From contig NC_086107.1 of NCBI RefSeq assembly GCF_963921235.1, forward strand, positions 93,374,001 to 93,438,000: a stretch of DNA of 64,000 nt, read 5' to 3'. Below are positions 1 through 64,000 of this stretch, one piece after another. Numbering within the stretch: the first letter of the stretch is position 1; each line of letters opens with the position of its first letter. Made by a program: the position numbers and the translations under genes. A model generated the notes under the pieces. It was not told the origin of the DNA. It searched no databases and saw only the letters and a program-made list of their open reading frames with translations. The stretch is from Mobula hypostoma. Taxonomy: Eukaryota.

Positions 1-732
1 GATAGACTTTGGTGTTGGTATGGACAACTTGAGCTGAAGGGCCTGTTTGCATCTACAACCTTGGCAACCTCAGAAGAGGGGGAGCACAGACCGGATGCCA
101 GAACTTACCTGTCGCTTGAGAGAAACAGAGTTACTAGGTGTGGAGATGATGTGTTAGGTGTCAGCTCTCTGAACATCTTCAGAAGAAGCCAGAAATGGAG
201 ATGCAATTGAGAGAAATCCTAGCCTCACACCCTACACCCCCCCCCACCTCCCCTTCACACACTCTGGTCACTTCACCAGCCTGGTCATTACCAAATTCAT
301 CCCCCCAGTCAAAACTTCACACCATCTTAAAAGTTTCTTCCCCCAAGCAGTTAATCTATTCAACCATTCTGTAAACATCACTATAAAATCACTTTTTGTA
401 ACATTGCTTGCATTGTAAATACATGCTGGTGTTTATGTTTTTACGCACATTTTATTCCAATCCATACTTAAACCTCAAACCTTATTTTTATATGATTCTT
501 TATTTTTTATAACTGTTAAGTGTTGTTTTTGTTGCATGCTGTGCCCTCACCAACACACCACAGCAAATTCCTAACACAAGTAAAAGTATATAGTGAGTAA
601 AGTTCCGTAATTCTTTGAAGAATAAGAACTCGTGTCAATGACAGGGTTTCCAATTCCTGGTAGGATCATTGTAAGTTCCCATACTTCCAAAGACTATTCC
701 CATGGCACTTGCACTGTTGGTCCTTCAATACA

Positions 733-1545
733 ATCCAATTCAATTCAAATCTAGATGTCATTCAACCATACATGAATACTCATGAATACAACCAAACGAG
801 ATAGCATCACTCCAGGGTTAAGGTGCAAAACACAGTACCAACAGTCATACACAGCACAAAGCACGCATAGCACATGCAAGATAGCAAGCACATATAAGGC
901 GTCAGTAAAATGCAGCCACGCAAAAAAGGACTCCAGGTCCTGAGTCCACGAACGTGCAGAAATCTGCAGACGACCACAATATAGCTTGTCTTCTGCCAAG
1001 CAAGTACTGGGGAGCAGCACTGGCTCTAGCCTGGACGCTGCACCACACTGCCCCCAGTGGAGCGCACCAGCCTCGACGCCTCTCTCCTGGCAACTGTAAG
1101 CAAGTGACACCACGGCTTGAGGCCAAGTCCTCACTATAACTGAGATCATGCAGGTCCTCCATCGTCCGCCTCTGCTGTCTGCCAACAAATCAGTGAATCA
1201 GACTTGCAGCATTCCACACTAGCAATGTCCAAAAGGGTCTTGCGGTCACACAAAAAGTGACTGAGATGGTCACCCGCTTTTAGATTGTCTGCCTCCTTTA
1301 TGGACAGACTCCTCCGAAGCCTCTCTGATGCAAGTAGCAGCAGAATATGCACCAAGCCCATCTCCATCGGTTTCTCCGCCGAAGAGCAACTCGCTGACGG
1401 GGTAGACCTGCGGTACTTTCAGTTCTTAATGTCCAGCAGGGTCTTGCGATCATATAGAAATACATTTAAAAAGGGCGGTAGCACCCTTTGTTGACCCTGT
1501 AAGAAGTCACTGTGATCAAAGGCAACATCATGTTACCGGAAGTTG
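733..1545 (-). mobile_element. Non-autonomous Rex1-like retroposon (non-coding)
   Basis: (TTGAA)n-type tail on minus at 733-750; minus-strand start ACTTCCGGTAACATG near 1545; no credible ORF. Confidence 0.45.
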
Positions 1546-1744
1546 ACCTGACTTGACTTCCCAAACCAATATGAAAGCAAAAAGATTCTTTGTTACATTA
1601 TTGGTTGAATTCTTCACTCTGAGGGAAGTAAATATTTTTATCCCAAACTCCAATCTTTCAACAATATATCTGAAACCATTCGAAGAAAATGAACAACAGC
1701 ATTCAACATTTAGCTTGTTCTCTCCAGTGGAATATTTGTATTTC

Positions 1745-2425
1745 AATGCCACAGACAGTGGAGGCCAAGTGATTGGGTATATTTAAAGCGGAGGTGGATA
1801 TGTTCTTGATTGGTAAGGGTAACAAAGATTACAGGGAGAAGGCAGGATAACGGGGTTGAGAAGGGAACCCTACCAAGGATTGTGAGGACTGCTGAGATGA
1901 TTATCAGCGTCTCTCTTCCACCCATTCGAGATATTTATCAGGAGTATAACAATGCATACGCAGGGCCCATAGCATAGTCAATGATCCCTCCTATCTGTCC
2001 AGCAATTTCTTTGTCCTCCTACCATGAGGCAGAAGGTATCATAGCATTAGGACAAGGACTGCTGGGATTGGAAACAGCTTCCTCCTCCAGGCTATAAGAC
2101 TACTGAACTCCCTGCCAAGGCCCAGGACTCAGCATGTATGAAGCGCCAATACAGTTATAAAGTTTATTTTTTGACTTGTGCCATAAGTTCATCTTATTAT
2201 TTGTTAATTTACTTGCGGTAATGTTACTTTATGTGCTGTGTGTGAGTTACATGTACTGTGTTGTGCATCTTGGTCCAGAGGAATGTTGTTTCATTTGACG
2301 GTATACTGTTGAATTTACACTTTAACTTGAAATTGAAAATAAATTAGCCACGCTGGAATGGTGGAGCAGACGTGATTGGCCAAATGGCCTTATTCTGCTT
2401 CACTGTGTTATGGTTTTATGGTTCT
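1745..2425 (+). mobile_element. CR1 3' fragment interrupted by a Rex1 3' fragment (about 1866-2332)
   Basis: CR1 3' sequence (GTGGAGGCCAAG...GGGGTTGAGAAGG) stops near 1865 and resumes at 2333 (AAAATAAATTAGCC...TTATGG tail); the insert has the Rex1 3' motif AACAGCTTCCTCCTCCAGGC. Confidence 0.65.
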
Positions 2426-2581
2426 TGTAATTATTTTTATTTCCTGTGGACTCCAGGGCAACCCTGAACAATCTCCTGCAGAGCAATAGGGTAACGGAGA
2501 CCTCTTCCTTGAGATTCCACCCTTTCTAACTGGCTTCTCATTTGCAGCGCTTTGGAAGAATGAATGGGGATAAAGAACTTG

Positions 2582-3096
2582 TACAAGTAGTGGCCACTTT
2601 ATTAGGTACACCTGTTGGATAATGCAAATATCTCATCAACCAATTATGTGGCAGCAACTCAATGCATAAAAGCATGTCAACATGGTCAAGATGTTCAGAC
2701 CAAACGTCAGAATGGGTAAGCATTGTGATCTAAGTACCTTTGACTGTGGAATGGTTGTTGGTGCCAGATGGGGTGGTTTGAGTATCTCAGAAACTGCTGA
2801 TCTCCTGAGATTTTCACAAACAACAGTCTCTAAAGTTTACAGAGGCTGGTTCAAAGAACAAAAATAAAATCCAGTGAGTGGCAGTTCTGTGGGTGAAAAT
2901 GCCTGATTAATGAGAATGACCACACTGGCTGAAGCTGACAGGAAGACAACAGTAACTTAAATAACCATGTGCTGCAACAGTGATGTGTAGAAGAGCATCT
3001 CTGAACACACAACAGATCAAGCTACAGCAGCAGAAGACCACAGCCATTACACTCTATTATGTACAGGAGGTATCTAATAAAATGGCCACTGAGTGT
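2582..3096 (+). mobile_element. Internally deleted Tc1-family DNA transposon
   Basis: TIRs AGTGGCCACTTTATTAGGTAC / ATCTAATAAAATGGCCACTGAGTG; encodes a Tc1 N-terminal HTH remnant MGKHCDLSTFDCGMVVGARWGGLSISETADLLRFSQTTVSKVYR. Confidence 0.85.
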
Positions 3097-3369
3097 GCAC
3101 TCATCAGTCATTTAAGGCTTCTTCCCACAGAAGGTGGTGAATCTTTGGAACTCTATAGCCCAGATCACTGTGGGAGCAATTGACTGGTGAATTAGATTGT
3201 GGGGAAGTTCAGGGAATCGAATGCTATATCACACTGGCCAAAAGAGATGAGTCCTGAGCATATCAGCCATGATCATGTTGAATGGTCTACTCCTGGTCCT
3301 ACTTTCTCATGTTTACAAAATCCCAAAGAATCTTTTTAGCTCATGAAGCAATCTTATACGTAGTATCTC

Positions 3370-3765
3370 TGGGCCGGCATTTGGGACCGTCCAGAGGAAT
3401 GGGCTGGGGTACATTTCATTGAAACCTACTGGACACTGACATGCCTGGATATAGTGGTCATGGAGAGGATATCTCCATCAGTTCTCAATAGCGGGATCAA
3501 AATAAAGGGATGTCAAAAGATAAAGAGGAATTTCTTCAGCCAGAGCATGATGAACCTGTGGAATTTGTTTCCACATTGGGGAGTGGAGATCATGCTTTTA
3601 GGTGCATTTATTCAGGGATTGATTGGCTCCTGATTGGTAAGGGGGTTAAGGATTACAAGGAGAAGATAGGAGAAAAAGGTTGAGAAACAAAAAGAATCAT
3701 TGGTGAATGGTGGAGCAGACGGAATGGGCTGAGTGGCCTAATTCTGCTGCCATATCTTATGGAAA
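3370..3765 (+). mobile_element. Degraded CR1 3' fragment
   Basis: Matches other CR1 3' ends in the window (GAGGAATTTCTTCAGCCAGAG...GGCCTAATTCTGCT...TCTTATG). Confidence 0.7.
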
Positions 3766-4059
3766 ATCAGCAGGATGTTAAGATGAATCCTTGACCTCAC
3801 AATCTACCTCGTTATGATTTTTCCCTTTAGTGCTTACCTGCACTGCACTCTCTCTGTAGCTGTTGCACTTTATTCTGCATTCTGTTATTGTTTTACCTTG
3901 TTCTACCTCAATGCACTGTGTAATGATTTGATCTGTATGAACAGTATGCAAGACAAACTTTTCACTGTACATTGGTACCTGTGAATAATAATAAAACAAG
4001 CCAAACCAGCTGATTCTCACATAGGAAGCTAGATTCAGCATCTGCCTATCTACAATCAT

Positions 4060-4270
4060 CCCTTTTTTCAGTGTTGTGAGGGATAAGTATTGAGCAAGAT
4101 ACCTGAGGTAAGTCTGTACACTTCTTGACTTGGTCCCTGGGGATATTTTGCATCGGCTTATGAGGGAATATTCTCATCGAAACACCAGCAACTTCAACAC
4201 TCTCGTGCCCATCAATAATTCAGTGTCTGTCTCCAGAGTAGGTTAAACCCACTCCCCTATTGACTGAGAA
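4060..4270 (-). mobile_element. Ancient Deu-domain SINE (SacSINE1/AmnSINE1-like), degraded
   Basis: GAGGGATAAGTATTG...GGGATATTTTGCATC...CTCATCGAAA...TCTCCAGAGTAGGTTAAACCCAC resembles, from memory, the reverse complement of the Deu domain plus tRNA head; a second copy lies near 46420. Confidence 0.5.
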
Positions 4271-4338
4271 TCTGAATCAGGTTAAGTATCACTGACCTAT
4301 AGTATGTCTTGAAATTTGTTGCTTTGTTGCAGCAGGAC

Positions 4339-4565
4339 TCTGGAATTCTTTGCCCAATGAAGCTGTGGAGGCTACCTCAGTAAATATGTATATTTAAGAT
4401 AAGGTTGGATAGATTTTTGCATAGTGGGGAAATTAAGGGTTATGGGTAAAAGGCAGGTAGGTGGAGATGGGTTCATGGTCAGATCAGCCATGATCTTATT
4501 GAATGGCGGAGCAGGCTTGACGGGCCAGATGACCTACTCCTGCTCCTATTTCTTATGTTCTTATG
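4339..4565 (+). mobile_element. CR1 3' end inserted in a Rex1 tail
   Basis: Typical CR1 3' UTR with (TTCTTATG)n tail; near-identical inverted copy at 18235-18450. Confidence 0.8.
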
Positions 4566-5029
4566 TACATAAAATACACTATAAATTATAGTAAGAAATA
4601 TATGATCTGCTGTGTGTTTCTGCCCCACTGGTGTGATGAACTGAAGACCGAGATTTTGGGCCTACACTGAATGCTCTGAGACTCATTCTGGTCCAGGATG
4701 CTGTTAACTTGCTTCTACCATTTGAGGGTATATATATATCCCTCACCCTCTCCTTCTCCCTCTCCCTCTCCCTTTGTGTGTGTGTGTATATATATATATT
4801 TATATCTCTCTCTATATCTCTCTCTATCTCTCTTCCCAACCCCACCCCCCGGAGTGGTTTTTGGTCTTTTTTCATTCGGTTATTCGGATCTCTTGCTTCC
4901 TGGCTGCCTGTAAACAGACAAATTTCAAGGTGTATAATTTATACATTCATTGATAATAGAGGTGCTTTGAACCTTTGGGTCTTTGAATCTTTTGAATATT
5001 AAAAAAATTAAATAAATAGTGAAAAAAGA

Positions 5030-6270
5030 GAGCAAAAATAGCGAAGTAGTGTTCATGGGTTCATTGACCGTTCAGAAATCTGATGGCGGAGGACAAGTAG
5101 CTCGACCTGAAAGAATTGTACTCCTGTACCTCCTCCCTGAGGGTAGTAATGAGAAGAGGGCATATCGTGGGTAGTGGGGGATGCTATCTTTTCGAGGTAT
5201 CACCCCAAACAGTCCTTCCAGGTGAGGCAACACTTCACCAGCGGATCTGCTGGGGTCGTCTATTGTGTTCGGTGCTCCCGAAGCCGCCTCTTCTGCATTG
5301 GTGAGACCCGTTGTTAATTGGGAGACCACTTCGTCGAGCACCTCTGCACCATTCACCAAAAGTGGAACTTCTCGGTGGCCAAACGTGTTAATTCCCATGC
5401 TGAAATGTCGGAACATGACCTTCTCTTGTGCCAAGATGAGGCCACCCTCAGGGTGGAGGAGCAACACCTTATATTCTGTTCAGGTAGCCTCCAACCTGAT
5501 GGCATGAATATTGATTTCTTCTTCCAGTTAAAAAAAAATTCCCTCCCTCTCCCCTCTTCTATTCCCCACTCTGGTCTCTTACCTCTCCTTACCTACCTGT
5601 CTCCTCCCCCTGGGTCCTCTCCTTCCCTTTCCCCCATGGTTGACTCTCCTCTCCCATCAGATTCCTTCCTCTCCAGCCTTTTACCTTTCCTACCAGCCTG
5701 GCTTTACCTATCTCCTTCTAGATATCCTCCTTCCCCTTCCCCCAGCTTTTTACTCTGGCATCTTCCCCCCCTTTTGTCTCCAGTCCTGAAGAAGGGTCTC
5801 TGCCTGAAATGTCGACTGTTTATTCATTTCCATAGATTCTGCCTGGCCTGCTGATCTCCTCCAGCACTTTGCTTGTTCTGCCTTTTGAAGATGCCCTTGA
5901 TGGTGGAGATTCTAGTGCCCATGATGGATTGGCTGAATTTACCACCCTCTGCAGCTTTTTCCAGTCCTGTGCTGTACCAGATGGTGGAGCGAGCAGTGGG
6001 ATCGCTCTCCATGGTGCATCTGTAGAAATTTGCTAGATTCTTTGGTGTCATTCCAAGGCTCCTCAAACTCCTAATGAAATACAGCTGCTGGCATGCCTCC
6101 TTCCTAATTGCATCACTATATTGGGCTCAGGATAGATTTTCAGCCACGATCTATCCTGAACTTGAACTCTATTCTTCACCCAGGAACTTGAAACTGCTGT
6201 TCCTTCAATGAGCACCTGTGTCTATTCCCTTAACCACCCCTTCCTGAAGTCCACAATCAATTCTTTCCTC
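5030..6270 (-). mobile_element. Rex1/Babar LINE 3' fragment, split by a Penelope insertion
   Basis: Minus ORFs LRSLGMTPKNLANFYRCTMES and YALFSLLPSGRRYRS. The uninterrupted junction GAAGCATC|GCCTTTTGAAGATG is visible in the copy near 18945. Confidence 0.8.
5201..5879 (+). mobile_element. Penelope-like element 3' fragment (GIY-YIG C-terminus plus terminal repeat with hammerhead motif at 5781-5818)
   Basis: GDHFVEHL...DEATLRVEEQHLIF..GSLQPDGMNIDF is homologous to the C-terminus of ORF 31816-33177. Confidence 0.85.
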
Positions 6271-7439
6271 TTATCACTTGGAAATGAGCCTTCTTACAGC
6301 TCACAATATTGCCGTGATTGGTTCTATTGCCTGCTCAGCATAGTAATGCGGGTTCCCATTTCATCCCACTACCTGAAGGGTGTTTCAGACAGCCCTTGTT
6401 GATTAGAATTGATCCGGTGACGCTGTTAAAAGGCAGCTCACTTCAGGCCACATCAACAAATGGTCACCAGGTGAGGAATTGAAAAGAATTATTCAGGCAG
6501 TGCACAGGACAGCTAGCAAGGGCAATGGAAAGCCCCCATTCAGCTCTGCAGAGATTGCAGGCTGCATCTTCTCATTAATATGAGCTTCACATGCCTGTGT
6601 GGCAGCCCTGTACAGCATACAAGACAGAATCAATTCCTCCCCTCCCCTCTTCTCTCTCACAAACCAGCATTGATCATTTTCTACACGGTCTGCCAAGGAC
6701 CCAGCTCGACATAAGCCCAGGATTCTGAGAACTGGACTGAATATCAGTATCAGCTATTTGAATTCAAATCAGGGAGGTGACATGTTGCAATAAAAAGGGC
6801 TTTGCTTCTTTGCACTGGCTGGGCCCAGTATATCTGGTCCCTCGAGAGGCAAAGAAAGAGACCAGAGGCATGTTTAATGGGAGGAGAGGAGGGGGAGCTT
6901 GGGAGGGTGAGAGGAAGGAGGGTGGAGAGAGCAGGAGGATAGAAGAAATATTCTTTAAAAAAACAGAGAATCTATAACAGAGGGTACAAACTATAAAATC
7001 AGTGTGGCATTTTTTTAAATGAAAAAGCCTGTTGTTTTTACTCCATATAATTATTAGGCTTCACCTAACATTGCCTCCTGGGAAAATCTCCCATTTCATT
7101 CATGGGTCGTTAATTACAAAGGAAATGCAGATTTTCTCAATGTTTTGATCTGAGCATATCTGAATTTTAACAGGGCAAATTTGCTCAGAGAAATTACTGT
7201 GCGTGATATTATAACTGTTTTACGTACATGGATAGAAATTCATCAGCCAAATTAACGGACTAATATTACACACACAGTTTTCTAACCCTTTAAGTTACAA
7301 TGTTGGCATTATATTTTATCGATACCCACGTACTAACCTTTATCTTCCCGTTCTGTGGTGCTCGAGTATAATAGTTAACATGGTTCTGCGGATGTCCCTC
7401 ACAATCATCTCCTTCAGTCCAATTCAGTCCAATCTAAAC

Positions 7440-7965
7440 CTTGAAAGGCTCAGATAGAGTGGACATAGTAAGGATGGTTCCTGCAGTAAGGGAGTCTAGG
7501 ATCAGAGAGCACAGATTCAGAATTTTATTTACTTATTTAGACACCTTGCACAGACAGATCACCAACGAGCTGCAACCACCTAGCAACCTGCTTAGTTGTT
7601 ACCTGCCTATTCACAGGACAATTTATAATTAACAATTAGCCTATTAAACAGTACACCTCTGGATTGTGGGAGGTGAAGAAGGGCGCCCCTTTAGAAGAGA
7701 GATGAGGAGGAATTTCTTCAGCCACAATGTGGTGAATCTGTGGAATTCGTTGCCGCGGATGGTTGTGGAGGCCGAGTCTTTGGGTATATTTAAGGCTCAA
7801 GTTGACAGATTCTTGATTAGTAGGAGTGCCAAAGGTTACGGGGAGAAGGCAATAGAATGGGGCTGAGAGGCAGAATAAATGAGTCATGATGGAATGGCAG
7901 AGCAGATTTGATGGGCCAAATGTCCTAATTCTCCTCCTACGCCTTATGGTCTTATTCTGGTCTCT
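7440..7965 (+). mobile_element. CR1 3' fragment with an inserted V-SINE 3' half (about 7522-7672, minus)
   Basis: RREMRRNFFSHNVVNLWNSLPRMVVEAESLGIFK is the CR1 ORF2 C-terminus. Confidence 0.75.
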
Positions 7966-7984
7966 TGATCAGTCCATATTTCTA

Positions 7985-8210
7985 TCAACAACACACAAGG
8001 TACTGGAGGAACTCAGTGGGTCAGGCAGCATCTGCGGAGAGAAATGTTCATATGATGTTTCACACTGAGACCCTTAATCAGTTCAGATGAAGGGTCTCAG
8101 CCCGAAACATTAACTGTCTGTTTCCTTCCACAGATGCTGCCTGATCTTCTGAGTTCTTCCAGTATCTTCTCTTTTCCAGATTCTGGCATATGCAGTCTCT
8201 TGTGTCTCCA
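7985..8210. mobile_element. Head-to-head pair of Penelope terminal-repeat fragments
   Basis: Minus copy 7985-8081 and plus copy 8082-8210 are inverted about CCCTTAATCAG|TTCAGATGAAGGG. Confidence 0.75.
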
Positions 8211-8344
8211 GACTTCCAACACTACATCATCAGTGGCACTGTCTTCATCAGTTAAGGTCCTGAGCTCTAGAATTCTCTTGCTAGGTGTCACCACCTCTTT
8301 ACTTTTCTCGTCACTGTTAAGATGCTCGTCAAAACCTGCTTCTT

Positions 8345-8480
8345 TAAGTCCTGATGAAGGGTCTTGGCCTGAAGCGTCAGCTGCGTGTTCCCCTCCGTAA
8401 ATACTACCTGACTTACTGAGTTCCTCCAGCATTTGTCAGCGTTGCTCAAAATCTCCAGCATCTAAGGAACTGGTTGTGTT
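8345..8480 (+). mobile_element. Short Penelope terminal-repeat copy beginning at the hammerhead motif
   Basis: AGTCCTGATGAAGGGTCTTGGCCTGAAGCGTC...CTGAGTTCCTCCAGCA. Confidence 0.75.
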
Positions 8481-8504
8481 TATTCTTTGGTCAAGCATTT
8501 ACTT

Positions 8505-8830
8505 AGAAAAGATTAGCTTTATCTGATCACTTTTACATCAAAACTTACAGTGAAATGTGTTGTTTATGTCAACAACCAAAGCACTCTGAGAATATACCGG
8601 GGCAGCCCACAATTGTTGCCTCACATTCTGGCGTCTACATAGCATGCCCACAACTTACTAACCCGAAACTGTAAGCCTGTGGAATGGGGGAGGAAACCAG
8701 AGCACCCAAAGAAAACCCACACGATCAAGAGGAGAATGTACAAACTCCTTCCAAACAGCGTCAGGAATTGAACCCCAATCGCTGATTGTCGGCGCTGTAA
8801 GGCAAAACATTAGCTGCAATGCTACCATGA
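8505..8830 (-). mobile_element. V-SINE (tRNA head, V domain) with Rex1-like tail
   Basis: B-box reverse complement GGAATTGAACC near 8765; V-domain GGAGGAAACCAGAGCACCC; the tail matches 46750-46900 and 53680-53820. Confidence 0.75.
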
Positions 8831-8908
8831 CAGTCCTGTGGAGCCCAGCATCAAATTTTGTCTGATAAATTTCCTCATAAGAACCAGGAACGTTTTAAAG
8901 CTACAATG

Positions 8909-9473
8909 TACACTCAGTGTGCACTTTATTAAGTATCTCCTTTACCTTATAGAGTGGTCACTGAATGTATGTTCATTGTCTTCTGCTGATGTAGCCCTTC
9001 CACTTCAAGTTTCAATGTGTTGTGCATTCAGAGATGCTCTTCTGCACACCACTGCTGTAATATGTCATTATTTCAGTTACTGTCACCTTCCTGTCAGCTT
9101 GAACTAGTCTGGCCATTCTCTTCTGACCTCTCTCATTAGCAAGGCATTTTTGCCCACGGAACTGCCACTCACTAGATTTTTTTTTGTTTTCTGCACCACT
9201 TTCTGTAAACTCTAGACTGTTGTGCGTGAAAATCCCAGGAGATCAGTGGTTTCTTATATACTTGAACCACCCCTCTGGCACCAACAATCATTCCACGATC
9301 AAAGTCACTTAGATCACTTTCCTTCCCCACTCTGATGTTTGCTCTGAACAACAACTGAACCTCTTGACCACGTCTGCATGCTTTTATGCATTGAGTTGCT
9401 GCCGCATGATTGGCTGATTAGATCTTTGCGTTAGCCAGCAGGTGTACAGGTGTACCTAACAAAGTGGCCACTG
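8909..9473 (-). mobile_element. Internally deleted Tc1-family transposon, second copy
   Basis: Same TIRs; minus ORF GKESDLSDFDRGMIVGARG; TIR-TIR hairpin at 8909-8969. Confidence 0.85.
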
Positions 9474-9547
9474 TTAATATATAAACTATTGTTATTAGAT
9501 AGAAATGTCCACCTACTCCTGCATTCAGTCGAGATGTCAAGAGGGAA

Positions 9548-10230
9548 ATGGAGTCATACAGCATGGAAATAGGTCCTTCAGCTCACCAAGATTCCCATCT
9601 AAGCCAGTCCCATTTGCCTGTGTATGGCCCATATCTCTCCAAACCTCTTCTATCTAAGTATCTCTCCAAGTGTTGTTCAATAGTGCAGCACAACAGCATA
9701 GTGATTAGCACAATGCTTTACATTACAGGCGACCGTGGTTCAGTTCCCCGCCACTGCCTGTAAGGAGTTTGTACGTTCTCCCCGTGACCACATGGGTTTC
9801 CTCCGGGTGCTCTGGTTTCCTCCCACAGTCCAAAGGCATACCGGTTGATAGGTTAGTCGGTCAGTGTAAATTGCCCCATGATTAGGCTGGGGTTAACTAG
9901 GAGGATTGCTGGGTGGTGTGGCTCGAAGGACCTGAAAGGCCTATTCTGCGCTGTATCTCAATAAATAAAAATGACGTTAGCATGGCTGCCTCAACCACTT
10001 CCTGGAAGCTCGTTCCTTGTACTGATTACCCTCGGCGTGAAAAATTTAACCCTCAGGTTTCTGCTAAATCTCCCCCTCACCATAACCTCTGCCTTTTAGT
10101 TCTTGATTCCTCAACCAGAGAAAAATTCTGCACGCAATCCACCTTATCTAACCCCTCATGGTTTTATACAGCTTTGTAAGATTTCCCCCCAGACTCGTAT
10201 ATTCCAGTGAATAAAGTCCTACCCGCCCAT
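9548..10230 (-). mobile_element. Degraded CR1 3' fragment (host of a V-SINE)
   Basis: Reverse-complement CR1 3' UTR on both sides of the SINE. Confidence 0.65.
9685..9970 (+). mobile_element. V-SINE (HE1-like) with CR1-derived tail
   Basis: tRNA-like head with GGTTCAGTTCC B-box; V-domain GGGTTTCCTCCGGGTGCTCTGGTTTCCTCCCACAGTCCAAAG; CR1-type end GAAAGGCCTATTCTGCGCTGTATCTC plus (TAAA)n. Confidence 0.85.
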
Positions 10231-10509
10231 TGTCTCGTCATTGCTCAGTACCTCGAGCCCAGACAGTATGCTTATAAATTAAGGGCTTTCACAGTTGCAC
10301 AATCTGTCCACCATAAACACCTCATAACTTGCCTAGGCAGCAAGTTGAAACAGGAAGCATTTGCTCAACTCCAAGTACCTGTCTCCAAGCTACGTTTAGT
10401 TCCAGTAGTCATGGGGCAGTTCAGAGATTTGAAAACTAGAGTTCCATAATTAAATTACTAACTGTCCATTGCACTGCTAGCAGTTAGGGAACCCTTTTGC
10501 CAATCAACT

Positions 10510-10740
10510 TACCAGCTCTTGGCTCCATCCCTCCCCCTCCTGTCTTCTCCTATCATTTTGGATCTCCCCCTCCCCCTCCCACTTTCAAATCCCTTACTGT
10601 CTCTTCTTTCAGTTAGTCCTGACGAAGGGTCTCGGCCTGAAACGTCGACTGTACCTCTTCCTATAGATGCTGTCTGGTCTGCTGCGTTCACCAGCATTCT
10701 GTGTGTGTTGTTTGAAATTCCAGCATCTCCTCGTGTTTGT
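10510..10740 (+). mobile_element. Penelope terminal-repeat fragment with intact hammerhead core (10615-10651)
   Basis: Near-identical to 33365-33590; contains AGTCCTGACGAAGGGTCTCGGCCTGAAACGTCGACTG. Confidence 0.9.
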
Positions 10741-10884
10741 GTATCAATTTGTGAAACAGATTTCTGCAGTACCTTTTGCGCCTATTCAGAAATCCCAAAG
10801 GAATCGCAAACAGCTGAGCTGATAAAAGTCCTCCCAGTTCAGGTGAAATTCTGTCTCCCTATTGGTCATCACTTCATTGTGGTT

Positions 10885-11210
10885 CGAGTCATAGAGCAAT
10901 GCAGCAGCAATACAGGCCCTTCGGCCCGACCAATCCATGCTGACCATGGTGCCCACCCAGCCATTCCCAATTTCCTGCGTTCGGCCCATATCCCTCCCAG
11001 CCCTGTCCCTCCATCAACCTATCCAAGTATTTCATAAATGATACTATTGTACCTGCCTCAACCAATTCCTCTGACAGCTCGTTCCATATATTCACCACCC
11101 TCTATGAGAAAACATTCCCTTTCAGGTTAAATCTTTCCCATCTCACCGTAATCCTATGGCCCCAAGTGTTGGATTCCCCTCCCCTGGGGAAAAGACTGTG
11201 ACGACCCACC
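10885..11210 (-). mobile_element. CR1 3' fragment
   Basis: Minus ORF MVNIWNELSEELVEAGTIVSFMKYLDR. Confidence 0.75.
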
Positions 11211-11214
11211 TTGT

Positions 11215-11700
11215 TGCCCCTTCCTCACATCTCTATCTGTTTGCTGCTTCATCTCAGTTTCCATGTCTCTCTCTCCCCACCTCTTTCTCTCTCTCCCTAC
11301 CCAAATGACATTATACCTCATGCATGTTCTCAATATCTCTTCTCTTTCTCACCCTATTATTGCTTTTTCTCTCCTCCATCACAGCTCTCTGACCTTGTCT
11401 GTGTCTCTCTGTTGCTCCCGCTCCCTCTATACGTACTCTATTTCTCCTGAATGTCCCACAGTCCCTCTCTCCTCTCTCTCTCGCTCTCTCTCTATCTATT
11501 TATCTTGGTGGACACACTATTTCACTCTCTCTCTCTCTCTCCCCCCTGCCTCCCTCCCTCCCTCTCTCTCTCTATCTATCTTGGTGGACACATTATTTAA
11601 CATTCCCTGTCACTCTCTCTCACTCTCTCTCCCTCCCTCTCTCTCTCCCCCTCTGTATCTCTCTCTTCTCTCTTTCTCTATCTCTCTCTCTCTCCCTCAC
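11215..11700. repeat. CT-rich low-complexity tract
   Basis: (CT)n runs with a duplicated TCTATCTA..TCTTGGTGGACAC unit. Confidence 0.85.
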
Positions 11701-12254
11701 TCTTGGAACAAATCCTGGTGGTCCCATCGAAACGCTACATTCACATCACAGACGGGTGTCGTGCCGTCTCGTCCCCAGGCACCCCTGACCCCGCACGGAG
11801 GAAGGAGGTTCAGATGGGGACCACTCTCCCCAAGAACCCAAGGGACATTGCTGAACTGAAAGCAATGCACAGCCCTTCAAGTCGCAACTGTTGAGCAGTA
11901 TCATAAATTATGGCCTGTGGCCTCTATTATTAGACTATAATCACTCCTCACCATATGGTGTCGATGAGACGAAGTTGTGCTCAGAGTCCTGAGCTATAAC
12001 AGCCTGTGTAATATTAAAGAAAGAAATAGCAAAACAGCAGTGATTTATTAACACTGAGGTGAAACCCAGTTCTTGTTGGTCTGAGGCTGGTGAGGGGCTC
12101 TAACCACAAACCCGCCCAGAGCTAATTCACACAGAGGTTTCCTGACTCTGCAAGATTCCTGGAGACAATCCCTCAATTACAGTCACCTTTGGAACTTTTC
12201 TCTTCATACTTGTATATATACTTGCAGGATGCACGGAAGCTGACCCTACGTTTT

Positions 12255-12785
12255 CATAGCATCATAGAGCACTACAGAGCAGAAACAGGCCTTTTGGCCC
12301 ATCTAGTCTCTGCCAAACTACCTGCACCCAAATCAGAGCCCCTCATACCCCTCCCATCCAACCTTCTCTGAAATGGAGAAATCAAACTTGCATCCACCAC
12401 TTCCGTTGGCAGCTTGTTCCACACTCTCACCACCCTCTGAGTGAAGTAGTTCCTCCTCTGTTCCCCCTTAATCATTTGACCTTTTGCCCTTAACCCATGA
12501 CCTCCAGTTCTAGTCACACCCAATATCAGAGGAAAAAGCCTGCTTGAGATTACTCTATCTATATCCCACATAATTTTGTACACCTCTGTCAAATCTCCCC
12601 TCATTCTCCTATGCTCCAAGAAATAAAGTCCTAACCTATTCAAACTACCCTATAATTCAGGTTCCTGAGTCCCAGCTACATCTTTGTAAATTTTCTCTGT
12701 ACTCTTTCAATCTTATTGACATATTTTTGTAGGTAGGTGACCTGAACTGCACATAATACTCTAAATTAGGACTTTTCAACTGGCA
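12255..12785 (-). mobile_element. CR1 3' fragment
   Basis: Minus ORF NRLGLYFLEHRRMRGDLTEVYKIM...YFTQRVVRVWNKLP. Confidence 0.85.
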
Positions 12786-13493
12786 TTAATATGAAATTTA
12801 GCCCAGAATCCAACTTTAATCAACACCACACCCAAGACCAACCCAGTATCCAAACTCAAGCCAAACTCACAACTAGACCCAAGGTCAAAACCAACTCCAA
12901 CACCAAACTAGTCTCATCTCATACACTAGTCCCAATCCCTATGCACCTTCTCTCAAATCCTTTGAACCAGACCCACCCCCACACCCAAAACCAACTCCTA
13001 CCCTAAAACTACCAACCCCAAAATTGGCTGTAACACCAATTAGTTCAAATACCACATGCATCTTTCACCTGTATTCACCTCTGTCATCTGTACAGTTTCA
13101 CTTGAGACACTGAACCGTGCTATCCTTAGTAATCATAAAGCCATAAGACATATGAGCAGAATTAGGCCATTCAGCCCATCGAGTCTGTCCAACATTCCAT
13201 TATGGCTAATTTATTATCCCTTTCAACCCAGTTCTCTTGCCTTCTCCCTATAGCTTTTGACATCCTTACTAATCAAGAATTTATCAACCTCTTCTTTAAA
13301 TATACCCAATAATTCGGCCTCCACAGCTGTCTGTGGCAATGAACTCCACAGATTCTCCACCCTCTTTGTTAAGTGCATTCAATCTATCCATGCCTCTCAT
13401 GATTTTATACACCTCTATAAGGCATGAGTGAACCTGATTCCATGTGAATAAATGGGTGCATAAGTTCATGTGTGTATGTTTGTGTGTGGATGT

Positions 13494-13698
13494 ACTTTAT
13501 ACTTTATACTTTATTGTTGCCAAACAATTGATACTAGAACGTACAATCGTCACAGCGATATTTGATTCTGCACTTCCCGCTCCCTGGATTACAAATCGAT
13601 AGTAAATATTAAACATTTAAATTATAAATCATAAATAGAAAATAGAAAAATGGAAAGTAAGGTAGTGCAAAAAAACCGAGAGGCAGGTCCGGATATTC
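13494..13698 (-). mobile_element. Short retroposon 3' end with (TATAAAG)n tail
   Basis: Inverted near-identical copy of 54253-54456; flanked by GGATGTAC / GGATGTGC, a probable TSD. Confidence 0.75.
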
Positions 13699-13719
13699 CG
13701 GATGTGCACACAAGTGTAA

Positions 13720-14770
13720 GTATCTTCAAATGTTAATTTATTATCAAAGCATACAACTCTGCAATTCTTCTTCTCCAGATAGCCATGAAACTCAATAAGA
13801 ACGGCAGCATGATCATCAACCCCCAAATCCCTCCTCCCCACACAAAAAAATGGACAAAAACGGAACAGGCACAATGATCCTCAAATCCCCCTCCTCCACA
13901 CACAAAAAACACTGAGAGAGATCAGGTGAAAAACAAAGAATATAAAATATTGTAAATCTATAGTCCAAGTGCATATCCAAAACACAGAAAACCCGGGTAA
14001 CACTCTCCAGGCACAACGATCAAAAGACAGTCTCCCCTCTCCGTAGCAGAGCGATCCCACTAGCGATCAAAAGGCTGTCTCCCCTCTCCGTAGCAGAGCG
14101 ATCCCACTAGCGATCAACAGGCAGTCTCCCCTCTCCGTAGCAGAGCGATCCCACTAGCGATCAAAAGGCAGTCTCCCCTTTCCGTAGCAGAGCGATCCCA
14201 CTAGTGATCGACAGGCAGTCTCCCCTCTCCGTAGCAGAGCGATCTCACTTGTGATCAAAAGGCAGTCTCCCCTCTCCGTAGCAGAGCGATCCCACTAGCG
14301 ATCAAAAGGCAGTCTCCCCTTTCCGTAGCAGAGCGATCCCACTAGTGATCGACAGGCAGTCTCCCCTCTCCGTAGCAGAGCGATCTCACTTGTGATCAAA
14401 AGGCAGTCTCCCCTCTCCGTAGCAGAGCGATCTCACTATTGATCAAAAGGCAGTCTCCGCTCTCCGTAGCAGAGCAATCCCACTAGCGATCAAAAGGCAG
14501 ACAGCCAGCACACACCTTCTGCATTCACCTCAATGTTTCAATCTCCCTCATTGATTTAATCAGCGAACAATGGAAGTTTTAATCAGCGAAATGGAGTCGA
14601 ACATCGGATCACCCCCGTCCCACAGCTTCGCCACAAGTTTCACGCACACCTCCTCTGCCTCCCGGAATCCTCACCGAGACTGCAGAGCACTGAAACACCC
14701 AAATGATCTCCAAATTGCAAATCACAGGCTCCAACAGTTCCAGAATCACACTTAAGATGAAAAACCAACG
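13720..14770 (-). mobile_element. Non-autonomous Rex1-tailed element carrying an internal minisatellite
   Basis: Reverse-complement tail (TTTATTATCAAAGCATACAACTCTG) at 13735-13765 resembles other Rex1-type tails in the window. Confidence 0.45.
14017..14500. repeat. 47-bp minisatellite, 10 full units plus a partial
   Basis: Unit CGATCAAAAGGCAGTCTCCCCTCTCCGTAGCAGAGCGATCCCACTAG starting at 14017, 14064, 14111 ... 14487. Confidence 0.97.
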
Positions 14771-14862
14771 TCAATGTGCATGTCTGTGTGTGTGCGTACA
14801 CATGGGTATTGTGTGCATCTGTATAAGATTGGTTTGAGACAGCACAATATCCTGTAGTCATT

Positions 14863-15339
14863 GACACAAGAGATTCTGCAGATGCTGGAAATTTTGAGCA
14901 GCACACACAAAATGCTGGAGGTACTCAATAGGTCAGGCAGCAAGTGTGGAGGGAAATGGACAGTCAATGTTTTGACCAAGACCCTTCATCTCGACTCTAA
15001 AGGTAGAGGACAGAAGCCTGAATAAAAGAAACCAGAGATTCTGCAGATGCTGGAAATCCACAACAACGCACACAAAATGCTGGAGAAACTCAGCAGGTCA
15101 GGTTGCATCAATGGAGATGAATAAACCGTCAATCTTTTGGGCTGAGACCCTTCATCGGGACTGGAATGGAAGAGGGCACAAGTCAGAATAAAAGACACCA
15201 GGGATTCTGAAAATGCCGGAATTCTTGAGACACACACACACACACACACACAGTGGTGGAGGAACTCAGCAGGTCAGGCAGCACTTATGGATGGAAAAGA
15301 ACAGTCAATGTTTCGGGCCGAGATCTTTTATCAGGACTG
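14863..15339 (-). mobile_element. Tandem trimer of ~170-bp Penelope terminal-repeat units, each with a degenerate hammerhead motif
   Basis: Motifs at 14961-14996, 15126-15163 and 15302-15339, each followed on minus by the PLE tail. Confidence 0.8.
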
Positions 15340-15779
15340 CCGCCATACCTCCAGGATGGGGCAAAGTGCTGGCACACAGTACGAGTGACCACAGCCACCT
15401 CAGAACCTTAGACCACCATTTTACGGAGCTCTGAGGAGAAAATTAAAAGATAAAAACCAGGAAGAACAACATTTGTACAGGTTATTATTCCCATGGATAT
15501 TCCTGCTTCTAAATCTACACTGGGGAACAGAGAACTATTTACAAAGATATACAAGCAATACACTGAAAGACCTGATATTCCCACCCCACTTACTGAGTAC
15601 ACAGAGAGTGAAAGCCTGATCCATTGAGAAATGAAATGCTATTTAAACTTTGTTAGCTTGTACGTTCCTGCCTTGAATTGAAATCTGTTTTTGCCTCCTA
15701 GTAGCCAAAGCCCAAAACTTCCTTCTTTCTCAATTATGGGCACTTCTTTCTCTGATTTCTTTCACCAACTATTCGTGAC

Positions 15780-16460
15780 TCCCCTTTTGGAAGTCCTGGC
15801 GCAGGATTCCCTAAAGATTAACTTGCAGGTTGAGTTGGTAGTAAAGAAAGCAAATTCAATGTTCGTATTCAGTTTGAAGGGACTAGGATATAAAAACAAG
15901 GATGTAATTCTGAGGGTTTTTAAGGCACTGGTCAGACTGCACACAGTGCATAGTGAGATGATTTGTGGCCCTTATCGAAGAAAAGATGTGCTGGAATTGA
16001 AGAAGATCCAGAAGAGGTTCACGAGAATTATCCTGGGAATGAAAGGGTTAATGTAGGAAGCGTGTTTGATTGCTTTGGGTCTGTACTTGTTAGAGTTTAG
16101 AATGAGAGGGGATCTCATTGAAACCTATCGAATATTGAAAGCTCTGGATAGAATGGACATGCAGTGGGGGAGTCTAGGACCAGAGGGCACAGCCTCAGAG
16201 TAGATGGATGTCCATTTAGGACAGAAATGAAAAGGGTGATGAATATGTGGAATTCATTGCCCCAGACAGCTGTGCAGGCCAAGGCATTGGGGATTTAAAG
16301 CAGATGTTGATAGGTTCTTGATTAGTAAAGGTATCAAAGATCACAGTGAGAAGGCAGGCAAATTGGGCCGAAAGGGAAAATACATCAGACATGATTGAAT
16401 GGCGGAGCAGAGTCAGTGGGCCAAATGGCCTAATTCTCCTCCTATGTCTTATGATTTTCT
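15780..16460 (+). mobile_element. CR1 ORF2 C-terminal fragment
   Basis: DSLKINLQVELVVKKANSMF...KDVLELKKIQKRFTRII. Confidence 0.85.
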
Positions 16461-16735
16461 GGTGGCTTCCATCTGGTCCTGAAATTCTGCACAGCCCCCC
16501 AAAATATTGCCTTTCTTTCCTTTTGTAAGATGCTCCCTAATACAAATCTCCTTTGGTCACAGTGGCAGTGATATCTTTATTAGTATGCTATCAATGGTGG
16601 GCTGATTCACAATACCTTAGAATATTGATGTTAAAGATATTGTGAAAAATTAATTAAAGTTATCTGGTGCACAACTCAGAATATCTGAGAATATGTATTT
16701 TCCAATCACGTACAAGGAGCCAGAGAAGTTATACA

Positions 16736-17890
16736 TACACTCAGTGGCCACTTTATTAGGTACACTTGTACACCTGCTCATTCTTGTAAATATCGGTGGG
16801 AGGAGAAGATGGCAGCGCGACGCAGCACGCACAGCTCTCCGGTGAAATAATATGGTATCTGTCAAATAGGAGCCGTGGACAATTCTGATTTGATGGAGGC
16901 AGACGTGAAAGCACAGAGGAACATCTGGAGAAATTTCTGAAATGCCGGTTCGCTGCCGCTGCTACTGTGCGATCGACAATCTCCGGAGGGAAGGCCCCAA
17001 AATCCCCGGCTTTGCCTGCTACTGGTGACCGAGGCTGAGGTCGAAGCGTTTGGATAGAGATGGTGCTCGGTACTCAGTGTCGGAGGGCTGATCAGAGCTC
17101 CAAGTTTTCGGACAACTCAGAGTCGGACTGTGGTCGGGCATGGCAGGGAGAGTTTTCTTCCTTCTCCCGCCTGCGTGAGATGCGGGACTTTCGAGAGACT
17201 TTGAACTTTTTTTTACTGTGCCATGGCCTGTTCTTCATCAAGTTATGGTAATGTTGCACTGTTGTAATTATATGTTATAATTATGTGGTTTTTGTTAGTT
17301 TTTCAGTCTTGGTCTGTCCTGTGTTCCTGTGATATCACACCGGAGGAATATTGTATCATTTCTTAATGCATGCATTACTAAATGACAATAAAAGAGGACT
17401 GTGTGTCCTCATAATCTAACCTAATATCTAATCAGCCAAACATGTGGAAGCAACTCAATGCATAAAAGCATGCAGACATGGTCAACAAAGCCAGTTGTTG
17501 TTCAGATCAAACATCAGAATGGGGAAGAAATGTGATTTAAGTGCCTGACTGTAGAATAATTGTTGGTACCAGACAAGGTGCTTTGAGGATCTCAGAAACC
17601 GCTGACCTCCTGGAATTTTCACCCACAACAGTCTCTGAAGTTTACAGAGAAAGGTGTGTGAAAAAAACATCCAGTAAGCAGAGTTCTGTAGGTAAAAACA
17701 CCTTGTTAATGAGAGAGGTCAGAGGGGAACAGTCTGATTGGTTCAAGCTGACTCAGATAACCGCGCCTTACAACAATGGTGTGCAGAGAGCATCTCTGAA
17801 TGCACAGCACGTCGAATCTTGAAGTGGATGGGCTGCAGCAGCAGAAGACAACAAACGTACACTCACTGGCTACTTTATTACGTACAGATG
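16736..17890 (+). mobile_element. Tc1-family deletion derivative (third copy) containing a 0.63-kb insertion
   Basis: Left TIR TACACTCAGTGGCCACTTTATTAGGTACAC; HTH remnant ISETADLLEFSPTTVSEVYRE at 17541-17660; the right end retains only the inner TIR arm (17858-17886). Confidence 0.85.
16795..17423 (+). mobile_element. Young CpG-rich non-autonomous retroposon with AATCT-type tail, TSD AATATC
   Basis: Starts GGAGAAGATGGCAGCGCG and ends CATAATCTAACCT. The Tc1 sequence AAATATC|TAATCAGCC is interrupted, with AATATC duplicated. Confidence 0.8.
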
Positions 17891-17924
17891 AGTTTACAGA
17901 GTCCTTGAAAGTGCCAAAAGGTTG

Positions 17925-18057
17925 TGGAATCACTGTATTATCACCGTCATATGTCGTAAAATGTGGCAACAGTACATGGCAATATATAAATTAAAAAAAC
18001 TATAAATTGAAATAAGGGCAGAAGGTGAGTGGGTATCTATCTGCATTTGACCACACA

Positions 18058-18118
<61 letters not shown>

Positions 18119-21100
18119 ACTCTCTCTCTTTCTCGCTCTCTCTCATCTCAGGGTTATATACTGCATACACACTTTGATGATAAATGTGCTTTGAAACTTT
18201 GAAGAAATATATATATATATAAAACTAAATTCAATAAGAACATAAGAAATAGGAGCAGGAGTAGGCCATTTCACCCATCAAGCCTGCTCCACCATTCAGT
18301 AAGATGGGCGCATCTCCACCTACCTGCCTTTTCCCCATAATCCTGAATTCCCCTACTATGCAAAAATCTATACAACCTTGTCTTAAATATATTTACTGAG
18401 GGAGCCTCCACTTCTTCAATGGGTAAAGAATTCCACAGATCCACTACCCTCTGGGAAAAACAGTTCCTCCTCATCTCCCTCCTAAATTTACTCCGCCAAT
18501 TCTTGATGCTATGTTCCCCAGTACTAGTCTGACCTACTGGTGGAAACAACTTTCCTGCCTCTATCTTATCGATCCCTTTCATAATTTTAAATGTTTCTAA
18601 AAGATCTCCACTCATCCTTCTGCATTCCAGTGACTCAGTCCCAGGCGACTCAATCTCTCCTCATAGCCCAATCCCCTCTTCTCTGGAATCATCCTGGTGA
18701 ACTTCCTCTGCACCACCTCCAAAGCCAGTATATCCTTCCTCAAACAAGGAGACAGTAATAAAATAGTGAGTTAGTATATATGGGTTCATTGTCTATTCAG
18801 ATATCTAATGGCAGAGGGAAGGAGTTGTTCCCAAAATACTGAGTCTGTGTCTTCACATTCCTGTATCTCCTCCCTGATGGTACTAATGACAAGCGGGTAT
18901 GTCCTGGGTATTGGGCTCCTTAATAATGGATACCACCTTTTTGAAGCATCGCCTTTTGAAGATGTCCTCAATGTTGAGGAGGCTAGTGCCCCGATGGAGC
19001 TGGCTGAGTTTATAAACCTCTGCAGCTTTTTCCGATCCTGTGCTGTGTCCCCTCCATACCAGACGATGATAAAACTATTTAGAATGCTCCCCACGATGCA
19101 TATGTGTAGAAACCTGCTGGAGTCTTTGGTCACCTACCAAATCTCCTCAAACTCCAAATGATCTATTGATACTGTCGCGCCTTTTTTGTAATTGCATCAA
19201 TATGTTGGGCCCAGGACAGATCTTCAGAGATGTTGACACCCAGGAACTTGAAACTGATCATTCTTACCACTGTTGATCCCTCCATGAGGACTGGTGTATT
19301 CCCTTGACTTCCCCTTCCTGAAGTCCACAATCAACTCTTTGGTCTTACTGAGACTGAATGCGAGCTTGTTGTTGCAACACCACTTGACCAGCTGATCCAT
19401 CTCACTCCTGTCTGCCTCCTCGTCACCATCTGAAATTCTCTCAACAATAGTTGTGTCATAGGCACATTCATAAATTGTATTTCGGTTGTGTTGAGCCACA
19501 CAGTTATGAGTGCAGAGAGAGTCGAGTAGTGGGCTCAGCATGCTTCCTTGAGATGCACCGGTGTTGATCGTCAGTGAAAAACAAGTATTGTTTCTGAACC
19601 GAGAAAGGCAACATTATTTCCGAACCACACTGACCACTGTTTCTGATGAGGAAGTCAAGGAGGTACATCAGCCCAGGTTCTGGAGCTTATTGATTAGAAC
19701 TGAGGGTATGATAGTGTTGAACACTGAGATGTAATCAATGAACGGCAGCCCGTTGTAGATATTACTATTGTCCAGGTGATCCAAGCCTGAGTAGAGAGCC
19801 AGCGAGATTGCTTCTGCTGTAGACTTATTGTGGTGATAAGCATATTGCTGCGGTTCCAGGTCCTTGCTTAGCAGGATTTGATTCTAGCTATGACCAACGT
19901 TTCAAAGCACTTCATCACATTAGATGTGAGTGTAACAAGGTTATAGTCATTGAGGTAGATCACCCTGTTCTTCTTGGGAACTGGTATGCTTGTCACCCTT
20001 TTGAAGCAAGTGAGAACCTCAGATTGCAGCAGTGCGAGACTGAAGATGTCCTTGAACACTCCCTCCAGCTGGTTGGCACAGATTTTCAGTGCTCTACCAG
20101 CTACACCATCAGGGCCTGACATCTTGCGAGATGTTCTGAAGTCTGCCTCCGAAACAGACATCACACCTTCACCAGATGCTGCAGGGACTCACACTGGTGT
20201 AGTTTTATTCTCCCTTTCAAAGTGTGCATAAAAGACATTAGGCTCATTTGGGAGTGAGGCATCACTCCCCAATGATGTTAGGTTTCACCTTGAGGAAAGC
20301 AATGAGCTGCAAACCCTGTCAGAGCTGGCATACATCTGATTCCATCTCAAATTGCAATCAGAATTGTTTTCTCGCTCTTAGAGTAACCTTCTGTAGGTCG
20401 TACCTGGACTTCTTACATAGTTCTGGGCCACTAATGCCACAAATCTAGCCCTCTGCAGACTATGAATCTCTTGATTCACCCATGGCTGTTGGTTTGGGCA
20501 TGTCTGGTGTGTTCTCAAAGGCACGCACTCATCCGCACTTGTCTTGATGAAGTTATGACTGAATTTGGCATATTCATTCAGATTCAAAGATGAATCATTG
20601 AATATTGTCCATTCCACTGATTCTGTAAGTGCTGCTCTACCTCCCTTGGTCATGCTGTATGTCCGTGGTCCTCACCACTGGTGCTGCAGTCCTCAGTCTC
20701 TGCCTGTACACCAAGTGTAGCCAGGTGATCGGACTTTCCAAAGAGCGGATGTGAGATGGCACGGTAACTGCTCGCGATGGTCTTATAACAATGGTTAAGT
20801 GTGTAGGTGACATTTTGGTAGTAGTTCATCAGAGACTTTCCCAAGCTGGCCTGATTGAAATTCCCATCAATGATAGAGAAGACATCAGGATGCGTTGTTT
20901 TTTGGACTGCTGTTCACAGTGCTGAACTCCTCTAGTGCCCGTCTGATGTTGGCCGGGTGTGGAATATACACGACTACCAGAATGATGGTGGAAAACTCCC
21001 TCAGTAGTTAAAATGGACAACACTTGACCACTGGATGTTCCAAGTCTGGTGGGCAGCACTAAGACAGAACCATCACACCTGTGCACCACAATGAATTTAT

Positions 21101-21510
21101 CATGAGACACACTCCACCTCTTCTACCTTTAAAGGACTCAGCTGTTCTGTCTTTGTGGTAGATGGTGAAGTCCTTGGGCTGTGTCTGGAATGGTGGAGGT
21201 GAGCCACGTTTCCATGAGGCAAAGTACACAGCAGTCCCTGATGTCCCTCTGGAACAGCAATCTTGCCCTAAGATGTTCAATTTTATTTTCCAGAGACCGT
21301 ACATTCACCAGGGGATAGAAGGGAGTGGGATTGATTCTAAGGGCTCTATGTTTCGATCTTACTTGCAGTCCAGCACACTTTCCACATGTCCTTTTTCTTA
21401 AAGGGAAACTGCCTCGTGAGCCGAGTCTACAGTCTGGAGTCCACCAATTTTGAGGATCAATAGATTTTTTAAAATGTCTTAAAGCAATGCTGCTCACTGA
21501 AGTACCCATG
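17925..21510 (-). mobile_element. Near full-length, frameshifted Rex1/Babar LINE (APE + RT)
   Basis: Minus ORFs in order: APE LVNVRSLENKI..CVLCLMETWL; RT SGPDGVAGRALKICANQL..IPVPKK..NDYNLVTLTSNVMKCFE; LSPLLDSLCTHNCVA..ECAYDTTIV; 3' tail near 17925-18010. Confidence 0.9.
18235..18752 (-). mobile_element. CR1 3' fragment nested in Rex1
   Basis: Minus ORF GDLLETFKIMKGIDKIEAGKLF...FSQRVVDLWNSLP. Confidence 0.9.
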
Positions 21511-22464
21511 GCTACTCACCAGTCCTTTGGGACCTCACCTGTAGCTAGAGAGGACATGAAGATATTAGTCAAGACCCCAACAATTGCTTCTCTTGACTCT
21601 CCATAACCTGGGGTATATCCCGTCAGGTCCTGAGGACTTATCCACCTTAATGCTCTTAAGGTGACCCGAAACTACCTCCTCCTTTACCTCAAAGTGCCCC
21701 AGCAAGTCAATAGCTCAGCACTGATCTCCCTATCCTCCATATCCTTTCCTTTGGTAAATACTGCTGTTAGTACTCATTAAGGACCTTATCCACATCTTCT
21801 GTATCCAAGCACATGTTCCCCTCTTTATCCTCGTGTGGTCCTACCCTCTGGCTGCTCTTGACTTTCCTAAATTCTTCTTGAGTTCTCTTCTGGCTTCTTT
21901 ATAATCCTCAAGAGTTCTGTTTGATTTTAGTTCCCTAAACTTTACGCACCTTTCCTTTTTCTTCTTGAGTAAATTCATCACCTCCCTCAATATCCAAGGT
22001 TTTCTTATCTTACCATCCTTGTCCTTCCTTCTGACAGGAACATACCTGTCCTGTACAGTTTGTCTTTAAACACCCTCCACATGCCAGACGTGGACTTGCC
22101 CAAAAACAGCTGTTCCCAATTAACACGCCTTAGTTCCAGTCAAGTATTCTCATAATTTGCCCTGTTCCAATTTAATACTCTCCCGCAAGATCCATACTCA
22201 TCCTTATCTATAGCTATCTTAAAACTTAATGAGCTGTGGTCACTGTCCCCTCACTGCTCACCCACTAAAAGTTTGATCATCTGGCCAGGCTCGTTACCCT
22301 CCACCAGCTCCAGGACAGTCCCTCCTCTTGTTGGACTGTCTGCTGTACATATTGATCTAAGAGGCCCTCCTGGATGCTCCTAACAAATCTAAACCTCTTT
22401 CACGCTGCCAGCCCCAGTTTATATTTGGGAAGGTGAAATCCCCCATGATGACAACCCTATTGTT

Positions 22465-24636
22465 TTGATCAACTTGATCATGGACAAGGATAGATCTGGT
22501 CCTAGGGTTGAGGTTCTTAACTGGAAGAAGGCCAAATTTGAAGAAATGAGAAAGGATCTAAAAAGCATGGATTGGGACAGGTTGTTCTCTGGCAAGGATG
22601 TGATCGGTAGGTGGGAAGCCTTCAAAGGAGAAATTTTGAGAGTGCAGAATTTGTATGTTCCTGTCAGGATTAAAGGCAAAGTGAATAGGAATAAGGAACC
22701 TTGGTTCTCAAGGGATATTGCAACTCTGATAAAGAAGAAGAGGGAGTTGTATGACATGTATAGGAAGCAGGGAGTAAATAAGGTGCTTGAGGAGTATAGG
22801 AAGTGCAAGAAAATACTTAAGAAAGAAATCAGGAGGGCTAAAAGAGGACATGAAGTTGCCTTGGCAGTCAAAGTGAAGGATAATCCAAAGAGCTTTTACA
22901 GGTATATTAAGAGCAAAAGGATTGTAAGGGATAAAATTGGTCCTCTTGAAGATCAGAGTGGTCGGCTATGTGCGGAACCAAAGGAAATGGGGGAGATCTT
23001 AAATAGGTTTTTTGCATCTGTATTTACTAAGGAAACTGGCATGAAGTCTATGGAATTAAGGGAAACAAGTAGTGAGATCATGGCAACTGTACAGATCGAA
23101 AAGGAGGAGGTCCTTGCTGTCTTGAGGAAAATTAAAGTGGATAAATCCCCAGGACCTGACAGGGTATTCCCTCGGACCTTGAAGGAGACTAGTGTTGAAA
23201 TTGCAGGGGCCCTGGCAGAAATATTTAAAATGTCGCTGTCTACAGGTGAGGTGCTGGAGGATTGGAGAGTGGCTCATGTTGTTCCTTTGTTTAAAAAAGG
23301 ATCGAAAAGTAATTCGGGAAATTATAGGCCAGTAAGTTTAACGTCGGTAGTAGGTAAATTATTGGAGAGAGTACTAAGAGACAGAATCTACAAGCATTTG
23401 GATAGACAGGGACTTATTAGGGACAGTCAACATGGCTTTGTGCGTGGTAGGTCATGTTTGACCAATCTACTGGAGTTTTTCGAGGAGGTTACCAGGAAAG
23501 TGGATGAAGGGAAGGCAGTGGATATTGTCTACATGGACTTCAGTAAGGCCTTTGACAAGGTCCCACATGGGAGATTAGTTAGGAAAATTCAGTCGCTAGG
23601 TATACATGAAGAGGTGGTAAATTGGATTAGACATTGGCTCAATGGAAGAAGCCAAAGAGTGGTAGTAGAGAATTGCTTCTCCAAGTGGAGGCCTGTGACT
23701 AGTGGTGTGCCACAGGGATCAGTGCTGAGTCCATTGTTATTTGTCATCTATATCAATGATCTGGATGATAATGTGGTAAATTGGATCAGCAAATTTGCTG
23801 ATGATACAAAGATTGGAGGTGTAGTAGACAGTGAGGAAGGTTTTCAGAGCCTGCAGGGGGACTTGGACCAGCTGGAAAAATGGGCTGGAAAATGGCAGAT
23901 GGAGCTTAATACAGACAAGTGTGAGGTATTGCACGTTGGAAGGACAAACCAAGGTAGAACATACAGGGTTAATGGTAAGGCACTGAGGAGTGCAGTGGAA
24001 CAGAGGGATCTGGGAATACAGATACAAAATTCCCTAAAAGTAGCATCACAGGTAGATAGGGTTGTAAAGAGAGCTTTTGGTACATTGGCCTTTATTAATC
24101 AAAGTATTGAGTATAAGAGCTGGAATGTTATGATGAGGTTGTATAAGGCATTGGTGAGGCCGAATCTGGAGTATTGTGTTCAGTTTTGGTCACCAAATTA
24201 CAGGAAGGATATAAATAAGGTTGAAAGAGTGCAGAGAAGGTTTACAAGGATGTTGCCGGGACTTGAGAAACTCAGTTACAGAGGAAGGTTGAATAGGTTA
24301 GGACTTTATTCCCTGGAGCGTAGAAGAATGAGGGGAGATTTGATAAAGGTATATAAAATTATGATGGGTATAGATAGAGTGAATGCAAGCAGGCTTTTTC
24401 CACTGAGGCAAGAGGAGAAAAAAACCAGAGGACATGGGTTAAGGGTGAGGGGGGAAAGGTTTAAAGGGAACATTAGGGGGGGCTTCTTCACACAGAGAGT
24501 GGTGGGAGTATGGAATGAGCTGCCAGACGAGGTGGTAAATGCGGGTTCTTTTCTAACATTTAAGAATAAATTAGACAGATACATGGATGGGAGGTGTATG
24601 GAGGGATATGGTCCGTGTGCAGGTCAGTGGGACTAG
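22465..24636 (+). CDS. CR1 ORF2 remnant with complete reverse transcriptase domain (APE missing)
   Basis: 723 aa, no stops; KSPGPD, NYRPVSLTS, QHGF, DFSKAFDKVPH, SGVPQGSVL, KFADDTK. Confidence 0.9.
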   Translation: MINLIMDKDRSGPRVEVLNWKKAKFEEMRKDLKSMDWDRLFSGKDVIGRWEAFKGEILRVQNLYVPVRIKGKVNRNKEPWFSRDIATLIKKKRELYDMYRKQGVNKVLEEYRKCKKILKKEIRRAKRGHEVALAVKVKDNPKSFYRYIKSKRIVRDKIGPLEDQSGRLCAEPKEMGEILNRFFASVFTKETGMKSMELRETSSEIMATVQIEKEEVLAVLRKIKVDKSPGPDRVFPRTLKETSVEIAGALAEIFKMSLSTGEVLEDWRVAHVVPLFKKGSKSNSGNYRPVSLTSVVGKLLERVLRDRIYKHLDRQGLIRDSQHGFVRGRSCLTNLLEFFEEVTRKVDEGKAVDIVYMDFSKAFDKVPHGRLVRKIQSLGIHEEVVNWIRHWLNGRSQRVVVENCFSKWRPVTSGVPQGSVLSPLLFVIYINDLDDNVVNWISKFADDTKIGGVVDSEEGFQSLQGDLDQLEKWAGKWQMELNTDKCEVLHVGRTNQGRTYRVNGKALRSAVEQRDLGIQIQNSLKVASQVDRVVKRAFGTLAFINQSIEYKSWNVMMRLYKALVRPNLEYCVQFWSPNYRKDINKVERVQRRFTRMLPGLEKLSYRGRLNRLGLYSLERRRMRGDLIKVYKIMMGIDRVNASRLFPLRQEEKKTRGHGLRVRGERFKGNIRGGFFTQRVVGVWNELPDEVVNAGSFLTFKNKLDRYMDGRCMEGYGPCAGQWD

Positions 24637-24715
24637 GCAGAAAATGGTTCGACACAGCCAAGACGGGCCAAAGGGCCTGTTTCTGTGCTGTAGTTTCTAT
24701 GGTTTCTATGGTTTT
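22467..24715 (+). mobile_element. Young 5'-truncated CR1 LINE
   Basis: Uninterrupted ORF2 remnant; 3' UTR with (TTTCTATGG)n tail; flanked by GTTTT repeats. Confidence 0.95.
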
Positions 24716-25879
24716 CACACCTTTCCTTAATCAGCCTGCAAATCTGTTTCTCAATGTCCTAATGTACAATCCCATCAGAGTGATCGCAACCTTCCTATAC
24801 TTGAGCTCTACCCATATAAGCTCAGGGGATCAGCCTTCCATTATGTCCCCTCTGAGTGCAGCAGTGATATTGTCCATGATTAGTAGTGCAACTCCCTCAG
24901 CTCTTTTGCCAGCCTCCCTACCTTCCCTAAAACATTGAAACCCTGGGATATTAAGCACCCATTCCTGTCCCTCTCTCAACCACGTCTCTGTAAAGGCCAC
25001 AACATCATGGTTCCAAGTACTGATCCATGCTCCAAGTTCATCGCCTACACCCATAAGTCTCCTAGCATTAAAATGCACACACTTCAAAGCTATCCATCCC
25101 AGCACAGCTATTGCTTTGCTTATACCTGTTTTTACTAGCCCTGACATCTACCTTCCTCTCTGTTCCTTCACCTTCTGACCTGATGCTCTACTTCCCATCC
25201 CACTGCCAGACTAGTTTAAACCCTCCCAGGAAATACTAGTGAACCTCCTATGGCAAACATCTTTTTCCCAGGGCAGAAATGTCAAATACTGGAGTGCATA
25301 GCTGTAAGCTGAGTGATGGAAAGTTTCAAAGAAGTTCTCAAGGCAAGTTTTTCACACAGCGTTAAGTGCTTTGGATGCATTGCTGAGGAGATGGTGGAAA
25401 CAGAGACAACGGCAATGCTGAAGAGGCATTTTGACACATGATCGGCCAGGGAATGCAGGAGTATAGATCATTTGCAGGCAGATGGAATTGGTTAAAATTG
25501 GCATTGTGGTTGGCACAAACATTGTGGGCCAAAGGGCCTGCGAGTGCTGTTCTGTTCTGCGTCCTCTCTCCTCACATCAATTAACATTTCACACCAATTA
25601 CACACAGAGAAGGTGCAAGTTAGGGGGCGGATTCGTGGGGTGAGTTTGGTGGAGAGGCGCTAATAAGTGACTTCTCCAACTGCTAGAAACGGTGACTGAC
25701 CCACTAAAGACTCCTGCACATCGCACCCTGTTTAACACGGCTTCAGTGCAATGTTCATCCAGACAGGAGGTGTCACGGAGCCTGTGGGGGGGGGGGGGCG
25801 GGTGCAGAGTCACTTTGCCTGGTGCTGCTCGGCTATCTTAATTCTCCCACCAAGTACAGAGACTCTGGGAGAGCATCGG

Positions 25880-26017
25880 GGAGAGAGAACACAAAAGATT
25901 ATTCTGGAAATCCAGAGTAACACATACAAAATGCTGGAGGAATTCTGCAGGTCAGGAAGCATCTATGGAGAGGAATAAAGAGCCATCTTTTCAGACTGTG
26001 ACTGTTCTTCAGGACTG
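25880..26017 (-). mobile_element. Degraded Penelope terminal-repeat fragment
   Basis: AAATGCTGGAGGAATTCTGCAGGTCAGGAAGCATCTATGG...TTCTTCAGGACTG. Confidence 0.7.
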
Positions 26018-26339
26018 GGAGAATGCTGTGGTAGAGCAATTAGCATTAATCTGGAATTGTGGCTTTAAATATATGTGAGACATCAATTTCCTCCATGACC
26101 TAACTCTCCCTCCACCACGCCAAGTCTCACATCTCCTACCTAGCTACGCCCTCTGTACCTTCCTCTACAAAGCCCCCTATTGTTCTCTCTTTGAATCCCA
26201 TCCCTAAAAAACTTTAAACAGGTTGCCTTACTTGGTCAAGAAACTCATCTGGTTCACTCCAAACTTTTCTCCGAGGCTTATCCCTTGTAGTAGTCTCTCC
26301 CACTGAAACCAGTCTCCTGTATCGCACATCCCTGCTGAT

Positions 26340-26860
26340 ACCATAAGACAAAGAAGCAGATTTAGGCCACTTAATCCATAGAGCCTGCTCAGCTATTCAA
26401 TCCTGGCTGATTTATTTCAATCTTATTCTCCAGTCTTCTCCCATAACCTTTGAGGACCTTACCAATCAAGAACCTATCAACCTCCGCTTTAAATATACCA
26501 AATGACTTGGCCTCCACAGCTATCTGTGGCAATAAATTCCACAGTTTCACTACTCTCTGGCTAAATAATTTCCTCCTCATATCTGTTTTAAGGGGATGTT
26601 CTTCCACTTTTGAAGTTGTGCTCTCATCCTCGACTCCCCCACTATAGGAAATATCCTCTCCACATCCATTCCATCTAGGTCTTTCAAAATTCAATAGGTT
26701 TCAATGAGATTCCTCCTTCATTCTTTTAAACTCCAGTGAGTACAGGCCCAGAACCATCAAACTCTCCTCATACATTAAACCTTGCATTCCCAGGATCACT
26801 CTCGTAGACCTCTTCTGGACCCTCCAAGCCAGCACATCCTTTCTTAAGATAAGTACTCTG
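26340..26860 (-). mobile_element. CR1 3' fragment
   Basis: Minus ORF MRRKLFSQRVVKLWNLLPQIAVEAKSFGIFK. Confidence 0.85.
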
Positions 26861-28309
26861 AGGTGATACAAGAGAAAAGCAGTAACAGAACACAGGACAT
26901 ACTATTACAGATAAAGTGCAATGCAAGTAGACAAATAAAGTTCAAGGGCCACAACGAATTAGATTGTGAGATCAAAGGTCTTTATTATCGTACAAGAGTC
27001 TTACAACTGTGGGATAGACACTGTCCTTGAGACTGGTCGTGTACGTTTTCAAACTTTTGTATCTTCTGCTCGATGGAAAGGGGGAATGAAGAGCATGACA
27101 TGAGAAGGAACTTCTTTAGCCAGAGGTTGGTGAATCTTGGAATTAATTGCCACAGATGACTGTGGAGGCCAGGTCATTGGACATGTTGAAAGTGGAAGTT
27201 GGTAGATTCTTCATTAGTCAGTGTGTCAAAGGTTACAGGGAGAATGGGATTGAACGGAACAATAAATCAGCCATGATGTCATGGTAGAGTAGACTCGATG
27301 GGCCGAATGGCCTAATAGTAAGAAAATATAAATCAGATTCTTGTTGGTGGGAGCTAGCTGTTCACAAAACATACCTTGTATCCTACAATTCAATTATAGC
27401 CACACTGCAAAAATACCTTGGGGCCAGGGAAACTCCAAACAGACACAGTGAAAGGTGTAATAGAAATGCAAGTTTTTCTAATTATGCTCATCATACCCTC
27501 CCCCACCCTCCAATTCCAATCCTGCCCCAGCCGTCGCCAATCATACTCGGTGTACAAATTCCCATTCCCGGGATTTATTTATTCTCTTGGAATATCTGGG
27601 ATAATTTATTGCGAAATTGGCAACGTCATTTTATGGTTCATACTATAATGGAAGCTGATTTCTTTTTTAATCAAAGTGCAAAAATAGATTCTACAATTTA
27701 CAGATGATTTTGTTTTTAAAGGAGGCTGTGGCATTTAGGATATTTCTAGCAAGTTACAGCCTCCGAACTGTGAGTCACAAAGGGCTCGCTGACATATCTG
27801 GTACACACTGTGCAGGTGACTGATGGTTTTACGAGATGCTGCTCGGGAGATTTCTTAAAGGGGAGGTGTTTTACCTATAGAATTTCCCAGTTCTGTATCT
27901 TATCCACAGAAGCAAGTGGGCTGATAGTGTGATGTGATGCATTTTGGGAGATCAAAGGAAAAGGGAAAGCTACTGGCAGGACACAGAACTGTGCTGTTGT
28001 ACAAATGGATCTTACAACATGGAGCATAGACCATTACAGCACAATACAGACCCTTTGGTCCATGCTATTGTACTGACCTAAGATCAATCTAACCCATCCC
28101 ACACATATAGCCCTCTGTATTAATTTTCATCCATGTGCCTCAGAGTTTCTTAAACGCCCCTAATATATCTGTGTTAAATGCGTGTCATCTCGTCGTGGAC
28201 ATTTTGATCCCGATACCGGCTACCGAAGTTCAAAGTAAATTTATTATCAAAGTATGTTTATGTTACCATATACTACCTTGAGATTCCTTTTCTTGCTGTC
28301 TACGCGATC

Positions 28310-28915
28310 TATGAATCATAGAACACTACAGCACAGAGAGAGACCCTTCGGCCCATCTAGTTTGTGCCAAACCATTAATCTGCCTAGTCCCATCAACCTG
28401 AACCCAGACTGTAGCCCTCCATATCTCTCCCATCCATCTACCTATCCAAACTTCTTTTAACTGTTGAAATTGAATCTGCATGCACAGTTTCCACTGGCAG
28501 CTCATTCCACACTCTGACCGCCCTCTGACTAAAGAAATTCCATCCCAAGTTTCCCTTCAACATTTCAGCTTTAGTTGTAGTCTCACCCAAACTCAGTGAA
28601 AAAGCCTGCTTGCATCTACCCTACCTGTACCTCTAATCGTTTGATATACCTCTATCAAATCTCCCCTCAAATTTCTACATCCTAGGGAACAAGTCTTACT
28701 AGCCTATACAACTTTTCCCTATAAATCAGGTTCTCAAGACCCGGTAACATCCTTGTAAGTTGTCTCTGTACTCTTTCAACCTTATTTACATCTTTCTTGT
28801 AGGTATGTGACCAAAACTGCACACCATACTCCAAATTAAGCCTCACCAATGTCTTATACAACTTCAACATAACATCCCATCTCCTGTACTCAATAAATTG
28901 ATTTATGAAGGCCAT
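28310..28915 (-). mobile_element. CR1 3' fragment
   Basis: Minus ORF AFINQFIEYRRWDVMLKLYKTLVRLNLEYGVQFWS. Confidence 0.85.
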
Positions 28916-29185
28916 TGACTCAAACCATGAGAGGCCTGTGTCGGGCATTTTCATGCCTTACAAGGCGCAGATTGGAAGTCTGTGTGGGGCGCCACTCCTC
29001 GCACAGACACTAGAGCAATGTGTGGTTAAGTGCCTTGCTCAAGGACACAAACACGCAGCCACAGCTGAGGCTCAAACTAGTGACCTTCAGGTCACTAGAC
29101 GAATGCCTTAACCATTTGGCCACATCATCCAACCCAGGATGACCTGCAGGCTAGCAGGGAAGGAACACTTTCCATCTCCTTACAG
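28915..29185 (-). mobile_element. tRNA/CORE-type SINE, minus strand
   Basis: Minus reads GTGGCCAAATGGTTAAGGC (A-box), AGTTTGAGCC (B-box), GTGTCCTTGAGCAAGGCACTTAACC (CORE-like). Confidence 0.75.
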
Positions 29186-29304
29186 GGGTATAGATAGGGT
29201 AAATGCAAGCAGGCTTTTTTCAACTGAGATCGGATGAGACTAGAACTAGGGGGTGATTGATTAGGGGTAAGGGTGAAATATTTAAATGGACCATAATATG
29301 AACT

Positions 29305-29618
29305 GTGTGAGCACGTGGCCAAGTGGTTAAGGCATTGGACTAGCTACCTGAAGGTCGTGAGTTCGAGCCCCAGCTGAGGGAACGTGTTGTGTCCTTGAGC
29401 AAGGCATTTAATCACACAGTGCTCTGCGACGACACTGGTGCCAAGCTGTATGGGTCCTAATGCCCTTCCCTTGGACAACATTGGTGTCGTGGAGAGGGGA
29501 GACTTGCAGCATGGGCAACTGCTGGTCTTCCATACAACCTTGCCCAGGCCTGCGCCCTGGAGAGTGAAGACTTTCCAGGTGCAGATCCATGGTCTCGCAA
29601 GACTAACGGATGCCTTAG
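29305..29618 (+). mobile_element. Full-length tRNA/CORE SINE with RTE-like tail and 10-bp TSD, inside a CR1 fragment (29185-29840)
   Basis: A-box TGGCCAAGTGG, B-box GAGTTCGAGCC, CORE-like GTGTCCTTGAGCAAGGCA; TSD AATATGAACT at 29295-29304 and 29619-29628. Confidence 0.9.
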
Positions 29619-30094
29619 AATATGAACTACTTCACTCAGAGGGTGGTGAGACTGTGGAATGAGCTGCCAGGGGATATGGTGGGTGCAGGTTCGATTTCAA
29701 CACTTCGGAGAGGTTTAGATAAGTGCATAGATGGGAGTGGGGATATGGAGAGCTATGGTCCGGGTGCAGGTTGATGGGACTAGACAGAATAATTGTTTGG
29801 CATGGGGCCGAAGGTTCTATGCTGTATTACTGTATGACTCTATAAATCACTACTGGGGATCAAGAAATTGATATTTAGTTTAATTACAATTGTGACATGT
29901 ACCAAGCTACAAGGAAGTGCTTTTGTCTGAGTGACATCCAGCCAGATCACTCCATACACCAAGGTAGTAAAAGGGAAATCGAATGCAGAATAGAGTGTTA
30001 CACTTACAGAGAAAGTGCAGTGCAGGTAGACAAATAATGTGCAAAGAGCCATTACTGGGTAGATCAAGAGATCAGAAGTTATTGTTTATCGGAG

Positions 30095-30765
30095 GCTTTT
30101 TGAGGTATTGATCAGACCACGTATGGAGTATTATGAAGCGACTTGGGCACCTTATCTAAAAAAGGATGTGCTGGCATTGGAGAGGGTCCATGGGTGCTTC
30201 ACAAGAATGATCTCAGGAATGAAATGATTAATATCCTGACGAAGGGTCTTGGCCCAAAACGTCGACTGTACCTCTTCCTATAGATGCTGCCTGGCCTGCT
30301 GTGTTCACCAGCATTTTTCGTGTGTGTTGCTTGATTAATGTACGAGAATCTTTTGATTGTTCTGGGCTTAAAGTTTAGAAGAATGAGGGGGGAATATCAT
30401 TGAAACCTATTGAATATTGCAAGGGCTGGATAGAGTGGACGTAAAGAGGATGTTTCCAATAGTGGGAGAGTCTAGGATCAGAAGGCACAGCCTCAGAATA
30501 GAAGGATGCCCCTTTAGAATAGAGATGAGGAGAAATTCCTTTCGCCAAAGGGTGGTGAATCCATGGAATTCATTGCCACAGATGGTTTTGGAGGCCAAGT
30601 CGTTGGGTATATTTAAAGCAGAGGTTTATAGTTCTTGATTAGTAAGGGTCAAAGCTTATAGGGAGAAGGCAGAAGCATGGGGTTGAGAGAGATAATAAAT
30701 CAGCCATGATGGAATACCAGAAAGCACTCAATGGGTCAAATGGCCTAATTCTGCTCCTGTGTCGT
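30095..30765 (+). mobile_element. CR1 3' fragment
   Basis: GLDRVDVKRMFPIVGESRIRRHSLRIEG...QRVVNPWNSLP. Confidence 0.85.
30233..30331 (+). mobile_element. 99-bp Penelope terminal-repeat insertion with 8-bp TSD
   Basis: TGATTAAT at 30225-30232 and 30332-30339; the insert is the hammerhead motif plus tail. Confidence 0.9.
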
Positions 30766-31334
30766 ATACAAGAAGTCCATTCTAGAGATAGAATGTGTCT
30801 TTGAGCATGGTGGCTCATGTTCTGAAGCTTTTGTATCTTTGGCCTGACGAATGGATGTGGGGAAGAGAAGAAAGGAAAAAGCTTCAACAAGAGAAAATCT
30901 GCAGATGCTGGAAATCCAAGCCACACACAGAAGACGCTGGAGGAACTCAGCAGGCCAGGCTGCATCTATGGAAAAAGACTCCTGCCAAAGAGTCTCGGCC
31001 CAAAACGTCGAAAGAGAAAAACTTGCTTTTTTTAAATTGTATCTTTTGTGGCTTTGAAGCATCCTAAAGGGTTTTGGAACAATTGAATATTTTATTTTTT
31101 GTATTGCTGTGGAAATGCATTCAAATAACATCATCCTGCGCCTCCTAGTTGACCTGAATCAAAATCAGGTTTATTATTATTAGTGACATATATCATGAAG
31201 TTTGTTGTGCAGCAGCAACAGTGCAGAACAAGACATAAAAATATTACTCTAAGTTACAAGAAGAAATATATAGCAACACACATCAAAGTTGCTGGTGAAC
31301 GCAGCAGGCCAGGCAGCATCTATAGGAAGAGGCG

Positions 31335-31372
31335 CAGTCGACGTTTCAGGCCGAGACCCTTCGTCAGGACTA
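31335..31372 (-). ncRNA. Hammerhead ribozyme motif in the inverted pseudo-LTR
   Basis: CAGTCGACGTTTCAGGCCGAGACCCTTCGTCAGGACTA is the exact reverse complement of the 33470 motif. Confidence 0.78.
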
Positions 31373-31647
31373 ACTGAAGGAAGAGTGAGTAAGGGATTTG
31401 AAAGCTGGAGGGGGAGGAGGAGATGAAAAATGATAGGAGAAGACAGGAGGGGGAGGGATGGAGCCGAGAGCTGGACAGGTGATAGGCAGAAGGGGATACG
31501 AGAGGATCATGGGACAGGAGGTCCGGGAAGAAAGACGGGGGGGGGGTGACCCAGAGGATGGGCAAGAGGTATATTCAGAGGGACAGAGGGAGAAAAAGGA
31601 GAGTGAGAGAAAGAATGTGTGCATAAAAAGGAGTAACAGATGGGGGA

Positions 31648-33177
31648 CCTATTGTCTCAGCTTGCTCCTGCCCCACCGAACTCGTTTCTGCATACCTCGA
31701 CACTGTTTTATCACCCCTTGTTCAATCCCTTCCGACCTATGTTCGTGACACTTCTCACGCTCTTAAACTTTTCGATGATTTTAAGTTCCCTGGCCCCCAC
31801 CGCTTTATTTTCACCATGGATGTCCAGTCCCTATATACTTCCATCCCCCATCAGGAAGGTCTCAAAGCTCTACGCTTCTTTTTGGATTCCAGACCTAATC
31901 AGTTCCCCTCTACCACCACTCTGCTCCGTCTAGCAGAATTGGTCCTTACTCTTAATAATTTCTCCTTTTGCTCCTCCCATTTCCTCCAAACTAAAGGTGT
32001 AGCTATGGGCACCCGTATGGGTCCTAGCTATGCCTGCCTTTTTGTTGGGTTTGTGGAACAATCTATGTTCCATGCCTATTCTGGTATCTGTCCCCCACTT
32101 TTCCTTCACTACATCGACGACTACATTGGCGCTGCTTCCTGCACGCATGCAGAACTCGTTGACTTTATTAACTTTGCCTCCAACTTTCACCCTGCCCTCA
32201 AGTTTACCTGGTCCATTTCCGACACCTCCTTCCCCTTTCTAGATCTTTCTGTCTCTGTCTCTGGAGACAGCTTATCCACTGATGTCTACTATAAGCCTAC
32301 TGACTCTCACAGCTATCTGGACTATTCCTCTTCTCACCCTGTCTCTTGCAAAAACGCCATCCCCTTCTCGCAATTCCTCCGTCTCCGCCGCATCTGCTCT
32401 CAGGATGAGGCTTTTCATTCTAGGACGAGGGAGATGTCTTCATTTTTTAAAGAAAGGGGCTTCCCTTCCTCCACTATCAACTCTGCTCTTAAACGCATTT
32501 CCCCCATTTCACGTACATCTGCTCTCACTCCATCCTCCCACCACCCCACTAGGAATAGGGTTCCCCTGGTCCTCACCTACCACCCCACCAGCCTCCGGGT
32601 CCAACATATTATTCTCCGTAACTTCCGCCACCTCCAACGGGATCCCACCACTAAGCATATCTTTCCCTCCCCCCCTCTCTCTCCATTCCGCAGGGATCGC
32701 TCCCTACACAACTCCCTTGTCCATTCGTCCCCCCCATCCCTCCCCACTGATCTCCCTCCTGGCACTTATCTGTGTAAGCGGAACAAGTGCTACACATGCC
32801 CTTACACTTCCTCCCTTACCACCATTCAGGGCCCCAAACAGTCCTTCCAGGTGAGGCATCACTTCACCTGTGAGTCGACTGGGGTGATATACTGCGTCCG
32901 GTGCTCCCGATGTGGCCTTTTATATATTGGTGAGACCCGACGCAGACTGGGAGACCGCTTCGCTGAACATCTACGCTCTGTCCGCCAGAGAAAGCAGGAT
33001 CTCCCAGTGGCCACACATTTTAATTCCACATCCCATTCCCATTCTGACATGTCTATCCACGGCCTCCTCTACTGTAAAGATGAAGCCACACTCAGGTTGG
33101 AGGAACAACACCTTATATTCCGTATGGGTAGCCTCCAACCTGATGGCATGAACATTGACTTCTCTAACTTCCGCTAG
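31648..33177 (+). CDS. Penelope RT + GIY-YIG endonuclease (N-terminally truncated, frame open)
   Basis: The frame is open from PIVSACSCPTE (31648) through MDVQSLYTSIP, GVAMGTRMGPSYA, YIDD, then GVIYCVRCSRCGLLYIGETRRRLGDRFAEH, to the stop at 33177. Confidence 0.93.
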   Translation, partial: PIVSACSCPTELVSAYLDTVLSPLVQSLPTYVRDTSHALKLFDDFKFPGPHRFIFTMDVQSLYTSIPHQEGLKALRFFLDSRPNQFPSTTTLLRLAELVLTLNNFSFCSSHFLQTKGVAMGTRMGPSYACLFVGFVEQSMFHAYSGICPPLFLHYIDDYIGAASCTHAELVDFINFASNFHPALKFTWSISDTSFPFLDLSVSVSGDSLSTDVYYKPTDSHSYLDYSSSHPVSCKNAIPFSQFLRLRRICSQDEAFHSRTREMSSFFKERGFPSSTINSALKRISPISRTSALTPSSHHPTRNRVPLVLTYHPTSLRVQHIILRNFRHLQRDPTTKHIFPSPPLSPFRRDRSLHNSLVHSSPPSLPTDLPPGTYLCKRNKCYTCPYTSSLTTIQGPKQSFQVRHHFTCESTGVIYCVRCSRCGLLYIGETRRRLGDRFAEHLRSVRQRKQDLPVATHFNSTSHSHSDMSIHGLLYCKDEATLRLEEQHLIFRMGSLQPDGMNIDFSNFR

Positions 33178-33469
33178 GCCCCACCTCCCCCTCGTACCCC
33201 ATCTGTTACTCCTTTTTATGCACACATTCTTTCTCTCACTCTCCTTTTTCTCCCTCTGTCCCTCTGAATATACCTCTTGCCCATCCTCTGGGTCACCCCC
33301 CCCCCGTCTTTCTTCCCGGACCTCCTGTCCCATGATCCTCTCGTATCCCCTTCTGCCTATCACCTGTCCAGCTCTCGGCTCCATCCCTCCCCCTCCTGTC
33401 TTCTCCTATCATTTTGCATCTCCCCCTCCCCCTCCAGCTTTCAAATCCCTTACTCACTCTTCCTTTAGT

Positions 33470-33507
33470 TAGTCCTGACGAAGGGTCTCGGCCTGAAACG
33501 TCGACTG
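33470..33507 (+). ncRNA. Minimal type I hammerhead ribozyme motif
   Basis: Stem I AGUC/GACU; core CUGACGA; stem II AGG-GUCUCGG-CCU; GAAA; loopless palindromic stem III ACGU; GUC triplet. Confidence 0.8.
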
Positions 33508-34469
33508 CGCCTCTTCCTATAGATGCTGCCTGGCCTGCTGCGTTCACCAGCAACTTTGATGTGTGTTGCTTGAATTTCCAGCATCTGCAGAATTCCTGTT
33601 GTTTGAGAAGAAATATATAAACATGAATAGGTGGTGCTAATAAAGAGCAAAATAGTGACGTAGTGTTCGATGGTTCATGGACGATTCAGAAATCTGATCG
33701 TGGAGAGGAATTTGTCCCTGAAACATTGAGTGTGTGTCATCAGACTCCTGTACCCCCACCCTGACGGTAGCAATGAAAGACCTTCCTGAGGCATCCTCTT
33801 TTGAAGGAAAGCTTGTTCCAACCCCCAAAAAGTAGATAATGGGGATTGTTGGTTGGGCAGAGATATTTTGGGCATTAGTCTTACAAAGGCAGGAGAGCAA
33901 GTCATGGAGAGCACGTGCACTTCCCCTTTAAGCCCTCAGACTGCATTCCCTTCCCTTTAATTAATTGAATGAACACCTTTAGCTCTTCTAATTATCACCC
34001 TGTACGTGTAATGTTTGTTGGGAGAGAGCTCTGCCTGTGAAGAGCTTTCTTAAAAAAAAATTAAAACTGCTGATCCCACAGAATTAATTACGACTCAGAT
34101 CAAACTGTGACAAGAAAGGAGGATTTATTAAAAGTTAAAAGAACGCCAATTACTCTTCCTTTTGGATTTTTTTTTCCCGCAAGGCTTCAAACTCCAATTT
34201 ATAGCTGCCTCCCACTGCCCCTCCTCTTACTTTCTCCTCTGGATATCAGCTCAGCTTCAGTAAAAAGACACACAATAGAGGCAGAAATTGCCAAGAGATA
34301 TTCTTTAAGAAAGCAGCATGAGCAGGAACAGTGGAGTTCTAAATGTTTGAAGTGATTTTCCAATTGGAAAAATTTCATATATTCGGAACAAGGCTCCTGT
34401 GGGAGCTGGTTGCACAGAAGTGGTGAGTTTCAGTAAACAGTTCCTCTCCACCATCCACGCCATGCTTTC

Positions 34470-34885
34470 TTGGATGTGGGGTTAGACTACAAGGAGAGAC
34501 TGAGTCGCCTGGGACTGTACTCACTGGAATTCAGAAGGATGAGAGGAGATTGTATGGAAACATATAAAATTATGATAGAGGCAGGGAAGTTGTTTCCACT
34601 GGTAGGTGAGACTAGAAGTAGGAGACCCACGTTTCAGGATGGAAATGAGATGAGGAAGAACTGTTTTTCCCAGAGAGTGGTGAATCTGTGGAATTCTCTG
34701 CCCAGAGAAGCAGTTGAGGCTTCCTCACTAAATATATTTAAGATACAGTTAAGTAGGTTTTTACATAGTAAGGGAATTAAGGGTTATGGGGAAAAGGCAG
34801 GTAGATGGAGCTGAGTTTACGGACAGATCAGCCACGATCTTATCGAATGCTCGATGGGCCAGATGGCCTACACCTGCTCTTATAT
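34470..34885 (+). mobile_element. CR1 3' fragment
   Basis: LDYKERLSRLGLYSLEFRRMRGD...FSQRVVNLWNSLP. Confidence 0.85.
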
Positions 34886-35426
34886 TCTCACTGCTACCAT
34901 CGGAAAAGAGGTGCAGGATCCTTGGATCCCGCACCACATTGGTTCAGGGACAGTTATTGCCCTTAAGTGATGATGATCCTGAACCAGCATGTATAACTTC
35001 ACCTACCTCTCAACACTGAACTGATTCCACAACCTGTGGACTCACTTTCAAGGCTCTACAACTCATGTTCTCAGTATTATTTCTTTCGTTATTTGTATTT
35101 GCTCAGTTTGTCTTCTTTTGCACAATGAACGCTTGCCGGTCTTTGGTGGTGTGTAGTTTTTCATTGATTCATTGTATTTCTTTGTTCTGCCAGGAAAGCC
35201 TGTAAGACCATGAATCTCAGGGTAGTAAATGGTGACAGATACATAATACGACAATAAATTAACTTTGAACTTGAGCTTTTTGTTATCATGGTTCTATCAA
35301 TTTGCAGGCAGTTACCAGCTCAGTGTTGCACCTAGCATTGAAGTAACACTGGGGAACTGCAATTGCAGACTAAACGTAGCAAGGCTTGAATGCTATCACC
35401 TCTTATAAAATAAAATCAAGCAGCAT

Positions 35427-36030
35427 TCAAGGGGTGATAAAAGGAGTCAATTTTAGAAAACCTAGCACATTTATTTTTCCTACATTTACACACTTAGTCC
35501 AGCGGTCGTGGAGCATAGGGATCCCTCCTTTGTAGAAGTCGGAGTCTTGGACCTCCAGAAGTGGTCCACAGCAGGGGTGATTGATAAGTTCGTGGCCTAA
35601 GGTAGAAGGAAATGAGTTATTAACTTTAAACTTTCTGCATTTTCACACAAAGAGTTGAACTGCATGTGCCTGTAACGAGAGCTGTATAACTCATCTCCTT
35701 CTACCTTAGGCCACGAACTTATCAATCACCCCTGCTGTGGACCACCTGGAGGTCCAAGACGTTCTCGTTACATGCACGTGCAGTTCAACTCTTTGAGTGA
35801 TAATGCAGAAAGTTTAAAGTTAATAACTCATCTTCTTCTACCTTAGGCCACAAACTTATCAATCCCCGCTGCTGTGGACCACTTCTACAAAGAAGGGATC
35901 CATATGCTCCACGACCGCTGGACTAAGTGTGTACATGTAGGAGGGGACTATGTTGAAAAATAAATGTGCTAGGTTTTCTAAAATTGACTCTTTCTACCTT
36001 AGGCCACGAGCTTATCAATCACCCCTCGTA
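35427..36030. mobile_element. Mariner-derived palindromic MITE with multiple TIR copies
   Basis: TIR (TACG)AGGGGTGATTGATAAGTTCGTGGCCTAAGGTAGAAGGA; mariner transposase C-terminus FYKEGIHMLHDRWTKCVHVGGDYVEK* at 35883-35963, with an inverted copy near 35440-35540. Confidence 0.9.
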
Positions 36031-36119
36031 GGTGACAAAAGTGCTTCACTCCCAGAACCTGCTATGCTCACTTTGACCATCAAAACATACCATGTGACCA
36101 GCATTCAGGAGGGCAAACC

Positions 36120-36508
36120 CATGAAAAGCAGCTGGCCAAGTACCAATGACCTGTGCTGATCAGCTGACTGGAGTGTTCATTGATATCTTTAACCATTTGC
36201 TTTGGCTATCTGAAGTACCCACCCGTTTCAAACAGACTTCACTTATACCAGTGCCTAAGAAGAACGTAGTAACCTGTCTCAGTGACTATCATCCAGTAGC
36301 ATTTGCATCCACAGTGATGAGTGTTTTGAGAGGTTGGTGATGAAACATACTAACTCCTGCCTGAGAAGTGACTTGGATCTACTTCACTTTGCCTACCGAA
36401 GCAACAGGTCCACAGCAAATGCCATCCCATTGGCTTGTCACTCAACCCTGGAACATCTGGACAGCAAAGATACATACATCAGGATGCTCTTAATGGCTCA
36501 TCATCATC

Positions 36509-36555
<47 letters not shown>

Positions 36556-38200
36556 TATCATCATCATGTGCCGTGCCCGGTTTGAGCTTTGACTGCCGTG
36601 GCCCACACACTCCTGTTTCGGGGCAAGTGGATTAATTCATTGGTATTCACTTCCAATTCTCTGGCTGCCATCTCCATCATCATTTGTCTTTGTCTTCCTC
36701 TTGTTTTCTTCCCTTCAACCTTTCCCATAATTACCATGCATTCTTACTCCTCTTTCCTAATCACATATCCAATGAAGTCACGTTGCCTTTTCATGATCTC
36801 ATACATTATTTCTCTTTTTGTGTTGCTCTGTTCATGACATCCTCGTTAGATATTCGTTTCATCCATGATATTCTTTGCATCCTCCTCAAAAACTACATCT
36901 CTGCTGCTACAATTCATTTCCTCATGTTACTAGATATTGTCCAACATTCTGAGCCATGTAACATAACTGGATAAACGTAACACTTCAATACTCTGAGGCG
37001 AGTTGTCATATCTAGTTTAGTGTTGGTCAGTATACTCTTCATTCTCGTAAAGGTGTTTTTTGCCATCCCTATTCTTCTTTTGATGTCCAAGTCGCACCTG
37101 CCATCTGATGTCACCCAGCTTCCTAAATAGCAAAAGTTATTTACTTGTCTTATGTCTTCCCCGTTTATTCTCAGCCTGCAGATAGGATTCCCCTTCTTTT
37201 TGGATATCATCATACATTCTGTCCCATTTTTGCACTTTCAACAATTATATCAATTAAGTTTTGTAGTTCTTCCTCTGTACTTGCAATTAACACAGTGTCA
37301 TCTGCATATCTGAAGTTATTGATGTTTTCATCACCAACTTTGATTCCCACGATGTCTCTTATCGACTACAGCTCAGAATTCCATACCATCATCCCTTCAA
37401 ATCTAATCAGTAAGCTCCAAGACCTTGGCCTCAATACCTCATTGTGCAATTCAATCCTTGATTTCCTCACCTGCAGATCCCGGTCAGTTCAAATTGACAA
37501 CAACATCGCCTCCACAATCTCCACCAGCACAGATGCAGCAGAAAGCTGTTGTGCTTAGTCCCCTTCTCTACTCACTTGACAATGTGTGGCTAAGCACAGC
37601 TGGAATCCCATATTTAAGTTTGCTGATGACACCACGATCATAGGCCGAATCAAATGTGGTGATGAATCAGCATATATATATATATATATATATAGGAGAG
37701 AGAGTGAGAATCTGGCTGAGTGGTGCCACAGCAACAACTTCTCAGTCGATATCTGCAAGACCAAGGAGCTGGTTAGCAACTTCAGGAGAAGGAAATCAGA
37801 GGTCCGTGAACCAGTCTTCATTACAGGATCAAAGGTGGAGGGAGTCAACAACTTCGAATCCCCAGGTGTTTTCATTTCAAGGAACCTGTCCTGGACCCAG
37901 CACATAAGTGCAATTAAAAAGAAAGCGCAGCAGCACCTCTAATTCCTTAGGAGCTTGTGAACATCCGGCGTGACATCTAACATTTCAATAAACCTCTATA
38001 GATGTGTAATGGAGAGTCTATTAACTGGCTGCATCATAGCCTACTATGGAAACACAATGCCTTTGAACAGAAAATCCTAATAATTCTATTATGATTATTA
38101 TTCTATTATGGGTTAATGGAGTATGTACTCAAAAAAATACCATCTCAGGGTTGAATACAGTGACATATATTTACTTGGATAGTAAATGTACTTTGGACTT
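36120..38200 (+). mobile_element. Rex1/Babar RT fragment split by an RTE insertion
   Basis: TCADQLTGVFIDIFN..IPVPKKNVVTCLSDYHPVA; FAYRSNRSTANAI; IFKFADDTTIIGRI. Confidence 0.9.
36498..37355 (-). mobile_element. 5'-truncated RTE-clade LINE with (ATG)n tail
   Basis: Minus NINNFRYADDTVLIA near 37285-37330; FCYLGSWVTSDGRCDLDIKRRIGMAK; tail appears as (CAT)n at 36499-36567. Confidence 0.9.
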
Positions 38201-38204
38201 TGAA

Positions 38205-38810
38205 TATTGGTAATGATCTTTCAAGAACCGCTAAATTCTGGCATCGTTCCAGAGGACTGGAAAATTGGAAATGCCACTCCTCTCTACAAAAAATGAGGTA
38301 GGCAGAAGAAAGGAAATGATAGGACAGTTAGGCTAAGCTCAGTGGTTGGGAAGATGTTGGAGTCAATTGTTAAAAATGAGGTCTCAGGGTACTTGGAGGC
38401 ACATGATTAAAAAAGGCCAAAGTCAGTACAGTTTCCATAAGGAAATATCTTGCCTGACAAATCTGGTGGAATTCTTTGAGAAAATTATAAGCAGGATAGA
38501 CTAAGGAGAATCGATGGATGTTGTGTACTTAGATTTTCAGAAGGCCTTTGACAAGATGCCACATATGAGGCTGCTTAACAAGAAAACAGCACATGGTCTC
38601 ACAGGGAAGATGACTGGCTGATTGTCAAGAGGCGAAGAATGGGAATACAGGCAACCTTTTCTGATTGGCTGCTGGTGACTGCAGGGATCTGTGTTGGGAT
38701 CACCTTCTTTTTACATTATATATTGATCATTTAGATGACAGAGTTGATGGCTTTGAGGCCGTGTTTGCGGATGATACAAAGATAAGTGGAGGGGACGTAG
38801 TGTTGAGGTT
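38205..38810 (+). mobile_element. Degraded CR1 RT fragment
   Basis: GATTTTCAGAAGGCCTTTGACAAG (DFQKAFDK); TTTGCGGATGATACAAAG (FADDTK). Confidence 0.85.
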
Positions 38811-39510
38811 TCATGGAAATAGTTAAAAAGGTATTAAAAAAAGACAAACAGCCATTTAACTGAGCAACAAATTGTTTATTTAAATGAAATGCAGAACAAA
38901 TTAGAACATTATCAATGCTAAGGCAGCACTACAAAACTTACAAAACCATTAGTTGTTAACAGTTATCGATGGAGGGATTCATACAACATACACTGTCATG
39001 TTCTTTTAATGGACTGCCTTCATACAATGGTTTCAATAACTGCATCCTCCAAATCTTTATTTTCATTATAACATTCAAGGTGATTGTAGATACCTTCAAA
39101 TTCTTTCCTAACTTGTTGAAATAGTGAAATTGTTTCATTTTCACTCCCAGCCATATCTGACATCTCCAAACCTGAATGCTGAAACCACAGTGAGCAAAAC
39201 AGTTCTCAATTGTCTTACTGCTCATTTCTCACCAAAAATCAGTGACAAACCTCACCGGATTTTGAACACAAACACCTGTAACTGACGTTTTTTTAAAAAT
39301 TGTTTGCTCTAAGCGTAGTGTCTAATGGCCACACTGAAGCTAGCTAGAAACTGTTCAGCAACAGTCTCCTGTCCCAATTAGGTGGCAGAGTGTCCCAAAT
39401 AAATGAAGGGAATCCCGGCTATTTTATCAATGATTTTTTTGTTCATTAGGAGTTGTCCCAAATAATTGGCTGCCCTGATTAACCACAGTTTAATTAACTG
39501 GAATCTCCTG
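38810..39510 (-). mobile_element. Tigger/pogo-like DNA transposon remnant
   Basis: Minus ORF SSKTIENCFAHCGF resembles the Tigger transposase post-catalytic region; TIR-like TTAATTAACTGGAATCTCCTG at 39490-39510. Confidence 0.65.
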
Positions 39511-39789
39511 AATCTCCAAATCTCTCTGAAATCCTATTTCCTAAGTTCTAATCTGTCTAGTTGTTCCAGCACATGAACCTCATTATGTAAACTGACCCCC
39601 ATGCCTCATAGCCCAGTGATTACTTTGTGTCACCCCTCACTTCCACCTTCCCTTCTAGATTTTGTGAAGCAGAGGCAGCCTGGTTCTGAGTTGTCACTGC
39701 ATCAGCAGGTCTTGTTACAGAGGACAGCAAGTCAAAGTTTCACATTAGGTCTGAGTAATTTGTTTCTTTAATGTTTGTTTAAATCAGTA

Positions 39790-40335
39790 AAGTCATAGAG
39801 TCATTGAGGTGTAAAATATGGAAACAGACCCATTCGGCTCAAAGAATCCAAGCTTCCTTTAACTAGTCACATTTATCCATGTTTGGCCTACATCCCCATA
39901 AACCTTTCCTATTCATGTACCTGCCCAAATGTCTTTTAAATGTTGCTACTATATCTGGCTCAATCACATCCTCTGGCAGCTCATTCCACATACCCACCAA
40001 CCTCTGTGTGGAAACATTGCCCCTCAGATCTTTAAATCTTTATCCTCACACCTTAAACTTGTGCCCTCTAGCTTGGGGGAAACGCTGTGATTATCCACAT
40101 TTTCTGTGCCCCTCATGATTTTATACACCTCTATAAGGTTACCACCTCAGGCTCCTACCAGGGAAAGCATTCTTAGCTTATCCAACCTCCCCTTATCTAA
40201 GCCCTCCTGTCAACCCAACATCCTTGAGAACCTCTGCTGTACCCTCCCCAGCTTAATTGCATCCTTCATATAGCTTCACGACCAGAGCTACACAAAACAC
40301 TCCCAAGTGCAGTCTTACCAATGTCTTATGTAATT
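39790..40335 (-). mobile_element. Degraded CR1 3' fragment
   Basis: Reverse-complement CR1 C-terminal coding region and 3' UTR. Confidence 0.75.
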
Positions 40336-40419
40336 ATAAAGATTAAAGATAGCGATTAGCTTTATTTGTCACATGTACGTTGAAGCATACAGTAAAATGT
40401 GTCATTGGTGTCAAATCAA

Positions 40420-40750
40420 ATCATTAATTTTGTCTAAAGGAACATTCCTCGTCTACAGTAACATACCATAAATATTAGATATTGAACCATTATGAAAAGG
40501 TGTCAAATTAAAAATTATGTCTAGTAAGTTCTTATCTCAGCTTATAGGAAATGTGCATAATTGAGATCTTAGAAAGTCTCTGATTTGTAGATATCTAAAA
40601 TAGTGAGTTTTGGGTAAGCTATATTTAGCTGACAATTGCTCAAATGAGAAAAGATTTCCTCCGATAAACAGATCCCAAAAACATTTAATACCCAACCTGT
40701 CCCATTCTTTAAGACCTAAATCAGTCATGGAGAGTTTTAAAAAAGTCGAA
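40420..40750 (-). mobile_element. L1-clade (fish-type L1/Tx1) ORF2 C-terminal fragment
   Basis: LKEWDRLGIKCFWDLFIGGNLFSFEQLSAKYSLPKTHYFRYLQIRDFLR matches the (F)SF.QL..KY.LP...FF.YLQ.R pattern of fish L1 ORF2. Confidence 0.8.
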
Positions 40751-41269
40751 TCATTGAAGATTGTGCTGGAGGCAGACCACAAGTGTCACCATCCTTCTGC
40801 CAGCAACACAGTATGCCAATCTTAGATGGATGTCTTGGTTGGCAAGGACCAGTTGGGCCGAAGGGCCTGTTTCTTTGCTGTATGACTCGAGGGCTCTAAT
40901 TGAGAGATTCAACCTTCTGACTTTAAATTGAAGGCTCTCAAGTCTCACTCTGGCAAGTGCAGACTCTCGAGCCTTTTTGTTGGTGTGGTTTATGGGGTGG
41001 TCTGTACTGGCTCTTGCACAGAAATCACTATAACTCAGACTCTGAGTGTCAGGAAACCACAAGTATTTATAGTGGTTTTGCTGAAGCTGCACTAGGGCCA
41101 AACAACGCTGTACTGGGAAATCACATGAATCGATTTTGTAAGGTCATACCCGCTCACTTAAGAAAGCAATCGGACTTGTGCAGAATTACAACCCAGGAGG
41201 CATCTCAGAGGATGTTTGCTGGGTTAATTCCTGAGACCCAACAGGCAGGATTTCTCAGTAATCATACAC

Positions 41270-43385
41270 TTTAATTCTATCCTATTTCTCATTCCCACTC
41301 TGACATGTTGGTCCATGGCTTTCTCTACTGCAATGATCATAAGACAAAGGAGCAGAATTAGGCAATTTGGCCCATTGAATCTGCTCTGCCATTTCATCGT
41401 GACTGATCCAATTTTCCTTTCAGCCCCATTCTCCTGCCTTCTCCCCGTTTCCTTTCATGCCCTGACCAATCAAGAACCTATCAACATCTATCTTAAATAT
41501 ACATAAAGACTGGGCCTCCAAAGTGCCTATGGTAAAGAATTCCACAGTTTCACCACTCTCTGGCTAAAGAAATTCCTCCTCATTACTATTCTAAAGAGAC
41601 GCTCCTCTATTCTGAGGCCGTGTCCTCTGGCCTTGGGCTCTCCCACCATAGGAAATATCCTCTCCACATCTATTCTATCAAGGTCTTTCACCATTCAATA
41701 GGTTTCAATGAAGTCACCCCTCATTCTTCTGAATTCCAGTGAAGCCCACAGCCATCAAACGCTCTTCATATGACAAGTGATTCAATCCTGGCATCATTTT
41801 CGTGAACCTCCTTTGAACCCTCTCCGGTTTCAGCACATCCTTTCTAAGATAAGTATCCCAAACCTGCCCACAAAGCTCCAAGTGAGGCTTCAACAGTGCT
41901 TTATAAAGTTTCAACATTACATCCTTGCTTTTATATTCCAGTCCTCTTGAACTGAATGCTAACATTGCATTTGCCTTCCTCACTACAGACTCAACCTGCA
42001 AATTAACCTTTAGGGAATCCTACACAAGGACTCTCAAGACCCTTTACATCTCAGGTGTTTTGTATTTTCTCTCCAATTAGAAAATAGCCAACCCTTTCAT
42101 TCCCTCTAACAAAGTACATGATCATACACTTCCTAACACTGTATTCCATCTGCCATTTCCTTGCCCATTCTCCTAATCTGTCAAGATCTTTCTGTAGCCT
42201 CTCTACTTCCTCAAAACTACCTGCCCCTACAGCTATCTTCATACCATCTGCAAACTTTGCAACAAAGCCTTCAATTTCATCATCCAAATCATTGACATAC
42301 AACATAAAAAGATTCACTCCCAACACAGACCCCTGTGGAACACCACTAGTCACTGGCAGCCAGTCAGAAAAGACTCCCTTTATTCCCACTGTTTGCCTCC
42401 TGCCAACCAGTCACTGCTTTATCCATGCTAGTATCTTTTCTGTAATACCATGGGCTCGTAGCTTGTTAAGCAGCCTCGTGTGAGGTACCTTGTCAAAGGC
42501 CTTCTGAAAATCCAAGTGCACATCAACCGATTCTCCTTTGTCTATCCTGCTTGTTACTTCTTCAAAGAATTCCAACAGATTTATCAGGCAAGATTTTTTC
42601 TTGAGGAAACCATGCTGACTGTGGCCTATTTTATCATGTGCCTCCAAATACCCTGAGACCTCATCCTTAATAATCAACTCCAACATCTTCCCAAACACTG
42701 AGGTCAGACTACCTCGCCTATAGTTTCCTTTCTTCTGCCCCTCTCCGTTCTTGAAGAGTGGAGAGGCATTTGCAGTTTTCCAGTCTTTCAGAACCATTCC
42801 AGAATCTAGTGATTCTTGAAAGATCATCACTAATGTCTCCACAATCTCTTCAACCACCTCTTTCAGAAATCTGGGGTGTACTCTCAGGTTGGAGGAGCAA
42901 CACCTCAATATTCCATCTGAGTAGAACCCAATCTGATAACACGAACATCAATTTTTCTAACTCCCCTCACCCCTTCTCTCTTTTCCTATTCCCCGTTCTG
43001 GTTCCTCTCTCACCCTTTCTCACCCTTTCTCCTCACCAGCTCATTACCTTCCTCTGGTTCCTCTCCTCCTTCCACTTATCCCATGGTTCAGTCTCCTCTC
43101 TGATCAGATTCTTTCTTCTTCAGCCCTTTACCTTTTCCACCCATCACCTCTATGCTTCTTAATTCATACCCCCTTACCCACCCACCCACCCACCTTGCCC
43201 CTCACCTGGTCTCACCTATCACCTGTACTCCTTCCCCTCTCCCCAACTTCTTATTCTTGCTTCTGCCCCCACCTTTTCCAGTCCCAATGAAGGCTGTTGG
43301 CCCAAAACATCGATTGTTTATTCCCCTTCATAATTCTGCATGACCTGCTGAATTCCTCTGTGTGTATTGCTCTGGGTTTCCACCC
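41270..43385 (+). mobile_element. Penelope 3' fragment split by a CR1 insertion
   Basis: CATTCCCACTCTGACATG...CTCTACTGCAATGAT at 41290-41338 resumes as CTCAGGTTGGAGGAGCAACACC at 42883; degenerate hammerhead motif at 43279-43316. Confidence 0.8.
41338..42880 (-). mobile_element. CR1 RT-to-3' fragment (frameshifted)
   Basis: Minus ORFs with QHGF, DFQKAFDKVPH, SGVPQGSVLG, KFADG. Confidence 0.92.
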
Positions 43386-43674
43386 TGTTATCTGTTTTCA
43401 GATAACATTGTAGTATTTTAGAGACAAAAGCCTCAAAGCATTAATCACCTGGCTCATGGACAGCTTCTGCCGTGCTGTTATAAGACAATTAAATGGCTTG
43501 TTGGTATGGTAGGATGGACTCTTGACCTCACAATCTACCTCATAGAGCAGTACAGCACAGACAGAAGCCATGTGGCCCATCAACTCCATTCTACCCAGCC
43601 CCGTAACCTATGACCTCTAATGCTAATTTCACTCAACCTCAAACTATTCAAACTTTCTCTATAACTCCCAGCAA

Positions 43675-46200
43675 CATAGAATATAGAATAGTACAGCACA
43701 GTACAGGCCCTTTGGCCCACAATGTTATGCCGACCCTTAAATCCTGCCTCCCATATAACCCCACACCTTAAATTCCTCCATATACCTGTCCAGTAGTCTC
43801 TTAAATTTCACTAGTGTATCTGCCTCCACCACTGACTCAGGTAGTGCATTCCAGGCACCAACCACTCTCTGAGTAAAAAACCTTCCTCTAATATCCCCCT
43901 TAAACTTCCCACCCCTTAAAACCATGTCCTCTTGTATTGAGCAGTGGTGCCCTGGGGAAGAGGTGCTGGCTATCCACTCTATCTATTCCTCTTAATATCT
44001 TGTACACCTCTATCCTGCCTCCTCTCATCCTCCTTCTCTCCAAAGAGTAAAGCCCTAGCTCCCTTAATCTCTGATCATAATGCATACTCTCTAACCCAGG
44101 CAGCATCCTGGTAAATCTCCTCTGTACTCTTTCCAATGCTTCCACATCCTTCCTATAGTGAGGCAACCAGAACTGGACACAGTACTCCAAGTGTGGCCTA
44201 ACCAGAGCTTTATAGAGCTGCATCACTACCTCCCGACTCTTAAACTCTATCCCTCGACTTATGAAGGCTAACACCCCATAAGCTTTCTTAACTACCCTAT
44301 CTACCTGTGAGGCAACTTTCAGGGATCTGTGGACATGTACCCCGAGATCCCTCTGCTCCTTCACACTACCAAGTATCCTACCATTTACTTTGTACTCTGC
44401 CTTGGAGTTTGTCCTTCCAAAGTGTACCACCTCACACTTCTCCGGGTTGAACTCCATCTGCCACTTCTCAGCCCACTTCTGCAACCTAACAATGTCTCTC
44501 TGCAATCTTTGACAATCCTCTACACAATCCACAACACCACCAACCTTTGTGTCATCTGCAAACTTGCCAACCCACCCTTCTACCCCCACATCCAAGTCAT
44601 TAATAAAAATCACGAAAAGTAGAGGTCCCAGAACAGATCCTTGTGGGACAACACTAGTCCCAATCCTCCAATCTGAATGTACTCCCTCCACCACCACCCT
44701 CTGCCTTCTGCAGGCAAGCCAATTCTGAATCCACCTGGCCAAACTTCCCTGGATCCCATGCCTTCTAACTTTCTGAATAAGCCTACCATGTGGAACCTTG
44801 TCAAATGCCTTACTAAAATCCATATAAGTCACACCACTGCACTACCCTCATCTAATTACCCGAACTATCCCTACTATCTTTTTTGAACAAGAGGACAACA
44901 TTTGCCTCCCTCCCATCCTCCAGTACCATTCCCATGGTCAACGAGGACATAAAGATCCTAGCCAGAGGCTCAGCAGTCTCTTCCCTCGCCTCGTGGAGCA
45001 GCCTGGGGAATATTCCGTCAGGCCCCAGGGACTTATCCGTCCTAATGTATTTTAACAACTCCAACACCTCCTCTCCCTTAATATCAACATGCTCCAGAAC
45101 ATCAACCTCACTCATATTATCCTCACTGTCATCAAGTTCCCTCTCATTGGTGAATACTCATTGAGGGCCTCACTCACCTCCACAGCCTCCAGGCTCATCT
45201 TCCCACCTTTATCTCTAATCGGTCCTACCTTCACTCCTGTCATCCTTTTGTTCTTCACATAATTGAAGAATGCCTTGGGGTTTTCCTTTACCCTACTCCC
45301 AAAGCCTTCTCACGCCCCCTTCTTGCTCTTCTCAGCCCCTTCTTAAGCTCCTTTCTTGCTACCCTATATTCCTCAATAGACCCATCTGATCCTTGCTTCC
45401 TAAACTTCATGTATGCTGCCTTCTTCCACCTGACTAGATTTTCTACCTCACTTGTCACCCATGGTTCCTTCACCCTACCATTCTTTATCTTCCTCACCAG
45501 GACAAGTTTATCGCTAACATCCTGCAAGAGATCCCTAAACATCGACCACATGTCCATAGTACACTTCCCTGCAAAAACATCAGCCCAATTCACACCCGCA
45601 AGTTCTGGCCTTATAGCCTCATAATTTGCCCTTCCCCAGTTAAAAATTTTCCTGTCCTCTCTGATTCTATCCTTTTCCATGATAATGCTAAAGGCCAGGG
45701 AGCGGTGGTCACTGTCCCCCAGATGCTCACCCACTGAGAGATCTGTGACCTGACCCGGTTCGTTACCTAATACTAGATCTAGTATGATATTCCCCCTAGT
45801 TGGCCTGTCAACATACTGTGACAGGAATCCGTCCTGGACTCACTTAACAAACTCTGCCCCGTCTAAACCGTTGGAACTAATCAGGTGCCAATCAATATTA
45901 GGGAAGTTAAAGTCACCCAAGATAACAACCCTGTTATTTTTGCACCTTTCCAAAATCTGCCTCCCAATCTGCTCCTCTGTAACTCTGCTGCTACCAGGGG
46001 GCCTATAGAATACCCCCAGTAGAGTAACTGCTCCCTTTCTGTTCCTGACTTCCACCCATACTGACTCAAAAGAGGATCCTGCTACATTACCCACCCTTTC
46101 TGTAGCTGTAATAGTATCCCTGACCAGTAATGCCACCCCTCCTCCCCTCCCCCCCCCGCCCAATCTCTTTTAAAGCACTGAAATCCAGGAATATTGAGAA
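43675..46200 (-). mobile_element. CR1 LINE, most of ORF2, with small internal deletions
   Basis: Minus ORFs covering APE (LGDFNFPNIDW, LGDSDH) and RT (DFSKAFDKVPH, KFADDTK); same subfamily as 58011-61386. Confidence 0.95.
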
Positions 46201-46419
46201 CATCGTTATTAATTTACAGTACCTCATTCAGATCCTACACCTTTCTGTCTATCTGCATTGCACTTTCTTTGTTGCTGTTACACTTCATTCTGCATTGTTA
46301 CTCTTTTACCTTATTCTACTGCATTGATTGGATCTGTCTGAACAGTCTGCGAGACAAATTTTTTACTGTATCTCAACACCTGTGACAAGAATAAACTACA
46401 GTAATTCCAATTCCAGTCT

Positions 46420-46610
46420 ATTGAGGGATCAGTATTGTTTGGGAGATTGACAATGATTCCCTTGGTTTTTTTTTTGTTAATGCCAGGGGACCTTTTAGAT
46501 CCATCTGAGAGAGCAGGCTGAACCTCTGTCGATAGTCCCTATTGAGAGGAGATGCCTCTAGTGGTTCTGTGCTCTCTGAAACATCCCACTGGGTTTTTTT
46601 GCACTCTTGC
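46420..46610 (-). mobile_element. Second degraded Deu-domain SINE
   Basis: TTGAGGGATCAGTATTG...TGCCAGGGGACCTTTTAGATCCATCTGAGAGAGCAG. Confidence 0.5.
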
Positions 46611-46629
46611 CTTTGAGGTGCTTTTTGTG

Positions 46630-46900
46630 GTCAGTGTAGGCTGGAGGATGAAGATGGCCTGTCCTGGGGTTAGAGGGCTGTGTATGTGCATTAGCTGGAG
46701 GGAGGAATAGAGCTTGTTTTGATGCTTGCTGTGTTCTGTAACATTCTCTGAACAGTGTGGGCGCACTATGATGGTGCCAGAATGTGTGGCGACACTCGTG
46801 GCTGCCTCCAGCACATCCTTAAGTTGTGTTGGTTGTTAATGCAAATGACGTGTTTCACTGTATGTTTTAATGTACTTGTGATAAATAAATCTGAATCTGA
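46630..46900 (+). mobile_element. Non-autonomous retroposon 3' part ending in (TCTGAA)n
   Basis: The 3' region (GGTGCCAGAATGTGTGGCGACAC...TTTCACTGTATG...GATAAATAAATCTGAATCTGA) is shared with the V-SINE tails. Confidence 0.65.
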
Positions 46901-48612
46901 TTCTGAATCTAAATCTAAATCTGAATCTGAATCTGGATTTGGGTCTGGGTCTGCGTCTGGTTCTGGATCTGAGTCTGGGTCTGGATCCGGATCTGAGACT
47001 GGGTCTGGGTCTGGATCCGGATCTCAGTCTGGGTCTGGGTCGGGATCTGAATCTGGGGATGTGGATCTGGATCTGGATCCGGGTCTGAGTCTGGGTCAGG
47101 GTCAGGATCTGGATCTGGGGATGTGGATCTGGATCTGAATCTGAGTCTGGATCTGGATCTGAGTCTGGGTCTGAATCCAGATTTGAGTCTGAGTCTGGAT
47201 ATGGATCTGGGTCTGGGTCTGGGTCTGGATCTGGATCTATATCTGGATCTGCATCTGGATCTGGATCTGGATCTGAGTCTGAGTCTGGGTCTGGATCTGG
47301 ATCTGGATCTGGATCTGGGGGTGTGCATCTGGATCCGGTTCTGAGTCTAAGTCTGGGTCTGGATCTGGAACCGGATCTGAGACTGGGTCTGGGGCTGGAT
47401 CTGGGTCTGGGTTCGGATCTGGATCTGAGTCTGGGTCTGAATCCGGATCTGAGTCTGGGTCCGGATCTGGATTTGGATCTGGTTCTGGGTCTGGATCTGG
47501 ATCTGGGTCTAGGTCTGGATCTGGATCTGAATCTGAATCTGTATCTGGGTCTGGGTCTGCGTCCGGATCTGGATCTGGATCTGAATCTGGATTTGGGTCT
47601 GGGTCTGCATCTGGATCTGGATCTGAGTCTGGGTCTGGATCCGGATCTGAGACTGGGTCTGAGTCTGGATCCGGATCTCAGTCTGAGTCTGGGTCTGGAT
47701 CTGGATCTGGGTCTGGGTCTGGATCCGGATCTGAGTCTGGATCTGGGTCTGGGTTCGGATCTGGATCTGAGTCTGGGTCTGAATCCGGATTTGAATCTGA
47801 GTCTGGATATGGATCTGGGTCTGGGTCTGGGTCTGGATCTGGATCTATATCTGGATCTGCATCTGGATCTGGATCTGGATCTGAGTCTGGGCTGGGTATG
47901 GATCTGGATCTGGATCTGGGGATGTGGATCTGGATCCGGTTCTGAGTCTGAATCTGGGTCTGGATCCGGATCTGAGTCTGGGTCTGAATCTGGATCTGAG
48001 TCTGGGTCTGGATCTGGATCTGGGTCTGGATCCGAATCTGGGTCTGGATCTGGATCTGGGTCTAGGTCTGGATCTGGATCTGGATCTGAATCTGAATCTG
48101 GATCTGGGTCTGGATTTGAATCTGGATCTGGGTCTGGATCTGAATCTGGATCTGGATCTGAGTCTGGGTCTGGATCTGGATCTGGATCTGGATCTGAGTC
48201 TGGGGATGTGGATCTGGATCCGGTTCTGAGTCTGAATCTGGGTCTGGATCCGGATCTGAGTCTGGGTCTGGATCTGGAACCGGATCTGAGACTGGGTCTG
48301 GGTCTGGGTCTGGGTTCGGATCTGGATCTGAGTCTGGGTCTGAATCCGGATCTGAGTCTGGGTCTGGATCTGGATCTGGGTCTGGATCCGAATCTGGGTC
48401 TGGATCTGGATCTGGGTCTAGATCTGGATCTGCATCTGGATCTGAATCTGAATCTGGATCTGGGTCTGGATTTGAATCTGGATCTGGGTCTGGATCTGAA
48501 TCTGGATCTGGATCTGAGTCTGGGTCTGGATCTGGGTCTGGATCTGGGTCTAGGTCTGAATCTGGATCTGGGTCTGGATCTGAATCTGGATCTGGATCTG
48601 GATCTGGATCTG
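46890..48612. repeat. ~1.7-kb degenerate hexamer satellite (TCTGGA/TCTGGG/TCTGAA/TCTGAG)n
   Basis: Direct reading; the phase is shifted by GGGGATGTGGA-type interruptions near 47055, 47117, 47318, 47918 and 48202. Confidence 0.97.
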
Positions 48613-49089
48613 AAGCTAATGGACGCTCCACAGCTAACATGGGATAATGATTGGACAGCTGAGATCTGAGACAAAAAAAATCTAAAAATTAGGAGCACTC
48701 ATCTCTTCATCCCTGTTCCAGCTCTCAACAGAGTTAAGAACAATCACTTATTTCAGTACCCTGTTGCCTCCCTCTGCTTATATGTTGGTGGGTCCCTGGA
48801 ACGTACTGCTGTGGGTGATAGTGGAAACATATATAATAGGGGATTTAATAGAGGATTTAATATACACATGAACATGTAGAGAATGGAGGGATAGGGATTT
48901 GGTGTCATTTGCTTAATTAATTCAGCACAACATCATGGGCTGAAGAACCTGTTCTTGTGCTGTATACTTCTATGCTCTAAGCTATCTAAGTCTCTCTGCA
49001 GGCTCTCTGTTTCCTCAACACTACCAGCTCCTCCACCTATCATTGTATCATCAGCAAATGTAGCCACAAATCCTTTAATACTATAGTCC

Positions 49090-49950
49090 TGAAGGCTGAA
49101 GGGAAGTAGCTGTTTTTGAACCTGGCAGTGTTGGACTTCAGGCTTCTGTACCTTCTGTACAATGGTGGCTGTGAGAAGATGGCATGGTCACTAGTGGGGA
49201 TCTTTGATCATGGATGTTGCTTTTATGAGGCAATGCCTCCTGTAGATGCTACCAGTCGTGGAGAGGGATGTACCTGTGATGTATTGAGTAGAGTCCACTG
49301 TTCTCCACAGCATCTTATGTTCCTGTGTACTCAAATTGCTCTACCAGTCCCGAGTGACATGTCCTGGATGGCGAGGGTAGTTAGTGAAGGATGCTGCCTT
49401 CTTGATGCACCACCTCTCGAAGGAATCTGCCCGTGATGGAGCTGGACGAGTCTCCAACTCTTTGCAGCAGTCTTGAGATCTTGTGCGTTGGAGACTCCAT
49501 CCCAGGTTGTAGCACAACCAGTCAGAACACTCTCCACCTTACATCTACAGAAATATTTCAGGGTCTTTGGTGACATACCAAATCTCCTCACTCCTAATGA
49601 AGCAGAGCTGCTGCTGTGCCTACTTTGTGATTGCAACAATGTGTTGGGCCCAGGACAGATCCTTCGAGATGTTGACCTCCAGGAAGTTGAAGCTGCTCTC
49701 CCTTTCCACCATTGATCCCTCAACGAGGACTGGTGTGTGTTCCTTCGACTTGACCTTCTTAAAATGCGCCATCGTTTCTATGTTCTCGCTGATGTTGAGT
49801 GTGAGGCTGTTGTTGTAACTCCACTCACCCAGCTGATCTACCTCACTCCTGTATGCTTCCTAGTCACCACCTGGGTTTCTACTAACAACAGTGCGGTCAC
49901 TGGCAAATATACAGCTTGAGCTGTGCTTAGCCATTCAGTCTGAGTGTAGA
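49090..49950 (-). mobile_element. Degraded Rex1/Babar 3' fragment
   Basis: Minus ORF RRFGMSPKTLKYFCRCKVESVLTGCATTWDG. Confidence 0.85.
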
Positions 49951-50334
49951 GAGATTCTTAAACATCTTCCCAAAGGTGCTCCAAGATCTGCTCTGCACAG
50001 GAGAATAAGCTTAGTCCAGCTTCTCGCTGGGCTGAAACATACCAGGCTCTGAGAGCTGGTGGTGACAGAACATCAAGAGTGCAACAGTGGATTGAATTAA
50101 AAATCTAGCTGTTGGTAATCATTAATTTGTTATAAAGCAGACAGAATGGTGTGTGAGAGGATTAACAATACCTTATTGTGTTTAATCTTCTATGAAGTGA
50201 TTGAAAGTTTAAGGAGTTGGCCAAGAGCTAAATGTGCACAGTCCAGGTGAAAGGCCAATTTGTCAACTCCTGTCATGCTGTAATTTCTCTATGTTATTCC
50301 CCAAACATGTAAAGAAAGGAAGAGCAAAAAAGAG

Positions 50335-50645
50335 AAAGGTGTTTTGTTTGTCAGATGTATATTGAAACATAGAGTGAAATGCCTTCATTTGTGTTCATTA
50401 ACTAACATAGTCTGACAATGTGCTGCGGGCAGTTATGCTTACGGTGCCAATGTTGCATGCCCACAACTTACTAACGCTAAATCGTACATCTTGGAATGTG
50501 GGAGGAAACTGGAGCACCAGGAGGAAACCCTCATGTCCAAGAGAAGAACTCAACTACTCCTTACAGACAGCAGTGGGAACTGAACCCCAACCTTCCAACT
50601 GCTGGTGCTGTAAAGCATTATGCTAACCGCTATGATACAGCGCCA
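50335..50645 (-). mobile_element. V-SINE with Rex1-like tail
   Basis: GGAATGTGGGAGGAAACTGGAGCACCAGGAGGAAACCC; B-box reverse complement GGAACTGAACC. Confidence 0.8.
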
Positions 50646-50805
50646 TAAAGAGGGCAACAAATGCAACAAAGAGCAACAAAGATTCACCAGACTGATTTCT
50701 AGGAGACCACATTGATGTAGGGAAGAGTATGGATGGGTTAGGCTGATGGCTACTGGAGAATGAGAGAGAACCTCATCAAAACCAACAACGTTCTACCAAA
50801 TCTCT

Positions 50806-50949
50806 TTCAGTTAGTCCTGACGAAGGGTCTCAGCCCAAAACATCGACTGTACCTCTTCCTAGAGATGCTGCCTGGCCTGCTGCGTTCACCAGCAACTTTT
50901 GTGTGTGTTGCCTGAAATTCCAGCATCTGCAGATTTCCTTGTGTTTGCG
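50806..50949 (+). mobile_element. Short Penelope terminal-repeat copy with hammerhead-derived motif
   Basis: TTAGTCCTGACGAAGGGTCTCAGCCCAAAACATCGACTG...GTGTTTGCG. Confidence 0.85.
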
Positions 50950-51142
50950 AAGATACTCCTGTTGGCTGAAGACTCCACAACCAGGAGTAACTTCCAACTG
51001 AGATCAGGAGAAATTCCTCGCCTAGTGAGGGATGAACTGTGGAATTCTCTCCCAGAGAAACCAGTGGAGGCCAAGTCATTAAATGTGCTCAGGAGGTAAG
51101 TAGGTATAATTCATAATGCTAAAGGTATCAAGAGATATAGAG

Positions 51143-52646
51143 CAGTGGTCCCAAACTACCGGGCCGTGGACCAGTACCAGGCTGCAAAACATGTGCTACC
51201 AGGCCGCAAGGAAACGATATGATTTGGCAATATGGGTCAGCTGCACCTTTCCTCATTCCCTGTCATGCCCACTGTTAAGCTTGAGCACACGTGAGGTCAT
51301 TACCCACGCGAGGTCATCAGTCGGTATGAGTGAAAAACAAACGTCGCTTGAGAGTTTCTTTGGAAGTGATGGTAGGAGACATAAAAGGCCTAACGATGAT
51401 GATAACGCAGAGACAGCTGAGGCAGAGACTGCAAAAATGAAGAAAGTTTCCTTCAACAGAAAATACGACAAGTCGTACATAAAATATGGCTTTATTGCGA
51501 CCAGTGACTCAAATGTTCCAAGCCCCCTGTGTGTGATATGTGGAGACAAGCTGTCTAATAGCTACAGAGATTTCTTTCAGGAAGAAAAGTCACCACTGGC
51601 AGCACATTTCAGTGACGAGGAGTGGATAGCGAAACTCGCTTATCTGTGTGACATCTTCAACCTGCTCAACGAACCCAATTTGTCACTTCAGGGTAGAATG
51701 ACAACTGTCTTCAAGTTGGCAGATAAAGTGTCTGCTTTCAAAGTCAAACTGGAACTGTGGGGATGGCGAGTGGACAGGGGCATATTTGACATGTTCCCAA
51801 CATTAGCTGGGGTTTTGGGAGAGACTGAGGCTGCACCGTCTTTCTCACAGCTGGTGCACGATCACCTAACTTTGCTGTCGACAGAATTCGAGCATTACTT
51901 CCCAACTGCAAATGACCCAAGACATGCAAAGGAATGGGTCCGGGACCCATTTGTGAGTGTCCCCGGTGAATCATCCATGTCAGCGCGGGAAGAAGATCAA
52001 CTCCTCGAGCTTGCAAATGACGGTGGGCTGAAAAGTATGTTTGACATAACATCTCTGCCGGCATTCTGGATCAAAGTCAAGGCTGAATATCCTGAGACAG
52101 CCACGGAAGCACTGAAAACGTTGCTTCCATTTCCAACATCGTATCTCTGCGAAGCAGGATTTTCTGCAATGAATGCAACGAAAATTAAATTGCGGAATAG
52201 ACTGGACATAAGGAACCCCCTTCGAGTATCGCTGTCTCCCATCACCCCTCGATGGGACCATCTTGTTGCAGGGAAACAAGCCCAGGGCTCCCACTAATTC
52301 ACCTATATTGGTGTGTTGCAATGATTTTATATGTTCATAGGGGGGAAAATATGCACTGTGTGTTTAATATCCAAATGTTACTTAAAATGTTATGATGCTA
52401 TTGAGTTATAAGTGACTTATAATTGACTTATCGCTATATTCATGGGAGGAAAATATGCACTGTGTGTTTAATATTAAATTCATTAGATAAACCCTTTTAG
52501 AAACGAAATTGAGTGTATTAGCCACTTATAAGTGACTTATAGTTTCACCTATATTCCAGTCGTGATTAACACCGTCCCCCCCGGGTCGGCAAGAATATTG
52601 ACATTATTAAACCGGTCCGCAGTGCAAAAAAGGTTGGGGACCCCTG
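51143..52646 (+). mobile_element. hAT (Buster/Charlie group) DNA transposon, internally deleted
   Basis: TIRs CAGTGGTCCCAAAC / GGTTGGGGACCCCTG; 1504 bp; both flanks have the NNNTANNN pattern. Confidence 0.93.
51326..52297 (+). CDS. Truncated Buster-type transposase (ZBED5/SCAND3/FAM200-like): half BED finger fused in frame to the C-terminal dimerisation domain
   Basis: RKYDKSYIKYGF..PLCVICGDKLSN is joined directly to FSDEEWIAKLAYLCDIF..LSLQG..WVRDPF..FWIK..YP..LLPFPTSYLCEAGFS; 323 aa from the ATG at 51326. Confidence 0.85.
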   Translation: MSEKQTSLESFFGSDGRRHKRPNDDDNAETAEAETAKMKKVSFNRKYDKSYIKYGFIATSDSNVPSPLCVICGDKLSNSYRDFFQEEKSPLAAHFSDEEWIAKLAYLCDIFNLLNEPNLSLQGRMTTVFKLADKVSAFKVKLELWGWRVDRGIFDMFPTLAGVLGETEAAPSFSQLVHDHLTLLSTEFEHYFPTANDPRHAKEWVRDPFVSVPGESSMSAREEDQLLELANDGGLKSMFDITSLPAFWIKVKAEYPETATEALKTLLPFPTSYLCEAGFSAMNATKIKLRNRLDIRNPLRVSLSPITPRWDHLVAGKQAQGSH

Positions 52647-53490
52647 GCTTAGGGGAACGGGCAAAGAAGTGGCAAATGAAATATAATGTTGGAAAGTATA
52701 TGGTCATGCACTTTGGTGGACGAAATAAATGGGCAGACTATTATTTAGATGGGGAGAGAATTCAAAATGCAGAGATGCAAAGAGACTAGGGAGCCCTTGT
52801 GCAAAATACCCTAAAGGTTAATCTGCAGGCTGAGTCAGCTGTAAAGAAGGTGAATGCAATGTTCGCATTCATTTCTAGAGGTTTAGAATATATGAGCCAG
52901 GATGTGATGTGATGTGATGTGTGAGCCAGGATGTATTGTGTGCAGTTTTGGGCTCCTTATTTTAGAAAGGATAGACTGATATTGGAGAGGGTTCAGAGAA
53001 GATTCATGAGAATGATTCTAGGAATGAAAGAGTTACTGTATGAGGAATGTCTGGGACTCTTGGACTGTACTCACTGGAATTCAGGAGAATGAGGGGGAAT
53101 CTCATAGAAACATTCCAAATGTTAAAAAGCCTGAACAGATTAGATATGGCAAAGTTATTTCCCATGGTAGGGGATTCTAGGACAAGAGGTCACGACTTCA
53201 GGATTGAAGGACATCCTTTTAGAACTGAGATGCGAAGAAATTAATTTAGTCAGAGGGTGGTAAATCTGTGGAATTTGTTGCCACGAGCAGCTGTGGAGGC
53301 CAAGTCATTGGGTGTATTTAAGGCAGAGATAGATAGGTTCTTGATTAGCCGGGGCATCAAAGGGTATGGGGTGAAAGCAGGGGAGTGGGGATAACTAGAT
53401 GAAGTGGATCAGCCCATGATTGAATGGCGGAGAACTCAATGGGCCAAATGGCCTACTTCTGCTCCTATATCTTACGGTCTTATGGTCTTT
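52647..53490 (+). mobile_element. CR1 3' fragment
   Basis: LGERAKKWQMKYNVGK; LGLYSLEFRRMRGNLIETF; (TCTTATGG) tail. Confidence 0.9.
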
Positions 53491-53674
53491 TGGTTCTTGA
53501 ACCAACTGGCACAACCCTGATCGCTAGCACTTTGGACAGTTGGCATTAAAATAGCCTCAAATTTTGTTCTAATTGTGTTTCTTGTAACAAAAAATGCCAA
53601 TCTGTCAGTTGCTGCCATGCTGTAGTCTCTCTTTCTGTCAGTCCTGAAATGTGCAAAGAAACAGAGAGAAAGAA

Positions 53675-54668
53675 AGAGAAAGTTTAGTTTTATTTGTCAG
53701 ACGTACATCGAAACATTGAAACAGATAGTGAATTGTGTCTTTTGTGTCAACAGACAAACCGTCTGAGGTTGTGCTGGGGGCAGCCCGCAAGTGTCGCCAT
53801 GCTTCCAGTGCCAATATAGCAATCAAGTCAAGTTTATTGTCATTTAACTATATACATGTATATAATATTTATAACCATATAATGTACATAGAAATGAGAC
53901 AACGTTTCTCCAAACCAGGGTGCAAAGCACAGTAGTACACATAACACACAATAACTTCGGAAGATACGGATAAAATCTACAGATGAATCACACATAAATA
54001 ACAAACTAGAGTGCATTAACATTAAATATTGTAAGGTACGGAACAGACTAACCAGTGACACTTCAAATATGATGCATCAGGGAGTTCAGAAGCCTAATGG
54101 CCTGGGCAAGAAACTGTTTCCCTTCCTGACTGTTCTTGTTTTTATGACATCGAAAGTCAAAGAGGATGCTGGATGGATGGGTGAGATACTTAATAATACT
54201 AAGGGTCCTGTGTATGCATTAGGGTCCTGACCCGGATCTGGGCCGTACCCTCCAAATATCCGGACCTGCCTCTCGGTTTTTTTGCACTACCTTACTTTCC
54301 ATTTTTCTATTTTCTATTTATGATTTATAATTTAAATTTTTAATATTTACTATTGATTTGTAGTTCAGGGAGCGGGAAGCGCAAAATCAAATACCGCTGT
54401 GATGATTGTACATTCTAGTATCAATTGTTTGGTGACAATAAAGTATAAGGTATAAAGTATGCAGCACTGTTGATAAAAGCCCTCCACAACTGAATAGCCC
54501 TAACCCCATGTGTCTTTAGACTGTGGGAGGAAGTAGGAGCATCCGGAGGAATCCCACAATGGTCAGGGGGAGAGCGTAAAGATTTCTTACAGACAGCAGA
54601 AGGAATTGAACCCAAATCTGTGATTGCTAGCTTTGAGATAGCATTACGCTAAACTCTGCCTAACCATG
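53675..54668 (-). mobile_element. V-SINE split by a Rex1 3' fragment (53821-54478), which itself holds a TATAAAG-tailed insert (54219-54456)
   Basis: SINE tail at 53675-53820 and head/V-domain at 54480-54668; inner TSD GTATGCA at 54212-54218 and 54457-54463. Confidence 0.8.
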
Positions 54669-54724
54669 GGACTCTACAGTGAAAGTATTTCACAATATTT
54701 ATCTCCATAGTATGTCACTTTATT

Positions 54725-55170
54725 CTAAAATTGACAAGGATGTTGTCAGGACTTGAGGGCCTGAGTTATAGAGAAAGGTTGAATAAGTTAGAACTTTATT
54801 CCCTGAACTGGGGGAGAATGCGGGGAGATCTGATAGGGGTGTACAAAATTATGAGGCGTATAAATAGGGTAGATGCAAGCAGATTTTTTTCCACTGAGGT
54901 TGGGTGAGACTGGAACTAGAGGTCATAGCATAAGGGTGAAAGATGAAATATTTAAGGGAAAGTGAGGGGAAATGTCTTCACCCAATGGGTGGTGAGGGTA
55001 TGGAACGAACTGCCAACAGAAGTGGTGGATTCAGGTTCATTTTCAACATTAATGAGAAGTTTGTATGCGTACATGGAGGGCTATGGTCCAGGTGTAGTTA
55101 GATGGGGTTGGACAGAATAATAGTTTGGCATGAACTAGATGGGTCAAAGGGTCTTCTTCGGTGCTATAGT
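54725..55170 (+). mobile_element. CR1 3' fragment
   Basis: ACAAGGATGTTGTCAGGACTTGAGGGCCTGAGTTATAG... homologous to 24240-24700. Confidence 0.85.
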
Positions 55171-55479
55171 GCACTACTATTCAATGACTCATTGAAAGTG
55201 AAAGCAGGAGAAAGGGGAAAGATTAATTCCCTTCGGATCCTGTTAGCTTGGAATGTTGGACTGCGTACCTGCACTCTGCTCTCTTGGCCAAACCAGGAAA
55301 CTGCCCAGCTACGTGTCAGCATGGGGTGCATGACAGTCTGACGCCGTGGATCAGAGCCTAACCCTGGACAAACTGGAACCAACACTCCCGTGGACCCAGC
55401 CTGCTTGAGAGGTTGCAAGTACTTTGGTGAGGGCAATAATTCTTGGTGACTGGCAGGGGTTGGCAGTTCACAAGACAAA

Positions 55480-55755
55480 GGTAACATAGTTGTTAAAATT
55501 ACTCGATTAGCATCCACAGGATTGGATCGTAGATCCCAAGATATGTTTCAATCTCACCACAGCAACAGAGAATTTTGAATTCAGGTCATTAAATTCGACT
55601 GGAATAAAACTTGTACCTGTAATGATGGTCATGAGAGCTTGTAAAAATCCATCTGGTTCACTAACGACCTTCCAGGAAGAAAACCTGCCAACCGTACTCT
55701 GGTCAATGTGTGATTCTGACTCAGAAACGTGGCTGGTTCTTAACGACTTCTAGAG
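55480..55755 (+). mobile_element. Old tRNA-derived elasmobranch SINE, degraded
   Basis: GTAAAAATCCATCTGGTTCACTAACGACCTTCCAGGAAGAAAACCTGCC; an inverted related copy lies at 63540-63640. Confidence 0.55.
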
Positions 55756-56149
55756 GTCAGGAACAATTAAGTGGAACGTAGAACATGGAATAGTACGGCC
55801 TTGAACAAATCTCTTCGGCTCACGACGTTGTGCTGACCTTTTAACCTACTCCAAGATCAATCCAACCCTTCCCTCCCACACAATCCTCCATTTTTCTGTC
55901 TTCATGTGCCTATCTAAGAGTTTCTTAAAAGTTCCTGATGTGCAGTACTGTGCAAAAGTCTTGGACACATATATATAGCTAGGCTGCCTGAGACTTTTGC
56001 ATAGTACAGTAGCAATTTTATGTATTGCACTGTACTGCTGCTGCAAAAAAAAACATATTTCATGAAGTGTGAGTGATGATAAAACTGATTCTGATATGGG
56101 TCTCTATTGTGGACTGAGAGTGGGAAGAGGGCAGGGAGAGGGGAATCAG

Positions 56150-57991
56150 TGAGAGGCGAGATCGTAGTAAAGGGGGATGGAAATCATATAAAGGAACCCT
56201 TAGGAGACAGTGATCATAATATGATTGAATTTATACTGCAATTTGAGAGGGAGAAACATAAACCAGATGTATCAGTATCACAATGGAATAAAGGGGATTA
56301 CAGAGGAATGAAAAAGGAGCTTGCCCAGATGGATTGAAGGGGGATACTGGCAGGAATGACGGCAGAACAGAAGTGGCTGAAGTTTCTAGGATTAGATCAC
56401 AATGCGCAGGATAGGTATGTCCCACAGAAGAAGTTCTCAAATGGCGGGGCTAGGCAACCATGGCTAACAAGGGAAGTTAAGGACTACACAAAAGCCAAGG
56501 AAAGGTTATATAATGTAACAAAAGTGAGTGAGAAGTTGGACGATTGGGAAGCTTTTAAAATGCAACAAAAGACAACCAAAAAAACTATAAGAAGGGAAAA
56601 AAGATGAAATATGAAGGCAAATTAGCCGATAAGAAAAGCAGGGTACTAGAAGTATTTTCAGTAATATAAAGAGTAAAAGGGAGGTGAGAGTTAATATTAG
56701 AACACTGGAAAATGATGCTGGTGAGGTAGTAATGGGGGTCAAAGAAATGGCAGATGAACTTAATAAATATTTTACTTCCGTCTTGACTGTGGAAGACATT
56801 AGCAGTGTGCCAGAGGTCCGTGAGTGTCAGGGAGCAGGAGTGAGTGCCATTGCTATTACAAAGGAGAAAGTGCCAGGCAAACTGAAAAGTCTTAAGGTGG
56901 ATAAGTCACCTGGACCAGATGGACAACATCCCAGAGTCCTGAAAGAGGTTGCTGAAGAGATAATGGACGCATTGGTTAAGATCTTCCAAGAATCACTTGA
57001 TTCTGACATGGTTCCGGAGGGCTGGAAAACTGCAAATGTCACTCCACACTTTAAGAAGGGAGGAATACAAGAGAGAGGAAATTTGTTGGAGGGTTAGATA
57101 GTGTTGAGGAAGCAATGCAATTTCAGCAAGACTTAGACAAATTGGAAGAATGGACCAAAAAAGTGGCAGATGGAATACAGTATTGGGAAATGTATGATAA
57201 TGCATTGGTAGAAAGAAAAAAAGTGCAAACTATTGTCTAAGTGGTGAGAAGGTTCAAACATCAAAGGTGCAAAGGGGCTCAAGAGTCCTTGTGTATAACT
57301 CCCAGAAAGTTACTTCACAGCATGAGTCTGTGTAGAGAAGGCAAATGCAATGTTGCCATTTATTTCATGGGGAATATAATATAAAAGCAAGGAGATGACG
57401 CTGAAGCTTTATCAGCTACTAGTCAACAGCACTTGGAACATTGTCAACAGTTTTGGGCCCCTTATCTCAGAAAGGATATATTGTCATTGGAGAGAGTCCA
57501 GAAGAGGTTCACAAGGATAATTCTGTAAATGAAGTGGCTAACATATGAGGAGCATTTGGCAGCTTTGGGTCTGTACTCACTGGAATGTAGAGGAATGCGT
57601 AGGGATCTCATTGAAACCTACTGAATGTTGAAAGGACTAGATAAGGTGGATGTGGAGAGGATGTTTCCTCTGGTGGGGGTATCCAGAACTAGAGGGCACA
57701 GCCTCAAAATTGAGGGGCGACCTTTTAGAACAGAAGTAAGGAGGAGTATTTTTAGCCAAAGAGTGGTGAAGTTGTGAAATGCTCTGTCACAGACTGCGGG
57801 GGAGGCCAAGACTGTAGTTATTTAAAGCGGAAGTTGATAGTTTCCTGATTGGTCAGGGCATCAAGGGATATGGCGAGAGGGCAGGTGTATGGGATTAAAT
57901 GGGATTTGGGATCAGCCACGATAAAATGGCAGAGCAGACTCAAAGGGCTGATGGACTAATTCTGCTCCAATGTCTTCTGGTCTTCTGGTCT
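56150..57991 (+). mobile_element. Degraded CR1 with an internal RT deletion near 57085
   Basis: EPLGDSDHNMIEF; KVDKSPGPDGQHPRVLKE; (TCTTCTGG)n tail. Confidence 0.9.
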
Positions 57992-58010
57992 AAGGAAGAG
58001 GTGAGGGAGT

Positions 58011-61000
58011 AGTGGCGATTACAGAGACTTGGCTAGCACCAGGGCAGGAATGGATTATATTCCTGGATTTCAGTGCTTTAAAAGGGATAGAGAGGGCAGA
58101 AAAAGGGGAGGAGGGGTGGCATTATTGGTCAGGGATACTATTACAGCTATAGAAAGGCTGGGTAATGTAGCAGGATCCTCTTTTGAGTCAATATGGGTGG
58201 AAGTCAGGAACAGGAAGGGAGCAGTTACTCTATAGGCCCCCTGGTAGCAGCAGAGATACAGAGGAGCAGATTGGGAGGCAGATTTTGGAAAGGTGCAAAA
58301 ATAACAGGGTTGTTATCATGGGTGACTTTAACTTCCCTAATATTGATTGGCACCTGATTAGTTCCAAGGGTTTAGATGGGGCAGAATTTGTTAAGTGTGT
58401 CCAGGATGGATTCCTGTCACAGTACGTGGACAGGCCGACCAGGGGGAATGCCATACTAGATCTAGTACTAGGTAATGAACCGGGTCAGGTCACGGATCTC
58501 TCAGTGGGTGAGCATCTGGGGGACAGTGACCACCATTCTCTGGCCTTTATAATTATCATGGAAAAGGATAGAATCAGAGAGGACAGGAAAATTTTTAATT
58601 GGGGAAGGGCAAATTATGAGGCTATAAGGCTAGAACTTGCGGGTGTGAATTGGGATGATGTTTTTGCAGGGAAATGTACTATGGACATGTGGTCAACGTT
58701 TAGAGATCTCTTGCGGGATGTAAGGGATAAATTTGTCCCAGTGAGGAAGATAAAGAATGGTAGGGTGAAGGAACCATGGGTGACAAGTGAGGTGGAAAAT
58801 CTAGTCGGGAGGAAGAAGGCAGCATACATGAGGTTTAGGAAGCAAGGATCAGATGGGTCTATTGAGGAATATAGGGTAGCAAGAAAGGAGCTTAAGAAGG
58901 GGCTGAGAAGAGCAAGAAGGGGGCATGAGAAGGCCTTGGCAAGTAGGGTAAAGGAAAACCCCAAGGCATTCTTCAATTATGTGAAGAAAAAAAGGATGAC
59001 AGGAGTGAAGGTAGGACCGATTAGAGATAAAGGTGGGAAAATGTGCCTGGAGGCTGTGGAAGTGAGCGAGGTCTTCAATGAATACTTCTCTTCGGTATTC
59101 ACCAATGAGAGGGAACTTGATGATGGTGAGGACAATATGAGTGAGGTTGATGTTCTGGAGCATGTTGATATTAAGGGAGAGGAGGTGTTGGAGTTGTTAA
59201 AATACATTAGGACAGATAAGTCCCCGGGGCCTGATGGAATATTCCCCAGGCTGCTCCACGAGGCAAGAGAAGAGATTGCTGAGCCTCTGGCTAGGATCTT
59301 TATGTCCTCGTTGTCCACGGGAATGGTACCGGAGGATTGGAGGAAGGCAAATGTTGTTCCCTTGTTCAAAAAAGGTAGTAGGGATAGTCCGGGTAATTAT
59401 AGACCAGTGAGCCTTACGTCTATGGTGGGAAAGCTGTTGGAAAAGATTCTTAGAGATAGGATCTATAGGCATTTAGAGAATCATGGTCTGATCAGGGACA
59501 GTCAACATGGCTTTGTAAAGGGCAGATCGTGTCTAACAAGCCTGATAGAGTTCTTTGAGGAGGTGACCAGGCATATAGATGAGGGTAGTGCAGTGGATGT
59601 GATCTATATGGATTTTAGTAAGGCATTTGACAAGGTTCCACATGGTAGGCTTATTCAGAAAGTTAGAAGGCATGGGATCCAGGGAAGTTTGGCCAGGTGG
59701 ATTCAGAATTGGCTTGTCTGCAGAAGGCAGAGGGTGGTGGTGGAGGGAGTACATTCAGATTGAAGGATTGTGACTAGTTGTGTCCCACAAGGATCGGTTC
59801 TGGGACCTCTACTTTTCGTGATTTTTATTAACGACCTGGATGTGGGGGTAGAAGGGTGGGTTGGCAAGTTTGCAGATGACACAAAGGTTGGTGGTGTTGT
59901 AGATAGTGTAGAGGATTGTCGAAGATTGCAGAGAGACATTGGTAGGATGCAGAAGTGGGCTGAGAAGTGGCAGATGGAGTTCAACCCGGAGAAGTGTGAG
60001 GTGGTACACTTTGGAAGGACAAACTCCAAGGCAGAGTACAAAGTAAATGGCAGGATACTTGGCAGTGTGGAGGAGCAGAGGGATCTCGGGGTACATGTCC
60101 ACAGATCCCTGAAAGTTGCCTCACAGGTGGATAGGGTGGTTAAGAAAGCTTATGGGGTGTTAGCTTTCATAAGTCGAGGGATAGAGTTTAAGAGTCGCGA
60201 TGTAATGATGCAGCTCTATAAAATTCTGGTTAGGCCACACCTGGAGTATTGTGTCCAGTTCTGGTCAACTCATTATAGTGTACGGGGTCTTTCTTTTGTT
60301 ACATTTAAAATGGCGACTTTGTTATGTTAATCTGGGGAATGCAGCTTTGTTGTGTTTTAACGCTGAAGAGAGTTTGTGCTAACAGTTTGTTTTATTTTAA
60401 AATGAGATAACAGGGTTCTATTAGCCAATGCGTGGTTATGTATCGTTTTGTTTTCGGATACCATGCTGTATGATATGACTGTGGACTGAGTTTTGGCGGG
60501 GAGTCGGAGGAGAGACGAGGAGGACGGCGGACGTGCGAAGAGGCTCCGGTCAATCACTCAGGGTGGTCCCGAGCCATGAGTCGACGGAATTCGGGTGGTC
60601 GTCTGACGTCGAATTGAGCTCCAACGGTAGCGCGCGAAGAACTTGGTCTTTGATAAGTGTTGGCACCTTTTTTTTTCCATTACTTTCCTCTCTGTATCAA
60701 ATGTCTATTAATGTCATAGAATTAGTAATATATAAAGTTTATTTGTTAAAATTTACTGGGTGTGCTGGCTGATGATTGATGTTTGTGATTGATTCGGGCG
60801 GCGACTGACCCTGTGGGGAGTGTTGAAGCAGGTGCTGGGCTGGATTTCCCCAAAACATACACGAGCCAATATAACGGAACGTTACAATAGGAAGGATGTG
60901 GAAGCATTGGAAAGGGTACAGAGGAGATTTACCAGGATGCTGCCTGGTTTAGAAAGTATGCATTATGATCAGAGATTAAGGGAGCTAGGGCTTTACTCTT

Positions 61001-61386
61001 TGGAGAGAAGGAGGATGAGAGGAGACATGATAGAGGTGTACAAGATAATAAGAGGAATAGATAGAGTGGATAGCCAGCGCCCCTTCCCCAGGGCACCACT
61101 GCTCAATACAAGAGGACATGGCTTTAAGGTAAGGGGTGGGAAGTTCAAGGGGGATATTAGAGGAAGGTTTTTTACTCAGAGAGTGGTTGGTGCGTGGAAT
61201 GCACTGCCTGAGTCAGTGGTAGAGGCAGATACACTAGTGAAGTTTAAGAGACTACTAGACAGGTATATGGAGGAATCTAAGGTGGGGGCTTATATGGGAG
61301 GCAGGGTTTGAGGGTCGGCACAACATTGTGGGCCGAAGGGCCTGTACTGTGCTGTACTATTCTATGTTCTATGTTCTATGTTCTAT
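58011..61386 (+). mobile_element. CR1 LINE, nearly complete ORF2 (one nonsense codon at 59761, one frameshift near 58230), interrupted by a solo LTR
   Basis: ORFs 58183-59763, 59770-60278 and 60887-61311 are collinear APE, RT and C-terminus; (TTCTATG)n tail; GAGT duplication at 58007-58010 and 61387-61390. Confidence 0.95.
60279..60886. mobile_element. Solo LTR (608 bp), Gypsy-like or retroviral
   Basis: Ends TGTACG...CGTTACA; 4-bp TSD ATAG at 60275-60278 and 60887-60890; removing it restores the CR1 frame WSTHYRKDVEALERVQ. Confidence 0.9.
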
Positions 61387-62680
61387 GAGTGGGAAGCACC
61401 AGAGAGACAAGTGAATGAATCAATTGTTTGAAATCAAATGACCTGGCCAGGTGCTTAAGGGCTGGGTGTGCCTGCACCTGCACCACCCCCTGCCCCTGGC
61501 ACTACTTCTCTGCCACCCATCCCACACCCTTCCCACGGCACTCCACCCTCACCATTCTCTACATCCTTTGCTCCCGCCAGATTTACAAACTTGCTCTCCT
61601 CTCCATGATGGCAAATACAGTACTGTGCAAAAGTCTTAGGCACCTCAGCTATATATATGTGCCTAAGATTTTTATGCAGTACTATATCTGCTTCTACCAC
61701 CAAAACTGGGCAGTGCAATCTACACACTTACCACCATCTGTGTAAAAAACTTCCTCTGACATCCCTCCTGTACTTTCCTCCAATCACCTTAAAATTATGC
61801 CCTCTTGTATTAGCCATTGCTGCCCTGGGGGAGAAAAGGCACTGACTGTCCACTGTATCTATGTTTCTTACCATTGCATACACCAAAGAGAAAAACCCTA
61901 GCTCACTCAACCTAACCTCATGAGACTTGCTCTATCAAAGTCCTGCTGTAACCTACGGCAACTTCCAACACTAACCACAACACAGCCACTTCTGCGAGCC
62001 TTCGACAAATTTTTCTAGCCCACCTTTGCACTTCCTCATCCAAGTCATTTATAAAAATCACCAAGAGCAGGAGCTCTGGAACAGGTACCTGTGGAACACC
62101 AGCCTCCGGGCAGAATATGCTCCATCTATTAGAGATAGAGACAATAAGATGCAGACCTTTTCCTAGGGAGGGATAGCTGAAAAATCAAGAGGGCAGAAGT
62201 TTAAGATTAGAGGAGAGAGATTTAAAAGAGGATATCCAGGACAGATCCTTCACACAAAGGGTGGTGTGTACTCTGACTGTGCTGCCAAAAATAATGGTTG
62301 AATCAGGCACATTAACCACATAGATAAGTAAATGGGTGGGAGAGGTTTAGAAGGCTATGGGCCAAACGCAGGCAGATGGTTCTAGCTTGCTGGGCAACAC
62401 AGTTGGCATGGACAAGTTGGGCCAGAGCACCTATTTCTATGCTGTATGACTCAATAACACAGGTATCACAGCTAGAAAGGGTGGGGAAGAAGTCTTTTGG
62501 CAGAATAGCGTTCATCAGGGCACTGAGTACAAAAGTTGGGATGTTATGATGCAGTTGTAAAAGATGCTGGTGAGGACGTATTTGGAATATTTTGTACCTC
62601 AGCTATATATATATATGTATGTGTGTGTGTGTTTTGTCCACTCTGCGAAAGGGCAGATGCCATTAAACTGGAAACAGTGT

Positions 62681-63128
62681 GAAAAAAAAATCACATAATA
62701 CATGAGTGATGATAATCCTGATTCTGATATGGGTCTCTTTTGTGGACTGAGAGTGGGAAGGGGGCAGGGAGAAGGGAATCATGGTTGGGAAAAGGGAAGG
62801 GGAGAGGGGAGGGAGTGGGGAAGCAACAGAGAGGCATTCTGTAATGATCAATAAACCAACTGGTTGGAATCAAATGACATTGCCTGATGTCTCAGGGCTG
62901 GGTGTGACTGTACCCACACCACCCCCCCCTCCCCCTGGCCGGGCACTCCTTCTCTGCCGTATGCTTCATACCCCTCCTGTGGTTCTCCATCCTCGCCACT
63001 CGCAACACCCCTTGCTCCCGCCAGACTTCCAAACTCACTCTCCACTCCACATTGTCAAGTACTGTACTGCGCCGCAGTCGTAGACAGCCTAGATATGTGT
63101 ATGTGCCTAAGACTTTTGCACAATATCG
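62681..63128 (+). mobile_element. Second copy of the hairpin-ended MITE (left end lost), within a CR1 3' fragment 62480-63460
   Basis: GAGTGATGATAATCCTGATTCTGATATGGGTCTC...GTGCCTAAGACTTTTGCACAATA. Confidence 0.8.
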
Positions 63129-63754
63129 TATGTAAAATCATGAGGGGCATGGACAGGTTAGATGCACGCTGTCTTTTCTCCAGGGTTGGGGAATCAAGAA
63201 CTAGCGGGCATAGGTTCTACATGCCAGGAGTGAGACGTCATAGGAAACTAAGAGGCAACTTCTTCACCCAAAGGGTGGCCATAAGTGGAATGAGCTCTGA
63301 GAGGAAGTGAGTGAGGCAGGTACACTAACAGCATTTAAAAGCTATTTGGGCAGGTACACAGATAGGAAATGTTTAGAGTGCTATGGGCCGAACATGGGTG
63401 ACTGGGACTAGATCAGATGGACATCGCCATCGGCATAGACTGTTTCTATGCTGTACAAGTCTGCGTTCTTAATACTGACAGTGCTGGAGACATCCTGTGA
63501 ATAACTAACTAGAAAAATCAGGTGTTAACCACATCGGTGAGTCTAGAGTCACGAGTAGATAAAACTGAGTAAAGACAGCGAACATCCTGTCCTGAGGAGG
63601 TTAGTGAACAAGATGGATTTTTACAACAATCTGATAGTCTCATCGTGGCTAGGAATAGATTTATAATTCTGGATTATTAAATAACTTGTATCTAATATTT
63701 GCCTATTGCCCAAGTGGGACTTAATCTTCTGTGCTTGGATCATTAATCTTGCCG

Positions 63755-64000
63755 GATGCTTAAATGTAAATGTCTCGACCACTTCCACTGACAGCCTGTT
63801 CCATATTCTGACCACCCTCTGTGTGAAAAGTTTGCCCCTTGCATTCCTATAAATTCTCTTCTCTATCAGCTTAAACCTATGCCCTCTGGTTCTCAAATCC
63901 TAGGAAAAAAAAGATGATGTGCCTTTACCCTATCTGTGCCCCTCATGATCTTACATACCTCTGTAAAATCACCCCTCATACTCTTGTGGTCTAACGAATA
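63755..64000 (-). mobile_element. CR1 3' fragment
   Basis: Minus ORF RTRGHRFKL...LFTQRVVRIWNRL. Confidence 0.8.

Follow-up and report, generated by a model that had tools for sequence, protein, structure and literature searches.

The window, a stretch of 64,000 nucleotides from Mobula hypostoma, contains one insertion of 2,334 bp (31272-33605) in which an inverted tail is joined to a 5'-truncated unit of a Penelope-like element (PLE). Both arms were placed on a full-length unit using blastn. The inverted arm corresponds to unit positions 3137-3507 (window 31648-31277, 98.1% identity), the direct arm to positions 1589-3547 (window 31646-33605, 98.9%), and a one-sided 34-nt extension to positions 1-34 (window 33572-33605, 100%). 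The endpoint called 3' end site 1 is shared by the inverted arm and the copies at loci L039 and L040, and the same two 3' end classes recur at other loci. The open frame of the direct arm carries a reverse transcriptase (RT) domain, a CX5CX2C linker (CKRNKCYTC) and a GIY-YIG endonuclease domain, in the defining order, with domain matches that are both below the Pfam cut-offs (PF00078, E 5.8e-5; PF01541, E 3.9e-4). The original prediction had placed the sequence in a PLE, and these sub-threshold RT and GIY-YIG matches, together with the published layout of PLE insertions, agree with it. The hammerhead motif begins 293 nt past the stop codon of this frame, within the pseudo-LTR (Table 1).

Table 1. 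Features of the insertion, of its hammerhead motif and of related copies in the window
Feature	Position	Strand	Basis and remarks
Intact motif copy	10615-10651	+	Separate older tail fragment with TGTACC-type linker; 31-mer, blastn, descriptor
Three head-to-tail units of ~170 nt, no ORF	14865-15340	-	Each a decayed hammerhead, tail and 25-nt linker
Left target-site duplication AGAAGAAATATAT, 13 bp	31259-31271	.	Direct reading; identical to 33606-33618
Inverted 5'-truncated copy of element 3' end	31272-31648	-	Ends at 3' end site 1; same insertion
Hammerhead motif in inverted arm	31335-31371	-	Identical to 33471-33507; exact 31-mer, descriptor
Open frame, 516 aa, C-terminal half of PLE protein	31627-33177	+	Stop-to-stop ORF; stop codon 33175-33177
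Direct 5'-truncated PLE unit, 1,960 bp of ~3,515-bp unit	31646-33605	+	blastn
3' untranslated part of pseudo-LTR	33178-33470	+	Upstream of hammerhead; poorly conserved between lineages
Minimal type I hammerhead motif, 37 bases	33471-33507	+	Direct reading, 31-mer search, descriptor
Helix I, AGTC / GACT	33471-33474 / 33503-33506	+	4-5 bp with possible U33470-G33507 wobble
Core C3-A9, CTGACGA	33475-33481	+	Direct reading
Unpaired A between A9 and G10.1	33482	+	Direct reading
Helix II with loop 2, GGGTCTCGGCCT	33483-33494	+	Strands 33483-33486 / 33491-33494, loop 33487-33490
GAAA	33495-33498	+	G12-A14 = 33495-33497; direct reading
Palindrome A15.1-C-G-U16.1 (ACGT)	33498-33501	+	Helix III without loop
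C17	33502	+	Predicted cut 33502/33503
3' tail to 3' end site 1	33508-33569	+	Variable 11-nt linker 33508-33518, then conserved between lineages
Extension to 3' end site 2	33570-33605	+	One end of insertion only; continues into 5' leader of full-length units
Right target-site duplication, 13 bp	33606-33618	.	Compared with left copy, perfect

The copy at 33471-33507 is part of a dead-on-arrival insertion, with a 5' truncation, an inverted tail at the 5' side and a 13-bp duplication, and is most likely inert. The closest sense-strand copy, at 30236, carries an A in place of G12, and the next intact copy is 22.8 kb off. The antisense motif of the inverted arm would instead pair with the arm of the 33471-33507 copy over ~370 bp.

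Rereading of the sequence and a descriptor match confirmed that the motif contains all of the conserved core nucleotides that had been claimed for it. C3, U4, G5, A6, N7, G8 and A9, followed by G12, A13 and A14, the A15.1-U16.1 pair and H17, are all present (33475-33481 and 33495-33502), and the eleven invariant hammerhead core bases are complete. Since C17 is position 33502, the cut is predicted between 33502 and 33503. The AGUC/GACU stem I reads as originally described, as does the loopless ACGU palindrome of stem III. The claim for stem II stood in part: the stem is present, but the 3 bp first proposed fit less well than four pairs (G-U, G-C, G-C and U-G, with a CUCG loop) drawn with A33482 unpaired, as in the published PLE form. 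Helix II is thus short, two of its four pairs are wobbles, and the 10.1-11.1 pair is G-U here rather than the highly conserved G-C. Pairs of both helices appear in computed folds of the motif, and the topology is type I, with helix I closing the motif from both flanks (88.3% of cells paired across 17 copies).

A structural descriptor was used to search for the motif (4 bp in helix I; CTGANGA; up to one extra nt; three or more pairs in helix II; GAAA; paired 15.2/16.2; U then H). It has four matches in the window (5786, 10619, 33475 and, on the minus strand, 31367) and none in 200 dinucleotide-preserving shuffles. Rfam hammerhead models expect a helix III hairpin. The motif shares the core sequence and the helix I/II topology of the Rfam Hammerhead type I family, but is without this hairpin. 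The Infernal-type model check suggested with the original prediction was made as a search of Rfam release 15, which returned no match at the gathering score across the window and none even at E up to 10 for 33300-33700. A full-text literature search for four 15-letter strings of the motif returned no paper, and two supplement files of PMC4209133 contained neither shark nor Callorhinchus nor the helix II string.

The terminal-repeat location holds at family level. In the two full-length copies examined, the motif lies in both flanking repeats, 3513 and 3517 nt apart, and the first AUG follows 166 nt after C3 of the 5' motif copy. Among loci selected by their ORF, the 31-mer occurs ~300 nt past the ORF in 30/30 at up to 2 mismatches and exactly in 26/30. 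L040 holds a whole unit and 1,172 nt of another, and L039 is a tandem. A copy sample was also drawn from genome stretches (223,761 bases, 61 copies). The genome holds 32,886 exact 36-mers, in line with the predicted high-copy repeat, and 103,657 31-mers at up to 2 mismatches, with 0 for the reversed control. The element had also been called young: all 83 scored ORF matches are 97-100% identical, frames remain open to 1043-1092 aa (1043 aa in intact relatives), and the 13-bp duplication is perfect.

Further copies are scattered through the window. The identical cores announced at 10615 and 31335 (minus) were recovered as exact 31-mer matches at 10619-10649 (+) and 31337-31367 (-); copies with 3 mismatches lie at 5786 and 30236, and the 31-mer is absent from 100 shuffles. 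The degenerate copies listed at 5781, 8055/8083, 8348, 14961, 15126, 15302, 25980, 30234, 30980, 43279 and 50814 were all found again by blastn (14 matches in all) or by eye. The three units at 14865-15340 align at 75% mean column identity (MAFFT; also visible by eye), although Tandem Repeats Finder did not report the array in a run on 14600-15700. We describe it as a retrozyme-like arrangement from an older lineage.

Comparison of lineages provides further evidence. When eight older window copies were aligned with the 33471-33507 copy, identity was 0.79 in the motif, against 0.29 upstream (33411-33470), 0.28 in the linker, 0.63 in the tail and 0.55 in the extension, so no other block of the repeat is as well kept across older lineages as the motif. 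Position N7 matches in 0/8 of these copies. Where lineages were seen to differ, the change is at N7, in loop 2, at position 17 or, opposite G10.1, at position 11.1 (C or U at both 17 and 11.1), and a hammerhead tolerates all of these. Changes between lineages spare the catalytic core, an argument that source copies depend on it. The tail is conserved too, and part of the conservation could thus serve recognition by the reverse transcriptase.

A genome-wide search with the older-lineage pattern gave 2,395 matches, of which the first 100 listed were tallied by hand. In these 100, G8 is retained in 95. The 11.1-G12 dinucleotide is CG in 26, TG in 35 and CA in 32, a symmetric decay from C11.1-G12. 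At 15.2-16.2, CG is commonest (37), followed by its decay products CA (33) and TG (21). The C11.1 form, searched with either G or A allowed at position 12, has 6,174 matches. G12 is present in 88 of the first 100 listed, which scales to an estimated 5,400 sister copies with G10.1-C11.1. An asymmetry of TG versus CA at core CpGs within the young lineage was considered and dropped, as few sites and founder effects make it weak.

Logan contigs from four runs, each labelled with a different organism, were also compared with the window. Contigs of all four labelled organisms cover 33462-33608. Matches begin at 33471 (X9, 11 records) or 33472 (X5, 7 records), with unlike sequence before, and break at 33507 (X5, 27 records; X9, 14 records). 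Among the variants listed, a single one falls within 33467-33507: 33494 T>C, which accounts for 35-70% of depth in these four organisms and restores G10.1-C11.1. Divergence of the 3' untranslated part was rejected as a reading of the scant cover of bins 33210-33293 (X9, X16 and X17), given that missing cover is not evidence.

Covariation across copies had been proposed as a check of the helices. In 17 copies, 91.4% of cells pair, compared with 90.5% after shuffling, and 89/500 shuffles reach the observed value. The test is uninformative because helices I and II hardly vary. Its sole double change, C7-G16.2 to U7-A16.2 (5 cells, 3 of them from one tandem array), belongs to a competing hairpin helix discussed below.

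We consider the motif to be a minimal hammerhead ribozyme (min-HHR) module in the pseudo-LTR of an endonuclease-bearing PLE of a very young and very abundant family, a reading to which we give a probability of roughly 80%.

The strongest alternative is that the pseudo-LTR conserves the block as some other RNA or DNA element, one that has lost cutting or never had it in this lineage. Its hammerhead core would then be a relic, and it could act as a hairpin or protein-binding site in RT recognition, template switching or fold-back formation. Folding is in its favor. The minimum-energy fold is a hairpin of 5+4+4 bp that buries G5-G8 by pairing them with C15.2-C17, and nearest-neighbor energies are -11.1 kcal/mol for the double hammerhead, -23.4 for two monomer hairpins and -31.7 for the full two-copy duplex. 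By these model energies, the active double-hammerhead fold is predicted to be thermodynamically disfavored. However, the local fold does not stand out in stability from shuffled sequence (z -0.13; 89/200 shuffles fold as well), and position 7, which the hairpin pairs, is the most variable position of the older lineage (U 54, A 28, C 14 and G 4 in the first 100 of the 2,395 matches) and includes an A7 sub-lineage that cannot pair with G16.2. The double change mentioned above does not rescue the hairpin either. In the same 100 copies, A16.2 is equally common with A7 (9/26), C7 (4/11) and U7 (19/54), and CpG decay, rather than compensation, therefore explains what looks like a change from C-G to U-A.

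Genomic copies add to the case for an element that does not cut. The most abundant lineage has G10.1-U11.1, the adjoining tail is conserved as well, and 28 of the first 100 copies listed form 14 close head-to-head pairs that turn round in or just upstream of the motif, as L001 and L002 also do. There is no spike of genomic 5' ends at the predicted cut: the four bases before G1.1 all differ from CGTC in only 15 copies, versus 6,073 with CGTC intact (same 28-mer), and several of the 15 resemble internal deletions. At a comparison site, 33510, 107 such copies were counted, a figure confounded by linker variants of other lineages. The near absence of integrated copies starting at the predicted cut speaks against cut linear RNA as the usual template. 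In the available text of two papers, the Anolis PLE inserts in vitro without hammerhead activity (PMC11167929) and Naiad PLEs thrive without hammerheads (PMC8557442). Against all this stands the completeness of the invariant core, with differences between lineages only where a hammerhead accepts them, and we judge a purely non-cutting element unlikely.

A second alternative concerns the vehicle rather than the motif: the more than 100,000 copies could have been spread mostly by a separate short non-autonomous unit, retrozyme- or SINE-like and made of hammerhead and tail, and not as truncated PLEs. Many copies are very short, the window contains the ~170-nt array without an ORF, and a 2026 preprint argues for an origin of animal retrozymes in PLE pseudo-LTRs (10.64898/2026.07.22.740005). 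That array, however, belongs to an older lineage. At 7/7 loci checked (seven of the first eight exact matches on contig 1; L003, which overlaps L002, was left out), upstream sequence, where present, continues into the autonomous unit; these loci extend 0-1,137 nt upstream, and inverted arms are present in several. The spectrum of 5' truncation and fold-back is the PLE's own, and among the exact copies listed there is just one same-strand pair within 1 kb (460 nt apart). Spread by such a unit is accordingly very improbable. That an unrelated repeat should merely happen to look like a hammerhead core is scarcely credible: bare CTGANGA...GAAA...UH boxes without helices are common (three unrelated ones in the window, at 21630, 30844 and 50966), but the full descriptor never matched shuffled sequence, the motif sits in both repeats, where PLE hammerheads are known, it has the PLE-specific extra nucleotide and palindrome, and the block is kept across lineages and labelled organisms.

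For the preferred reading, a min-HHR module of the PLE, published work on other PLEs suggests how the motif would act. A single copy could not form helix III on its own. If two copies shared a more-than-unit transcript or a short tandem array, or met in trans, their ACGU palindromes could pair and their helix I strands be exchanged, giving a double hammerhead. Cleavage would then fall after C17 (33502) in each copy, probably at a slow rate and assisted by the element protein or a chaperone, and would trim or circularize the element RNA.

A further idea is that ribozyme strength tunes the success of the PLE, with the hammerhead under selection in source copies and weakened in the largest and latest burst. 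Two changes carried by the lineage of this burst should weaken its hammerhead: U11.1 makes a G-U wobble of the metal-site pair, and with C7 the pairing of G5-G8 to C15.2-C17 in the inactive hairpin becomes perfect. That hairpin may also be the turning site of the very common fold-back insertions. If the idea were true, an attenuated hammerhead would spare more uncut, more-than-unit RNA for insertion. We regard it as speculative and probably wrong as it stands.

Min-HHRs were described in the pseudo-LTRs of metazoan PLEs by Cervera and de la Pena in 2014 (PMC4209133). Hammerheads in PLE repeats have thus been known since that year, and the original prediction was a correct catch of that kind. 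The motif shares with the published form the type I topology, the full core, a helix I of 4-5 bp and one nucleotide between A9 and G10.1. Both are also without loop 3 and have palindromic 15.2-16.2, through which two copies can form helix III. The location in both flanking repeats of an RT and GIY-YIG element and the many dispersed single and inverted-pair copies are common to both. The differences are in helix II, which usually has 6-8 bp in the published form compared with 4 bp here, and at 11.1, where C is replaced by U in the dominant lineage (the 32,886 exact copies). Cleavage by min-HHR dimers was reported by Lunse et al. 2017, as cited in PMC6765202, and min-HHRs, dimers included, cleave poorly in vitro (PMC4209133).

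The insertion also follows the PLE layout of Craig et al. 2021 (PMC8557442), in which a 5'-truncated copy in inverse orientation lies on the 5' side and a 30-40 bp 'tail' at one end, here the inverted arm and the 34-nt extension. The pseudo-LTRs formed from partial tandem copies in that account are shared by L039 and L040. According to the same paper, Neptune and Nematis, unlike Penelope/Poseidon, have a CX2-5CxxC linker that separates RT from endonuclease. The linker found here is of this type and may point to the Neptune/Nematis clade.

The 14865-15340 array, whose head-to-tail units of ~170 nt each contain a type I hammerhead but lack an ORF, resembles the non-LTR retrozymes found in animals (Cervera and de la Pena 2020, PMC7229834; Li et al. 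2026, preprint). The array differs in its decayed hammerheads. The 33471-33507 motif, by contrast, is a single copy in the remnant of an autonomous element, not part of such an array.

The Poseidon PLE of Anolis carolinensis (PAc, PMC11167929) is likewise a vertebrate PLE with a pseudo-LTR hammerhead and two adjacent 3' end classes, a pattern that in both elements would fit initiation of reverse transcription at either of two internal sites. The PAc hammerhead needs protein and is dispensable for in vitro insertion. According to that text, no PAc RNA-seq reads end at the hammerhead cut site, and here cut ends are missing from genomic 5' ends. The two elements differ in that the ORF of PAc starts inside helix II, whereas the first AUG here lies downstream of the whole motif, at the distance given above, and in the linker, which Penelope/Poseidon elements do not have according to PMC8557442. 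This genome adds scale and freshness: with ~33,000 perfect and more than 100,000 near-perfect copies, and long frames still open, it is a good natural data set on what a PLE gains from its hammerhead. In coelacanth and Xenopus, 4,000-9,000 copies were called 'remarkable', and the number here is about ten times that. The copies are nearly uniform, as reported for the PLE of D. virilis, and do not share the extreme variability of those in most metazoans.

The motif at 33471-33507 (+) is a minimal hammerhead motif that lies in a Penelope-like element (PLE), is highly abundant and is conserved at the level of lineages. Reading of the window reproduced exactly the predicted sequence with its hammerhead core, helix I and ACGU palindrome (see table; numbering follows the usual hammerhead scheme, after PMC4209133). 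While the core and helix I of the original prediction stand, its three-pair helix II (-2.2 kcal/mol) is better drawn as four pairs (G-U, G-C, G-C and U-G, loop CUCG, -2.5 kcal/mol) that leave A33482 unpaired. A nucleotide left unpaired between A9 and G10.1 characterises the PLE hammerheads of the literature (PMC4209133). The identical cores announced at 10615 and 31335 (-) were recovered as exact 31-mers at 10619 (+) and 31337 (-), with three-mismatch versions at 5786 and 30236 and no match in 100 shuffles. Similarly, blastn and other inspection of the window located a degenerate copy at every position listed for one; the element tail alone gave 14 blastn hits. Across 200 dinucleotide-preserving shuffles a minimal-hammerhead descriptor returned no site, against four in the window. 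At 21630-21674 (+) a CTGAGGA...GAAA core-box match due to chance lacks helix I and surrounds a perfect 8-bp palindrome (CACCTTAA...TTAAGGTG).

Table. Elements of the hammerhead motif, as read from the sequence, and of the insertion that carries it
Feature	Window position	Strand	Detail
Helix I	A33471-C33474 with G33503-U33506	+	
Possible fifth helix I pair	U33470-G33507	+	
Core C3-A9	33475-33481	+	CUGACGA, N7 = C
G12-A14	33495-33497	+	
Palindrome ACGU	33498-33501	+	A15.1-C15.2-G16.2-U16.1
C17	33502	+	predicted cut between 33502 and 33503
Whole insertion	31272-33605		inverted arm and direct truncated unit
Inverted copy of last ~370 nt of element	31272-31648	-	abuts direct arm
Direct, 5'-truncated unit	31646-33605	+	abuts inverted arm
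Perfect 13-bp target-site duplication	31259-31271 and 33606-33618		AGAAGAAATATAT; brackets whole insertion

The open frame at 31627-33177 (+; 516 aa) matches the reverse transcriptase family PF00078 (E 5.8e-5), followed by the GIY-YIG family PF01541 (E 3.9e-4). Both scores lie under the Pfam cut-offs, but the two families follow each other in the defining order of endonuclease-bearing PLEs. Ahead of the endonuclease is a CX5CX2C motif (CKRNKCYTC), a linker type assigned to the Neptune and Nematis clades (PMC8557442). A six-frame search of the species' own genome (3.48 Gb) yielded 246,896 first-look candidates, of which 83 were scored; their open frames reach 1043-1092 aa, with exactly 1043 aa in seven. 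The 31-mer, with at most 2 mismatches, occurs ~300 nt 3' of the ORF in all 30 fetched loci (exact in 26). The predicted location in a PLE terminal repeat is borne out by two full-length copies, L039 and L040, where the motif flanks a 1043-aa frame on both sides, its upstream and downstream copies being 3513 and 3517 nt apart and the first AUG falling 166 nt past C3 of the upstream copy. L040 consists of one unit together with the final 1,172 nt of a second, and L039 of a tandem with an inverted fragment behind it; this layout is the pseudo-LTR architecture of PLEs.

Genome-wide counts agree with the predicted high-copy repeat: a 36-mer including both helix I strands has 32,886 exact matches, and the 31-mer at no more than 2 mismatches has 103,657 (reversed control, 0). 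With position 11.1 set to C and position 12 to G or A, a 35-mer pattern has 6,174 matches; in the first 100 listed, position 12 is G in 88 and A in 12 (hand tallies, as are the other first-100 counts below). The element is also young, as had been proposed. The 97-100% identity of the 83 scored ORFs, the 99.1-99.2% likeness of pseudo-LTR pairs, the 98.4% likeness of the window insertion's arms over 191 nt and the retention of all four motif CpGs in tens of thousands of copies fit a recent burst of the family. Most copies are short. Among the first eight exact-match loci on contig 1, seven were examined (L003, which overlaps L002, was left out); 0-1,137 nt upstream of the motif match the autonomous unit, and inverted arms are present at four of these seven loci. 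Head-to-head pairs of tail copies (minus then plus) are very common in the contig 1 lists and also occur at loci L001 and L002 and at window 8020-8160 and 30886-31011. Of the first 100 listed copies, 28 belong to such pairs (14 pairs, <200 nt apart), with the turn-round within or just upstream of the hammerhead.

Because a perfect duplication surrounds both arms, the inverted tail and truncated unit make up a single insertion, and one event brought in both hammerheads, at 31335-31371 (-) and 33471-33507 (+). The direct arm extends 34-36 nt beyond the inverted one, the same one-sided 'tail' as described for PLEs (PMC8557442). Two 3' end classes, 34-41 nt apart, are seen across copies (window 33569 versus 33605; loci L001-L008) and recall the two adjacent reverse-transcription start sites of an Anolis PLE (PMC11167929). 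The copy at 33471-33507 is probably inert, since it lacks a nearby intact partner on the sense strand: in the copy at 30236 G12 is replaced by A, and the one at 10619 is 22.8 kb off. A transcript across the whole insertion would pair the arms over ~370 bp, burying the motif. Open frames at 30414-30638 (+) and 34437-34814 (+) share a ...RQRVVN.WNSLP... motif; they resemble the C-terminal parts of CR1/L2-type LINE proteins and would be debris of further retroelements near the insertion.

When eight older window copies were aligned to the 33471-33507 copy, identity was 0.79 in the motif, versus 0.29 in the 60 nt upstream, 0.28 in the 11-nt linker behind it, 0.63 in the tail and 0.55 in the extension (33570-33605); N7 matched in none of the eight. 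A pattern for an older lineage (U17, a different linker, CpG-type pairs left free) found 2,395 genome copies. Since it fixed the other core bases, it is the window copies, and the fact that these intact matches exist, that speak for constancy of the core in that lineage. In the first 100 listed, the commonest base at N7 is U (54), followed by A (28), C (14) and G (4), and G8 is retained in 95. Positions 11.1-12 are CG in 26, TG in 35 and CA in 32, a symmetric decay from C11.1-G12, and 15.2-16.2 are CG in 37, CA in 33 and TG in 21, a decay of the ACGU palindrome. The lineage differences seen, at N7 (C, U, A), 11.1 (C or U), 17 (C or U) and loop 2, are all hammerhead-tolerated: either base at 11.1 can pair with G10.1, and either is allowed at 17. 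Another PLE lineage has left a remnant at 5203-5853 (+). The end that codes for GIY-YIG shares 74% DNA identity with the young unit, and the hammerhead of this remnant carries A at N7, a U in loop 2 and UG at 15.2-16.2. Three head-to-tail ~170-nt units at 14865-15340 (-), each a decayed hammerhead, tail and 25-nt linker without an ORF, form a retrozyme-like mini-array that stems from an older lineage and that TRF did not report.

Logan contigs of four runs, labelled with four differently coded organisms, were aligned to the window at 80% likeness, and all four runs cover 33462-33608. Matches start at 33471 (11 records of run X9) or 33472 (7 records of run X5), preceded by unlike sequence, and break at 33507 (27 records of X5, 14 of X9), followed by another linker. 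Among the rows listed, 33494 T>C is the only variant within 33467-33507; it makes up 35-70% of depth and restores G10.1-C11.1. As 118 further rows exist, this falls short of proving invariance.

The local minimum-energy fold is a hairpin in which a further helix, between helices I and II, pairs G5-G8 with C15.2-C17 (-11.7 kcal/mol). As an explanation of the motif in place of the hammerhead, such a hairpin would require a 7-16.2 pair. One double change, C7-G16.2 to U7-A16.2 in five cells of a 17-copy set, would favour it; however, three of the five belong to one tandem array, and in the listed genome-wide older-lineage sample A16.2 is equally frequent with U7 (19/54), A7 (9/26) and C7 (4/11). 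The change is therefore assigned to CpG decay rather than to compensation. An A7 sub-lineage is difficult to reconcile with a required pair, yet easily fits a hammerhead N7. The stability of the hairpin does not exceed that of shuffles (z -0.13; 89/200 fold equally well), and it is absent from the fold of the motif in 149 nt of context. Pair counts over the 17 copies give 91.4% paired cells versus 90.5% in shuffles (89/500 as high), the helices hardly varying. For the hammerhead itself, helices I and II only give -6.8 kcal/mol and a double hammerhead with intermolecular helices I and III gives -11.1 kcal/mol, versus -23.4 kcal/mol for two monomer hairpins and -31.7 kcal/mol for a full duplex of two copies. 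By these computed energies the active double-hammerhead fold is not the favoured one, which fits the low published activity of PLE minimal hammerheads (PMC4209133) and the protein dependence of the Anolis PLE hammerhead (PMC11167929).

If cut RNA were a linear template, insertions would be expected to start at G1.1. All four bases before G1.1 are unlike CGTC in 15 copies, while CGTC is intact before the same 28-mer in 6,073; the comparison site 33510 gives 107 copies, inflated by linker variants. Several of the 15 share their four pre-G1.1 bases, and these shared-junction copies seem to have lost the inside of the hammerhead through recurrent deletion between short direct repeats. Recurrent junctions, such as ...TCCT or ...AAGA directly before GACTG, are seen in several genome copies. 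In a 223,761-base local sample, 0 of 61 copies start at G1.1. This near-absence argues that linear RNA starting at the cut is not the template of integrated copies; it is compatible with cutting taking place and is not proof against it. In full-length insertions part of a preceding unit lies ahead of the 5' hammerhead, consistent with an uncut more-than-unit RNA or with a circular template, as proposed by Cervera and de la Pena. By analogy with published PLE work, two motif copies would pair via ACGU and exchanged helix I strands, each would undergo slow cleavage behind C17, probably aided by protein, and the cutting would process multimeric or read-through element RNA.

A full-text literature search gave no match to the motif strings, and the searchable supplements of the 2014 paper PMC4209133 hold no shark entry and no matching string. 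Within this searched literature the Mobula hypostoma family seems undescribed; what it offers is a large and fresh set of data on the role of hammerheads in PLEs. A hammerhead in a PLE pseudo-LTR is an already known kind, to which the present family adds a member. The closest known system is the minimal hammerhead of metazoan PLE pseudo-LTRs (PMC4209133): that motif has C11.1, whereas the dominant lineage here has U11.1, and all other sequence-level features are shared.
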